The notes under the pieces are model-generated. The model saw only the letters and a program-made list of their open reading frames with translations. It had not been told where the DNA came from and did no database searches. From the NCBI GenBank assembly GCA_963722255.1, contig CAVRJO010000001.1, positions 224,001 through 288,000 on the forward strand: a stretch of DNA of 64,000 nt, given 5' to 3'. Below, piece by piece: positions 1 through 64,000 of this stretch. A program made the translations under genes and the position numbers. The stretch comes from Candidatus Babeliales bacterium. GTDB lineage: Bacteria; Babelota; Babeliae; Babelales; JANWKD01. How positions within the stretch are numbered: position 1 is the stretch's first letter; the number at the start of each line of letters is the position of its first letter.

Positions 1-12
1 CAAAAGGATTTT

Positions 13-735
13 TTGAAAAATAATATTCTTAGCACATATAATCAAATGCCAATAATTTCCAAAATAACCGAAAGTGAACGTCACAACACCTTAGAAATTA
101 TTAATCAAATCGACCCCAAATTATATACATTAATTACAAATGTTGATCCTGAGGGTATAAAACATATTGAAAGAGACTATTCTAGTGGCCCAATAGCAAG
201 TACTGCCTCAGAAGACGATGGCTTACCAATTATACTTATAGGAGAAAAAGTTAAGCTTCTCAGCACAGAAGAAAAAAAAGCAGTCATAGCCCATGAATTA
301 GGCCACTTTGCCCTAGAGCATGTAAAAGAACGTAAAGGACCAATTATTGCTTTAAAAATAACTGTTGATCCTAAAAAAAATACAAAAATCGTTACAGGTC
401 AACTTCCCTTTGAAGAAACTTTCGATTTAGCTTATAGCAGAATAAATGAATACGAAGCTGATAGGTTTTCAGTAATAAATTTAGGTATTGATGTCGATAC
501 AGCAATAGCAACACAAAAGAAATTAATCTCAGATGAATTTAATAAATCATTATCAGAATTACAAAGAGAAACCTTCAAAAGAACGCACCCCTGGGGAAAA
601 GATCGTATTGCTCATTTTAATGAATTACGAAGAGAAGTAGAATTAAATAAAGCTCGTAATAAGCAACAAAAACCAATCCAATGGGAAGAAATTGCAAAAG
701 ATTATGTAAAATGGTTTTCTGAGCATCCATTATAA
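13..735 (+). CDS. M48-family Zn metallopeptidase (true start may lie upstream of the window)
   Basis: AVIAHELGH (HExxH), downstream NEYEADRF and RTHP...R motifs typical of peptidase M48. Confidence 0.75.
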   Translation: MKNNILSTYNQMPIISKITESERHNTLEIINQIDPKLYTLITNVDPEGIKHIERDYSSGPIASTASEDDGLPIILIGEKVKLLSTEEKKAVIAHELGHFALEHVKERKGPIIALKITVDPKKNTKIVTGQLPFEETFDLAYSRINEYEADRFSVINLGIDVDTAIATQKKLISDEFNKSLSELQRETFKRTHPWGKDRIAHFNELRREVELNKARNKQQKPIQWEEIAKDYVKWFSEHPL

Positions 736-846
736 TTGATAACACTTGGATGGATTTATTAATGAAATGTGAATTCGATCTAAAGATTTAATAATTTTCC
801 CACGTAAATAATGATGAATAAGAGGAGATAACTTTATAATAAAATC

Positions 847-963
847 GTCATTCTGAGCGAAGCGTGGGAATCCAGACTTATTATAATTTTCATTATAAAA
901 TGATTTATTTTTATTAACCCGGATCTCTACGTCACTACACTTCGTTTTGTTCCTCAAGATGAC
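847..963. repeat. REP/RPE-like palindromic element
   Basis: GTCATTCTGAGCGAAGCG...GAATCC (847-873) and GGATCTC...CTCAAGATGAC (921-963) are imperfect inverted arms around an AT-rich spacer, between convergent genes. Confidence 0.6.
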
Positions 964-1041
964 ACTTGTGCTCAATTTCTCATTTAATTTTTTTAATTTT
1001 TCTTACTTCTAATTCGCGTTATATTAAGTAGTAAACTTCAA

Positions 1042-2133
1042 TTATTTTAAATAACTTAGAATACCTACAACAAGCTCAATAAAAATAAGAACAATAATAA
1101 GAACAGATAAGAAATCTTCGCGAATCGAATCAACTTTATTTTGATACACTGAGTTAAGATCTTTGATTATTTCTAATTTAGAGTTGATAGATTCTTTCCA
1201 TTTTTTTAATTCAAGCTTTTCAACAAGAACAGAATAGAGTTCAGAAATATACTCTTCTCCGGCAATCTTTATACTACTTTCTAGCCGTTCAATGATTACT
1301 GAGATTTCTACTTTCAAAATACCAAGCGAACCAATAAGGTCTTTTGGTAACGATCCAATAAAGGGCATATATACTTTTAATGGCAATGAACGAACTTCTC
1401 TTTGGTACACAACATTAAGTTGTTGATCAAGCATACGATCAAAATATTGTAGTTCTAACTGTTGAATATTAGCAAACTCAAATAAGTCTAGAATATCTTC
1501 ATATTCATCATCATAAACAAATGCTGCTTGCGTATCGATAATAAAAAGATCTTCTCGATAATAACCCAAGGCAGAATTTAAAATTTCATCTTTTTGATAT
1601 TCACTCAAATTTTCCGTTTCAAAGCGAAGCAATGATGCAATTACTCCTGCATACATATCTTTAAAGTTCACAACGGAAATATTTTCAGGTTGAGGATCAA
1701 CCTGAATGACAACATACGAGGTACGTAAATGAAAAAAACGTGCTTGTTTGACGTGTTGTTTAATTACTTTAAAAATCGAAGTTGCATCAATCACACCCTG
1801 CTCCTGAAATTCAGGATCGATTGCTACAAGTTTTTTTCTAACATTCTCAAGCGTATCTCTAAAGGGAATTTTATAGGCCAATGAAATGACACCAAAACCA
1901 TGTAAATTTGCATGACTAAATTTTGAACTGATATGAGGATGTGGTAAATCAATTGGTAAGGGAGTATGATAATTTTTAAAATATTTTGATAGAGTCAATG
2001 GTCTTACCAAAACGGCCTCTGATTGGCGAACCTTTTCTAAATTTATATCTTCACCAATATCAAATGCCTGAAAAATAAAAATATTGCCAGAAAAAATATG
2101 CTGTTGATTTTTGGCATTAGCATCATTAATCAT
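1042..2133 (-). CDS. Conserved hypothetical membrane-anchored protein, RMD1/DUF155-like
   Basis: 363 aa; helical C-terminal region ending LSVLIIVLIFIELVVG, resembling the RMD1-family C-terminal TM segment; GAGGA upstream. Confidence 0.5.
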   Translation of the reverse strand: MINDANAKNQQHIFSGNIFIFQAFDIGEDINLEKVRQSEAVLVRPLTLSKYFKNYHTPLPIDLPHPHISSKFSHANLHGFGVISLAYKIPFRDTLENVRKKLVAIDPEFQEQGVIDATSIFKVIKQHVKQARFFHLRTSYVVIQVDPQPENISVVNFKDMYAGVIASLLRFETENLSEYQKDEILNSALGYYREDLFIIDTQAAFVYDDEYEDILDLFEFANIQQLELQYFDRMLDQQLNVVYQREVRSLPLKVYMPFIGSLPKDLIGSLGILKVEISVIIERLESSIKIAGEEYISELYSVLVEKLELKKWKESINSKLEIIKDLNSVYQNKVDSIREDFLSVLIIVLIFIELVVGILSYLK

Positions 2134-2193
2134 TTTCTTCCTCTACACATTTTTATTCTTTACACTCTTAAAAATCATCATCATAAAAATCAA

Positions 2194-4017
2194 CTATTCT
2201 GTTTTTTTCAATATTGCAAAGGCTTCTTGTGGCAATTCAACGTTACCAACTTTTTTCATCTTCTTTTTACCTTCTTTTTGTTTTTCAAGAAGCTTCTTTT
2301 TACGGGTAATATCGCCGCCATAACATTTTGCAATAACATCCTTACGTAAAGCAGAGATTGATTCTCGAGCAAGAATTCTTGATCCTATTGCAGCTTGAAT
2401 TACAACTTCAAAAAGTTGTCTCGGGATTACTTTACGTAATTTTCCAACCATATCTCGCCCAATATAGTAGGCATTATCAGCATGAACAATAAGCGCTAAA
2501 GCATCAACAGGCTTACCACAAATCAATATATCCATTTTAACGAGTTCTGAAGGCTGATATCCTGCCTCTTCATAATCAAAACTAGCATACCCGGAACTTA
2601 ACGATTTAAGCTCATCATAAAAATTGGTTGCTACCTCATTTAAAGGCAAGATATATTTCAGGATAAGACGATCTTCAGTAAGATAGGACATATCTTTTTG
2701 TTCACCGCGTCTTTCTTGGCAAAGCTTTATAATGTTTCCCAAATATTGTTTAGGTAAAATAATGGTAGCATTAATTATAGGCTCTAAAATCTCATCAATT
2801 TTTTGTGGTTCGGGAAAATCATTAGGGTTTTCAATATCGATAATATCGCCCGTATGAGCAATCTTAACTCTATAACGAACACTTGGAGCTGTTACTATTA
2901 CTGTTACATCATACTCTTGCTCTAAACGCTGTTTAAAGACATCCATGTGTAAAAGGCCCAAGAATCCGCATCTGAACCCAAGCCCTAAAGCAGTTGATGT
3001 GGTCTTTTCTACCGTAACACTCGCATCATTTAACGTTAATTTTTCGATTGCATCTCTTAAAATTTCAAATTCAGAACTATCTACAGGAAAAATTCCTGCA
3101 AAAACCATTGGTTTTGAAGGTTTGAATCCGGGGAATGGTGTCACCTCTTTTTTGGCATGAAAAACAGTATCACCAACGCGTGCTTCACGAACTGTTTTCA
3201 TACCGGCAACTAAATAACCAACTTGCCCTGCATAAAGGGCTTCAACCGGCATTTCATCGGGGTACATAAGACCAATTTCAAGAACCTCATAGGTTCTATC
3301 TGTTTGGGCAAAGGTAATTGAATCTCCGACGCGAATGGTTCCATCTTTTATTGCAATTAAACAAATCACACCCTTGTATTCATTAAACCATGAATCAAAA
3401 AGCAATGCTTTAAGGGGTTGATCACTTTGCGATTTTGGCGCAGGCATACGCGTTACAATTGCTTCTAAAATGAGATCAATTCCGATTCCATTTTTTGCTG
3501 AAGCTAAAATATTTTCATCAATACCAATATCAAAGAGATTTTTTAACTCTTGAGCAACTGATGCAGGATCTGCAGCTGCCATATCAATTTTATTTATTAC
3601 AGGAACAATGGTTAAATCTTGGTCAAAAGCAAGATAAAAATTTGCCATAGTTTGAGCTTGAACACCTTGTGCAGCATCTACAAGTAATAAGGCTCCTTGG
3701 CATGCATAAAGCGATCGAGAAACTTCATAACTAAAATCAACATGCCCCGGGGTGTCAATTAAATTAAGGAGGTACATCTGCCCTTTATATTCATAAAACA
3801 TCGAAGCAGTTTGAGCTTTTACGGTGATCCCACGTTCTTGCTCAACCTTTAACTTATCCAAAAACTGTTCATGACGTTTTCTATCGGTTAAGGTACCGGT
3901 TACCTCAAGCAAACGGTCTGCCAACGTTGATTTACCATGATCAATATGAGCAATAATAGAAAAGTTTCTAATATGTTCAGGTTTAAAATCTTTGAGATTG
4001 ATTGTTTTCAAATCCAT
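2194..4017 (-). CDS. lepA: Elongation factor 4 (LepA)
   Basis: IRNFSIIAHIDHGKSTLADR, DTPGH, GFRCGFLGLLHM, KCYGGDITRK. Confidence 0.98.
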   Translation of the reverse strand: MDLKTINLKDFKPEHIRNFSIIAHIDHGKSTLADRLLEVTGTLTDRKRHEQFLDKLKVEQERGITVKAQTASMFYEYKGQMYLLNLIDTPGHVDFSYEVSRSLYACQGALLLVDAAQGVQAQTMANFYLAFDQDLTIVPVINKIDMAAADPASVAQELKNLFDIGIDENILASAKNGIGIDLILEAIVTRMPAPKSQSDQPLKALLFDSWFNEYKGVICLIAIKDGTIRVGDSITFAQTDRTYEVLEIGLMYPDEMPVEALYAGQVGYLVAGMKTVREARVGDTVFHAKKEVTPFPGFKPSKPMVFAGIFPVDSSEFEILRDAIEKLTLNDASVTVEKTTSTALGLGFRCGFLGLLHMDVFKQRLEQEYDVTVIVTAPSVRYRVKIAHTGDIIDIENPNDFPEPQKIDEILEPIINATIILPKQYLGNIIKLCQERRGEQKDMSYLTEDRLILKYILPLNEVATNFYDELKSLSSGYASFDYEEAGYQPSELVKMDILICGKPVDALALIVHADNAYYIGRDMVGKLRKVIPRQLFEVVIQAAIGSRILARESISALRKDVIAKCYGGDITRKKKLLEKQKEGKKKMKKVGNVELPQEAFAILKKTE

Positions 4018-4086
4018 TTTGCAGCTATTTTCAGTTTAATTCATATAAAATAAATATTTTTTTAGCTCACAATGCTAATCTTTAAT

Positions 4087-4115
4087 AGTGTACGCTATGG
4101 GCATATATTTGTAAA
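4087..4115 (-). promoter_or_regulatory. Sigma70-type promoter of lepA
   Basis: Minus strand TTTACA-N17-TACACT, 70 bp upstream of the ATG. Confidence 0.5.
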
Positions 4116-4155
4116 ATAGGAAGAATTTAATCAATCTTACCAGCATATGGGGTAA

Positions 4156-4233
4156 TCAACCTTTTGTAACGACATCTTTGGCTAGATCCATCGCTGTTCT
4201 GCCATCTTCGCTTCTTTGAGTAAGATGAATACT
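4156..4233 (-). pseudogene. Possible ankyrin-repeat gene relic
   Basis: Minus frame reads SIHLTQRSEDGRTAMDLAKDVVTKG*, with a G-x-T-A-x-x-x-A ankyrin-like motif, bounded by stops. Confidence 0.3.
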
Positions 4234-4327
4234 TTAATTATTCTTATCAAAATTTATGATAACAAAAATGGTATTTAAGTAATCGAACGATTCGTTAACC
4301 TAAATACCATACTATATTTTATTAGAA

Positions 4328-4603
4328 TTACTGAGCGCGAGCGGCAGCAGCAACTTTTTTAGCTAATCTGCTAACTTTGCGAGAAGCTGTTTTTGGATGG
4401 AGTGTATTTTTGCCCTTAGCACGAGACAATTGAGATTCAGCATCTTTTAATAATGCCTTTAATTGTTCAATATCTGCGCCTTGCTCTAGAGAAACTAAAA
4501 CCTTTTTTACAGAGGTTTTAATTGATGATCTACGAGCTAAATTTTTTTTAGCCTTAAAAATATTTTTTTTTGCTTGTCTTTTAGCTGACTTTGTATTTGC
4601 CAT
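4328..4603 (-). CDS. rpsT: 30S ribosomal protein S20
   Basis: MANTKSAKRQ...LHPKTASRKVSRL. Confidence 0.95.
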   Translation of the reverse strand: MANTKSAKRQAKKNIFKAKKNLARRSSIKTSVKKVLVSLEQGADIEQLKALLKDAESQLSRAKGKNTLHPKTASRKVSRLAKKVAAAARAQ

Positions 4604-4620
4604 AATAACCTTATATAACC

Positions 4621-4824
4621 TTAAACTACTTTTTCAACCTTACCTGCTTTTACACATTTTGTGCATACCGCGCCGCGTACAACATTTCTTGAACCCGAAC
4701 CGGTTACAATGAAACACATCTTATGCACATTTGGATAAATCCATCGCTTAACACGGTTTCTTGCATGGCTCACAAGGTTTCCAACTTGAGGACGCTTGCT
4801 GCAAACAAAACAAATTCTTGACAT
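4621..4824 (-). CDS. rpmB: 50S ribosomal protein L28 (Zn-ribbon type)
   Basis: MSRICFVCSKRPQVGNLVSHA...KR..PN...CTKC; start reassigned to ATG at 4824. Confidence 0.92.
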   Translation of the reverse strand: MSRICFVCSKRPQVGNLVSHARNRVKRWIYPNVHKMCFIVTGSGSRNVVRGAVCTKCVKAGKVEKVV

Positions 4825-4988
4825 GGTACCCAAAATCCTTTCTGTATAACTCAATATTTTTTAATTATAACGTATAAATAACGTTTTTTCAAACCTGATT
4901 TGTTATTTTTTTTATTGAGCTGCAAATTTTCTTGATGAAAAATTATTTTTTTTACTTTTTAGAGAAGCTTTATCTGTTTTTAAATCTA

Positions 4989-5031
4989 ATTATGCGCGCT
5001 CATGATAAATTTTACCATGAGCGCGCATAAT
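4989..5031 (-). terminator. Long hairpin downstream of ftsH
   Basis: ATTATGCGCGCTCATG / CATGAGCGCGCATAAT perfect 16-bp inverted repeat. Confidence 0.6.
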
Positions 5032-5059
5032 ATGCAATTTATAAGAGTCAATCAAACTC

Positions 5060-7711
5060 TTAGGTAAGTTTAAAATCCTGACGAGGCTCAATACCAAGAA
5101 GTTGATATATTTCACTCGCAAAAAGCGTTTCTTTATCAAAAAGATGATTTGCCAAAGTATCCAATTTATCTCTATGCTGAATCATCATAGTTTTAACTTT
5201 TTCATAGGCATTGGCCAAAAGTTTTTGAACTTCTGCATCAATCCGCTCTGCTGTCTTCTGAGAATAGGTATATTCACCATGTTGTTGCTTATAAACTACC
5301 AATCCAAGCTCCTCAGACATTCCATACGAACAAATCATTTTACGCGCTATATCAGATGCCTTTTCAAAATCATTAGAAGCACCGGTTCCTATTACGTTAA
5401 AGACCAGCTCTTCAGCAACACGGCCTCCTAAGCAAACCATAATCACTGCAAACATTTCCTCTTTGGTTTGCGTATACTTTTCTCGTTCAGGCAATGAATG
5501 TGTTACACCCAAAGCTCTTCCTCTAGGAATAATGGTCACCTTATGAAGCGGATCACTGAGATCAGGAAGCAAAAGTCGTACCAAAGCATGCCCAGATTCA
5601 TGAAATGCCGTAATTTTACGCTCTTCTTCTGAAAGCACTATAGTCTTCAACTCTTTGCCCAACATGATCTTATCGCGCGCTTCTTCAAAATCGTTAATAG
5701 TGACCATAGATTGATCATTATCTCTGGAAGCATGTAAAGCCGATTCATTCACAAGGTTTGCTAAATCAGCTCCTGAAAAGCCCGGTGTTCCACGTGCAAC
5801 CTTCTTTAAATCAACCGAAGGATCTATGATAATATTTTTAGCATGCAGTTCTAAAATTTTCTCACGGCTTTGTAAGTCAGGGTAAGGAATCTCAACCTTT
5901 CTATCAAAACGGCCGGCACGCAAAAGTGCAGGATCAAGAGAATCGGGTCTATTGGTTGCAGCAATAACTATAACCGAGCTCGTTGCTGAATCAAAACCAT
6001 CCATTTCAGTGAGCAGCTGATTGAGCGTCTGGTTACGTTCATCATTGCCACCCCCGTTTTTCCCGGAGCCTCTATGGCTTCCCACTGCATCTATTTCATC
6101 AATAAATATAATACTAGGATTATGCTTTCTTGCCTGGTTGAAGAGATCACGAACACGAGAAGCACCCACACCAACATACATTTCTACAAATTCTGATGCA
6201 CTCACATTGAAAAATGGACAATTAGCTTCCCCTGCAACGGCTTTGGCGAGTAATGTTTTACCATTACCCGGATCACCAATAAGCAAAACACCACGGGTAA
6301 TCTTAGCGCCCAATCGCTTATATTTTTCAGGATTTTTAAGAAATTCTACAATATCTCGTAGCTCTTCTTTGGCTTCTTGCATGCCTGCAACTTGGTCAAA
6401 ATTACATTTAACCTGGGTAGGCATAAACATTTTAACGTTACTTGCACCCTTCACACCTTGTTGAGAATTACTCATGGGATTATTGTACGATTTAAGCATA
6501 GTCTTATGCGCATCTTCAATATCGGCCATCGTGACCTTATCTTGATTTTTTTTAGAAGCATTAATTGCGGCCTTATTCATTAAATTAGCTAAATCAGCTC
6601 CACTATAGCCAGCGGTTTCTTCAGCAATTTTTTTCAAATCCGCTTCCTTGTCAAGCTTAATAGCCTGAGCATGTATCTTTAAAATCTCTTCTCTGCTTTC
6701 AGAATCTGGAAAAGGGACATCAATGCGGCGATCAAATCTACCCGGCCTTACAAGCGCTTTATCAAGAACATCCGGCATATTGGTAGCTGCTAATACAACC
6801 ACAGAAGCTCCATTGGCTGTTTCAAAGCCATCCATTTCAGTTAAAAGTTGATTAAGCGTTTGCTCGCGCTCATCATGCCCGCCTCCAAAGCCACTGCCTC
6901 GTTGACGCCCAATTGCATCTATTTCATCAATAAACACAATGCTCGGTGCATTTTTACGAGCTTGGGCAAAAAGATCACGAACACGTGCAGCACCTACCCC
7001 CACAAATACTTCGATAAAATCCGATCCGGTAATACTAAAAAATGGGCAGTTAGCTTCACCTGCAACGGCCTTAGCAAGCAATGTTTTACCATTACCAGCT
7101 TCACCAACAAGTAATACTCCACGAGGAATTTTTGCCCCTAAACGTTTGTATTTTTCGGGATTTTTAAGAAAATCAACAACATCTTTAAGTTCATTCTTTG
7201 CATCATGAGCCCCGGCCACCGATTTAAAATTTACTTTAATAGCTGAAGGCATAAACATTTTTGCTTTACTTTTACCCATACTAAAAAGAGTACTCCCACC
7301 ACTTGAGCCACGAGACTGGCGGAAAAAGTACCAAACCAGCAAAGGCATAAAAAGGAATGAAAATAGGAGTAAAAGATGCCAAAAATTAAATTGACCTGTT
7401 ACAGGAGCTATAGAAAATTCAACGTCGTGTTGACGCAAGAGCTCTAAATTATTAGGATTTTCCGCTACCACTGTTTCAAAATGAGTATTATCGTTCAGAA
7501 CCCCAAAAACGTCCTGACCATTGATATGTACCGATTTAACCTCGTTTTTTTCAACAGCTTTCAAAAATGCTGAATAGGTCAGACGCTTCACCTGACGGGT
7601 ATAATCGGTTAATTTCGTTAATAATGCTATAGATATTACAAAAAAGATAATTGCGAAAATAAGGTTCTTTGGTCCGCGCACAAAAGGGTTATTCTTTAGT
7701 TTTTGTCTCAT
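5060..7711 (-). CDS. ftsH: ATP-dependent Zn metalloprotease FtsH with tandemly duplicated AAA+ domain
   Basis: Two TM helices, two Walker A ([16 protein letters not shown]), two Walker B (IDEID), two SRH ([14 protein letters not shown]), M41 HESGH; probable ATG at 7711. Confidence 0.95.
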
Positions 7712-7972
7712 ACTGATACCTATCGTGTTATAATAATAAACCAATGTTTCTAATAAATAATGCAAGCAGGACTTTATACATAAAATATTTACGGATATAC
7801 ATCCCGCGCATATATTCTAATTGTACTATAAAATTTAAAAAATGGAAAGTTATTCTTGATTATAGTCAAATATATCCTTTGTGTCGATGTTTTATGAAAC
7901 GAAATCCCTTGCAACTCCATTAAATGCTCGTTACATCATAATCTAAAATCGATTTTTAAAAAAGTTGATTTA

Positions 7973-9247
7973 TCAACAACTTGACCATGCAGGATAAGAA
8001 CACCGATGCTTTTCATCAGTTAGAAATGTTTCTTCTTTGGTAATCATATTATAGAGAGCAATTCTACATGATTTTCCCTGCTCAATAGAATAGACTAAAT
8101 AGTTACCACAGGGCGACCAACAACATTCATCCTTATTGCCGGGAGTAAAGGTTATTTGTTGATCTTCTTTTTTTGCTAAATCATACCCAAATATCTGAAT
8201 TGTTGTACCAACTAATCGATGATAAGCAACTTTACCATTTTTTTCTGAAAAATTTGGAGCAGCCCCTGGGGTTATTTGTTCTAACTTATTGCTTTCATCA
8301 TGCCAATAATAAACATACGGAACTCCTTTTTCAGCATCTGAACAAAAAATAATATCGCCATTATCACGTACATTTGGCGATATATTATTTCCATCATTGT
8401 GCGTTTTTCTTTCAATAACTTTCTTTTTGTTTTTTTTATCAATAAAGCAACGATAGAGCTGGCTTGTTCCTTGATGCGTTGCACAATAAACGACATTTTG
8501 CCCATTGCTTGAAAATGATGGAAGACTCGTTATACCATTAACATTTGATACAATCTTTTTCTTGCCCTGCATATTTGTTGACATAAGCCGAACATTTGAG
8601 GGAGTCACTTCAGAAAAAAGCAGTAAAGGATTTTTTGAACTTTTATTCCAACGAGGCGCTAATAGTTTACCTCCTTTTACCAGGCAATAAGCATCATCGG
8701 CAAAGGGAGTTTGAATATATAGATCAGATCCCTTATGAGAGCCTTCAATTTTTTCACAACAATAGGCAATCTTAGAAGAAAATATCCCTTCTTGTCCTGT
8801 TAAAAGCTTCCATAAAGCATCAGCCAACAGATGCCCATTTTTACCTATATTTGAAAGATCAAGGTGCATTCGTTTGCCACAATACATCTGAGCTTGCATA
8901 GAATCATAGACACGCCATTCAAGCGTATCATTCGATTTCATCTGTAAAAATACCACCATCATATACCCTTCTTGTGCTAAATTTTTTAGAGCCGATTTTG
9001 AAGGAACTTTATGAAATTTTCTTAAAAGACAGTCAAAGCCACTTTTTTTTTGTTTTGAACATGATAAATCATTAAACGCAACTGACACAAAATCATCCAA
9101 TGATTCAGGAAAATCAATTAACCCAAAAAGCAACTTCATCTTTTCTTGTTGTTGATTTTCAAGCTGAACGACAACATCGGTTGTTACATTGGAGGTATAA
9201 ACCGGTATCACTAGATTAAAAAAAAGAAAAAATAAAAGTTTTTTCAT
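7973..9247 (-). CDS. tolB: TolB-like periplasmic beta-propeller protein
   Basis: Signal peptide, GIFSSKIAY, PD40-like repeats (PRWN, PSFSSNG, WSPCGNYLVY, YPAWS); last gene of a tolQRA cluster. Confidence 0.8.
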   Translation of the reverse strand: MKKLLFFLFFNLVIPVYTSNVTTDVVVQLENQQQEKMKLLFGLIDFPESLDDFVSVAFNDLSCSKQKKSGFDCLLRKFHKVPSKSALKNLAQEGYMMVVFLQMKSNDTLEWRVYDSMQAQMYCGKRMHLDLSNIGKNGHLLADALWKLLTGQEGIFSSKIAYCCEKIEGSHKGSDLYIQTPFADDAYCLVKGGKLLAPRWNKSSKNPLLLFSEVTPSNVRLMSTNMQGKKKIVSNVNGITSLPSFSSNGQNVVYCATHQGTSQLYRCFIDKKNKKKVIERKTHNDGNNISPNVRDNGDIIFCSDAEKGVPYVYYWHDESNKLEQITPGAAPNFSEKNGKVAYHRLVGTTIQIFGYDLAKKEDQQITFTPGNKDECCWSPCGNYLVYSIEQGKSCRIALYNMITKEETFLTDEKHRCSYPAWSSC

Positions 9248-9260
9248 GAATACCCATCTC

Positions 9261-10088
9261 TTAAAAGATTATTGATAACTCTTTTTCTACCCATTGTTTG
9301 GGAAAATCATAGGTTAATAAAAAATTGCGTGCACTAATATCAAGCGCAATAGCATTAGATGATTTTTCCATACTAATATCTCGCTTGCCATCTTTGTGTA
9401 CAATCACACGAAATTCACAAACGGCAGTATCAGGTATATTGGTAGGTCTTTTCCATTTTTTTACTATATCTTTTTTTAAAATATCTTGCATCACAAAAAG
9501 TTCTCGTTCATCATTACCGATAATAACGGTTTCTTGTTTTGGTTGTTGCTGTTCAGCCGTAGCTGTTGTAGAAACATCATGAGTTGGGCTTGCCTTTTCA
9601 CAAATTTTAGGTTGAACCGATTTTTCAATCTTTTGCGCGATCGGCTTTTCTTGCTTGGCAGGCGGTAATTTTTTTTGTGTACTATTTTTTTTGACTGGAG
9701 GTACAACGGCCTTTTTCTTGGAAATCGTCGCACTATCCTTTTTTCTTTGCATTATGGTACTATTTTTTTTAGCAGGCAATGGCTTGATCTGTTTTGGGAC
9801 AGCTTTTTTTTCTTCCCTTACGGATTTTTGAACTATATCTTTTTTTAAAGTTGGAGCATTGTGTAACTTTTGTTGCGGTGGCACTGCCTTGAGAAAAGGT
9901 ACAAACGACACTGAAGCATTATTGCTTTGTGTATTTACCACCACCGAAACTCGTGATTGTGTTAGGATAAAAAAAAGCACAAGAATAGTTATATGCGCAA
10001 GAAGACAACATAACAATAGTTTGGAAAAAAAAGTAACTTTTTTAGACAGCTTTACCGCCACTAGGTTTTTCAGTTGCAATTGCAACAT
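9261..10088 (-). CDS. tolA: TolA/TonB-like energy transducer
   Basis: N-terminal TM with His, Lys/Pro-rich linker, C-terminal W.RP...SS...LD.SA domain; lies between tolR and tolB. Confidence 0.7.
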   Translation of the reverse strand: MLQLQLKNLVAVKLSKKVTFFSKLLLCCLLAHITILVLFFILTQSRVSVVVNTQSNNASVSFVPFLKAVPPQQKLHNAPTLKKDIVQKSVREEKKAVPKQIKPLPAKKNSTIMQRKKDSATISKKKAVVPPVKKNSTQKKLPPAKQEKPIAQKIEKSVQPKICEKASPTHDVSTTATAEQQQPKQETVIIGNDERELFVMQDILKKDIVKKWKRPTNIPDTAVCEFRVIVHKDGKRDISMEKSSNAIALDISARNFLLTYDFPKQWVEKELSIIF

Positions 10089-10482
10089 CCTTTACACCTC
10101 CAACGACTTTAATACAATCAATAACACTGGTTAGACACCCCGCACAGGACTGGCTATCAGGCTTTATCCAAACTCTCGTTTTTTCTTTATTTGGCATCTG
10201 AGCCAATTTTTGTTGTATCTCAGATCCTAACATTTCTAAGGTCACCATTTTGTTATTACAATAAATAGTATCTTTTTTATCAATTGTTACAACTAATTCT
10301 TGTTGATCCTTTCCACCTTCTTGCGCCTGCCCTTTAGGCAGATCTATTTTTATTGAATTTTGAATCATTGGTGTTGTAACCATAAAAATTATCAGCAGTG
10401 TTAAAGCAGTATCAATTAATGGCGTTAACGTAATTTCCGGCTGAGAAATTGCTCTTCTTTTTCTTCTTTGTAATCCTCGCAT
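10042..10482 (-). CDS. tolR: TolR/ExbD
   Basis: EITLTPLIDTALTLLIIFMVTTP...IDLPK. Confidence 0.85.
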   Translation of the reverse strand: MRGLQRRKRRAISQPEITLTPLIDTALTLLIIFMVTTPMIQNSIKIDLPKGQAQEGGKDQQELVVTIDKKDTIYCNNKMVTLEMLGSEIQQKLAQMPNKEKTRVWIKPDSQSCAGCLTSVIDCIKVVGGVKDVAIATEKPSGGKAV

Positions 10483-10492
10483 AATCAAATCC

Positions 10493-11179
10493 TTATCGTG
10501 CAAAAAGTTTTTGAACTATGAAGATAAACTTATCTGCAAGAATAAACAGTTGCCGCTCAATAACTCGAATTTCACTAGTTAAATAATGGTACATCACCAA
10601 TGCAGGAATTGCCACTAAAAGGCCTGCAAGCGTAGTAATTAATGCTTCAGCAATACCCGGAGCAACCGTCGTTATATCGGCTGATTGTTTTTCACTTATT
10701 CTAATAAAAGCATGAACCAATCCCCAAACAGTACCAAAAAGACCCAACAAGGGAGAAACCGATGCGCTGGTAAAAAGGAAAGGTAAATAGGATTCTTCAG
10801 TCTGCAAAATATCATCAACACTCTGGTCTATTTGTTGTTGCAATGAATTTATTTCTCGTTCATTTAATGAATTTTTATTTGGATCAATCTCAAGATACAT
10901 TTTTAAAGAACCAAAATTTTTGCGCAAAAAATAACCAGGCAATGTATCATTGAATGCTAATGCTAAACTACGTAATTCCTCAAATGTAGTTATTGAAGAC
11001 AAACGTTTAGCTAAAGTTTTTAATTGATTTTTTTTTATTCTCAGAAGAATAACTTTATACAAAAATATCGTCCAACATATAATTGAAAGACCCAAGAGTA
11101 TGAGCAAAACCAATTTCGTTACATAATCCGATTGTGAAACTAACATCCACAATGAATTACCATGCATTGCATATTCCAT
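10493..11179 (-). CDS. tolQ: TolQ/ExbB proton channel
   Basis: SPLLGLFGTVWG...VAPGIAEALITTLAGLLVAIPA. Confidence 0.88.
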   Translation of the reverse strand: MEYAMHGNSLWMLVSQSDYVTKLVLLILLGLSIICWTIFLYKVILLRIKKNQLKTLAKRLSSITTFEELRSLALAFNDTLPGYFLRKNFGSLKMYLEIDPNKNSLNEREINSLQQQIDQSVDDILQTEESYLPFLFTSASVSPLLGLFGTVWGLVHAFIRISEKQSADITTVAPGIAEALITTLAGLLVAIPALVMYHYLTSEIRVIERQLFILADKFIFIVQKLFAR

Positions 11180-11313
11180 ATATAACTTTCTTTAATGTGT
11201 TTTATATGTGTTACCGAACAAACCGGTAAGTATCTTTCATAACGAATAATCTAGCAGAATAACAAGTTTTGCAGTTACATTAGAGCAAACTATTTCTACT
11301 CAAAAATTGAAAA

Positions 11314-12729
11314 TCAAACAGCTATCTCATCGTTAAGTACTAAGCTTTTAAGAATTTCTTTATCCTTTATTCCTTCACTTAATTGAATAGCATACGCTTT
11401 TTTTACTAACAAACCCATATGAGGTCCCGGTTGAACTTCAGGCATCAAATCCTTCCCTTGTAATATTGGCTTCTCAATAGAAGATAAAACACCGGCACGC
11501 TCAGCATTATACAAAAATTTATCTAAAAGTGGCTGCTTTGTATGTAAAGGTTTTCCTCGTTCTACATTGCGACCTTGCTTATCTGCTAATGCAACTTTAG
11601 CAAGCATCGCAAGCGTAATATCAGGTCCTAATTTTAGTGCCAATTTTTTATAAGCGCCCATTCCTGCATTACCTAGTATAAATTCAAAGGGATATAAATG
11701 TGCACTAACAAGCTTACAAACTCCATCAATTAATAGATTATTATGAGTTATACGCTTTAATAGTTTTTTCGTACAATAAACACCCTGCTTAGCATGGTCA
11801 TATGCGGTTAATCTTCCTTTGATTAATTTTGTTGTTACGGTTTTTCCTAGATCATGACATAATGAAGCATAGAGAATTATTAACTTTTCTTCAGGAGAAG
11901 AATAGTCAAGACATGCTGCTGCATCAATAGTTTGTAGTGTATGTTCAAAAACATCACCTTCTGGATGCCAATCAGGTTCTTGTAAGATATCTTTAGTAGC
12001 AGCCAACTCAGGGAGAACCTCTTCAAGTCTTCCAATTTCATTTAACCAACGTAAAGCAATTGAAGGTTTTTTTGACTGCAAAAGCAACTTTCCAAATTCC
12101 AGTTCTATTCGCTCTCTTGAAACTTTAGAAATCTCCATCAGGCTGCAAATCTTTGTTAAGATCAAATCAGGATACATTTCAAAACGACCTATAAATTGCA
12201 TTACTCTATAAAAGCGCAAAGGATCTTCTATAAAAAATCTTGGATTAGGGGTACGCAAGATTCCCATTTTTAAATCATTCAGACCATCAAAAGGATCAAC
12301 AAGCCCAAAAGTAATTAAGTTGATGCCCATTGCATTAATCGTTAAGTCTCGTCGTTCAAACGCAGTTTTTATATCCATCCATGGATCAACCGTTACATGT
12401 GGTTTTCTACCTGCTTCATCAATCCTTGGCAAAGACCAATCGATTGGTAAATTTTCCAATTTCAATACACCAAAACTTTTGCCAACTGCATTCACATTAC
12501 CATACTTTTGCAAAACTTTTTCTAATCGATCCAATGATAGTTTGTGAACTTCAATATCTAAATCTTTTATAGGCATTTGTAAGAATGCATCACGAACACT
12601 ACCACCAACTAAATAAACAACTGCACCTGCTTGCTGTAAATCATGTATGAGAGCTTGTAAAAAACCATACCTAGTTATAAGCGATGCAATTGTGTCCTTT
12701 ATGGATTCATACGTTTGAATATTCTTCAT
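11314..12729 (-). CDS. cca: CCA tRNA nucleotidyltransferase with HD domain
   Basis: VGGSVRD, KDLDIE, RRDLTINA, EDPLR, HPEGDVFEHT, LCHDLGK. Confidence 0.88.
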   Translation of the reverse strand: MKNIQTYESIKDTIASLITRYGFLQALIHDLQQAGAVVYLVGGSVRDAFLQMPIKDLDIEVHKLSLDRLEKVLQKYGNVNAVGKSFGVLKLENLPIDWSLPRIDEAGRKPHVTVDPWMDIKTAFERRDLTINAMGINLITFGLVDPFDGLNDLKMGILRTPNPRFFIEDPLRFYRVMQFIGRFEMYPDLILTKICSLMEISKVSRERIELEFGKLLLQSKKPSIALRWLNEIGRLEEVLPELAATKDILQEPDWHPEGDVFEHTLQTIDAAACLDYSSPEEKLIILYASLCHDLGKTVTTKLIKGRLTAYDHAKQGVYCTKKLLKRITHNNLLIDGVCKLVSAHLYPFEFILGNAGMGAYKKLALKLGPDITLAMLAKVALADKQGRNVERGKPLHTKQPLLDKFLYNAERAGVLSSIEKPILQGKDLMPEVQPGPHMGLLVKKAYAIQLSEGIKDKEILKSLVLNDEIAV

Positions 12730-12903
12730 TTACTTTTCCTATGATACTATCTAATTCTGAAATTCTGTTTTGCCTTCATTGGGCCTCTACTAATAACAGT
12801 TATTTGCATATACCGGCACAAAAAAAATTTACTTTAACAATACCATATATTAAACTATTTGCTCAAATAGAAACTAATATAACTTATCCCATTAAGAGTA
12901 TCC

Positions 12904-13320
12904 ATGAAAACAACTATCTATTGTGCATTGTTTTGTCTTACCATAGCAATCTGCATGCTAAAGTGCATGGAAACACCATTCTACACCCATAAACCTCAAG
13001 AAGAATACAAATTAGTACGAATAACGCGTGATTATGCAATTTTTAAAATATCCAATGCGTTATACATCAATGGTACGTTACCAACTTTAATAACCTTTAA
13101 TTCAAAACAAAAATTTCCCATTCCAACACTTCGCAAAATGGCAAATTCAAATCCAAACAATACCATGTTAAACAGCGAATATGAAAAATATTTAAAACAA
13201 GTAGAATATCATAAAAAAAAAGGTACCCTTAAAGAATTTCATGATTACATGTCACTCTTACAGCAAAGTAGAATTTTTTTACTTCGATTAAAAATGAATA
13301 CCGATGAGTATGCAATCTAA
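12904..13320 (+). CDS. Hypothetical secreted protein
   Basis: 138 aa, N-terminal hydrophobic signal ending LKC|MET. Confidence 0.55.
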   Translation: MKTTIYCALFCLTIAICMLKCMETPFYTHKPQEEYKLVRITRDYAIFKISNALYINGTLPTLITFNSKQKFPIPTLRKMANSNPNNTMLNSEYEKYLKQVEYHKKKGTLKEFHDYMSLLQQSRIFLLRLKMNTDEYAI

Positions 13321-13520
13321 CGTTCCTTATCACATGCAATACTCTTTCCGATTATTATTCAAAGATAGATGTTTACCAAATCCTTTAATCATTGAACATT
13401 TAAAGTATTCTACAAGAGAATTAAGTCTAAACACCAATACCTTTGAATCTTACATCTAATTTTTGTAAAGTAAGTAATAAGGATATTCTTTAATACGTTA
13501 TAAACTATGAGATTAAAGGG

Positions 13521-14303
13521 ATGAATCAAAAGAATATTTTACACTCTCTAATTATCGTTCAGAGCATAATTTTTAGTACGACAACGGTAGATTTTTCACT
13601 TAAAGGAATAACGTCTTGGATAAAAGGAGCAAAAGAAGAAACATTTTTTAAAGAAATACCATTTGATTCTCAAGGAACCGTGGTTCTTGAAAATGAATCG
13701 GGAACCGTATTGATAAAAAGCTGGAGTTTCCCAAAAGTTGCTATTGAAGCTCTTAAAAGAGCACCTGGCAAAGAACTTTCTTCGCTAGATATTGAAACTT
13801 CTCTCATAGCAAATCAACTCATTGTTCGCTCACTCAATAGTTCCAAAAATGGTTCGATAGATTATCAACTCATAGTCCCAACCAATACAAATATCGTCAT
13901 CAATGGCAAAGATTGTTCAATCAAAACAAAAAACATCAGCGGCATTCATCAAATTACAACAAATAACAGTATAGACATTCAAGGCGCTTGCAATAGCATT
14001 CATGCTTTAACCGCTGGAGCTATTTCTATTGGATTTTCAAATCTACCTTCTTATGCCGCTATTTCACTCAAAAGCATTAAAAGTTCTGTTGCATTAACAC
14101 TGCCAACTCAATGTCATGCATCAATAAAAGCAACCACACAATATAATTCAATTATCTCACATCATTTAGTTACCTTAAAGCCAATCACTCTTTTATTGAA
14201 TAAACAAAGTTGGGATCAATTAAAAAAAACGATTAATGGAATAATCGGAATTGGTGGTCCACTTATAGATATATCTGCTTATAATGGAATCACGATACAA
14301 TAA
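13521..14303 (+). CDS. DUF4097-like (adhesin-type beta-strand repeat) protein
   Basis: LENESGTVLIKSW, IDYQLIVP, C-terminal IDISAYNGITIQ. Confidence 0.55.
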   Translation: MNQKNILHSLIIVQSIIFSTTTVDFSLKGITSWIKGAKEETFFKEIPFDSQGTVVLENESGTVLIKSWSFPKVAIEALKRAPGKELSSLDIETSLIANQLIVRSLNSSKNGSIDYQLIVPTNTNIVINGKDCSIKTKNISGIHQITTNNSIDIQGACNSIHALTAGAISIGFSNLPSYAAISLKSIKSSVALTLPTQCHASIKATTQYNSIISHHLVTLKPITLLLNKQSWDQLKKTINGIIGIGGPLIDISAYNGITIQ

Positions 14304-14429
14304 AAATAGTAGAAATTAGATACATAAGAAAAAATAATCATTCATCAATATCATCATTGTTAAAAATTTGGTACAATAAAAAAATACAAATGTTCCCATA
14401 TTATTAACAATTTTAATCGATATAATGTT

Positions 14430-16203
14430 ATGAAAATAATGCACTACATTTTTTCCATCAGTTTTTTTCTTATAACAGTTACAACCCTGTTGAGCAAAAC
14501 ATTAGAATATTCTTCACGATCTATTGATCCCAAGACAATAGAAATCATCTTAAATTTCACCTTTGAACCGGAAGAATATATGTATAAGGATTCTATCGTA
14601 CTTTTTATCGATAATCCTCTTTATACTATAGCTCCGTTTAAAAGTTCAAAAGAAGCCGCAACACGTTATGATCCAACATTTAAAAAATCAAAAAAAATTT
14701 TTGAAAATAACGTTACTCTTTCAGCTCAAATAACTGTGCCAGAAAAAATGGATTCAGATGCCTATTTACATATTTCTACAGCTACTAATAAACAAGGAAC
14801 CGATGAAATAGTTATACCAATTATCGCTCCTAATAATATCGATGAAACGCAACTTAATAAAATATCTCATGAAGAAGAAACTAAAAATGCATTGCATTCT
14901 GCTCACGGCAAAAATCACAACTCTTCTTCATCGAGTTCATTTTCACTTTCTGAATATATCTCAAATTTAGTCAAAACTATTAATTCACCGTTTATGAGAA
15001 TCATCTTAGTATTTTTTCTTGGAATGCTTCTTAGCTTAACTCCGTGTATTTACCCAATGGTACCCATTACCATTGGAATTTTACAAGCTCAAGGAAGCAA
15101 ATCATTACTGTATAATTTTTTGTCCGCTCTTTCCTATACCTGCGGCATTGCAACAACGTTCGCTCTTTTTGGTCTCCTTGCAAGTTGTACCGGGCCTCTA
15201 TGCGGCCAACTTCTTATGGAACCAATTTTTATTATAGGACTTGTTATATTGCTTACCTATTTAGGCCTGTCGATGTTAGGATTTTATGATGTGTACGTAC
15301 CAAAATTTTTTAAACCATCAACACAAAATTTAAAAGGCGGATCGCTTCTTTCAACCTTTATTTTTGGAGCGGCAAGTGGAACAATAGCTTCTCCATGCGT
15401 TTCACCGGGCCTCGTTTTGTTGTTAAGTATAGTAGCAACGCTCAATAATAAAATTCTTGGATTTTTGCTCTTATTTGTTTTTGGCATAGGGCTTAGTACA
15501 CCATTGCTGATCGTTGGGGCTTTTTCAAGCTCTCTTGCGCTTTTGCCACGCGCAGGCCTGTGGATGGTAGAAATAAAGAAATTATTTGGATTTATGATTT
15601 TTGGCATGTGCTTTTATTATATAAATTATATAATTCCGACACCAATTCTTTTATGGATTCTTGCGATTTTTGTAGCTAGCAGTGGGTATATACTATAGTT
15701 ATTCTAGCCAAAAAATGGCTGCCGGTCTTTGGAAAAAGATTAATTTCTGGATTGGAATGGTCGCTCTTATAGCAGCAGTACTCATATTTTTTCAGGCATA
15801 TCGATCAGCTACCTATGCAAAAAAAGATGCTTATGAAGAGCATAACAATATATGGCATACTCTGTATGAAAGTGCCCTTGATCAAGCTCATAGAGAAAAT
15901 AAAAAGCTATTTATTGATTTCTGGGCTACTTTCTGCCCCATTTGTTTAGCTATTAATAAAACTGTATTAACAAAACCAGCAATTATAAAAGCTTTACAAG
16001 AAAATTACGTTCTTCTTAAAGTTGATGGAAGCCATAACGCTAATGTTCCTTATGCAACCTTAAAAAATAAATATCCTATTAAAGGGTTTCCAACATTCTT
16101 TGTAGTTGATCCTACGACTGAAACTGTTGTTGCTGAGTTTGGAGGTGAACTTTATGATATGGAAGAAAATAAATTCATTGAACTGCTACAAAGCATGAAA
16201 TAG
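14430..16203 (+). CDS. dsbD: Thiol:disulfide interchange protein DsbD, split by a frameshift near 15685
   Basis: LTPCIYPMVP and SPCVSP in the TM domain; thioredoxin domain IDFWATFCPIC in the second frame; removing one G from AGTGGGTATA restores SGIYYSYSS. Confidence 0.85.
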
Positions 16204-16220
16204 TTGTTTTTATATAAAAA

Positions 16221-16261
16221 AATAAAGGGGTGCGTGAAATTATTCACACACCCCTTTTATT
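16221..16261. terminator. Bidirectional intrinsic terminator
   Basis: AATAAAGGGGTGCGTGAA / TTCACACACCCCTTTTATT between convergent genes. Confidence 0.7.
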
Positions 16262-16278
16262 ATACCAAAAAAGTTATA

Positions 16279-16827
16279 TTATTTATCTAAAGCAAATCTA
16301 ACAGTACCGATTGCACGTGCACTGCGATTAAAATTGAGATTAGTAGGAAGAACATTTTCTTGATTAACAACTAAAGCATTATAGCTTACTTGTGTTGCCG
16401 TTCTCAAACTTTCAATAACATCTGTAAATCTACCACGTCTACTTTCAATTGTATCCATCGTTTTTAAAAAACTTGATGATAGATACATCAAATCACCCTT
16501 CTGATCTGGTCGATTATACTTATTTGTAAATATCTCATCATATAATTCAACAAATGCTTCTTCTACTTCTGCAGAATCTGTTCTTTCTTGAGTCAGTATC
16601 GAGGTAAGTCGATCCATTTGGTCTTTTACAAATTCTCTATCAATAGAAACATCAACGGCTACACCACATTGTTGAGCAACTTTTTTATATAATCCTGATG
16701 CTTGTTCCAATGAAAGATCTTTATCAAAAACATCTTCTAACTCATTAATACCAAATTCATCTTCCATACAAAAAACACTGCCCATAGATAATGAGAGCGC
16801 AAAAACAGTAACAAATAATTTCTTCAT
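16279..16827 (-). CDS. Hypothetical secreted acidic protein
   Basis: MKKLFVTVFALSLSMGSVFC|MED signal peptide; AAGGT RBS. Confidence 0.65.
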   Translation of the reverse strand: MKKLFVTVFALSLSMGSVFCMEDEFGINELEDVFDKDLSLEQASGLYKKVAQQCGVAVDVSIDREFVKDQMDRLTSILTQERTDSAEVEEAFVELYDEIFTNKYNRPDQKGDLMYLSSSFLKTMDTIESRRGRFTDVIESLRTATQVSYNALVVNQENVLPTNLNFNRSARAIGTVRFALDK

Positions 16828-17022
16828 AGGAATATTACCTTTATTTTAATAAATTGTTAAAAATTACAATATATTCTAATTGTACATATTTTTAAAAAAA
16901 AGGCAAGAGTTTTTGGGGAAATATACATTTCTATTTGTAATTATAGGTAAAAAAGCAGCAAAAATACTCTGTTATTAAGAAAAAAACAACAGTTTAGTAG
17001 AAAAAATAACTTAAAAGTTACG

Positions 17023-17349
17023 TTATTCTCTTTTAATACCTGTTTGACGGGTATCAACCTGCTTCTTTTTAGCTTCAGTCAATTGATTATACATGCAATC
17101 AAAGACCTGAGAGATTAAATCGTAAAATTCAGATCCTTCACGATGAGCAATTAGCTTATAATTGGGGGTAGTAACTTGAAGTTCAACTTTATGATGCGCA
17201 TGCGTAAAACCTGCAGTAAAAATCATATGAATATATTGAGGATCTTTTTCATGTTCCAAAAAAAGTTCAATTTTATCAAACTGTTGATTTGCATATTCTT
17301 CTATAGTAGCTGAATGATCCATTCCACGAAAGGTAAATTGTTTATTCAT
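17023..17349 (-). CDS. hpf: Ribosome hibernation promoting factor
   Basis: TFRGMDHSATIEEYA...FYDLI...QL, S30AE/HPF fold pattern. Confidence 0.8.
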   Translation of the reverse strand: MNKQFTFRGMDHSATIEEYANQQFDKIELFLEHEKDPQYIHMIFTAGFTHAHHKVELQVTTPNYKLIAHREGSEFYDLISQVFDCMYNQLTEAKKKQVDTRQTGIKRE

Positions 17350-17442
17350 AATAGTTCCTCTTTTTTATAGTGTCATTCAGATTCTATCATAAACAATAAA
17401 AAAGAGGCCATGGTTTTATAAAAATGATTAAAAAATTGGTAA

Positions 17443-18759
17443 TCAACCTTTTTTGCGAGGAATAAAGGCAACGGGAACACCAATTAAATCATATTTTTTT
17501 CGCATTATATTTTCAAAGAACGCTAACTGACTTTGACCAAACCAAACCGGCTCATTAACAATAATAACAAACATAGGAGGAGCTGAAGAGATTTGTTTAA
17601 CTCTACGCAGAATAAGTTGGGATGTTTTATGATATAAAGGAGTTTTCATTAAAGCATTCTTAAAGAGTTCAGTAAGATCTTGATCAGAGAACTTTTGTTT
17701 ATAACGCTCCCATACCTTTGTTACTAAGGGTAAAATCTTACCAACATTTTTTCCCGTCTTACATGAAATAAATAGTTGAGGGATTTTTCTCATAAAATAA
17801 TCATATTGATCGCATTCTCGTTCAAGATCAGCATAGTTTTGCTCGGTCATTGCATCATCTTTATTTATCAATATAATGAGCGCTTTACGATTTTCAAAGG
17901 CATAGAATGCCAATTTTAACTCTTGATCACTCAACTGTCCTTCAGTACCATCAATCATCAAAAGTACAATGTCTGCCCTACCAACAGCCTTAAATGATGT
18001 TTTAACCATCATTGTTTCCAAGGTTTCAGTAACACCCCTTTTTCTTCGTATACCGGCAGTGTCGGTCAAAAGAATTGTTTCTTGATAAAAACGTAACTGT
18101 TCCGTTATTGGCTCGCGCGTTGTTCCCGGTATTTCAGCAACAATTGATCGTTCTTGTTCCAATAAAGCATTCATTAATGAAGATTTACCGACATTTGGCT
18201 TGCCTAATAAAACCAGATTGAATTTTGGCTTTTCCGGAATGAAATCCTTATGCTTTTTTTCTAATTTTTGTACAATTCTTTCAAGCAATTCACCAGACCC
18301 TGTACCATGCTGTGCAGAAACAGGAATAACATCATGTGTACCAAGACTTTGATATTCGTAAAGATGTTGTTGCGTACTTTCTGCGTCAATCTTATTCACA
18401 ACAATAAGAGTATCCTTTTTTGCTTTTTGAAGAAACGTATTAATTTCTCGATCTTCAGGCAAAAGGCCAATTTTACCATCACAGACAAACAATACCAAAT
18501 CGGCTGATTCAATAAGATTCAATGCAATTTGACGTACTTTTTCTGTTAAGGTATCTTCAGATTTCTTTAAACTAATACCACCACTATCGATAAGCTCAAA
18601 TGAAATACCTTGCCACGATACGATATCGGATATAAAATCACGAGTAACTCCGGCATAATCTAGTGTTAAGCTTTTGACAGAGGTAGACAATCTATTAAAT
18701 AAGGTTGATTTGCCAACATTCGCTCTGCCTATAATTACAACTTTTGGTAAGTTACTCAT
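17443..18759 (-). CDS. der: Ribosome biogenesis GTPase Der
   Basis: Two G domains (GRANVGKS, GKPNVGKS; DSGG, DTAG; NKID, NKDD) plus KH-like tail. Confidence 0.95.
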   Translation of the reverse strand: MSNLPKVVIIGRANVGKSTLFNRLSTSVKSLTLDYAGVTRDFISDIVSWQGISFELIDSGGISLKKSEDTLTEKVRQIALNLIESADLVLFVCDGKIGLLPEDREINTFLQKAKKDTLIVVNKIDAESTQQHLYEYQSLGTHDVIPVSAQHGTGSGELLERIVQKLEKKHKDFIPEKPKFNLVLLGKPNVGKSSLMNALLEQERSIVAEIPGTTREPITEQLRFYQETILLTDTAGIRRKRGVTETLETMMVKTSFKAVGRADIVLLMIDGTEGQLSDQELKLAFYAFENRKALIILINKDDAMTEQNYADLERECDQYDYFMRKIPQLFISCKTGKNVGKILPLVTKVWERYKQKFSDQDLTELFKNALMKTPLYHKTSQLILRRVKQISSAPPMFVIIVNEPVWFGQSQLAFFENIMRKKYDLIGVPVAFIPRKKG

Positions 18760-20473
18760 TCGATCCCTCCGCAATTTCGCGAATAGTTCCTGCAAACATG
18801 GTTTTCAGGAGTGAAGCTTTTTTCCATTGATTAGTATTTGATGTATCTATATTGTTGTGAACATCTTTATTTTTCATTGTTTCTTTTTCTCTTTTTGCAC
18901 TATGTACAGTCTCTGGCTGTGAAGAAATATTTTTTTTGGGTTCTAGCGTTTTATGAACGTCAACCTGCTTAAAAGCAACCGTGAGCTTCATATCTTTTTG
19001 AAATAGTGTAGTAAGTAAAGGCTTCCAAATCGATTCGGATTTTTGAATAATATCATTAAAAAAATTAAACTCATTTCCAAAAATAATATGGATTTCTTGA
19101 ACATCATCATGAGATCCTTCAAAGTATGCTTGTTTAAATAAGGAACTCAGCATCGGATCTACATTACCTAACTGTCCAATAAATTTTTTCCATAAATCAA
19201 TTGACGAATCTTTTGATTCGGCATATTCGATTTTAGGCTTCGGAGCAGCTTCCACTTCTCGGTTATTCAAATCTTGTACCACCGTGTTGTGCAAAGCTTG
19301 ATTGCTACTTTTTATTTTTTTTGTATCGAAAGAATTTTTTATTACTAATGATGAACCAGTAACAGAACTTTTTGATGCTTGGCACATTCTTAAAAGCAAC
19401 ATTTCAAAAAGATGCCATGGATATCCCGTTCTTTGTAAAAGAAGCTCATGTTCATACAAGAGCTCTAGACAACTATTAAAATAATGGACTGATGTGCAAG
19501 AAACAAACGTTTGAATCGCTTCAGAATATTCAACAAAATTTTTTGGTCCGATTTTATAGGAAACCCAAATACAGGTATTAAGTAGCTCGATTAATGACTT
19601 CCATACCGTTTCAACACAAAAGTTTTCTAATGAGTGAGCACTCAAAAATTGTAATAATCTCGTCGAATCGCCTTGTATAACATGCTCAAAAAGCTGTATC
19701 AGGGTGCCATCATCAGTATGGCCAAACACTCTCAATGCTGAAGCTTTTGTAACACAACTACTTTCAAATCTAACCTGCTCAAGCAAATTCAAAGCATCAC
19801 GCACTGAACCTTTTGCTTGTTTTACCACTGCAAGCAATCCATCACGTTCATATGAAATTTTTTCTTGTTGGCAAATATTCTCTAAATGCATAAGTAAAAT
19901 ATCATGAGAAACTGAACGAAATATAAGTTGAAAACTTCTTGAGCGAACTGTTTCAATAATTTTGTGTAATTCCGTTGTTGCTAAAATAAAAAGCGCAGAT
20001 GCCGGTGGCTCTTCCAATATTTTTAAAAATGCATTAAATGCCGCTTTGCTCAGCATATGAGCTTCATCAATAAGATAGATTTTTTTACGACCAATTAATG
20101 GTAGAAAAGCAGCAATATCAATAATATGACGAACATTATCAACACCGGTATGTGATGCACCATCAATTTCAATAAAGTCAGGATGATTCCCCCCTGCCAT
20201 TGCCAAGCATGATCTACATTGCAAACAGGGAATAGAGTTGTTTTTTGGATCTTTTTGAAAAAGTTCGAGATTGGCACAATTAACCGCTCCGGCAAATATA
20301 CGCGCTGTTGTTGTTTTACCACAGCCATGCTGACCGGAAAAAAGATATACGGGGAAAAAATGTTGTAAATAAAGGCTATTTTTTAAAATGCGCACAGAAA
20401 GATCTTGCCCAATTACTTGGTCAAAATCGTGAGAACGCCATTTGCGTGCAAGATTCAAATGCTCTGTACTCAT
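18752..20473 (-). CDS. dnaX: DNA polymerase III gamma/tau
   Basis: LARKWR, GQHGCGKTT, IEIDGAS, IDEAHMLS..AFNAFLKILEEP. Confidence 0.95.
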   Translation of the reverse strand: MSTEHLNLARKWRSHDFDQVIGQDLSVRILKNSLYLQHFFPVYLFSGQHGCGKTTTARIFAGAVNCANLELFQKDPKNNSIPCLQCRSCLAMAGGNHPDFIEIDGASHTGVDNVRHIIDIAAFLPLIGRKKIYLIDEAHMLSKAAFNAFLKILEEPPASALFILATTELHKIIETVRSRSFQLIFRSVSHDILLMHLENICQQEKISYERDGLLAVVKQAKGSVRDALNLLEQVRFESSCVTKASALRVFGHTDDGTLIQLFEHVIQGDSTRLLQFLSAHSLENFCVETVWKSLIELLNTCIWVSYKIGPKNFVEYSEAIQTFVSCTSVHYFNSCLELLYEHELLLQRTGYPWHLFEMLLLRMCQASKSSVTGSSLVIKNSFDTKKIKSSNQALHNTVVQDLNNREVEAAPKPKIEYAESKDSSIDLWKKFIGQLGNVDPMLSSLFKQAYFEGSHDDVQEIHIIFGNEFNFFNDIIQKSESIWKPLLTTLFQKDMKLTVAFKQVDVHKTLEPKKNISSQPETVHSAKREKETMKNKDVHNNIDTSNTNQWKKASLLKTMFAGTIREIAEGSNE

Positions 20474-20526
20474 GACCCACCATTTCCAACTACGTTATTT
20501 AATAAAAAAATTACAACAAAAAGAGA

Positions 20527-20614
20527 TGGGGAAGCTCATACAAGAATAAATGTACCCCTGCTGCTTCTTTTCGGACCTGACAGATTAAGTAACTATTTCT
20601 TATTCACTTCCCCA
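20527..20614 (-). ncRNA. ffs: Small bacterial SRP RNA (4.5S)
   Basis: Minus strand has TCAGGTCCGAAAAGAAGCAGC (domain IV motif), closed by TGGGGAAG/CTTCCCCA; located directly upstream of dnaX. Confidence 0.9.
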
Positions 20615-20634
20615 AATTTATTAATCCTTTAGCT

Positions 20635-20729
20635 AACTCTCGCTACGCGCTTCGAAAAACAAGTTAACGAAATCTGGCGTAGCCAGTCGTAGTTTGCCGA
20701 GCCTGAAGGCCCGGATAAACGAAGACTGG
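20635..20729 (-). repeat. Double-hairpin palindromic element abutting the tRNA-Ser 3' end
   Basis: Minus strand CCAGTC..GTTT / AAAC..GACTGG enclosing CCGGGCCTTCAGGCTCGG, then GCTACGC...GCGTAGC. Confidence 0.5.
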
Positions 20730-20818
20730 TGGAGAGAGAGGGATTCGAACCCTCGATGCCTCTTTCGAGACATACACGATTTCCAATCATGCTCTTTCAA
20801 CCACTCAGACACCTCTCC
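20727..20818 (-). tRNA. tRNA-Ser(GGA)
   Basis: GGAGAGGTGTCTGAGTGGTTGAAAGAG-CATGA-TTGGAAA-TCGTG, long variable arm, GGTTCGAATCC, encoded CCA. Confidence 0.96.
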
Positions 20819-20846
20819 AACAAATTTTATAAGCAAATTCTAATGA

Positions 20847-21728
20847 TTATTTGCTAATTTTCTTTTTAGAATCAACTTTTGGTTGGAAAGCAGGCTCTTT
20901 AAACTTTTTCACTTTTGCTGCTTTTAATGCATCAGCCGATTCTGCATCATCTTCAACATCCAAGGTTTCGGTAGCAAATTCTCGCACTAAAGTTTCTGGA
21001 GACACAACTGCTTCAGCAGCTTGTGCTTGTTGAATACCTTTTTCTTTAGCTTGCTCTTTACCTTTAGCAACAGCGTCAGCTAAATAGTTCAAAATAATCT
21101 TAATAGAATCACGACCATCATCATTTCCTGGAATAACATAGCTGACAAGTTCAGGGTCACTATTGGTATCAACCAAAGCAACTACCGGTACACCAAGAGC
21201 TGCAGCTTCTTTAAGGGCTGCTTGTTCTTTACGCACATCAACTATAACTACAGCACCTAATGGCCACTTAAAATTAACAAGACCACCAAAGTTATTTGCA
21301 AGCTTTTCAGATTCTTTTTGTAAACGGCTCAACTCTTTTTTAGTATAATGAGCATGATCAGCTTTTGATAAAATATCTTTAAAGTGAAGTAATTTTACGA
21401 TTGGCTTACGTATTTGAGCATAGTTTGTTAATGCACCACCAATCCAACGATGTGATACGTATGAACAGTTAGTTTTAGTAGCAACCTCTGTCACAATGGA
21501 ACGAGCAGTCTTTTTTGTTCCAATCCATAAAATAGACTTGTTTTCTGCAGCAACAGATGTAAGAAATGTCGCCGCTTTTTCAAGTAACCGTGCAGTTTCT
21601 AAAACATTCACAAGATATATTTTATTTTTACGACCCCAAATATAAGGAGCCATTTTTGGATTCCAGCTTGAAGTAGGGTGACCAAACGGAACACCTGCTT
21701 CTATTAACTTTTTAAAATCTATAGCCAT
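20847..21728 (-). CDS. rpsB: 30S ribosomal protein S2
   Basis: LIEAGVPFGH..WNPKMAPYI, RWIGGALTN, DTNSDP..IPGNDD. Confidence 0.97.
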   Translation of the reverse strand: MAIDFKKLIEAGVPFGHPTSSWNPKMAPYIWGRKNKIYLVNVLETARLLEKAATFLTSVAAENKSILWIGTKKTARSIVTEVATKTNCSYVSHRWIGGALTNYAQIRKPIVKLLHFKDILSKADHAHYTKKELSRLQKESEKLANNFGGLVNFKWPLGAVVIVDVRKEQAALKEAAALGVPVVALVDTNSDPELVSYVIPGNDDGRDSIKIILNYLADAVAKGKEQAKEKGIQQAQAAEAVVSPETLVREFATETLDVEDDAESADALKAAKVKKFKEPAFQPKVDSKKKISK

Positions 21729-21812
21729 AAATTTACCTTTCCGGGTTATTTTGCTTGCTTTAGTAACCTTACAATTGAGGCACCCGTCAATTAAAGCAAG
21801 AATTTAATACAC
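21729..21812 (-). promoter_or_regulatory. rpsB (S2) leader RNA with pseudoknot
   Basis: Stem CTTGCTTTA/TAAAGCAAG, inner AATTGA-CGGGTGCC-TCAATT, loop CGGGT complementary to ACCCG next to the RBS. Confidence 0.65.
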
Positions 21813-21860
21813 TGATGACAATAAGCACTATAACTCTATCAAAAATCTAAAAAATTTCAA

Positions 21861-23285
21861 TTAAATTCCAACAACTGCTTCTTCAGAAAATTCAAGCCCA
21901 ATCACTTCATTACGTTCAATTGCCTTATTATAACGTTTCCCCAACAAAAATGCGGTAATAAACCATAAAACAATTATGCCTGAAAAAAAGACTGAATGCA
22001 GTGGAAAGAAAAGCGCAGGCCCTAAATTTTCAGCAGTCATTACAAATGTTGATCCTACACTCTTTGCAAAACGAGAACCAAATGCGTCAATCCATGATTT
22101 CGATTTAAATTTAATATCTTTTAAGGTCGGAATATATAAACTTTCACGAACTGGTTGTGCAAAGGCATAATTAATCGCTTGTAATAAAATCAAGCCAACA
22201 ACAACTGCAAATGGCGTGTAGCTCACAATAAAGTAAAGGAGAAGCAAGAAGGTAAATCCTGGAACTAAAAGAAGGCATATCCTTTCTCCAAATACACGCA
22301 ACAGGGTCCCTGTTCCTAAGAATGAAATCAGTATTCCAAAAAAGTGCTGTATAAAAGCAACCATAAATAAAAATCCGCTGACTCCTGAAATATCAGTTGC
22401 ATTGTCTTGAGCGACACCAAGCCTATGATAACTTAAGACAGTACTTACAACCTCATAGAAAAATAACATTCCAAAAATACCCAAAATATAGGGACATTTG
22501 ATCAACATTATAAGCCCGGAGAAAATTCCTACCTTTTCATGGCCTTCTGCTTTTTTTTCTTTTTCTCTTTCAAACTGATAGGCGGCTTCATAGCCGTGTA
22601 AAAATTTTTTTGGAACTTTTTTAATTAACATATACACAATAAAGGGAATTATTAACATTAAAAGCGAAAAAAAGCCTAAAAGGAATTGATGACTCACAAC
22701 ATCAGAAAATAGTTTTGTCCCGGCAACGGTTCTATAACTAAAAAGAGCCCATGCAAATCCGGCAGTTACCATTCCACCTATCTTTGAAGCCGAAACTAGA
22801 AAGGCATAACTTTTTTTTGCACCTTCGGGATCATACACTGAATTAGCAAATGCCCAGAAAACACTGATCACAAAAGGAGAAAATCCTTCAATAAAGAAAT
22901 AGAACAACCAACCAAATAATCGATAAGGACTTGCTTCAGTATTGGGAAGACCAATAGTAGGATGGCCCACTAAATAAACACAAAAAAGACCAACAACGCC
23001 GTATACAATACTATAAAAATAGAGAAGTTGATATCTTCTAATCTTATCAACAAGGAAAGAATAAAATAAGATCGCAGGAATAAGCATTAACATCGCCATC
23101 ATTCTTGCAAGAGGAACATATTCCTTTCCTACAATGCTCATAAACATTGAGCTTTTGAGCTCCCTTACTAGGGTATACGCTCCGATTGTAAGAAAAAATG
23201 AAAGTCCTAATAAAATGAGCTTTAATCGCTCTTCTCGCCTGATATTAAAAAATGACTTAAAATACAAACTGAGCTTAGAACTCAT
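21861..23285 (-). CDS. Nucleotide transporter (NTT/TLC ATP/ADP translocase family)
   Basis: Many TM helices; YTLVRELK, FWAFAN, P.RESLYIP, KSKSWIDAFGSRFAKS. Confidence 0.85.
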   Translation of the reverse strand: MSSKLSLYFKSFFNIRREERLKLILLGLSFFLTIGAYTLVRELKSSMFMSIVGKEYVPLARMMAMLMLIPAILFYSFLVDKIRRYQLLYFYSIVYGVVGLFCVYLVGHPTIGLPNTEASPYRLFGWLFYFFIEGFSPFVISVFWAFANSVYDPEGAKKSYAFLVSASKIGGMVTAGFAWALFSYRTVAGTKLFSDVVSHQFLLGFFSLLMLIIPFIVYMLIKKVPKKFLHGYEAAYQFEREKEKKAEGHEKVGIFSGLIMLIKCPYILGIFGMLFFYEVVSTVLSYHRLGVAQDNATDISGVSGFLFMVAFIQHFFGILISFLGTGTLLRVFGERICLLLVPGFTFLLLLYFIVSYTPFAVVVGLILLQAINYAFAQPVRESLYIPTLKDIKFKSKSWIDAFGSRFAKSVGSTFVMTAENLGPALFFPLHSVFFSGIIVLWFITAFLLGKRYNKAIERNEVIGLEFSEEAVVGI

Positions 23286-23334
23286 TGAGACCCCCCGCAC
23301 TAGTTAATTATGGCAAAAATATAACTCTTTTTAC

Positions 23335-23377
23335 AGAAGGCCTTCTTATTAATTATTAAACAAGAAGGCCTTCTTTT
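23335..23377 (-). terminator. Hairpin between the NTT genes
   Basis: AGAAGGCCTTCTT repeated with a short spacer; each copy is self-palindromic, so the copies can pair; T-runs on both sides. Confidence 0.45.
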
Positions 23378-23392
23378 CATTGAATAACTAAA

Positions 23393-24745
23393 TTAGCAAA
23401 CAACACGCTTTTCAGCGATTGCTTGTTTATGTGTTTTAGCGAGATATAAAGCTACATATAACCAAATGCCCACCATTCCAAGCGAAGCAGCGGTTGAGAA
23501 TAGAATAAAGGTTTCGCTGGTAACAAATTGTTTAACAATATTAATACCTGAACCCAAAGCCTTTGAACTACGTGAACCGAACATCTCCATGAACGCTTTA
23601 ACTTTATATTTTGTTTCAGGCGTTGTAGGAATATATAACTGCTCTTTTGAAGGTTGGTTTAACGCATAGTTAAGACCTTTTGAGAATACCATGATCCAGA
23701 ATGCAATTGCCAAAGTAGGCTTGAAAGCAAGAATCAATGCAGCAATAGCAATAACTATAGGCATAACTATCAATGCTACGGAAAGACCAAGCTTACGACC
23801 GATGTTATTAACACCCAAGAATACGCAAATACAAGCAAGGATATTGGTATAAACGCCATAAACACCCATGTATGAGGTATATGCGTCTGCGCCGGAATAC
23901 TCTAAGGACGCAAAATATTTAAGATAAAAGTCAAAAATTGTAACAATAACCTCATAAAGCGTAATAACTGCAAAAATTCCAAGCAAATAAGGCTGGGAAA
24001 GAAGCAACTTCATATCATCAATAAAGTTTGTTTTTACTTTAGGCTTTGAATGCGCTCCAGCTGCTTGATAACCAGCAAGTTCCTCTTTTGGAGTCACCTT
24101 CATAAAGAACCATACCATTCCTCCAATGCCAAGCATTACAACGCTTGCAAGCATAAGTAAATTAGGAACACCAATTTTTTCTGCTTGGATAGCTAAGAGA
24201 GGCCCTACGATACCACCTAATTGTGCGCCAAATGCAACTAAAGCATAGCCGCGCTTAGCGGAATCAGGAGTTGTAGTATCTGCAGCAAACGCCCAAAAAA
24301 GCGCCACCATGATAGAACCAAAACTTTCAACGAATGTATATGAAACCCAACCAACTAAGCGACCCAAAAAGTCTGCATGGCCAGCTTGAGGAGTAATAGC
24401 AGGACTGTATATTCCATAATGCCCATGTAACATCACCAAACCAAGCCCTAATGCAATTAATGCATAGATTACACTTAACGCATAGAAAACTCGCTGGCGT
24501 GGAAATGCATCAACCAATTTCGAATATAAAATAACTAAAGGAATAACAACGACAAGGGAAACAAGTTTAGCAGTAGGAATATATTGCGCGCCTACATACT
24601 GGTTAAATACCCCATCTTTGATTGGCCTTAAGAGCCAATATACGCCAATAGTGAAACTAAAAATTCCGCCCAAAAGAGAAAATTTCTTCAATTCAGGCTT
24701 AGTAAAAGTACCCCACCATGTTTTAATAGCCGAACTATTATCCAT
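23393..24745 (-). CDS. Nucleotide transporter (NTT/TLC family), second paralog
   Basis: YWLLRPIKD, LFWAFA, NQPSKEQLYIP, KYKVKAFMEMFGSRSSKA. Confidence 0.85.
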   Translation of the reverse strand: MDNSSAIKTWWGTFTKPELKKFSLLGGIFSFTIGVYWLLRPIKDGVFNQYVGAQYIPTAKLVSLVVVIPLVILYSKLVDAFPRQRVFYALSVIYALIALGLGLVMLHGHYGIYSPAITPQAGHADFLGRLVGWVSYTFVESFGSIMVALFWAFAADTTTPDSAKRGYALVAFGAQLGGIVGPLLAIQAEKIGVPNLLMLASVVMLGIGGMVWFFMKVTPKEELAGYQAAGAHSKPKVKTNFIDDMKLLLSQPYLLGIFAVITLYEVIVTIFDFYLKYFASLEYSGADAYTSYMGVYGVYTNILACICVFLGVNNIGRKLGLSVALIVMPIVIAIAALILAFKPTLAIAFWIMVFSKGLNYALNQPSKEQLYIPTTPETKYKVKAFMEMFGSRSSKALGSGINIVKQFVTSETFILFSTAASLGMVGIWLYVALYLAKTHKQAIAEKRVVC

Positions 24746-24796
24746 ACAGTACAGTCCTCGTTTAAAAGTGTTTAATATATGACATTCATCGTTCTT

Positions 24797-24825
24797 ACTG
24801 TATCAAAAGATTAATCATTTGTAAA
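24797..24825 (-). promoter_or_regulatory. Sigma70-type promoter of the upstream NTT
   Basis: Minus strand TTTACA-N17-TACAGT with TG extension. Confidence 0.5.
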
Positions 24826-24890
24826 AAAATATTCAAAAATTCAAGAAACTCATTGTTCTTCATTCCGCATTCATAGTTTCTTGCATTAAG

Positions 24891-25415
24891 AAATGGCCTC
24901 ATGCCGGCTGGCATAACTGCATTACCCAATACAGTTAACATAAAAGTTTTTTAAATTAGGTATTTTTCTGCTATAAAATCCCTATAACCCTAATTCTTTT
25001 TAATAAGATTTTATCTGTAAAGGATTGCATGCCCAATACCTTTAATACACGTTTTTTTAACTTAGGTATTTTTATGTCAAAAATACCTAAAACCAAAAGG
25101 ACACCTAAGAAGTATCTTAGGAATCTCTGTCGCGCAAAAGGCGGGCCCTCGCATATTCTTGCAGAATATGCTGCTGACCCTTCAACGGTTGCGCTCAAAA
25201 GAAACAATTTATAAAATTCTCCGGTAGCTACACGTGGTCCCGAAAACTTAATGCTGTAAGCATTAATGTTGAAGTGGGCCATATTGGAGCGGGAAAGCAT
25301 TCCACCAGCATGGTGGTGTCCTTGTAGTTAAGGTATATTGGACAAGCAATATACCTTATTAAAAAAAATTCCTGCATAAGGGCCATTTTAAAATACTATT
25401 GCCCGAAGGCACTAT
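24891..25415 (-). ncRNA. Putative large structured ncRNA of unknown class
   Basis: More than ten nested or adjacent helices, mismatches resolving as G-U only on the minus strand, and a C(UUCG)G tetraloop; see findings. Confidence 0.6.
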
Positions 25416-25450
25416 TTGGATTAGAATTATTACATACTAAAAATACGACA

Positions 25451-25479
25451 TTTACTAGAGAGTCCCTTTTTGCTACGCT
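25451..25479 (+). promoter_or_regulatory. Sigma70-type promoter of lon
   Basis: TTTACT-N17-TACGCT with TG extension. Confidence 0.45.
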
Positions 25480-25601
25480 ATTAGAAAGGGTCGGTCACTT
25501 ACCCAACTCGATTCCTCCACTTATTAACAAAAATTAACAAAATTTCGAGTAACTTTTGTACTTAAAAAATCAAATAGTACTTATTTGAGACGGGAAAACT
25601 T

Positions 25602-28070
25602 ATGAACAAAGAAATTCAAGCTTCACACAAAGAATATTCGACGCACTATTTGCCGCTTTTGCCGCTCAAAAATGTAATTATTCTTCCAAAAAGTATTTTA
25701 CCTATAATTGTTGGCAGACCTTCTTCAATCCAGGCCGTTGAATTTGCGTTAAAAGACGATAAATCTATTTTTATATCAACGCAAAAAAATGCAGCTACAG
25801 AAAACCCGAACGAAGATGATATTTTTCAGGTTGGCACAAAAGCTACAATTTTACAGGTTATGCGCATGCCAAATGGTTCACTCAAAATTCTTGTTGAAGG
25901 GATTTGTAGAGCGCGCATCTTACAGGCCGACCATACACATGGGTTTATTGGTGTGACTATTGTTGATATGCCAACGACCCATTTAGAAAAAAGTATAGAA
26001 ATCGAGGCACTATGGCGCCACTTAAAAGAACTCTATGAAGATTATACTAAACATAATGAAAAAGTACCTGCTGATCTAATGTCCATCGCAAAATCAGTAG
26101 AAGATATGGATGCTATTGCTGATACGATTGCCGTGCATATAAACCTATCTTTTGATGAACGTCAAGCAATGCTTGAAACACCTGATTTAAAAGAGCGACT
26201 CATCAAACTCAGCGCACTCTTAAAAAAAGAGATCGATATTCTACAAACGGAGCAGCGTATTAAAGGCAGGATTCAAACACAAGTTGAAAAAAGCCAACGC
26301 GAATATTATCTTACTGAACAATTGAAAGCAATTCACAAAGAACTTGGCCGAGAAGATCAAGGTGCCGAGATAGTACAACTGCGCAATAAAGCAAAAAATC
26401 TTGGCCTTTCTGAAGAAGCTTTTGAAAAGGTTGAAAAAGAGTTTAAACGATTAGAACAGATGCCTCCTTTATCATCTGAAGCTGCCGTTTCGCGCAATTA
26501 TATCGATTGGATTTTATCATTACCTTGGAAAAAACAAAGCAAAGACTCAATTAGTCTTGAACAAGCCGAAAAAATTCTTAATAAGCAGCATGCCGGTCTT
26601 TCTAAGCCTAAGGAACGAATCATTGAATTTATTGCCGCTAAAAAGTTTTCAAAATCTATTGAACGTTCGCCTATTATTTGTCTCGTAGGCCCTCCGGGCG
26701 TGGGAAAAACATCATTGGCATCCTCAATTGCTAAAAGCCTCGGTCGAGAGTTTGTTCGAATTTCATTGGGTGGCATTCGTGATGAAGCAGAAATTCGTGG
26801 CCACCGAAGAACCTATATTGGTGCACTTCCCGGCAAGATCATACAAGGCATGAAAAAAGCAAAAACATTGAATCCTCTTATTTTGCTTGATGAAATAGAT
26901 AAAATGGCACGTGATATGCATGGCGATCCAGCATCAGCTCTTCTTGAAGTGTTAGATCCGGAACAAAACAGAACATTCACCGATCATTTTCTTGATATGG
27001 AATATGATCTTTCAAAAGTTATGTTTCTTGCAACGGCTAATATGATTGAAGGTATTCCATACCCACTTTTTGATCGCATGGAAATCATTACCCTAGCAGG
27101 CTATACTGAAGATGAAAAAAGAGAGATTGCTCGTAATTTCCTTATTCCTAAAGGGCTTAAAGAATATCAGCTCACTAAAAAACAGTTTCATATAACTGAT
27201 GTAACCTTACATAAAGTTATCAGCGAATACACCAAAGAGGCTGGCGTTCGACAGCTTGAACGCACCTTAACAAAATTAATGCGTAAGACCATTCAACTAC
27301 TTTTAAAAGATCATACTATAACATCCGTTGTAGTTACTGATGAACTCTTAAAAGAATGGCTCGGGCATCCAAAGTTTAAAAAAACAACACTTGATCTACT
27401 CAAAGAACGTGTTGGCATCGTTACAGGACTCGCATGGACTGAAGTTGGCGGCGACGTTTTAGAGATTGAAACATCGGTTCTTCCTGGTAAAGGAGGCTTA
27501 ACGCTTACTGGCCAACTTGGTGAAGTTATGCAAGAATCAGCATACGCTGCGTTGAGCTATATTCGTTCGCGTGCTTCTGAACTTGGACTTAAAGATTCAT
27601 TCTATTCATCCAAAGATTTGCATATTCATATACCTGAAGGCGCAACTCCAAAGGATGGCCCTTCTGCTGGTATTACCATGTGCGTTTCATTGGTTTCAGC
27701 ACTCACCAAAAATCCTACACGCCCTGACGTTGCCATGACGGGTGAAATTACCCTACGTGGACGTGTACTTTCTGTTGGTGGACTTAAGGAAAAGCTTCTT
27801 GCAGCTCAACAACATAATTTAACAACCGTAATTGTACCTAGAGAAAATCGCGATGATATTGAAGAGATCACCAAAGATACTCCATTGAATCTCAAAATCA
27901 TCTTTGTTGATAACATCGATGAAGTTCTTGTTCATGCATTGCAAAAAAATCCTTTTGAAAAAGCCAAAGAAGCTAAAAAGAATGGTAAAAATGGCAAGAA
28001 TAGTAAAAAGGAAGCTTCAACTTCAAAAAGTTCAAAAACGAAATCAAACGTTAAAGCTAAGAAGAAATAA
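25602..28070 (+). CDS. lon: ATP-dependent protease Lon
   Basis: LPLLPL N-domain, [24 protein letters not shown] catalytic Ser, GGLKEK catalytic Lys. Confidence 0.98.
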
Positions 28071-28104
28071 ACAGTAAGCAATTAAAAAACTTTCATTACA
28101 ATTT

Positions 28105-28146
28105 TTAAAGCACCCATTTTCTCTAGAAGATGGGTGCTTTAATTTT
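28105..28146 (+). terminator. Intrinsic terminator after lon
   Basis: TTAAAGCACCCAT / ATGGGTGCTTTAA followed by TTTT. Confidence 0.75.
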
Positions 28147-28268
28147 ATATTCTTCAAACAATCTCTCCTTTTCTTCATAAAAATTCGTATAAAACTTGCA
28201 ATCAACCCAATATTTTTACTAGAGTAACTTCAGTAAAATGTTTAACCAAATTCTTTAAGGGAGAATTT

Positions 28269-28712
28269 ATGAAGAAAATAGTATTGAGTTTATTATGCAT
28301 CGGAAGCATATTAGCTCTACCAGGATGCTGGTGTTGTCGCAAATCATGCGAACCTGTGTGCCAAGAAGATTATTGCGATGATTATGATGATTATTGCGAC
28401 AAAGAAAATTATGATGATCGTGAAGTAATCGGACACGAAGAACAACAAGGTCAGGTTACGAAAACCTATTATCGCAAAAAAGGCGAAGCTGCACCAAAAG
28501 GCCCTCGCAAAATAATGTACAAATCAGTTCATCCTGTACTTGATGAAGCACAAGCACAAGGCAAAGAATGCAAACTTCTTGACCCAAGATTCCACAAACA
28601 AAACAAAAAAATGAACAAAGAAGCAATGATGCAAGAAGAAGCGCCGAGAAAACGTTCAGCACGCAAACAAGCTCCAGCAAAAGAGATGGCTGAAGAACCT
28701 ATGGAAATGTAA
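28269..28712 (+). CDS. Cysteine-rich lipoprotein
   Basis: AAGGGAG RBS; lipobox-like LALPG|C followed by WCCRKSCEPVCQEDYCDDYDDYC. Confidence 0.7.
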   Translation: MKKIVLSLLCIGSILALPGCWCCRKSCEPVCQEDYCDDYDDYCDKENYDDREVIGHEEQQGQVTKTYYRKKGEAAPKGPRKIMYKSVHPVLDEAQAQGKECKLLDPRFHKQNKKMNKEAMMQEEAPRKRSARKQAPAKEMAEEPMEM

Positions 28713-28737
28713 TAAATCCATAGTATAGAAATTCTTT

Positions 28738-28770
28738 TAGGGAAGACCTCTTGTCTTCCCTATTTTTTTT
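28738..28770 (+). terminator. Intrinsic terminator overlapping the cmk stop
   Basis: TAGGGAAGAC / GTCTTCCCTA followed by T-run. Confidence 0.7.
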
Positions 28771-29446
28771 GTTTTTCATTAACAATTTCAAGCAATTTTT
28801 GCAATGTCTGCTCTAATGAAAGACTCGAATTATCAATAACTATATCATCGGCATGGATATGCAAAGGCGCATCTATTCTATTACTGTCTCTATCATCTCG
28901 TTCTCTAATAATTTTTACAGCTTCTTCAAACGTTGCTGCATTACTAGTATGATTCTTACGTTCTTTAAGCCATCGTAATGCACGAACTTCAGGACGCGCT
29001 GTCAAAAAAAATTTTATATCAGCCTGAGGAAAAACAACTGAACCTGCATCCCTGCCTTCAGCAATAGTATCATAATCATTAGCTAAAGTTCGTTGCAAAT
29101 TTAATAAAAACAGTCGTGCTTGTTTATTTTCTCCAACAAGTGATGCCGCCTTATCTATTAAAGGATCTTTTAAAAAAGCAGTAACATCAACATCATTAAT
29201 AAACATTGCCATCGTACCACGCTCTATATCATACGTATATCGCAATGCTTCAAGACATTTTTGACGCTTCTGGATATCACATCCGCGTAATAGTTGTAAG
29301 GGAACTTCTGCATTATGCAGCAAGCAGTAGCCCAATGCGCGGTATAACATTCCGCTATTTAAATAGTAGTAGTGTAATTTTTGTGCAAGCGCGCGAGCAG
29401 CAGTTGATTTTCCACTGGCTGCCGGGCCATCAATAGTTATAATCAT
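28760..29446 (-). CDS. cmk: Cytidylate kinase
   Basis: ITIDGPAASGKST, SGMLYR, EGRDAGSVVFP, RDDRD..R..APL. Confidence 0.95.
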   Translation of the reverse strand: MIITIDGPAASGKSTAARALAQKLHYYYLNSGMLYRALGYCLLHNAEVPLQLLRGCDIQKRQKCLEALRYTYDIERGTMAMFINDVDVTAFLKDPLIDKAASLVGENKQARLFLLNLQRTLANDYDTIAEGRDAGSVVFPQADIKFFLTARPEVRALRWLKERKNHTSNAATFEEAVKIIRERDDRDSNRIDAPLHIHADDIVIDNSSLSLEQTLQKLLEIVNEKQKK

Positions 29447-29455
29447 ACTGCTTCC

Positions 29456-31177
29456 TTATAGTGCAATATCATATCCTAAAAGTTCAAGACTCGTTTTATT
29501 ATTCCAATGATTTTGAGTCACTTGTACAGCAACATCAAATGGCTGATCACCATGCGCAAGCAGAAGCTCAAAAAGCTCCGGTCTATTAAAAAAGACCAAG
29601 GGCTTGATAATCCCTTCTGAAAAAACTGAACATTTAACATGAGCATCTTTCATTAAAATCGGTGCCTTCAGCACAACGACATTTTTCAGATAAAAAAGTG
29701 GTTGGCTATTTTCATTACCAAAAGGCTGTAAATATTCAAGATCATGCATAAATTTATCAGTAACATCTGAAAGCTTTATTTCAGCGTCTAACGTAACTTT
29801 CTGTTTTAAATCTTCAGGTGTAATAAGCGTTAGAAGACGCTTTTCAAGCCGTTCTTTTAACGCAGAAATATTGGCCGTCGGAAGCGCAAGACCTGCTGCC
29901 ACCGAATGACCACCAAACGTATTTAAGAGATCACGAGAATCATGCAAAGCATCAAACATGTTAAATTCTACTATTGAACGACATGATCCTTTTGCTATCC
30001 CTTCTTTCGTAAGATGTAAAAGTATCGTCGGCTTTCCATAAGCACCCACTACGCGTGATGCAACCAATCCAATGACTCCGGGTGGCCATGTATGACTTGC
30101 TGCAACAATAATATTCTCTTTGGTTATATCAATGGCTCCACTATCAATTTCACGCTTTACATCAGCAAAAATGGAGCGTTCAATTTCTTTGCGTGCTTGA
30201 TTGAGTTCATACAATGTTTTGCCAACCCGATCAACGTCAGCCATATCAGAACCAATCAAAAATCGTACACCTTCTCGTGCATCTTCCAATCTTCCTAATG
30301 CATTAATCTGCGGTACTATTGAAAAGCCGATATCGGTTGAAGAAAGCAATGGCTTTATAACCCCACCATTCTGCTTTAAAACTTTCAGTGAATAACTTTC
30401 AAAGCCATTGACATACTGCAATCCATGCCGCACCCAAAAACGATTTTCTCCTGTTAAAGGAACAACATCGGCAACCGTTCCTAGAAGTAAAAGCTCATAA
30501 GCCTTTTTAGGAATTTCTAAGCCAAGTTTTTCATAAAGCAGTGTAATAATTTTGAAAATAACACCAACGCCGGCAAACTTTTTATAGGGATACGGACAAT
30601 CATGTTGATGAGGGTTTACCAGTGCAAACGCTTCAGGAACATGATCATGCGGCCTATGGTGATCAGTAATAATGAGGTCAATGCCCAGCTCTTTTGCCTT
30701 TAAGGCAGGCTCAAAGGCCGTTATGCCATTATCAACCGTAACAATAATTTTATACTTATTTTGTGCTGCTCGTTGAACAACTTTTACGGAAAGGCCATAC
30801 CCATCACGAACACGATGTGGCAAAAAGAAGTTCACATCCGCGCCCAGAGGCATCAAACAGATCATCATCAAGGCTGATGATGTTATGCCATCCACATCAT
30901 AGTCACCGGCAATAAGAATTTTTTCTTTATGTTTTATTGCATATAACATACGATCAACGGCTTTTTCAGCATCTTTAAGCAGCGAAGGATGTGCGACTTC
31001 TTTTTCATATGAGCTGAAAAGAAAGGCATTAATAGCATCTTTTGTACTAAACCCTCGCGCCAGTACCGTTTGAGCAATAGGTAATGAAAGGTTATAGGTT
31101 GATGCAAGGTCAAGTACTGCTTGATGATCAACTGATGCTAATTTCCACAGATATTTTTTGCCTTGAACTGTTTTCAT
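29456..31177 (-). CDS. recJ: ssDNA exonuclease RecJ
   Basis: GDYDVDG, TVDNG, TDHH, GTVADVVPL..ENR, GSCRS, FGGH.AAG. Confidence 0.96.
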   Translation of the reverse strand: MKTVQGKKYLWKLASVDHQAVLDLASTYNLSLPIAQTVLARGFSTKDAINAFLFSSYEKEVAHPSLLKDAEKAVDRMLYAIKHKEKILIAGDYDVDGITSSALMMICLMPLGADVNFFLPHRVRDGYGLSVKVVQRAAQNKYKIIVTVDNGITAFEPALKAKELGIDLIITDHHRPHDHVPEAFALVNPHQHDCPYPYKKFAGVGVIFKIITLLYEKLGLEIPKKAYELLLLGTVADVVPLTGENRFWVRHGLQYVNGFESYSLKVLKQNGGVIKPLLSSTDIGFSIVPQINALGRLEDAREGVRFLIGSDMADVDRVGKTLYELNQARKEIERSIFADVKREIDSGAIDITKENIIVAASHTWPPGVIGLVASRVVGAYGKPTILLHLTKEGIAKGSCRSIVEFNMFDALHDSRDLLNTFGGHSVAAGLALPTANISALKERLEKRLLTLITPEDLKQKVTLDAEIKLSDVTDKFMHDLEYLQPFGNENSQPLFYLKNVVVLKAPILMKDAHVKCSVFSEGIIKPLVFFNRPELFELLLAHGDQPFDVAVQVTQNHWNNKTSLELLGYDIAL

Positions 31178-31382
31178 GAATGCACATTCCGATACTTATT
31201 TTAAAAATAATACGTTGTTTAGTATGACATTATTTGATTTTTTTTATAGAGCATGAGAAAACAATTAGAGGAAAAAAACTCAAAAATATTTATTAAGTAT
31301 AATAACGTTGTAATCAATTTTGCTTTATACTTGCTATTTTGTTAATCTTTAAATATTCATTTATAATAATAAGAAATTAAAA

Positions 31383-32201
31383 ATGTTTTACAATATTATT
31401 TCATATTTGAAACCAACAATAATACGTTTTATATTACTCACCTTTATCATGCCAATGAGCATATATGCCATGGAACAAAGCTCAGAAGAATCCTTTTTTG
31501 ATTCTGTTCCACAAGAAATTAAACAACACATGGTTCTTTTTGGTATTTATGCCTGCAAAAATCTGAAAGAAGTAGCTTCACTAGTAAATACATTAAAGCT
31601 AATCAGCTGGGAATGGAATACCAATGTTGAAGATCCTCTTATTGTGCATGACGTTGTACAAGACTTACACAAAAGATTTGAAATTGAGATATTAGATGCT
31701 CATTACATCTTCCATACAAAGGCAGCACAAAAAAAATTGCAAACAAAAATGGAATTGATCACAAAATATGCTTTTTTACATCATAATAATTTATTACGTC
31801 AAAATGGTGGTATAAAAAGTTTACCTGTTGGAACTTCACTAACATATATTGCCTTAACACTAGCATATAAAAATTTGCACCCACAAAAAAAAGAGAATCC
31901 AAATTTATATAACACTTTAGAAGATACTTATACCATAACAACAAAGGCAAATCTTATCGATGTTATTGTTGATGCTTATGGTGCTGATAAAACTGGAGGC
32001 CACGTTGCTAGTGCACGGCTTCTTTATTTATCAGAAAACACTAATACAGCTCTTAGTGCTATTCAATTAAAAAATTATTTAAGACATAAAAACTTAATTT
32101 CATGCTTAGCATCACGCGCATTTAATGTTTTTCATCCCGACCCTATAGGTATATCCCCAATCGGTGAAATGATGGAAAAACGTATAAATCCGATAAGTTG
32201 A
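31383..32201 (+). CDS. Hypothetical secreted protein with F-box-like start
   Basis: Signal ending IYA|MEQ, then FDSVPQEIKQHM resembling an LPxEI F-box-like motif. Confidence 0.55.
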   Translation: MFYNIISYLKPTIIRFILLTFIMPMSIYAMEQSSEESFFDSVPQEIKQHMVLFGIYACKNLKEVASLVNTLKLISWEWNTNVEDPLIVHDVVQDLHKRFEIEILDAHYIFHTKAAQKKLQTKMELITKYAFLHHNNLLRQNGGIKSLPVGTSLTYIALTLAYKNLHPQKKENPNLYNTLEDTYTITTKANLIDVIVDAYGADKTGGHVASARLLYLSENTNTALSAIQLKNYLRHKNLISCLASRAFNVFHPDPIGISPIGEMMEKRINPIS

Positions 32202-32338
32202 ATCTACATGCAAATATTGCTTTGATGATCAATGGTAGCTAATTTACAAAGATACTTTTTGCCTTGAACTGTTTTCATGAATTAATAATTCGCTCATTTT
32301 TTTTTGGAAAATAATACTTACTTAGTATGCCATTATTT
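32193..32338 (-). repeat. Degenerate copy of the recJ 5' end and upstream region (direct repeat of ~31094-31236)
   Basis: Shared TTTTTGCCTTGAACTGTTTTCATGAAT, TTGATGATCAA and TTAGTATG.CATTATTT. Confidence 0.8.
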
Positions 32339-32513
32339 AAAAATTCTTAAAGAAACTACCCTTTAAAGGTATTTTTGCGTGTATAAAAAAATTAAGTAAA
32401 TGCCACGCATAAGTAAAGATTTAATTTTGTATTAATGTAGATAATTTTGTTTAAGAGTTTATAATTACCGTAGTAATCTAATCTACAATTTTTGCTCATG
32501 AAAGAATCTAGCT

Positions 32514-32795
32514 ATGACCATTTCTAAAACAATCAGCTTGGACAAAAAAATTATTTTCTTATTATCAATTTGCCTTATGCAAAGCTTACTTAAAGGCATG
32601 CATACTGAAGAAAAACTTTTGATAGATCCTGATAATAAAAATAAATATACGATGGAAATGGGAGCAGTTCCGGCTAAAAAAGATAACTTTGATTCATTAT
32701 GTAATTGTAGTGAATTTTCATGGTTATGTGATTGTAGCGAAAGACAACGAGCAAGCAATTTACTGTGCTGTTTGATCTTATGTTGTCCTCATTAA
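32514..32795 (+). CDS. Small hypothetical secreted protein with Cys-rich C-terminus
   Basis: Signal ending LKG|MHT; tail LLCCLILCCPH. Confidence 0.4.
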   Translation: MTISKTISLDKKIIFLLSICLMQSLLKGMHTEEKLLIDPDNKNKYTMEMGAVPAKKDNFDSLCNCSEFSWLCDCSERQRASNLLCCLILCCPH

Positions 32796-32854
32796 TTAGA
32801 GAAAATGGTATACTATTACCTATATAAAAAACTTTAAAACTAGTTGAATTGTTA

Positions 32855-33064
32855 ATGAAAAAGTTATCCATCGGTATAATAATTGAATTCAAAAAAGTCT
32901 CAACATTAGGCAATGAAACCATTGAAGCTACTGCACAGCGCGCATTAGAACAAATTAATGCTAAACAGTATGCACAAGAATTAACTTCATTAGGAATTAA
33001 ACAAATTAAAAAGCTTGGTATTGCATTTCAAGGCAAAAAACTTTTGGTTCTTGAAGGTAATTAA
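32855..33064 (+). pseudogene. Internally deleted AAA-ATPase-like/PD-(D/E)XK gene
   Basis: MKKLSIG joined directly to C-terminal IIIEFK...ALEQI..KQY...GIAFQGK. Confidence 0.7.
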
Positions 33065-33073
33065 TTTAATAAA

Positions 33074-33530
33074 TCAACAACTTTTTTCTTGTAATTTTTC
33101 TGCAACTTCTTTGTAATCAAATGGATCAGCAAACTGTTCCCAAATCACTTTGGGCAATTGTGCAAAAGTCTCTAAGTAAAGAGGATTTGCAGGCAATTGT
33201 TGCAAGGTGCCCTGCTTCTTGTGATGGTTTAAATATTTCAAAATTAACAATGTTGAGAGAGTAAAATCATTTTTAAGAGTAAGGAATGTATAAATACGTA
33301 TTGTTTTGTCTTTCGAACCTGAAGCAATCTTATCACCTTGAGGAGAAAAGCAAACTGTTTCGACAATATCGGTAGATTCTTTAAGCGTGTTAAGACATTT
33401 CCCGGTCTTTGCATCCCATATTTTTACCGTTCGATCCCAAGAACCCGATACAAGCTTTTTACCATTTGGGGAGTAGCGAACTGATTCAACCATATCAGTG
33501 TGGCCTTCTAAAGTAAAAAGGCATTTTTCA
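33074..33530 (-). pseudogene. 5'-truncated WD40-repeat protein
   Basis: TLEGHTDMVESVRYSPNGKKLVSGSWDRTVKIWD plus a second repeat; too few repeats for a propeller and no credible start. Confidence 0.7.
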
Positions 33531-33939
33531 CCGAGAACATGTACACTTGCACCACACATTTTTAAAAATAAAAAAGGAAGGGAAATAGATCTGCATACTT
33601 TTGCCGTTAACCCTTGCAAGCCTTATCAAGTTGTTCTTTGTACATTAGAAGGCAGAATTTTTTATTTGAATCTTAAAAATTGTTTAAAATCAAAGCAAGA
33701 AAAAAAAGCAAGATTTTTGATGAATGTAAATGAACTTCCCGATTCAATATGGTTTTATGGTACAAATTTATGTATAGGAAGTTGCGTTTATTCGATTGAA
33801 ACTGAAAACTACGCACTAGCTGATTTAGATTTGCGATTTTATAAGATCTAATTAACAGATGCATTGCATACCCAATAAATTCACTATAAGGAATTAGATG
33901 AATTCTTTAAAAATCAGCTTCTTGGCTCTATTATTATTA

Positions 33940-35078
33940 CAGGACTTCCGCAGAGTATTTAAAGATTTGATCTAGACGTATTTTTAAAAAATAATAGACT
34001 CTCCCAAAAAGCCTAATTCAAGGGAGAGCCTAAAATGATCATCGTTAATACTATAGCAACTTATCCATTTCTTACAATTCTTACAAATATTGGCAAACGA
34101 AGTTTTGAGAATATGGGTAGGGTAATCAAAAAAAGCGGAGATACCATTAGCCGAATGTTACGGCCAGGTCATGAAAGCCTTGAACAATCAAAAAAAATTG
34201 CACAACAAATTTTCGCTGATAAAAAAGAATTATTAGCAGTTATAGATGAAACGGCTATCAAAAAAATTCATTCTCAAATGATGGAAGGTACGGGATGGCT
34301 TTTTGATACTAAGATAGGCAGGTCGATTAATGCATACAAATTGATTATTGGTGCTATTTCTGATCGTAAGTTTGTTGTGCCTATAAATGCTGCTTTTACT
34401 TTTGGTAAGGAATTTTATACAAATCCAAGCGAAGCTTTAAGAATTACTGTACAACATTTCATTAATACCGCTCAAAAACTTTTCCCTAATACACGAATTA
34501 TTGCTGTTTTAGATGGTGCATATGCTACTGTAAAGTATCTACAATGGGCTATTGAAAATAACATTGAAACTGAAGTGCGCATGCATAGTAATCGTGTTGT
34601 TGAGTACAAAGGAAAAAAGAAAAAGCTGCGTGAAATTAAAGAAATACGTCCAAAAGGCCGCCAAATGGCTCGAACTGTACAAGTTATTTGGCGCGGCCTT
34701 TCTTTATATATTACCGCTGTAAGGCGCATTGATAAGCATGGCAATGAAACAATTGTTTACCAAGCAGCAACCTATAAAGCTACTCCAAAACAACATGCTA
34801 TGAATTATAAAAAGCGATGGGGCATAGAGAAATTAAATAGAACTACTAAGCAAAGTTTAGGTTTACAGGAATGTTTTTCTCGAAAAATAGTTACACAATA
34901 TGACCATATTTGTGCCGTGCTTTTAGCATATTCTCTCGTTCAATTGGAAATGAAAAAAAATGGTTATAAAAACGCAGAAACCGCTATCAGAGCTCTTAAG
35001 AAAAAAAATCCTGCTTTTTTAAATCGATGCATTACGGCTCTAGATCAAAACAATGCTAGTGTTTATGCGTAATTCCTG
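33940..35078 (+). mobile_element. Complete insertion sequence (IS701/IS4-like DDE)
   Basis: Terminal IRs CAGGACTTCCGCA and CAGGAATTACGCA (reverse complement), flanked by TTATTA on both sides. Confidence 0.88.
34035..35072 (+). CDS. DDE transposase
   Basis: AVIDET, VLDGAY, YKKRWGIE...KQSLGL. Confidence 0.9.
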   Translation: MIIVNTIATYPFLTILTNIGKRSFENMGRVIKKSGDTISRMLRPGHESLEQSKKIAQQIFADKKELLAVIDETAIKKIHSQMMEGTGWLFDTKIGRSINAYKLIIGAISDRKFVVPINAAFTFGKEFYTNPSEALRITVQHFINTAQKLFPNTRIIAVLDGAYATVKYLQWAIENNIETEVRMHSNRVVEYKGKKKKLREIKEIRPKGRQMARTVQVIWRGLSLYITAVRRIDKHGNETIVYQAATYKATPKQHAMNYKKRWGIEKLNRTTKQSLGLQECFSRKIVTQYDHICAVLLAYSLVQLEMKKNGYKNAETAIRALKKKNPAFLNRCITALDQNNASVYA

Positions 35079-35306
35079 TTATTAGGAAATTATTCCTTAC
35101 CAATCTACGGAATGGATGCTCAGGAAAATAAATAAACAATGTTCTTGGTTACAATAGCCACTATGTTATGCATCAGAATATATCAATTTGTGTCAGTTAT
35201 TTTTATTTGTCATTAAAAACAAAACATCACAATCATTTTTGTTTTTTAAGCAAAAAAATGATACTATTAAAGCATAATTAGATTTCTACGTTTACATGGA
35301 GAAGCT

Positions 35307-35951
35307 ATGTTTATTTCACAATGCAGATTAATTCTTCTTATCATATTAGCGAGTTATGCATCCTCAACCTATGGCATGGAGCGCAAAAATAATGCTCTAA
35401 GCGCAAAAAGATTCATTGTCGGCCTTTGTGCAACTACACTAGGGGCTTTGAGCCTCTATGATCAACTACATAATGAAAAATATTCATGGAAACGATCATT
35501 CTTTACAGGAAGCTGTTTATTAACCGGGTTAATAAGTTTATTTGGTAAGTGTAATGTAGCAGGATTCAAAGTTACTCCTCCAACCACTACAAGCTTTACT
35601 CGCACCGAAACATCTTATCAACAAGGTGATCATTGGGTTACCTTTGTTACGCAAGAAGGTGACATACCCCAAACCAATGAAGACCAGCCATCCGAAGCGC
35701 CTTTTGATTTATCAAGCCTTCGTCAATATGAGCCTTACTTACGCGATATGCGACCAACGAGACCCACACAACCACAACGACCCCATGCTTTTATTCCACC
35801 AATGTCTCCTATCATGCCAATGTCTCCCGTCGCACCTTTTGCGCCGTTTTTCACGTTTGATAATAATGGCGAAGAACAATATACACGAAGAACCAGAAGG
35901 CATCGCCAAACAATACCAGGGAACTTTAGTATAAGCTGTACACTTTTTTAA
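35307..35951 (+). CDS. Hypothetical secreted protein with two-helix anchor and Pro-rich tail
   Basis: Signal ending TYG|MER; hydrophobic hairpin similar to 52574/53540 proteins. Confidence 0.6.
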   Translation: MFISQCRLILLIILASYASSTYGMERKNNALSAKRFIVGLCATTLGALSLYDQLHNEKYSWKRSFFTGSCLLTGLISLFGKCNVAGFKVTPPTTTSFTRTETSYQQGDHWVTFVTQEGDIPQTNEDQPSEAPFDLSSLRQYEPYLRDMRPTRPTQPQRPHAFIPPMSPIMPMSPVAPFAPFFTFDNNGEEQYTRRTRRHRQTIPGNFSISCTLF

Positions 35952-35966
35952 TAAACAACACACTGG

Positions 35967-36983
35967 ATGTCCATGTATAATCTCTATATACCTACTCTTT
36001 GTTCGCTGCTCAATCTAGGAAGCATAAACGGTCCGATCATTCCCGTATATGGCGGATTATTAAATGCAATGTGGCATGTTGTAACAGACTCGAGAGAATA
36101 TGCAATTAAAGAGTTAAACCCTACGGTAATGGCGCGACCTGATGCTTTGAATAATTATGAAATAAGCGAAAAAATCGCCAAGATATTTTTTGATGCAGGA
36201 ATTCCGGCATTAACCTGCATCACCTACAAAAATAATGCCGTTATTAAACTTGATGAAAAATATTTTATTGTTTACCCCTGGATTGAAGGTAGTGTACTTA
36301 AACCTAATGATCTCAGTAAAGAGCATGGTGAAAAAATAGGTGCAATTCTGGCTAAAATGCATCGCTTAGCAATCTGCGTGCCAGAACTTAATAAACTACA
36401 ATTCAATGATCTTCTTGCAAATATGCATACTGATGACTATTGCTCAAATCTTTTAGATGCTGCATGCAAAACCACTCTTTCTTTTGCAAACGATGTAAGC
36501 GGACTGCGCAATCAAATAATAATCTTGTACCAAACCTATAAAGAATCGATACATCTTTTAAACAACACAGTAGTCATAAGCCATGGAGATCTTGACCCGC
36601 GAAATGTTTTATGGACTCATAATAACAATCCCATAATAATTGATTGGGAAGCTGCTCGTACCATAAATCCTACACAAGAAGCTCTTTCTGTAGCACTTGA
36701 TTGGAGCGGATTGCAAGTCGGTGTGATTAATTTTGAAACTTTTAATGCTCTTTTAAAGGCATATGAAAATGCCGGCGGCATCTTAGATAAAAATAGTAGT
36801 GAACTTGCCTTCGATTGTCTTATTGGTAATTGGTTAAATTGGCTCTTTTATAACATCGAACGAAGCTTCAATACGACTATTCATGAAGATGAACGCAGTT
36901 TAGGAATTGATGAGGTACAAAAATCATTAAACATTCTAAAATTTTTGGTAGATAATAAAAAAAGAATTATTGAAGCTTTATAA
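35967..36983 (+). CDS. Aminoglycoside phosphotransferase/choline kinase-like protein
   Basis: YAIKEL, LAKMH, HGDLDPRNVLW, IIDWE. Confidence 0.8.
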   Translation: MSMYNLYIPTLCSLLNLGSINGPIIPVYGGLLNAMWHVVTDSREYAIKELNPTVMARPDALNNYEISEKIAKIFFDAGIPALTCITYKNNAVIKLDEKYFIVYPWIEGSVLKPNDLSKEHGEKIGAILAKMHRLAICVPELNKLQFNDLLANMHTDDYCSNLLDAACKTTLSFANDVSGLRNQIIILYQTYKESIHLLNNTVVISHGDLDPRNVLWTHNNNPIIIDWEAARTINPTQEALSVALDWSGLQVGVINFETFNALLKAYENAGGILDKNSSELAFDCLIGNWLNWLFYNIERSFNTTIHEDERSLGIDEVQKSLNILKFLVDNKKRIIEAL

Positions 36984-36995
36984 AAAAGGACCTCG

Positions 36996-38063
36996 ATGTA
37001 CAAAAAAATATTACTACTTTTCTTACTCTATACTACCTTTACCTCTCATGCACACTTTGATCTTTTTTCAGAACCTGCTTTATTGAGCAAAGAAGAGTTC
37101 TTTCAAAATCAATAAAGCTCTTCTTTAGAGATGAACTTTATTTTTAATAATCAAAGCGATTGTAACAACAGGCAAGAACTTTGTTTTTTTTATAAAAATA
37201 GTAGGACATATCTGTTATTCAAATTTTATGGTCCTCTGCACAATCTTCCTTGCCAAATACAAGAAAAGTTTATTCAAACAACAGTTGAATCCGTTGATGG
37301 CGGCACTCTATTGTCTCTTTATGGATTCCCTTCTATTGATAATGAAAAACCTCTCTGCGAAAGTGCATTATTTACTGGAGATTATCATATTCATGAACCA
37401 CGAATCATTGCTGAGCAAGAAGCATCTCTTGTAAAAGAATGCGCTCCTGAAGATCTTGTTCCAATCCTACAAACAAAAAAACTACTTTTTTATACCGGTG
37501 CAGGAATCTCCGCCGAAGTTGTTCCAGCAATGGATCCATTGGTTGCATCATTAGGCCTTTCCTCGGTTACCGGTAAAGAAATGGTCGATACTTTTATCAT
37601 TGATCTAGTAACTAATCCTCAGCACTATGTTAAGGTGATGGATGCGTTTTATACGTCCTGCTTTTATGGTGAACCAACCTCTGCTCATTATGCTCTAACT
37701 GCATTAGCACACTCTACCAAAAGTAAAATTATCACTGAAAATCTAGATTTTTTGCATATGAATACCGGCATTGAAGTTCCTGTTGCAGAAGCCGAATGGA
37801 TTCTTTCTAACATTGATCCGCACGATTTAAAAAAAATTGATGCTTTAATTTGTATAGGTCTTAAATGGGATGAACGAGGCTTTTTGGGATGGTATAAACA
37901 CCACAATCCTACTGGCATTATTATTGCTCTTAATCTTGAAAAACCATGCTATTTAGGAACGAATGATCTTTTTATTCGCGGAGATGCTCAGAAGATACTG
38001 CCTCATATTTCAGTTCTTCTAGAGAAAGCATCTGCATTGTATAAGCCGTTTGTGCTGAAATAA
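36996..38063 (+). pseudogene. Signal-peptide-bearing Sir2 (sirtuin)-like protein interrupted by in-frame TAA at 37113-37115
   Basis: AGGA RBS + MYKKILLLFLLYTTFTSHA in the same frame as ORF 37131; FYTGAGIS, PTSAH.AL, ITENLD.LH. Confidence 0.65.
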
Positions 38064-38250
38064 TAACAACTAATAGTATAAAAAACTTAAAAATTTTAAT
38101 ATTCATGACTTATCCTTATTCCATGATGCTTATCAATTTTTCAAACACAATAAAACATTGTTTTGAGATTTTAGCAATTAACTTGTAAACCAATCAATTG
38201 TTGTTACAATAAAGACAGATTAACATTCATTAACCCATCAGGAGCATCTT

Positions 38251-38526
38251 ATGAAATTTTCAAAATTACTATACATAACTATAGCGAGCGCTTCACTAAC
38301 CGGAATATCTTTCAATGCTAATGCATGTCTTTCAAGAGCAATGCTCGAAGAATATGAAAGCAAAAAAACACAGCAGCATAAACCTACAACTAATGCAACA
38401 AACAGCAACCAAAAAGTCAAAGAACAAAAAGCAGAAGTTGTACTCGCTTCACAGCAACCAACGCAAGAATATCGGCCAAAAACATCAGGATCAGCGTTTA
38501 TTTTTCATTCAAAAGAAACAATGTAA
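38251..38526 (+). CDS. Small hypothetical secreted protein
   Basis: AGGAG RBS; signal peptide ending ANA. Confidence 0.5.
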   Translation: MKFSKLLYITIASASLTGISFNANACLSRAMLEEYESKKTQQHKPTTNATNSNQKVKEQKAEVVLASQQPTQEYRPKTSGSAFIFHSKETM

Positions 38527-38584
38527 TTTTGAAAAATAGTTTTTTGTATCAAAAATAATTTTAATCACATGAAGGAACTTTCTT

Positions 38585-39346
38585 ATGAACAACTTATTCT
38601 ATACCCTTACAATTAGTTTGTTTTTTTCATCAACTTTACTCAGTATGGAGGAACCTAAATTACTCATAGAGCAAAAATATGTAGAAAAGACATCGTATTT
38701 TCTTAATTTTAATACTTTTGCTTATTTTTTTACAAGAAAGCTCCCAGACAGAATAATGGATCAGAGCAATCTCAAAAGTTATAAAGACAGAATTGATAGC
38801 TTAAAAGAAACCCTGAAACAATCCCCTGATCAACTTTTCAGGACAATCCGAGATTTACCAAATAGTGATCCTTTCTGTACAACATGTGAAGCATTGGGAA
38901 TTTGGGAAGAATTCAGCAACCTTGCCTATGGATATTGCATAGAAAAAGAAGGCCACTACGTTGCAAAAACCTTTGATGCTCTAAAAAAATTGCGTTTAGA
39001 TTATGAAAAAACTAACAACGCCGATACACCTGGTTATTCTGAACAAAAAAAGGTTACAATAGAAAGAAAAATTGAAAAAATTGATACCTGGTATCATAAG
39101 TTACAAGAATCACCCGAAGAAATATCCGATGTTTTAAAAGAAATTGCTGATTACTTTGGAGAAGCACATGAGGCATGCATAAAATTTTTAAATATTAATA
39201 TTAAACAGTGTGAAAATGAAGAACAAAGAAAAATATTACCAATCTTACAAACAATTGGTACCTCATTGAATACGTTGCTTAATTTAAGAATCAGCTATCT
39301 AATGACGGCACTTAATATGGCTACAAACAAAGTTTTAGAAAATTAA
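38585..39346 (+). CDS. Hypothetical secreted helical protein
   Basis: AAGGA RBS; signal ending LLS|MEE. Confidence 0.6.
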   Translation: MNNLFYTLTISLFFSSTLLSMEEPKLLIEQKYVEKTSYFLNFNTFAYFFTRKLPDRIMDQSNLKSYKDRIDSLKETLKQSPDQLFRTIRDLPNSDPFCTTCEALGIWEEFSNLAYGYCIEKEGHYVAKTFDALKKLRLDYEKTNNADTPGYSEQKKVTIERKIEKIDTWYHKLQESPEEISDVLKEIADYFGEAHEACIKFLNINIKQCENEEQRKILPILQTIGTSLNTLLNLRISYLMTALNMATNKVLEN

Positions 39347-39364
39347 GTTTAAACGCTCTTTAAT

Positions 39365-39392
39365 GGCTACCGTACATTCTAAGACGGTAGCC
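39365..39392. terminator. Hairpin between convergent genes
   Basis: GGCTACCGT / ACGGTAGCC. Confidence 0.5.
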
Positions 39393-39419
39393 TATGACAA
39401 TATAAATTCGTTCAAATTT

Positions 39420-40610
39420 TTATTTTTCTTCTCGCAATTTATTAATTAGTGTTCCCGATGATTGCCAACTAATAACCTTTGCATAAGGCCACGGCTGATC
39501 CTCTGACCCACCATAAATAAGGTATCGTGGTGCTTCAGGATGGTCGGTTATGCTTTTCCAATGCTCAAGTTCTTTAAAAAAATCTGTTGCTATAGTCTTA
39601 CCCGATTTAATTTCTACGGCTATTGGGTATTTTGATTCGTCTATAATACAATCAATTTCATGTTGTGTCTGATCGCGCCAAAAATAGAGGCCTGGTTGTT
39701 GTTCTATGTTATATTGCTGCTTCAATAAATCAGAAATAATAAATGATTCAAAAAGTCCACCACGCAAATAATGATCAAGGATATTTTCAGCCGATGGAAT
39801 TTTTAATAACGAGCAAGCTATTCCCGTGTCTATAAAATAAAGCTTTGGAGCCTTAACCACTCTTTTACCAAAATTTTTATAAAAGGGATACAAGAGGAAG
39901 ATCACGTAACTTGCTTCAAGCAGTGATATCCATGCTTTGGCTGTATTCTGATTGATACCGCAATCATTTCCCAATGAAGTTAAATTAAGTTCACGCCCTA
40001 TCCTCCCTGCACACAAGTGCATAAATTTCTGGAATGTATTTAAGTCAGCAACATTCCTAATTTGGCGCACATCTCGTTCTACATACAATCGAAGATAATT
40101 GCTATACATTCGCTCTATAGAAATTTTTTCTGCATGTGCTCTTGGATACGAACCTTTATATAGTATAGTCTCAATTTTGGCAGGCAATAAACTAGCAGAT
40201 TCAAGCTCGCTTATTGATAATGGTAACAATGTTAATACGGCCATACGGCCTGCTAAAGTTTGCGTTATTGCTTCATCAACCAAAAAATTTTGTGATCCGG
40301 TGACAATAAAATAACCTTTCTTTTTTTCCCTATCTACAATTGTTTGCATATACGAAAGAAGAGATGGCACATGTTGAATCTCATCAAGAATTATTCCCGA
40401 TTCAGTTGGGTAATCTGTTAAAAACTTTCGAGGATCGGCCTGAGCAATGGCTCGCAAGTCATAATCCTCCAATGATATATATTTATGATTGGGAAATACC
40501 GTTTGTGACAAGGTTGTTTTTCCAGACTGGCGAGGTCCAACGATAGCAATAACGGGATACTCCAAGGAAGCTTCAAGCACTCTTGATTGCAAAGCTCTTT
40601 TTATTAACAT
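39420..40610 (-). CDS. AAA_14 ATPase with DUF4143 domain
   Basis: GPRQSGKTT, LDEIQ, TGSQ...LAGR, PKLYFIDTG, YFWRD..EID..EIKSG. Confidence 0.85.
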   Translation of the reverse strand: MLIKRALQSRVLEASLEYPVIAIVGPRQSGKTTLSQTVFPNHKYISLEDYDLRAIAQADPRKFLTDYPTESGIILDEIQHVPSLLSYMQTIVDREKKKGYFIVTGSQNFLVDEAITQTLAGRMAVLTLLPLSISELESASLLPAKIETILYKGSYPRAHAEKISIERMYSNYLRLYVERDVRQIRNVADLNTFQKFMHLCAGRIGRELNLTSLGNDCGINQNTAKAWISLLEASYVIFLLYPFYKNFGKRVVKAPKLYFIDTGIACSLLKIPSAENILDHYLRGGLFESFIISDLLKQQYNIEQQPGLYFWRDQTQHEIDCIIDESKYPIAVEIKSGKTIATDFFKELEHWKSITDHPEAPRYLIYGGSEDQPWPYAKVISWQSSGTLINKLREEK

Positions 40611-40731
40611 GTTTTTCCTAGTTTTTTTGACAAATTAAGAATTGAATCATGGATCTGTCAAAAAATATACCATAAAAACAGGAGAGAAGGCAAAAAATGT
40701 CAATTATCGTTTTCCATCAAATTTCAATCTA

Positions 40732-41091
40732 TTAATTTTGTTCATAGCGCCCCATCTTTATATCTAATTGCCAAGTTTTACAAAATTTTTTCAATTGAGC
40801 GCGCGCTTCTTCAACACTGCTATTGAACGCCCGGTAAAGATTTTTTAAATCTTCTTCAAGTTTTTCATTTCCCTGTGCCATCTCTTTCCAATCCCTACTT
40901 ATAATTCCCATTTCAAGGACAAACATGCAATAAAGATCTTCTTCAATATCACGCGTTAATTTTTGCCTATCTAGGGCATACTTCCCTTGTTCTGCTTGAA
41001 GAGGTAAACTTTTTTTTGCATAAAGCATTCCACTATACCCGCAAAGCGAAATGTATATGAAGGTCATAAAAAGTGACTTTTGAATAAGCAT
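40732..41091 (-). CDS. Hypothetical secreted protein
   Basis: GAAGGA RBS before ATG 41091; hydrophobic N-terminus ending LYA. Confidence 0.45.
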   Translation of the reverse strand: MLIQKSLFMTFIYISLCGYSGMLYAKKSLPLQAEQGKYALDRQKLTRDIEEDLYCMFVLEMGIISRDWKEMAQGNEKLEEDLKNLYRAFNSSVEEARAQLKKFCKTWQLDIKMGRYEQN

Positions 41092-41398
41092 CGAATTTTC
41101 CTTCCATTTATTGAGAATAATTACACTATCATAGTTTATAACAATCACTTTTTTTATCAATTGCATCGCAGTTTCATACTATTATACTAGTAGTTTTTAT
41201 ACATTATTTCCTATTTGGATTTTTTAAACTATATGATAGGTCATTTAGCGTTTAGTCATACTATATGTTAAATGCACTTAACATTTGGTTTAAAATCTCG
41301 AATGTAAGAAATCATCAAAAATATAGTTTAATTGATTTTCATACATCAAATTAAGTAATTTTATCATTGTTGATTCATCTAAAAAAAAGGGGCCTATT

Positions 41399-42613
41399 AT
41401 GAAGCATATTCTATATTACTTTATTCTGACTAGTGCATTTGCTTGTGCACCGCTCATTGCTCAAAGAAAATTTAACAATACCCAAAAACCAATCCGCGAT
41501 TTTGAATTTAACCTTAAAGATCTAGTTCCTATTAAAACCTTTGATTTCCAGCTCAAAGAGCTTACTCCCGCTAAAGCATTTTCTCACATCAAGGATCTTT
41601 CTCCTGAGACCCTCTTAACCTATTTGCCTCCTGTCCCCCAAGTTTTGAAACAAACAATCGACAATTGGAGACGCCAGTTTTATACCAAAAATAAATTTGA
41701 TATTTTAGAAAAACTCAATGAAATTTCTTCTTTTAAAAGTGATTATGAAGATAAAATAAAGCTTCTAAAAAAATATAAAATTAACTACAAAGAATCAGCT
41801 GGAAACTTCATCATACCTGTTCCCGGAACCAATTTTTTAATAAAAATAGCAGGCACCAGCAACAAACGCTTTAATTATGCTGCCAATGATTGGACAAATA
41901 TGATGAATCCTATTAATAATAAAATTGGCCCAAAACTCTCAAAAGACCCAAATTCTGAAGAATTCAAAAAAGGATTAGAAGAATGGTACGCGCTTTGGCA
42001 AGATATTTATACTAAATACAAACAAAATCCCGTCCCCTTTTATCAAACGGTAAGTAGAGCAGAACGTTACATGCTCATTCAAAAAGCAATGGATTTTCAT
42101 AAGATAAAAAATATAAAACTTCCAAAACTGTATCTTGTACCCTTTAATGACAAAATAACCTCACCAGTTTCTGATGAAACCTATTTTGTTATTGAAGAAG
42201 CGCCCGGTAAAGATATTGAAATGATTACTAAAGAAAATTTTAAAAACATACCTCCTGAAACCATTAAAGATCTTCTTATGGTTTGCAAAGAAGGTTATCT
42301 CTGGAATGTGCCTTTTGGTGATAAAATTGGTTTAGCACCCGATAAAAAAACACTGATCTTATATGATTTAGAACAACCAAATCGTTTTAGCACCAATGGT
42401 GCATTTTTAAAAGATCGTTCTAATTATGAACTTTTTGCTTTACAGGGAATTGGGCTTATCATTCAAGCAATAAAGGATTACGGAACTAAAGCGCAGCTTG
42501 ATGCAGCTTCTGAATTTATTAAAAAAGATGAAGCCTGGACCACAGAACCAAAAATAGAAGAGTTTCATGGATATAGTGGCTATAAAAGTAAAATTGATCT
42601 ACAAAAAAAATAA
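41399..42613 (+). CDS. Secreted hypothetical protein, possible divergent kinase-like fold
   Basis: Signal peptide; FLIKI, LPKLY, YFVIEE and ILYDLE occur in kinase-like order. Confidence 0.5.
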   Translation: MKHILYYFILTSAFACAPLIAQRKFNNTQKPIRDFEFNLKDLVPIKTFDFQLKELTPAKAFSHIKDLSPETLLTYLPPVPQVLKQTIDNWRRQFYTKNKFDILEKLNEISSFKSDYEDKIKLLKKYKINYKESAGNFIIPVPGTNFLIKIAGTSNKRFNYAANDWTNMMNPINNKIGPKLSKDPNSEEFKKGLEEWYALWQDIYTKYKQNPVPFYQTVSRAERYMLIQKAMDFHKIKNIKLPKLYLVPFNDKITSPVSDETYFVIEEAPGKDIEMITKENFKNIPPETIKDLLMVCKEGYLWNVPFGDKIGLAPDKKTLILYDLEQPNRFSTNGAFLKDRSNYELFALQGIGLIIQAIKDYGTKAQLDAASEFIKKDEAWTTEPKIEEFHGYSGYKSKIDLQKK

Positions 42614-42658
42614 CAATATTGGTCGAGAGAACATTTAAAAGTTCTCTCGACTATCAAT

Positions 42659-43270
42659 TTATTGTTTTTCAATGAATTCCCATTCTTCATCATCCTCAGG
42701 TTCGCTTTCAGTTGCAACTTCCCATTCTTCACCCAATGAACTTCCATCAGCTGATTCCTCATCTGAATCAGGTGAATATTCTTCTATTATTTCCCATTCT
42801 TCTCGTGGAACATAAATTCTTGGTAAAAGACCTGATTTTCTTTTTTCTTCTTCTTCATGTTTTTTACGTTCAATCTCTCGTGCTTCTTGTGCTTTAAATC
42901 GAGCTATATTCTTTGCATTTCTTCTATCATAAGCAGCTTTTTTTTGCGGATCTGATAACGTATCATTTGCATTAGATATCGCTTTAAAAACGCTCCCTGC
43001 AATTTCGGCATTCTCATAACCGATTTTTTTAAGCTCTTTCGCTTTTGAAGGATATCTATCTGGATGAAATAAAAGACTTAATTTTTTATATGCCAATTTT
43101 ATGTCATTAGTTGTAGCATCATAACTAACATGTAAAATTTCATAAAAATTCTTCTCTTTTATGGCTTTGTCCATAGATTCTTTTGTTAATTCTCTGGTCA
43201 TAGCAAAAAGTTGCTGACTCATAAGAACAAAAACAAATAATAGTGCAAATCGATAATACCTGTTCTTCAA
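42659..43270 (-). CDS. J-domain protein with signal peptide and acidic tail
   Basis: GGAGG RBS + TTG; LFA|MTR; NFYEILHV...IKLAYKKL...HPD...LSDPQKKAAYD. Confidence 0.85.
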   Translation of the reverse strand: MKNRYYRFALLFVFVLMSQQLFAMTRELTKESMDKAIKEKNFYEILHVSYDATTNDIKLAYKKLSLLFHPDRYPSKAKELKKIGYENAEIAGSVFKAISNANDTLSDPQKKAAYDRRNAKNIARFKAQEAREIERKKHEEEEKRKSGLLPRIYVPREEWEIIEEYSPDSDEESADGSSLGEEWEVATESEPEDDEEWEFIEKQ

Positions 43271-43293
43271 ATTACCTCCCTTTAAATATTTAG

Positions 43294-45413
43294 TTATGGA
43301 TTCCCATATGTTGGAAAATCTATATCTTCTTTATTCTGCAATTCATCTCGAATGAATGCTGCAATCACTTCCTTATTTGCTCTAACATTAAATTCAGCAA
43401 TTCCGGAAAGCTGTTTAAAATCATCAGCTGAATATTCAAAATTAAGCGTATGGCAAAAACCTGGTTTACCATTTTTTCCATTAATACAAGCAATAGGATC
43501 AAATGAATCAAGCTTTTCTGATTTAATAAATCTGCGTAGTTCTTCACGTTCGACTTTTTCTTGTGTTGTTAGTTTTGCAACTCCTTCTGGCCCTGTTAAT
43601 GCCATTAGGGTAGGATCCTTTATATAATTTATATAAATAATTCGTGGCGCTTCCGCTTTTCTTTCTCTTTTTTCTTCATCAGTATAATTTTTCATATCTT
43701 TATATAATCGCAAGGTTGCATTCGAACCATCATCAACGCGCGCATATTCATAACCATATGCAGCTTTGGCATCATCAAAGAACCTTTTTAAGTCTCGTGC
43801 TGAAAGGGCTGTTGTTGAAGATTCACCAACGATAATAAATTTAATTTTACGCTCAGGCCATAAAAGCGGCATCAGAGGAATATTATTTGAAACTCCCGCG
43901 TCAACAAGCGTTAAATATTTTTTCTTTCTCAACCATTCAGCAGGCATATTACTATAACTCTTAAATGGATTAAATATTTGCGTTGGAGAGATTCGCGCTG
44001 TTCCAACACCTTCAATTGATTGAATCATACCAATAAGCAATGATGCGGCAATGTTCATAATACCGGTAATCGATGTTAATGATTCTTTCATGCCCGCTAT
44101 ACCATGAGCAACATATGCATCAATATCTTTGGAATTAATTGCAAATGCTGAACCAAATGTTCCTAACCAGTAGCCAAACATTTGTTCAGGAGCAGCAGAA
44201 ACAAAACCGGTTGAAACGGATTTACCATTGTTAAATTCACTACCAAAAGCTCTAATAGGAACCGAAATATAAGTGCTTTCTTTGTCATCCTTTTCTTTTT
44301 TAAAGTTCACTAAAACTTCAACAGGATTAAATTCATACCAATCATAAGAATAGGAATCATCATCCTTCTTACTCATAGAAACCGCTGTGTAAATGGGAAA
44401 AGGATATCTTCCGGATCTAATAGTTTCATATTGATCTGATAAATGTTTTTTATAACCATCGTTACCCAAAAGAACTTGCCCAAGTAAAAAACCGTAAAAA
44501 TCTATTGAACGAATTGGCTGTCCCCACAAAAATTTTGGCCATAACATATATTTTACGATAATTCCAATATTTTCTGAACTTGATAAAATTCCGGGTCCCA
44601 ATTTCATAACATTAAACTGCTTTGAACTAATCTTTTGTAACAATGAGTGTTTATACTGCGCAATTGTTCCACCTGTACTGATCCAAGGACCAATCATCCA
44701 CGAAGATCCCGATAAACCTGCTGTATACATGATACCATCAGAAGACCAATTTTTTCAAGCCCAGCTAAATAACCAGTTGTTAAAATCATTGCACGATAAC
44801 CACCACCGGTGCCGGCAAATGCAATATTAGATTCAGTTACCATTTGTCGTGTTAAATCTTCACCAAGGAATTTTTCAAGAGTTTCTCGAACGCCCACATA
44901 ACCCAATTCAGAGTTTCCTTCGAGCCGTTTTGATCTGAAATCTCTTTCTTGACGAGAAAGCCCTTCACGAACAGAAACAAGCGCTCCCGAAGTTTGGTTG
45001 TTTATATACTCGTTAACATTTTTTTGTGCCCAAATGAGTGCCAAATCTTTAAGTCCTTTAGTCAAACTTGCAACAAAATCTTGTTCAGCGATTCTTTTTT
45101 TCAATGCTTCTATATTCTTTTCCCAATACTTTTCATCAATATCTTCATAATCGGACCATGCTTTTACTTCTTCGATTTCGCTATCTTCTAGCAAAGTATC
45201 TTCGCTAGGGGTTCCTAGCCCTTTTTTAACAGAATCCCAAAGACCCGGTAAAAATTCAGTCTTTTTTTCCAACGGCGCTACAGTTGTTTTTGCTGGTGTA
45301 GTACCACCTTTGGTCAATAAGCTATAATCCGGTTGTTTTAGGGAAGCAACAATAGAACTGCTGCACATCAATGTAGTTACTAGAATCAGTGAATAGAAAA
45401 TGGATTTCTTCAT
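43294..45413 (-). CDS. cPLA2/lysophospholipase-like protein, split by a 1-nt deletion near 44740
   Basis: GTGGGYRAM oxyanion motif, AGLSGSSW nucleophile, PFPIYTA, WYEFNP, GTFGSAF, LVDAG; signal peptide. Confidence 0.85.
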
Positions 45414-45511
45414 CTTTTGACTTCCTTTTTTACTCTTTTTATACCTCTTATTGTATTGGTACTCCATATAGTAAGTTTAGTGCTTTTAAATACAAATAGT
45501 CAATAGAAATA

Positions 45512-45592
45512 AAAATCCCCGCAGTAAGCTGCTGAGTATTTTTCTATGAAACGAAGCAAGCTTCGGGGAATTGAACCCGCAAGGGATTAAAA
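45512..45592. repeat. Short palindromic REP/MITE-like element
   Basis: GCAG-TAAG-CTGC, CGAAG-CAAG-CTTCG and CCC-GCAA-GGG hairpins in series ending GATTAAA. Confidence 0.45.
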
Positions 45593-45649
45593 GGTGCAAG
45601 GAGACAAGATTGTCATTCAGAGGATTTCACGCAATGAAGATCAAAGTAT

Positions 45650-47168
<1,519 letters not shown>

Positions 47169-47268
47169 AGGGGATTTTTTCTTACGTACAATTGATTACA
47201 TACTTTCATGTTTACTCAGGTAGTATAACAAAAAAGAACCTATATCAAAAGCATATGATCAAAAAAAG

Positions 47269-47595
47269 CTATTTTAAGAGATTATATACGATTAATGCTA
47301 CTGCAAGCAATGTTGTATAACCCGGATTTTCTTGTGCCACTTTCGAAATAACAAATGACCCACCAAATGACAATCCAAGCTGTGCTTTGGAATCTAAATT
47401 ACTCTTATTTTTTTCCAAAAGTTGATTGAGGATGAAAAATGAATAGATACCGGTAGCAACAGTCAATCCATGTCTATAGTAAGGATTGGTTTGTACAAAA
47501 GTCTTAATATCGTGCCAAGGACTATCAGCTTTACAAGGAATCGAAACTGCTAACATAGACGCTACTGTAACCAATAATACATATCTTCTCACCAT
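47269..47595 (-). CDS. Hypothetical membrane/secreted protein
   Basis: GAAAGGA RBS; signal peptide and short hydrophobic segments. Confidence 0.5.
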   Translation of the reverse strand: MVRRYVLLVTVASMLAVSIPCKADSPWHDIKTFVQTNPYYRHGLTVATGIYSFFILNQLLEKNKSNLDSKAQLGLSFGGSFVISKVAQENPGYTTLLAVALIVYNLLK

Positions 47596-47794
47596 TATTT
47601 TTCCTTTCATGTAACAATTTTTGTTAACTCTTTAAAAAATTAGTAGAAAAATCTAAAAAAGTCGAACTCTTACAAAATAAAAAAACATGTTAATTATATT
47701 ATATATTTTATTGCTGTTTGAATATATATTATGGTATTCTGAAGAGTAGTCTATATCATTAACCTAGTAAAAAAGACCAAAAAAGGAGACCTTT

Positions 47795-48343
47795 ATGAAA
47801 AAATTAGTAGTACTTATGACCTTGTTATCTTTTGCCCAGATCTATTGCTTTAACCCACTCACTAAAAGTGATCAACTTCTTAAAGAAGCACAGGGACAAA
47901 CTTATAACGAGTTTAAAAATATTTATAAAACAATAACTCTTGATGACCTGCGTAATTTTATCAATAATCTTGAAATTGATGCTCAACAAATTCCGGCTGG
48001 AAAAAAATTAGGTTTAACAAGATTAAAAAATCCATTATTAGCAAAAATTTATGAAAAGGTTCTTGAAACCTATAAAAAGATTCAAGATGAAGATAGTAAA
48101 GCTTATTCTCAATCCAAAGGAATTTATACAACGGGTGTCGTAACTAAAAAATATGATAATAAACGTGCTAATGAATACCTTGCAACGGTAATTCTTGATA
48201 TCATCAAAGGATCATCAGAAACCGGTCCACTCCTTTTGATTACTAAAAGCATTACCTTAACACCCGCCAATCTTAAGGAACTAGAGCAATTAAGCGAAAA
48301 AATTAATAAAGAAAAAGCTGCAATCGAAAAGATGGGTTATTAA
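47795..48343 (+). CDS. Hypothetical secreted protein (paralog A)
   Basis: AGGAG RBS, signal peptide, similarity to 48453..49175. Confidence 0.65.
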   Translation: MKKLVVLMTLLSFAQIYCFNPLTKSDQLLKEAQGQTYNEFKNIYKTITLDDLRNFINNLEIDAQQIPAGKKLGLTRLKNPLLAKIYEKVLETYKKIQDEDSKAYSQSKGIYTTGVVTKKYDNKRANEYLATVILDIIKGSSETGPLLLITKSITLTPANLKELEQLSEKINKEKAAIEKMGY

Positions 48344-48452
48344 GTAAAACTTAATTATTTATTTTTTTATTGCTATTTGTAACGAAAAAATGGTATTCTA
48401 AGGCTATATTAAGTTATTTTAACCATTTTAAAGACCTAAAATAGGAGGCATT

Positions 48453-49175
48453 ATGAAGAAATTATTAGTAATCACACTCGCATTAGCTGTTCCGCAAGCA
48501 TTTGCTGCATTCAGAACACCCGGGAAAACAGCAGAACAAGTTGAACAACAAGAGAGAGAAGCCGAAGAAGGTTCTTGGCTTAACTTAACGGGACCTGCTT
48601 TTCAAAAACTACTTGGAACAGTTGAGGAACAATTTCCACAATGGAAAACTACTATAAACAAAATCGCATCCGGAGATTATGCCGGAAAACTTACTGAATT
48701 AGTAGGCGACCTGAAAAGTCTCGTTAAAAGTTCATTGCAGAATCTAACACCTGCTCTTCAAAAACCTGAAGTTATACGATCGCTTGATACTGTGACCGTT
48801 CAAGATATTCGTGGATTAATCAATGCACTTAATGGATATGCTAAAAATGCCCCTACGGGAATTTTGAGAAATTCAGCTTTAAACGAAATCTATAACAAAA
48901 TAAAAGATACTTACAAAAATTTGGTAAAAATTGATAATGATATTTTTACTGCACAGCAAGGTGGTGTTTACTCCACTGTCGTTCAAGCACCATCACATAA
49001 GCTTGCAGATGATTTCTTAAAAGGATTAATTTACAACCATATTATTGAAGGTAAAACAATTGAAGAGATATTGCCACTCATAACTTCAAGCTTGGAGCTA
49101 GAAAAATCTCCCTTTGAAACAGTACAACCTGCAAAAGGTTCAAAAACAGCAGCTGGTCAATTCCAAGAACAATAA
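48453..49175 (+). CDS. Hypothetical secreted protein (paralog B)
   Basis: AGGAGG RBS, signal ending AFA, similarity to 47795..48343. Confidence 0.65.
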   Translation: MKKLLVITLALAVPQAFAAFRTPGKTAEQVEQQEREAEEGSWLNLTGPAFQKLLGTVEEQFPQWKTTINKIASGDYAGKLTELVGDLKSLVKSSLQNLTPALQKPEVIRSLDTVTVQDIRGLINALNGYAKNAPTGILRNSALNEIYNKIKDTYKNLVKIDNDIFTAQQGGVYSTVVQAPSHKLADDFLKGLIYNHIIEGKTIEEILPLITSSLELEKSPFETVQPAKGSKTAAGQFQEQ

Positions 49176-49199
49176 GTTATTAAACTCGTAATAATTATT

Positions 49200-49235
49200 A
49201 AAGCCAAAGAATAGTACTTTCTTTGGCTTTTTTTT
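49200..49235. terminator. Intrinsic terminator
   Basis: AAAGCCAAAGAA / TTCTTTGGCTTT followed by T-run. Confidence 0.7.
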
Positions 49236-49844
49236 ATTTTACTAAACGATAATTTTCTTCAACATGATCCCAATTAACGACATGCCACCATGCTTGAATA
49301 TAATCAACACGACGATTATTATATTTTAAATAATAAGCATGTTCCCACACATCAATTCCCAAGAGCGGTCGAGATCCTTCAGAGAATGGCGTATCTTGGT
49401 TTGCTGTTGATGAAACTTCTAAATCACCTTTTTTATTCATTGAAAGCCATGCCCAGCCACTCCCAAATCGTGATTTTGCTGCCTCATCAAACTCAGATTT
49501 AAAAATCTCAAAGGTTCCAAATCCTTTTTTTATAGCTTCTGCAACTATCCCCTTTGGTACGCCTCCGCCGTCTTTTTCATCATTAACCAAAACATTGAGT
49601 GGTTTAGTTGGCCACCACCATGATTTCTTACTGCCGTTCTAATTCCTTCAGGGATCGCAGATAAATTTGATAAAAGCTCGACTAAAGGAATATTCTGTAG
49701 TTCTGGGTATGATTCCAACGCTTTGTTAAGTCCATCTATGTATGCTTGTTGATGTTTATCATGATGAAGCTCCATTGTTTTAGAATCAATGTAGGGCTCT
49801 AATGCATTATAAGCATAGGGCAATGATGCTAAACTATATTTCAT
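49234..49844 (-). CDS. sodA: Mn/Fe superoxide dismutase (Mn-type signatures), frameshifted near 49575
   Basis: [48 protein letters not shown]; one A missing in an A-run. Confidence 0.9.
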
Positions 49845-49852
49845 TATTCTCC

Positions 49853-50134
49853 TTAGATATTAAAATAAATGACCTCGTCATTACGTACCATTTGTAACTG
49901 TTCACGTGCAACTTTTTCTTTATAATAGGGATATCTATTCCATTCTAAAAGCTGCTCCTCCATAGCTATTAATGATTCTTTAATTTGTTGTATTTCTTTC
50001 ATGAGATGTTCATTTTCATGTTGCAACGAAAGTATAGCCGGCAAACCGTTTTCTGCATACAAAAAATTAATCAAAAAAAATAGTATTTCTCCCATACATA
50101 AAAAACGAATAATTATTGTTTTATAGTATACCAT
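49853..50134 (-). CDS. ftsB: Septum formation initiator FtsB/DivIC-like
   Basis: One TM, ENG, coiled coil, EKVAREQLQMVRNDE. Confidence 0.75.
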   Translation of the reverse strand: MVYYKTIIIRFLCMGEILFFLINFLYAENGLPAILSLQHENEHLMKEIQQIKESLIAMEEQLLEWNRYPYYKEKVAREQLQMVRNDEVIYFNI

Positions 50135-50158
50135 GATTCTCCCCCTTCTTTTGTCAAA

Positions 50159-51052
50159 TCATTGCTCTAAAGTATGCTGTAAAATATCACGATGCTTTAT
50201 ACCATAATGCACATTTTCTAATGTAAGTGTTGCAAGCTCATGAACAAAAGCAACAGATCTATGCCTACCGCCCGTACATCCAATGGCAATATTAGTAAAA
50301 AAACGACCTTCATCATATGATTTTTTTATTGAATAATGAATAAACTCTTTAAGCTTTACCCAGTAATCTTGAACCTCCACCTTGCTAAAAAGAAACTCTC
50401 TTATATGCTCTGACGTTCCATCTAAAGGACGCAGTTCAGGAACAAAATATGGATTGGGCAATGATCGAACATCATAAATAAAATTGCTTTCAGGAGGAAT
50501 ACCATATTTGAACCCAAATGATATTAAGTTCACAAGAAGCTGTGGCTTATTTGATTCTGAAAAAGAACTCCTAACAAATTTACGCAGCTGATGTATGGTT
50601 AATTGATCAGTATCTAACACAAGATCCGAAAGCTCCATCAAAGGCTTTAAGAGCAATTGCTCGTGCCGAATTGCATCTTCCAAATTGCACGTATCTGCAA
50701 GAGGATGTTTTCTACGAGTTTCTTGATATCTTTTACATAAAACATGCGGACTCGATGTTAAAAAAAAGATCTTTACAAGATAATTTCGCAACGATTCTTG
50801 CTGTAGCATATCAATAAGTTCATGCATTGTTTTTCCACTGCGAACATCGATTCCCAGTGCAACTTTTTGCCCAATCATCGTAGATTGAGTAATAAGTTGA
50901 AAAAAAGAAGTAAGCAACGGAATGGGAAGGTTATCAACGCAAAAAAAACCTATATCCTCCAAAGCTCGTAAAACCGTACTTTTACCAGCACCGGAATAGC
51001 CAGTCACTATAAGCAACTGCGCTTGTGAAGGCATCACATTATTCTCATTCAT
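50159..51052 (-). CDS. rapZ: RNase adapter RapZ/YvcJ P-loop protein
   Basis: VTGYSGAGKS, EDIGFFCVDNLP, SFGFKYG, DVRSLPNPY, GCTGGRHRSV. Confidence 0.95.
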   Translation of the reverse strand: MNENNVMPSQAQLLIVTGYSGAGKSTVLRALEDIGFFCVDNLPIPLLTSFFQLITQSTMIGQKVALGIDVRSGKTMHELIDMLQQESLRNYLVKIFFLTSSPHVLCKRYQETRRKHPLADTCNLEDAIRHEQLLLKPLMELSDLVLDTDQLTIHQLRKFVRSSFSESNKPQLLVNLISFGFKYGIPPESNFIYDVRSLPNPYFVPELRPLDGTSEHIREFLFSKVEVQDYWVKLKEFIHYSIKKSYDEGRFFTNIAIGCTGGRHRSVAFVHELATLTLENVHYGIKHRDILQHTLEQ

Positions 51053-51278
51053 AAGTATCTACACCGAAGTTAAAATTCATATATTTTTAATAAATTTTAC
51101 CATGTAAGAAACCGTTAAGGCAATCAAATAATGCATTAAACTAAGAACTGCCAAAAATAAGTCTCAAAAACAGACCCGCAATATGCATTATTGACTAGTA
51201 TATAATTTTTTTTGCAATATATTTATTTCATAGTATAATTAAATATATACTATTTATAGTTAAATAAAGGGGTTACCG

Positions 51279-51833
51279 ATGACAAAAAAATTTTCAACAC
51301 TATTCATTTTACTATTTTGCGGATCTTTATTTGGTATGCAAAATAATGATTTTTTCTTAGCAACTAAAAAGAAAAGAAAAAAGAAAGAACCTTTTCTAAC
51401 TTTTTTAGAGCAGAACGTTCAAACAGGCTTATATAAAAAAGAGGAAAAACAAAAAAAGAGTATTTATTACACAAAAAAAGATGCTGATACCAATGTTCAA
51501 ATAGAAACGGTAATTGATGCTTATCAAAAAATTCAAGGCCTCAAAACAATTTCATTGGTAACTACAGATATTCCAACGGATTGCAATCACATAGCTTCCA
51601 TGAAATACTTAATTTCAAACAATATCTGCACAATCTCACTTATACAAACCGATCCAGAATTCCAAAGACAAGGCTTTGGTAGCTTATTGCTTACTGATCT
51701 AGAGCAAGAATTGCGCCAAAGCGGATGCAAAGCGATTTCATTAATCGCTCTTGATAGTGCTGAAGGATTTTATGATAAACATGGTTTTATTACAGAGAAT
51801 GCCTTTGGGCGTAAGACTAAAAAATTAGATTGA
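51279..51833 (+). CDS. GNAT acetyltransferase with signal peptide
   Basis: LFG|MQN; PEFQRQGFGSLL acetyl-CoA motif; AEGFYDKHGF. Confidence 0.8.
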   Translation: MTKKFSTLFILLFCGSLFGMQNNDFFLATKKKRKKKEPFLTFLEQNVQTGLYKKEEKQKKSIYYTKKDADTNVQIETVIDAYQKIQGLKTISLVTTDIPTDCNHIASMKYLISNNICTISLIQTDPEFQRQGFGSLLLTDLEQELRQSGCKAISLIALDSAEGFYDKHGFITENAFGRKTKKLD

Positions 51834-51850
51834 AAGTAACTTTTCATAAC

Positions 51851-52531
51851 TTATGCTTTTAAATTTTTAATTAAAGCATGAAAATTTTCACATTTATTCC
51901 ACCACATAAGATCAAAAAATGATTGTACTGCTTTATAACTGCCAAAGGTAGCACTGGCAAATGACACAAATAATGACAAAGCAGTCAATGAACTTCGTAC
52001 CAACTCTTTACCCTTACTAGCTTCATATAATGAGACACCTAATCCTATGAATCCACAAAGACCTAACGCAGCATACCCAGTAAATGCTAATTTTGAAGGA
52101 GAATGTTTTCTAATATATGAAAGCAAATTTTGTTTACGCAGTTGATCTAAACGTGCTGCCATATAAACGAAAGTTACGTCTTTACCTCCCAAGGAAGGTT
52201 TTAGAGCTTCTACAATAAATTTTCTCTTTATCGAAATTCCCGAATCTACTACTCTCTTATAACCTCCTGGATTATAAGTATTCCAATCGTCTTCATTAAA
52301 AAAAGTTTCAGAAGCGTGAAAATTATCCTCAAAAATCGGACTTCTTCCAGCATATTCCACTATATCTATGTGCTTATTAGGAAAATCAACACCCTTCCTC
52401 AGAGCAACAAGAGCGATTTCCTTTATTGCAACTTCTACTGCAGTTTGTTCATCTTTGTCCATCCCAACTATAAAAGCATGGGGAGCAAGCATCATAACAA
52501 GAATTAACCGAAGTTTTATAAAAAATCTCAT
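51851..52531 (-). CDS. Hypothetical secreted protein with C-terminal two-helix anchor
   Basis: IVG|MDK; two hydrophobic segments near the C-terminus. Confidence 0.6.
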   Translation of the reverse strand: MRFFIKLRLILVMMLAPHAFIVGMDKDEQTAVEVAIKEIALVALRKGVDFPNKHIDIVEYAGRSPIFEDNFHASETFFNEDDWNTYNPGGYKRVVDSGISIKRKFIVEALKPSLGGKDVTFVYMAARLDQLRKQNLLSYIRKHSPSKLAFTGYAALGLCGFIGLGVSLYEASKGKELVRSSLTALSLFVSFASATFGSYKAVQSFFDLMWWNKCENFHALIKNLKA

Positions 52532-52573
52532 TAAGTCCTTAATTTAAACTAAATTTATATAAATTCTAAACTT

Positions 52574-53527
52574 TTAATTATTTACCGTATAATTTAAAAT
52601 TGGAATTCGAATTTCAGGTGGTAATATACTTAAATATGAATCTTGGTTGCTAAAATGTTTCCTTGCCAGAATTTCTTTTCGGATCATTTTTTGTATCGCA
52701 GGGCTCTTTGCATGATTCAATAATGATTCTCCAGCATCAGTCATAACTTCAGGATCAGCACCAGCTTTAATAAGCAAATCTACCATCGCAATGCGATTAT
52801 ATTTTACAGCAGCCAATAATGGCGTATCACCAAAGCCATCCTTTGCTTCAATATCCATTTTTAAATCTATAAAAGCTTCAAGCATATAAATGGTTCCGAA
52901 TTTAGCTGCATGATGTAATAAAATTTTATTTTTATGGCTCGGGATTTTAACATCAAAATTATCAAGAATTAAATCAAAAATTTTATTGGTAGTGCCGACC
53001 ATACTACTATTAGTTGGACAAATCGATATTGCTGCGTGACAAGATTTAATTTTTGCGCCATATCCAATTAATAATTGGCAAGTTTCAAAACTACCTTTAT
53101 CGATAGCGTGCCATAATAAATCATTATTAAAAACAATGTCATTAGAACTGATTGCAGTTACGTCGAGAAGCTCTTTTATTTTTCTAGAATCATTAGATTC
53201 AATAAGCTCAGAAATCCTTTCCTGAGAAGGAATAATCTTTTTAGCGATTTGTGCCCTGATTGACATATTGTGACTATTAATTTGTTGCAGGTATTGAACT
53301 TGAGCATATTTATTATATAAAAAACTTGCTAATCCTGAACAAAAAAAGGTTCCAGTAACTATCGATTTCTTAAAAGAATAATCTTTAGTATACAATTGCC
53401 AAACTAATGAGCCAACACCAAGCGCAGTAGCGCCAATACCAACAGTAAAACTAGTTTTGCGGCTCATACAATCTAATTGACAAGCGCTATTCAAAAAAAA
53501 GAGCAAAAACAGTACTATTAATTTCAT
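52574..53527 (-). CDS. Ankyrin-repeat protein with C-terminal F-box-like motif
   Basis: LLHHAAKFG, GDTPLLAAVKYN..LIKAGADP; tail LSILPPEIRIPIL. Confidence 0.85.
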   Translation of the reverse strand: MKLIVLFLLFFLNSACQLDCMSRKTSFTVGIGATALGVGSLVWQLYTKDYSFKKSIVTGTFFCSGLASFLYNKYAQVQYLQQINSHNMSIRAQIAKKIIPSQERISELIESNDSRKIKELLDVTAISSNDIVFNNDLLWHAIDKGSFETCQLLIGYGAKIKSCHAAISICPTNSSMVGTTNKIFDLILDNFDVKIPSHKNKILLHHAAKFGTIYMLEAFIDLKMDIEAKDGFGDTPLLAAVKYNRIAMVDLLIKAGADPEVMTDAGESLLNHAKSPAIQKMIRKEILARKHFSNQDSYLSILPPEIRIPILNYTVNN

Positions 53528-53539
53528 AACAATTCTATA

Positions 53540-54475
53540 TTATTTATACGTAGCAAAACTTATAACACGATCTAAAAGCTCTTGTGGCATTGCTTGCGGT
53601 TTTCTATCTCTATACATCAAACTAGTTGGACTTAACGATTCCATAGAAATCATTTTAGCAACAATCAACTCTTTTAACCCTGCATTTATAACTTTATTTA
53701 ATACAGAATCTCCTGATAAAGTTGTTGCATTTAAATCAGCGCCAGCATTAATTAATGTTTTTGCTGCCGTAATATTATTATGTGCTGTAGCAATTAATAA
53801 TGGTGTGTATCCAAAATCATCACGAACTTCAAGATCAAATCCAAAATTAATAAAAGTTTCAACCATATGGGAAGTTCCATGACTAGCAGCATTTAATAAT
53901 AAAGTTTCACTCTTACGCTCTTTAAGCACGGAACGATCAAAACTATCCAATATTAAATCAAAAATATTATCATTAGCCAAAATTGAATTCTCTAAATCTC
54001 GTAAAGTAACTGTCGCTCCATTGTCAATAACCAATTTACAGATATCGAATTCACGCTTCACTATTGAATAATGTAAAATATCTCCGCCAAAAATTTTCTC
54101 ATCAGGACCAATTATACCTGCATCAAGAAGCCGTTTTATTTCATCATAGTTATTAGAAGCTGACACAAGGGCATAAAGAGTTTCTTCATCTACCTTTGCC
54201 TTATTGCTCAATTGATTGTTCTTTGTTGATCTAGGCAAACTTGTTACCTTCGCATAGTTACTATAGATCAAACTAGTTATTCCCGAAGTTATCAAAGTTC
54301 CCGTAACTATCGATTTTTTCAACGAATAATCTTTAGTATACAATTGCCATACTAATGAGCCAACACCAAGCGCAGTAGCGCCAATACCAACCGTAAAACT
54401 AGTTTTGCGGCTCATACAATCTAATTGACAAGCGCTATTCAAAAAAAAGAGCAAAAATAGTAGTTTAAATTTCAT
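53540..54475 (-). CDS. Ankyrin-repeat protein, tandem paralog
   Basis: GYTPLLIATAHN..LINAGADLN; first ~60 aa nearly identical to 52574..53527. Confidence 0.85.
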   Translation of the reverse strand: MKFKLLFLLFFLNSACQLDCMSRKTSFTVGIGATALGVGSLVWQLYTKDYSLKKSIVTGTLITSGITSLIYSNYAKVTSLPRSTKNNQLSNKAKVDEETLYALVSASNNYDEIKRLLDAGIIGPDEKIFGGDILHYSIVKREFDICKLVIDNGATVTLRDLENSILANDNIFDLILDSFDRSVLKERKSETLLLNAASHGTSHMVETFINFGFDLEVRDDFGYTPLLIATAHNNITAAKTLINAGADLNATTLSGDSVLNKVINAGLKELIVAKMISMESLSPTSLMYRDRKPQAMPQELLDRVISFATYK

Positions 54476-54558
54476 AAAACCTCACATTAATATATTTTTT
54501 TTAACTATAGCTTCTAGAATAACACAAATATAAATCATTTCAAGCTGAAATATTAAAA

Positions 54559-54585
54559 ATAGGCGCACTTAAGGGTACGCCTACA
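54559..54585 (-). terminator. Terminator after gyrB
   Basis: Minus strand TAGGCGTAC / GTGCGCCTA followed by TTTTT. Confidence 0.6.
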
Positions 54586-54606
54586 AAAATTCAGGGTAAC
54601 TATAGT

Positions 54607-57063
<2,457 letters not shown>

Positions 57064-57269
57064 CTATTTTTATATATTTTTAGTGTATAATAAAAATAAT
57101 TATTTTTCTATTTTCATTACAAGCATTTTAGAAGAAATGTATACTATACTTTACTATTGCAGCAGATTTTCTCAATTTTGGAGCAAATTAACGCAGAAAC
57201 AATATAAAAACATATCGATAACTGCTTTTAAAGCTCTATACCTTCATTAAAATAGAAAGGAAAAATTTT

Positions 57270-57938
57270 ATGAAATATGTAATAACTATATTCTTTACAA
57301 CATCATTGTTTCTTGCACCAGCGTTTGTACAAAGCATGGAGAAAAAAGACTCTTCAGCAGAAGTTTCACAAGAAGAATGGCCTTATGTACGAGCTATCAT
57401 GACTCTTCCAAACGAAACATCAACAGTAGAGCTACAAGAATTTATAACACTATACACACTTCCTTACATAGCATATGTTTATGATAGACGTGATGAAAAT
57501 ACGTTCAAATCTCTACTAGGAGCTGATCCCGAGGAAATTTTAAAGGGTCGCTACAAAGAATATCTGGATCTTATAAAACACCAAGAAACTATTATAGAAG
57601 AGCTTGACCAAGGTCTTGGCAATATCGACAAAACTCGTTCTGACAACAAAAGGCTATTCAAAATTGGAAGCTATACCCTCTGGAGTGGCATTCTTACATT
57701 ATGCGCAAATCGACTTTTTCCGATGGTATCACCATTAATGAAAGAGTTCTGGTCTAAATATCCTACATTTTCATTAGTGTCTTGTACAACCGGTGTTGCC
57801 CTTAGCGGATATGGCCTGTTTACACTATTTACATATAATAACCATAGAAGACAAATAGATGGGCTTTTAAAAGCAAAAAGCGATCTTGTTACACTAAAGA
57901 TGCTTGGCGTTTTTTTCTCAGAAGAAAAAGACAAATAA
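57270..57938 (+). CDS. Hypothetical secreted protein with coiled coil and two-helix anchor
   Basis: GAAAGGA RBS; VQS|MEK; two hydrophobic segments near the C-terminus. Confidence 0.6.
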   Translation: MKYVITIFFTTSLFLAPAFVQSMEKKDSSAEVSQEEWPYVRAIMTLPNETSTVELQEFITLYTLPYIAYVYDRRDENTFKSLLGADPEEILKGRYKEYLDLIKHQETIIEELDQGLGNIDKTRSDNKRLFKIGSYTLWSGILTLCANRLFPMVSPLMKEFWSKYPTFSLVSCTTGVALSGYGLFTLFTYNNHRRQIDGLLKAKSDLVTLKMLGVFFSEEKDK

Positions 57939-57963
57939 AGTAATAAAAAATAAATACTCCACT

Positions 57964-58434
57964 ATGGAACAGAATATAATCCACATTTCTTACATGAGTA
58001 AAGCGCTTCAACAAGCACAAAAGGCATTTAATAAGAATGAAGTGCCCATTGGAGCACTCATAGTTGATCCACAGGGCAACATTATCGGCCGTGGGCACAA
58101 TCTTGTAGAACAAAAAAAACAACAAACAGCTCATGCAGAGATTCGCGCAATTGAACAAGCATGCAGGAAACAAAAAGATTGGCGTCTGGATGGCTGTTGG
58201 ATCTATGTCACTCTTGAGCCCTGCTCTATGTGCATGAATCTTATTCTTTTAAGTAGATGTACCGGTTTAGTCTATGGAGCATCTTCTCCTATTTTTGGCT
58301 TTGAACTTGACAATACTGGACCTCTTCAGCTATATAGAAGAAACAAGATTCAAATAATCAAAGAAATTTGCCAAAAAGAATCTATCGAATTACTAAAAAA
58401 TTTTTTCAAAAAAAAGAGGAAATCGAGTGAGTGA
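57964..58434 (+). CDS. tadA: tRNA adenosine deaminase
   Basis: EVPIGA, TAHAE, WRL, VTLEPCSMC. Confidence 0.9.
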   Translation: MEQNIIHISYMSKALQQAQKAFNKNEVPIGALIVDPQGNIIGRGHNLVEQKKQQTAHAEIRAIEQACRKQKDWRLDGCWIYVTLEPCSMCMNLILLSRCTGLVYGASSPIFGFELDNTGPLQLYRRNKIQIIKEICQKESIELLKNFFKKKRKSSE

Positions 58435-58801
58435 CGAAAAAAAAATCAATAAAGATATAAACATCGAAGAGATAAAAAAACAGCTCCTTGAAAGAAAAAA
58501 AGAGCTTGATAGAGATCTTGGAGAACTGTATAAACCAACAAATTTTAGCGATGTGCAGGATGTCGGCGATCAAGCATTATCCTCATCGATGGAAACAATA
58601 AAAATATCATTACAGGATGCTGAACTTGACGAATACAATAGGATTGCCAAAGCACTTGAAATGATTGAAGAAGGCACCTATGGGATTTGCGTCGATTGTG
58701 GACAGCCGATTTCAGAAAAAAGACTAAAGCTATTTCCCAATGCTACCAGATGTTTAAAATGCCAAGAACTTCTTGAGGAAACAAAAAAAGAGTTACTATA
58801 G
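58427..58801 (+). CDS. dksA: DksA/TraR C4 zinc-finger protein
   Basis: DVGDQA coiled-coil tip; GTYGICVDCG..I...RL...P....CLKC. Confidence 0.85.
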   Translation: MSDEKKINKDINIEEIKKQLLERKKELDRDLGELYKPTNFSDVQDVGDQALSSSMETIKISLQDAELDEYNRIAKALEMIEEGTYGICVDCGQPISEKRLKLFPNATRCLKCQELLEETKKELL

Positions 58802-58852
58802 CTATGCTTTTTTTATAGAGATGGTATAGTATTTGTAGCCTAATTGGCTTTT

Positions 58853-58927
<75 letters not shown>

Positions 58928-58961
58928 TTAAACAACTATTTTTGTATTTGAATCCTATTTT

Positions 58962-58990
58962 TTGACAATTTTGCGTAATTTTGACATTCT
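58962..58990 (+). promoter_or_regulatory. Sigma70-type promoter of rpsI
   Basis: TTGACA-N17-CATTCT with TG extension. Confidence 0.45.
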
Positions 58991-59017
58991 TACTAGTAGG
59001 TAAATTATTTATTTTAT

Positions 59018-59494
59018 ATGCCAAACAAGGACACTAACCTCCCCATGGATAAACTAAAAAACATTAAAACTAAAGGTTCCACAGCTAAAACTCATACTAC
59101 AAAGAAAAATGCGCCCCTCGCTCATGGTGTTGGTCGTCGTAAAAGTTCAGTAGCACGCGTTTATATTCGCAGAGGAACAGGTAAAATAGTAGTAAATGAT
59201 CAAGAATACGCTACCTATTTCACTACCGATATCGCTCGTCTTGATGCAACTAAACCGTTCAGAGCCCTTAAAACTACAGCTTACGATGTAACAGCCGATG
59301 TTAGTGGCGGTGGGATCAACGGTCAAGCAGGTGCATTGCGTTTAGGTATTGCGCGTGCTATGGTTTCTCTTGATGAAAACTTGCGTCCGCTTTTACGTTC
59401 ATTTGACCTTTTAACTTCCGATTCACGTGTTAAAGAGCGTAAAAAATATGGTCAAAAAGCTGCACGTCGCAAATTCCAATTTGTAAAACGTTAA
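59018..59494 (+). CDS. rpsI: 30S ribosomal protein S9
   Basis: GRRKSSVARV, GGGINGQAGALRLGIARA, ERKKYG..ARRKFQFVKR. Confidence 0.97.
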   Translation: MPNKDTNLPMDKLKNIKTKGSTAKTHTTKKNAPLAHGVGRRKSSVARVYIRRGTGKIVVNDQEYATYFTTDIARLDATKPFRALKTTAYDVTADVSGGGINGQAGALRLGIARAMVSLDENLRPLLRSFDLLTSDSRVKERKKYGQKAARRKFQFVKR

Positions 59495-59551
59495 TTTCTA
59501 TTATCAACGCATAATAATTTTGGCCTAACTATACTTAAAGGAGTAGTAAGT

Positions 59552-61394
59552 ATGTGTGGACTTGTTGGTTATATAGGCAATAATTTTAGTAGATCACATA
59601 TTATTAAAGGGCTTAGTCGATTAGAATACCGTGGATATGATTCTGCCGGATTTGCATGTTTAAGCCCTTCTAATAACCATATTATTTACAGCAAAGCTCA
59701 GGGTCATCTTAAAAATCTCATTAAAAGTTTTGATGAAACTCCTATAGACGGTCATATTGGACTAGGGCATACTCGTTGGTCAAGTCATGGTATAGCTTCA
59801 ACGGAAAACGCCCATCCTCACTTTGATTGTCAAAAGAAAATTTCTGTGGCTCATAATGGCATTATAGAAAATTATCACGAGCTTAAGAGTGCAATTATGC
59901 AAAGAAGGACACATTTTCGCATCTCAAACAGATACGGAAGTCATAGCACACCTCCTTGAAGACTTATTAAAAAAAACGACCTCTCTTCACACTGCATTAC
60001 TTGGTTTAACACAAGCTCTACGCGGTGCATATGCCTTAATCTTTATAAGTGAGCTTTTTCCCGACCAAATGATCGTAATACGAAAAGGATCACCGTTATG
60101 CCTTGGAATTGGCATTCACGAGATATTTGTTTCCTCTGATCCCTTAGCATTTGCAGAAAATACTAATAATGCCGTCTATTTACCTGACCAGAGCTTTGCT
60201 ATCCTTAATAAAGATTCTATTGATCTGTATGATTTTTCGGGTACTGCTTTGACCCCTTCTATACAAAAGATCAATGCATACTGGACCAATGTTGATAAAA
60301 TGGGCTATAAGCATTTTATGCTTAAAGAAATTTATGAACAAAAAAGCGCAATAATAAATACTTTAGAACATTTAGATGCAGTCCCTGAGATTTGGCATCA
60401 AATGGGTATTTCAGCCGATACATGCAAAAAAATTGATTCCATTGCTCTCATTGGATGTGGAACATCATGGTACGCTGCAAGAATTGCTCAATTTTATTTT
60501 GAACAACTCTGCTTAATTCCGTCAAAGATTTTGCTTGGGTCAGAATTTAGATACATGCCTTTTTTCCCTGAAAAAAATACCCTCTATATTGCAATCTCAC
60601 AATCAGGAGAAACAGCAGATACCCTTGAAGCAATACGCTTAATCAATTCATTTAATTTACCAACAGTCGGATTAACTAATGTTAACTCGAGCACACTTGT
60701 GCGTGAAGCCCAGGGCTTTGTGCTTATGAATGCAGGACCTGAGATTGCAGTTGCCTCTACAAAAGCATTTTCTTGTCAACTTGCTACCCTATTTTGGCTT
60801 GCAAACAAAATAGCTTTAGAAAAAAATCTTATTAAGCAATCCCATATGGAACAGGCACGTAATGATATATTGTTGGCTGCCGAAACTTTGGAAAATACTA
60901 TCTCAACCTATCAAGATAGTATAGTAGCTAAGCTTGCTCCCTTTTATGCGCAGTTTAAAAAATTTATCTTTTTAGGTAGAAATATCAGTTATCCTTTTGC
61001 AATGGAAGCAGCGTTAAAACTTAAAGAGATTGCTTACGTTTTTGCGCAGTGTTATCCGGCTGGAGAACTTAAACATGGCCCTATTGCCCTTATTGATAGC
61101 GAAACTCCCATCTTAATTTTTTCAACGCTTGATCCATTAATTTATCAAAAATTGGTGTCAAATGCTCAAGAGGTTAAAGCGCGTAATGGACATCTAACTA
61201 TTTTTGCATTTGAAGGGCAACAAGAGCTCATTGAACTCGCTGATATAATTTTTATTATCCCGACCGTGAATCCATTGCTCGCTCCACTTGCAATGACGGG
61301 ATTAATGCAATTTTTGATGTATCAAATTGCTGATAGCCTTGGATGCCACATTGATAAACCAAGAAATCTTGCAAAATCTGTTACGATAGAATAA
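59552..61394 (+). CDS. glmS: Glutamine-fructose-6-phosphate aminotransferase, frameshifted near 59890
   Basis: MCGLVG, LEYRGYDSAG, GHTRW, HNGIIEN; second frame SQTDTE, SQSGETADT, GELKHGP, PRNLAKSVT. Confidence 0.95.
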
Positions 61395-61620
61395 ACAAGT
61401 TGCTTTACTCTATACTGCGCACTAGCCATATTTTATAACAAAAAATAGTACAATGTGCATCACAAACCATGAAAAATGGTATATAATAGTCACATGTTTA
61501 TATAAAGAGCGGGTTTACTTTAACATCTAGTTCTTTGTATACTATTCATTAATTGCTAGTATGCATATAAAAAAAACAAAAAAAACAAAAAAAATTAAAA
61601 AATCTCTGGAGCATAGAGAA

Positions 61621-62973
61621 ATGGCAATCTTTCGATATTCTATAAAAATGATCCTTCTTGCCGTACTCTATCTTTTTGTAGTAAGAATAACAGCGCGAGA
61701 AAATTGTTTTCAATTGGACAATAGTTCTTCAAATGAATTTTGGATTACGGTCGTAGTCCATGGAATTGTAAATATAAAACCGCATCTTTCGGTTTCAAAC
61801 TTAATTCGTTTCATGCGCGATCAAATTACAGATTCAATTTATGCACGAGCAGTAGAGATAATGAGAGTAGATCCCTTTTTTTTCCAATATTCTGCTATGC
61901 AAGGCCTTGGCTTAGAAAAAATAGACCCAACCCTAAAACGAGAAGGTTATGCCTCGGGTGCATTTGCCTTGAGTTATACTAGTTTTGACCAATTAAATAA
62001 TCAAAATAATGAAAAGAATATCTTTTATACCTTTGGCTGGTCCGGATTACTCAGCACTCAAATACGATATTATGAAGCTGAAATTTTTTATCGTGCACTC
62101 GAAAATGAGATTAACTATTATAGAGCGCAAGGACTTAATCCAAAAGTTAGAATTATTGGCTATAGCCATGGAGGCTATATTGCTCTTAATTTAGGAGCAG
62201 TATTTAATAATAAAAAGAAAGACGCAGTTGATTGGTGTGTCGATGAACTGATTCTCCTTGGTGTCCCTGTCATTTCAGATACCGATTTTTTAGTTGATAG
62301 TTTGCTCTTTAAGGAAGTATATCATGTTTATTCGCCCGGCGATCGCGTTCAAGTTGTTGATTGTCTTGCAACTAATAGATTTTTTTCTCACAGAATATTT
62401 AGATCACGGCTTGGGTTTTTACTTCCACAAAAATTGAAACAGATTCAATTCCGAGTAAAAAGAGTAGCAAAAACAAGAGCAGCAAAGCACCATTGTAAAC
62501 ATCATGCGCAAGAATATCCAGCAAAGTTACTCCGCAATGCCGATCCTGGGCATACAGAACTTTGGTCTTTTGGATGGTCCATGGGCTACCGATCCCATTT
62601 ACCTCTTTATCCTTTTCCTGCAGGAGTATATCTTGGTTATCTTATAAATAGTATAAAAAATAATTACATTGGCAACAATCATCTTATTATGGATATTAGA
62701 CCTTTTCAAGAAAAAATATGTATCAGTGCCTATGATTCATCATTCAACATGGTTGTTCCTTTTCCATCAAAGCAATTTCATGAAGAAGTTGTTCAGCAAC
62801 TTAATCCATATGTTCCAATCAATTGTTCTCGAGAGGCATATAAACAAAGATCTGACCATGCTTTAGAAATTGCTTATGAACAAAAGAAGGATGAATGGCG
62901 TCGAAGGCGTCGATGCCTGCCACGATTTAAGAAAAAATTTATGGCACAGAAGACACAAAAAGTAGAATGTTAA
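61621..62973 (+). CDS. Hypothetical secreted protein with alpha/beta-hydrolase-like GxSxG
   Basis: VVVHG, FGWSG, IIGYSHGG, LILLGVP. Confidence 0.55.
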   Translation: MAIFRYSIKMILLAVLYLFVVRITARENCFQLDNSSSNEFWITVVVHGIVNIKPHLSVSNLIRFMRDQITDSIYARAVEIMRVDPFFFQYSAMQGLGLEKIDPTLKREGYASGAFALSYTSFDQLNNQNNEKNIFYTFGWSGLLSTQIRYYEAEIFYRALENEINYYRAQGLNPKVRIIGYSHGGYIALNLGAVFNNKKKDAVDWCVDELILLGVPVISDTDFLVDSLLFKEVYHVYSPGDRVQVVDCLATNRFFSHRIFRSRLGFLLPQKLKQIQFRVKRVAKTRAAKHHCKHHAQEYPAKLLRNADPGHTELWSFGWSMGYRSHLPLYPFPAGVYLGYLINSIKNNYIGNNHLIMDIRPFQEKICISAYDSSFNMVVPFPSKQFHEEVVQQLNPYVPINCSREAYKQRSDHALEIAYEQKKDEWRRRRRCLPRFKKKFMAQKTQKVEC

Positions 62974-63062
62974 CAACATTTATAACTTTATACGTTATGT
63001 TATGCTTAAGATAAGAGATATATGAAGTTAGAACCTGAACCGAAAAATTTTTGAGTAAAAAA

Positions 63063-64000
63063 ATGAAAAAATTACCTATTGGCACAAGTGATTTTAAAAA
63101 ACTTATTAATGAAGATTATTACTACGTTGATAAAACTCTCTTCATCAAAGAACTTATTGAGAGTTCAGGTGAAGTACTCTTAATTCCTCGACCTCGACGA
63201 TTTGGCAAAACGCTTAATCTCTCAATGTTACGCTATTTTTTTGAAAAAACAGAAACTGATACGAGCATTCTTTTTGCACATACCGAAATTTGGAAACATG
63301 AAGAGTATAAAAAGCTGCAAGGAAAAAACCCTGTTATATTTCTCACCTTTAAAGATATAAAAGAATCCGATTGGCATAAAGCTTATGAAAGTTTTAGAAT
63401 AATTATTGCAAAAGAGTTCAAGCGACATGAATCAGCACTCCTGCCAACGTTATCTGATTTTCATCGAAAAACTTATCAAGCAATTTTGGAACAAAATGCA
63501 AGTGAAGTTGTTTATACTCAAAGTTTATCGTTATTAACAGAGCTTTTGTATAATCATTACCAGAAAAAGGTTATCGTATTACTTGATGAATACGATGCTC
63601 CAATACATGCCGGATATAATAATGGATATTATAATGAGGCTACGCAATTTATGCGTTCGCTGTTAACCGCAGTTCTAAAAGATAATAGTTATCTTGAACG
63701 CGGGGTTTTAACAGGGATCTTGAGAACTGCAAAAGAAGGTATTTTTTCAGGACTTAATAATCTTAAAGTTTGTTCGCTTCTTGATAATGCCTTTCAAGAT
63801 AAATTTGGTTTTTCGCAATTTGAAGTAGAACAATTTTTGAAAGACTATAACCATTTAAATAGTTTGGATGATGTGCAACAGTGGTATAACGGTTACACCA
63901 TTGGCACCACGACCATTTACAACCCCTGGTCATTATTAATGTACAGCGACAATCAATGGAGATTGCAACCATATTGGGTTAATACCAGCGATAATCAGAT
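63063..64000 (+). CDS. AAA-ATPase-like / PD-(D/E)XK nuclease family protein (runs off the window; absent from the ORF track)
   Basis: Hand translation: MKKLPIGTSDF...YVDKT...RPRRFGKTLNLSML...LDEYDAP...SGLNN...WYNGY...YNPWS. Confidence 0.88.
   Translation, partial: MKKLPIGTSDFKKLINEDYYYVDKTLFIKELIESSGEVLLIPRPRRFGKTLNLSMLRYFFEKTETDTSILFAHTEIWKHEEYKKLQGKNPVIFLTFKDIKESDWHKAYESFRIIIAKEFKRHESALLPTLSDFHRKTYQAILEQNASEVVYTQSLSLLTELLYNHYQKKVIVLLDEYDAPIHAGYNNGYYNEATQFMRSLLTAVLKDNSYLERGVLTGILRTAKEGIFSGLNNLKVCSLLDNAFQDKFGFSQFEVEQFLKDYNHLNSLDDVQQWYNGYTIGTTTIYNPWSLLMYSDNQWRLQPYWVNTSDNQ

Follow-up and report, generated by a model that had tools for sequence, protein, structure and literature searches.

Does the ftsH gene of this Babeliales genome encode a membrane protease with two working AAA motors in one chain and, if so, how might the two be arranged and what might the second contribute? 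The gene occupies positions 5060..7711 (minus strand) of the window, that is, of the whole 64,000-nucleotide stretch that was analysed. It is a single open frame of 883 aa with its ATG at 7711, laid out as TM-periplasmic-TM-AAA(D1)-AAA(D2)-M41. The membrane anchor (7322..7675, minus strand) consists of a helix from about residue 13, a periplasmic FtsH_ext domain (residues 18-104) and a helix from about residue 108. Pfam PF06480 matches at 18-104, hydropathy windows stand at 13 and 108, and the structural model places helices at 14-39 and 110-135. The membrane-proximal module D1 (residues 151-410; 6482..7261, minus strand) is joined to the protease-proximal module D2 (residues 427-685; 5657..6433, minus strand) by a linker of 16 residues (411-426; 6434..6481, minus strand), which is poorly conserved in sequence, narrow in length range and predicted to be disordered. 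One copy of the M41 zinc-protease domain follows (residues 692-871; 5099..5638, minus strand), with H704, E705, H708, E767 and D781, the last of which is taken, by analogy with FtsH structures, to be the third zinc ligand.

Corresponding motifs of the two modules are separated by a period of 276 aa. KMFMP occurs at 151 and 427, Walker A reads GEAGNGKT at 203 in D1 and GDPGNGKT at 479 in D2, and the pore loop is FVG at 236 and YVG at 512, respectively. IDEID is found at 261 and 537, ATN at 309 and 585, and the arginine fingers lie in RPGRFDR at 322 (D1) and RAGRFDR at 598 (D2); HESGH occurs at 704 in M41. D1 thus presents Walker A K209, pore-1 F236, Walker B D262/E263, the R271-N287 pair, sensor-1 N311 and arginine fingers R322/R325, together with a canonical pore-2 loop ([12 protein letters not shown] 294-296). 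It lacks the otherwise conserved Arg after sensor-1 (M312 instead) and the Glu of the lid (K380 instead). The equivalent D2 residues are K485, Y512, D538/E539, the R547-N564 pair, DGF 571-573, N587, R588 and R598/R601; the pore-2 loop of D2 is relaxed and its lid is ancestral. Over the 883-aa ORF Pfam reports AAA and AAA_lid_3 twice each, and FtsH_ext and Peptidase_M41 (692-871) once each. The original prediction of two complete tandem AAA modules before one M41 protease is therefore borne out by Pfam, by the motif positions and by the alignment of homologues described below, every motif that it had listed being in its place in both modules and a single HESGH protease lying downstream.

The protein shares with canonical FtsH and the m-AAA and i-AAA proteases (TIGR01241, PF01434 M41; PDB 7vhp, 3kds, 7tdo, 6nyy, 6az0) the two membrane helices with a periplasmic domain, an FtsH-type AAA of the classic clade with FVG pore loop, DGF and second region of homology, and a C-terminal HExxH zinc protease of the M41 family in the same chain. 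However, the described enzymes have one AAA per chain, as stated in the consulted parts of two reviews (PMC7226402, PMC7568338), whereas here there are two, both intact. The protein is therefore filed as a variant of FtsH and not as a plain member. In the same parts of these reviews FtsH is presented as having a single ring, double rings being confined to p97, NSF and ClpA/B/C (PMC7226402, PMC7568338), in agreement with the two statements on which the original prediction had built its contrast: that canonical FtsH has one AAA ring and that double rings typify p97, NSF, ClpA and ClpB. A two-module FtsH was absent among the best 60 solved-structure matches.

Tandem classic-clade modules of the same period are also found in type II ATPases such as p97/Cdc48/VAT and NVL. 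Unlike p97/Cdc48, the protein has no p97-type N domain, is anchored in the membrane and carries its protease fused in the same chain. Against the NCBIfam FtsH model TIGR01241 it reaches 1181 bits over two stretches (cut-off 600), a value inflated by the repeat, and against the CDC48-family model TIGR01243 it reaches 463 bits, below the cut-off of 803. The CDC48 N-domain family is missing from the Pfam matches of the 883-aa protein. Both modules derive from FtsH: they are 58-61% identical to its ATPase domains, compared with about 38% for p97. On these sequence relationships, the two-module protein is not a member of the CDC48 family.

A tandem repeat in a single assembly may be an artefact, or a recent duplication without function. 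D1 and D2 are 63% identical (173/273 aligned residues), with codon-position identities of 0.70, 0.84 and 0.43 at first, second and third positions. The same codon is used at 83 of the 169 identical D1/D2 residues, and the longest exact DNA word in common is 21 nt. The diverged third positions and the lack of a long exact DNA word therefore indicate an old duplication, neither a collapsed nor a doubled read. What speaks for an artefact is that other genes of the same assembly (clpB and a second lon) contain frame breaks and that the double gene is broken in three relatives (G049, G078 and G176). Yet third-position identity of 0.43, the absence of any common word longer than 21 nt, purifying selection, and a layout common to 94 of the 120 homologues listed and to at least 49 of 261 phylum genomes already refute this explanation, the probability of which we regard as virtually negligible. 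The earlier claim that this is not a collapsed-read artefact is thereby upheld. The ftsH frame is whole despite the breaks elsewhere. The clpB-like gene (G000:C1:891836-894409) and the second lon-like gene (C2:421143-422754) fall into several reading frames each, which may be assembly indels or pseudogenes. As to sequence data spanning the D1-D2 junction, a 151-nt contig of public run X2 corresponds to 6408-6558, across the linker, with zero mismatches; at a depth of 2 it is weak taken alone, and the contigs of runs X1 and X2 cover short pieces only. The public runs listed for the gene included no RNA run.

The integrity of the two motors was assessed on an alignment of 91 full-length homologues, 4 of the first 95 matches being excluded (shorter, truncated or four-module). 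In both modules the Walker A K/T, the Walker B DE, the sensor-1 N, both arginine fingers, the pore-1 aromatic residue and DGF are kept in 91/91 proteins, and M41 H704, E705, H708, E767 and D781 are likewise invariant in 91/91. In AFG3L2 the R416-N432 pair is reported to be needed for degradation (preprint, 10.1101/551085). Mapped by spacing to the DGF phenylalanine, not through an AFG3L2 alignment, this pair corresponds to R271/N287 in D1 and R547/N564 in D2, all invariant. Between close relatives, dN/dS ranged from 0.016 to 0.066 for D1 (9/9 pairs) and from 0.012 to 0.098 for D2 (8/9 pairs computable), rough values since synonymous sites are near saturation. These ratios indicate purifying selection on both modules. 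Column identity is highest in the protein for the D1 large subdomain (0.80), followed by D2 (0.71), M41 (0.55) and the linker (0.21). The N379-P431 span, however variable in sequence at its linker, measures 48-56 aa in 91/91 homologues.

The architecture is common yet patchy in the phylum. A search with the D1-D2 junction gave the full anchor-AAA-AAA-M41 layout in 94 of the 120 proteins listed, a count that includes the query itself and P0098, a protein of a separate branch. A taxon is given in the source names of 7 of the 94, all of them Babeliales, Babeliaceae or Dependentiae, and on this ground the organism is likely a member of Babeliales (Dependentiae); Dependentiae/TM6 are intracellular parasites of protists according to the consulted part of PMC6561590, where a term search returned no mention of FtsH. 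At least 49 of 261 phylum genomes have one match spanning both modules, among the matches listed and with up to 3 candidates scored per genome; a match at E 1e-105 or better was present in 246/261. Two further genomes (G049, G079) carry the double form split by stops or contig ends. Among the matches listed, the double form occurs in 5/5 genomes of family f1, 9/10 of f11, 2/2 of f17 and 6/8 of f5, in 2/4 of f2, 19/41 of f3, 1/8 of f14 and 5/80 of f19, and in none of the remaining 13 families.

Double and single FtsH of these relatives occupy the same site, a tolB-ftsH-rpsT locus. Irrespective of gene order, and among loci with 4 kb or more of upstream sequence, tolB accompanies 17/22 double and 23/26 single ftsH genes; among those with 4 kb or more of downstream sequence, rpsT accompanies 21/23 double and 30/30 single genes. 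In the window, the conserved upstream neighbour is a tolQ-tolR-tolA-like-tolB cluster (7973..11179, minus strand), in which the TolQ, TolR and TolB matches are below curated cut-offs and the tolA-like ORF has no NCBIfam match. The conserved downstream neighbour is rpsT (ribosomal protein S20; 4328..4603, minus strand). A sigma-70-like promoter match, TCGACA-17-TATAAT (7859..7887, minus strand; 11/12), lies about 150 nt upstream of the ATG; it is a consensus match only, and a weak one, since the scan gave 17 sites against 11.1 ± 3.4 in shuffles. Just 3′ of the ftsH stop, at window 4989-5030, visual inspection shows an inverted repeat that is missing from the terminator scan output.

In 13 double-form genomes for which all candidates were scored, no second match starting in the N-terminal anchor was found; therefore the double gene replaces the ordinary ftsH. 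In the present genome both M41 matches are two-module genes, and there is no one-module FtsH. The two-module gene is likely the housekeeping FtsH of the cell.

The second of these matches is a two-module paralogue of 759 aa (G000:C1:208967-211246; L031:5967-8246, minus strand), about 18 kb from ftsH and 70% identical to it. One N-terminal hydrophobic stretch takes the place of the full anchor; in its D1 the GGG pore-2 loop is missing and the arginine-finger region is shortened, and the protein groups with D1 and D2 of the Babeliales double FtsH. A divergent AAA-M41 protein of 981 aa (L040:3410-6355; G000:C1:28409-31354) has a long acidic N-terminal region and an HEIAH motif, and similar frames of 800-990 codons occur in many relatives. 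Elsewhere in the phylum, G036 encodes a protein of 876 aa (L033:10479-13109) in which a degenerate Lon-type ATPase-like region, recognized by eye, precedes the FtsH AAA-M41 part, with a soluble-looking AAA-AAA-M41 protein of 791 aa 3 kb away. Further FtsH-derived multi-module proteins of the phylum (L034-L039, L153) comprise AAA-AAA proteins that lack a protease (G015, G008, G021 and G038), a four-AAA protein of 1194 aa (G025) and, clustered in G095, three M41 paralogues. For a 1194-codon frame of G016 a three-module protein was considered and rejected, the frame being a normal 606-aa FtsH plus a 520-aa paralogue.

The two modules have diverged in consistent ways. Pore-1 is Phe in 90/91 D1s, which also keep the canonical pore-2 loop GGG[HN]DEREQ, and Tyr in 77/91 D2s, in which pore-2 is relaxed. 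The Arg after sensor-1 and the Glu of the lid occur together in 43/45 single FtsH proteins of the phylum, 17/17 outgroups and 43/44 D2s but in 0/44 D1s. In half-module trees 41/41 single FtsH proteins have a D1 as the closest neighbour of their N-half and a D2 as that of their C-half. The C-halves of D1 form one clade (44/44, support 0.988), as do the N-halves of D2 (43/44, 0.83). The D2 N-half of G062 groups with D1 and single sequences. The outer halves (D1 N-half and D2 C-half) have thus remained ancestral; the inner halves, opposed to one another if the modules stack, changed a single time. Of the ancestral module, the half that grips substrate would live on in D1 and the half that faces the protease in D2.

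The phylogeny of D1 versus D2 proposed as a check in the original prediction gave separate clades for 13 representative doubles, D1s with an SH-aLRT of 98 and D2s with 97. Pairing of D1 with D2 within lineages was rejected in 3/3 tests (p-AU 0.041, 0.035 and 0.046), these rejections of independent duplications being marginal (LG+G4, quick search). A duplication that arose once in Babeliales is the best reading of these trees. Continuing gene conversion between the two modules is unsupported overall, identity being 0.613 within and 0.605 between proteins, although the D2 N-half of G062 groups as noted above. In a tree of the N-terminal region and M41, doubles are scattered among singles, with 10 changes. 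A tree of the outer parts has 6 changes, the starred branches forcing at least 3, and monophyly of all doubles is not rejected on it (p-AU 0.436). Two explanations of the patchy spread stand, one gain followed by repeated collapse and one gain followed by transfer at the locus. A strict diagnostic-residue test for collapse gave 2 usable columns, both ancestral in singles, and a nearest-neighbour check of 6 nested singles found none that pointed to its own double relatives.

We then considered how D1 and D2 are placed relative to each other. A single alignment stretch covers residues 158-670 of the protein and 199-707 of p97, and the module period is equal (513 vs 509 residues); therefore the spacing fits a stacked type II ATPase. 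AlphaFold2 models reached a mean pLDDT of 80 for the full protein and 83 for D1-D2 alone, with a pTM of 0.51 for both, and the linker falls below a pLDDT of 50 at 411-423. The D1-D2 model, at this pTM of 0.51, superimposes on substrate-engaged p97/Cdc48 chains with TMq values of 0.65-0.69 (rmsd 6.2-7.7 Å, about 550 columns), compared with 0.50-0.58 for other p97 states. The corresponding rmsd is 5.7 Å over 500 residues for NVL, and the D2-M41 part of the model fits substrate-bound AFG3L2 with 2.8 Å over 448 residues. The predicted arrangement, which resembles substrate-engaged p97, favours the order D1 over D2 over protease, with a low inter-domain confidence and a possible echo of p97 in the training data. 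Of the double-ring membrane protease originally predicted, the two rings are thus likely, as judged from module spacing and a low-confidence monomer prediction (pTM only 0.51) that both resemble p97.

D1 and D2 could instead alternate side by side in one six-module ring of three chains, like the A/B-type FtsH hetero-hexamer of plants, with three proteases per ring or two rings sharing six. The disordered linker of 16 residues is long enough in principle to reach such a neighbour, both modules keep their cis and trans faces, and 2, 3 and 6 modules all divide a ring of six. However, natural relatives have 3, 4 or 6 modules per M41 and four does not divide six (P0005 and P0245 have four modules). 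In the solved structures of FtsH-type enzymes the M41 domains are arranged as a ring of six, as described in the consulted part of PMC7226402. Moreover, D1 alone is joined to the membrane anchor and D2 alone to the protease, and both predicted models set D1 over D2 as in p97, not beside it. We consider a mixed ring of this kind unlikely.

For the stacked arrangement, we propose a hexamer in which the D1 ring under the membrane probably engages the substrate and the D2 ring passes it on to the M41 ring, both rings hydrolysing ATP. Three tiers would be stacked, with the D1 ring below the membrane, the D2 ring next and the protease ring at the bottom, and one substrate would be threaded through both ATPase rings. 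After duplication, the ancestral jobs may have been divided between the two copies. D1 would have kept the features of substrate entry, namely the pore-1 Phe and the canonical pore-2 loop, and its lid would have drifted because D1 no longer packs on a protease. D2 would have kept the ancestral coupling of its lid to M41, with its pore-1 changed to Tyr and its pore-2 loop relaxed. By analogy with ClpA, the second ring would likely lengthen the channel that grips the substrate and make unfolding more processive; in that enzyme, the D1 ring serves chiefly to help D2 and contributes processivity, according to the portion of PMC7568338 consulted. The greater unfolding or extraction force that the original prediction had ascribed to a second ring is plausible.

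The ClpA precedent can also be turned against two equal motors. ClpA D2 makes 80-90% of the ATP turnover (same portion of PMC7568338), and in a stacked double ring D1 might be a nucleotide-binding scaffold or auxiliary ring while D2 does the work, the duplication being kept for a split of roles and not for force. In keeping with this, the R/E pair is lost in D1 alone (0/44 keep both), a loss that may lower D1 activity, the D1 lid has diverged as one clade, and most relatives manage with one module at the same locus. But no part of the protein is better conserved than the D1 large subdomain, which ranks ahead of D2 and M41, D1 alone keeps the full pore-2 loop, and its Walker B E263 is invariant in 91/91. 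A stack with one real motor therefore seems to us rather unlikely, and two hydrolysing rings remain our preferred reading.

Multi-module M41 proteases are not confined to the phylum. Among the best 150 representatives of 50%-identity clusters, 18 were multi-module (11 AAM, 6 AAAM and 1 AAAAM), and a search for longer proteins added a six-module M41 protein. Several multi-module groups branch with outgroup FtsH, apart from Babeliales (SH-aLRT 99), and therefore have separate origins; named members of those clusters are Thermoleophilaceae and Lachnospiraceae. The gain of extra modules in FtsH is thus recurrent, and the databases contain undescribed proteases with 2, 3, 4 or 6 AAA modules before one M41, several of which arose separately. 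Separate families are represented by P0122, P0245 and P0309 (6, 4 and 3 modules), P0005 and P0242 (4 and 3), and P0243 and P0263 (3 and 2). The P0198 group of Lachnospiraceae proteins, of about 1600 aa, combines three Walker A motifs with M41 and PF01693. Other FtsH proteins of 1550-1960 aa (P0150, P0152, P0155, P0157-P0160 and others) contain the intein and LAGLIDADG Pfam families PF14890 and PF14528. A junction search of genome contigs returned ordinary FtsH genes, with no multi-module protein in the best 80 loci listed; these were used for outgroups only.

ClpP had no match in this genome, which is 93% complete, and a strong, near-full-domain match was found in 3 of 261 phylum genomes; weak, mostly partial ClpP matches (E 1e-8 or weaker) in 48 other genomes are presumed to be other serine peptidases. 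HslV was found in 0 of the 41 phylum genomes searched. Lon is present in this genome (window 25602-28070), in which FtsH and Lon would carry out ATP-dependent proteolysis. Many phylum genomes carry extra FtsH paralogues. The lack of ClpP and HslV may permit both a stronger FtsH and these additional paralogues. As the cause of the double form, loss of ClpP was rejected: it does not explain which lineages carry two modules because single-module genomes lack ClpP too. The same point weighs against the proposed gain, about four fifths of phylum genomes being without the double form yet likewise without ClpP.

If the stack is real, two ATPase rings would feed a protease chamber as in ClpAP. In ClpA, however, the two rings come from different AAA clades, and the serine protease ClpP is a chain of its own (consulted portion of PMC7568338), whereas here copies of the same clade are fused to a zinc protease at the membrane. 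The most far-reaching interpretation, to which we give slightly less than an even chance, is a three-tier, single-chain membrane protease with two active, specialised AAA rings between the anchor and the M41 ring, standing in for ClpAP-type processive proteolysis where ClpP and HslV were lost. It would belong to a natural series with 1, 2, 3, 4 and 6 motors per protease, which arose on several occasions and in which enzymes with one and with two motors are orthologues sharing a locus.

The original prediction was to count as refuted if the architecture proved already common and characterised. The layout does recur, in at least 49/261 genomes and with separate origins elsewhere, but no characterisation was found. 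No description of a two-module FtsH was found in full-text searches, read as listings and abstract openings, of the literature outside subscription journals, nor by a term search of the FtsH review PMC9020784. The architecture is real, conserved and apparently undescribed in print. New here are the count of at least 49/261 genomes, the common locus, the split into half-modules, and the phylum-wide near-lack of ClpP and lack of HslV (0/41 searched).

Whether FtsH is a weak, force-limited unfoldase is a stated open question (PMC9601784, part consulted), and so is how two rings cooperate. The Babeliales proteins offer matched one- and two-motor orthologues at one locus, with ancestral outer and specialised inner halves. 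Taking out a single period of 276 residues should therefore yield a one-ring control close to the native protein. The contribution of a second ring, be it force, grip, processivity or reach from the membrane, would thereby become addressable in one scaffold.
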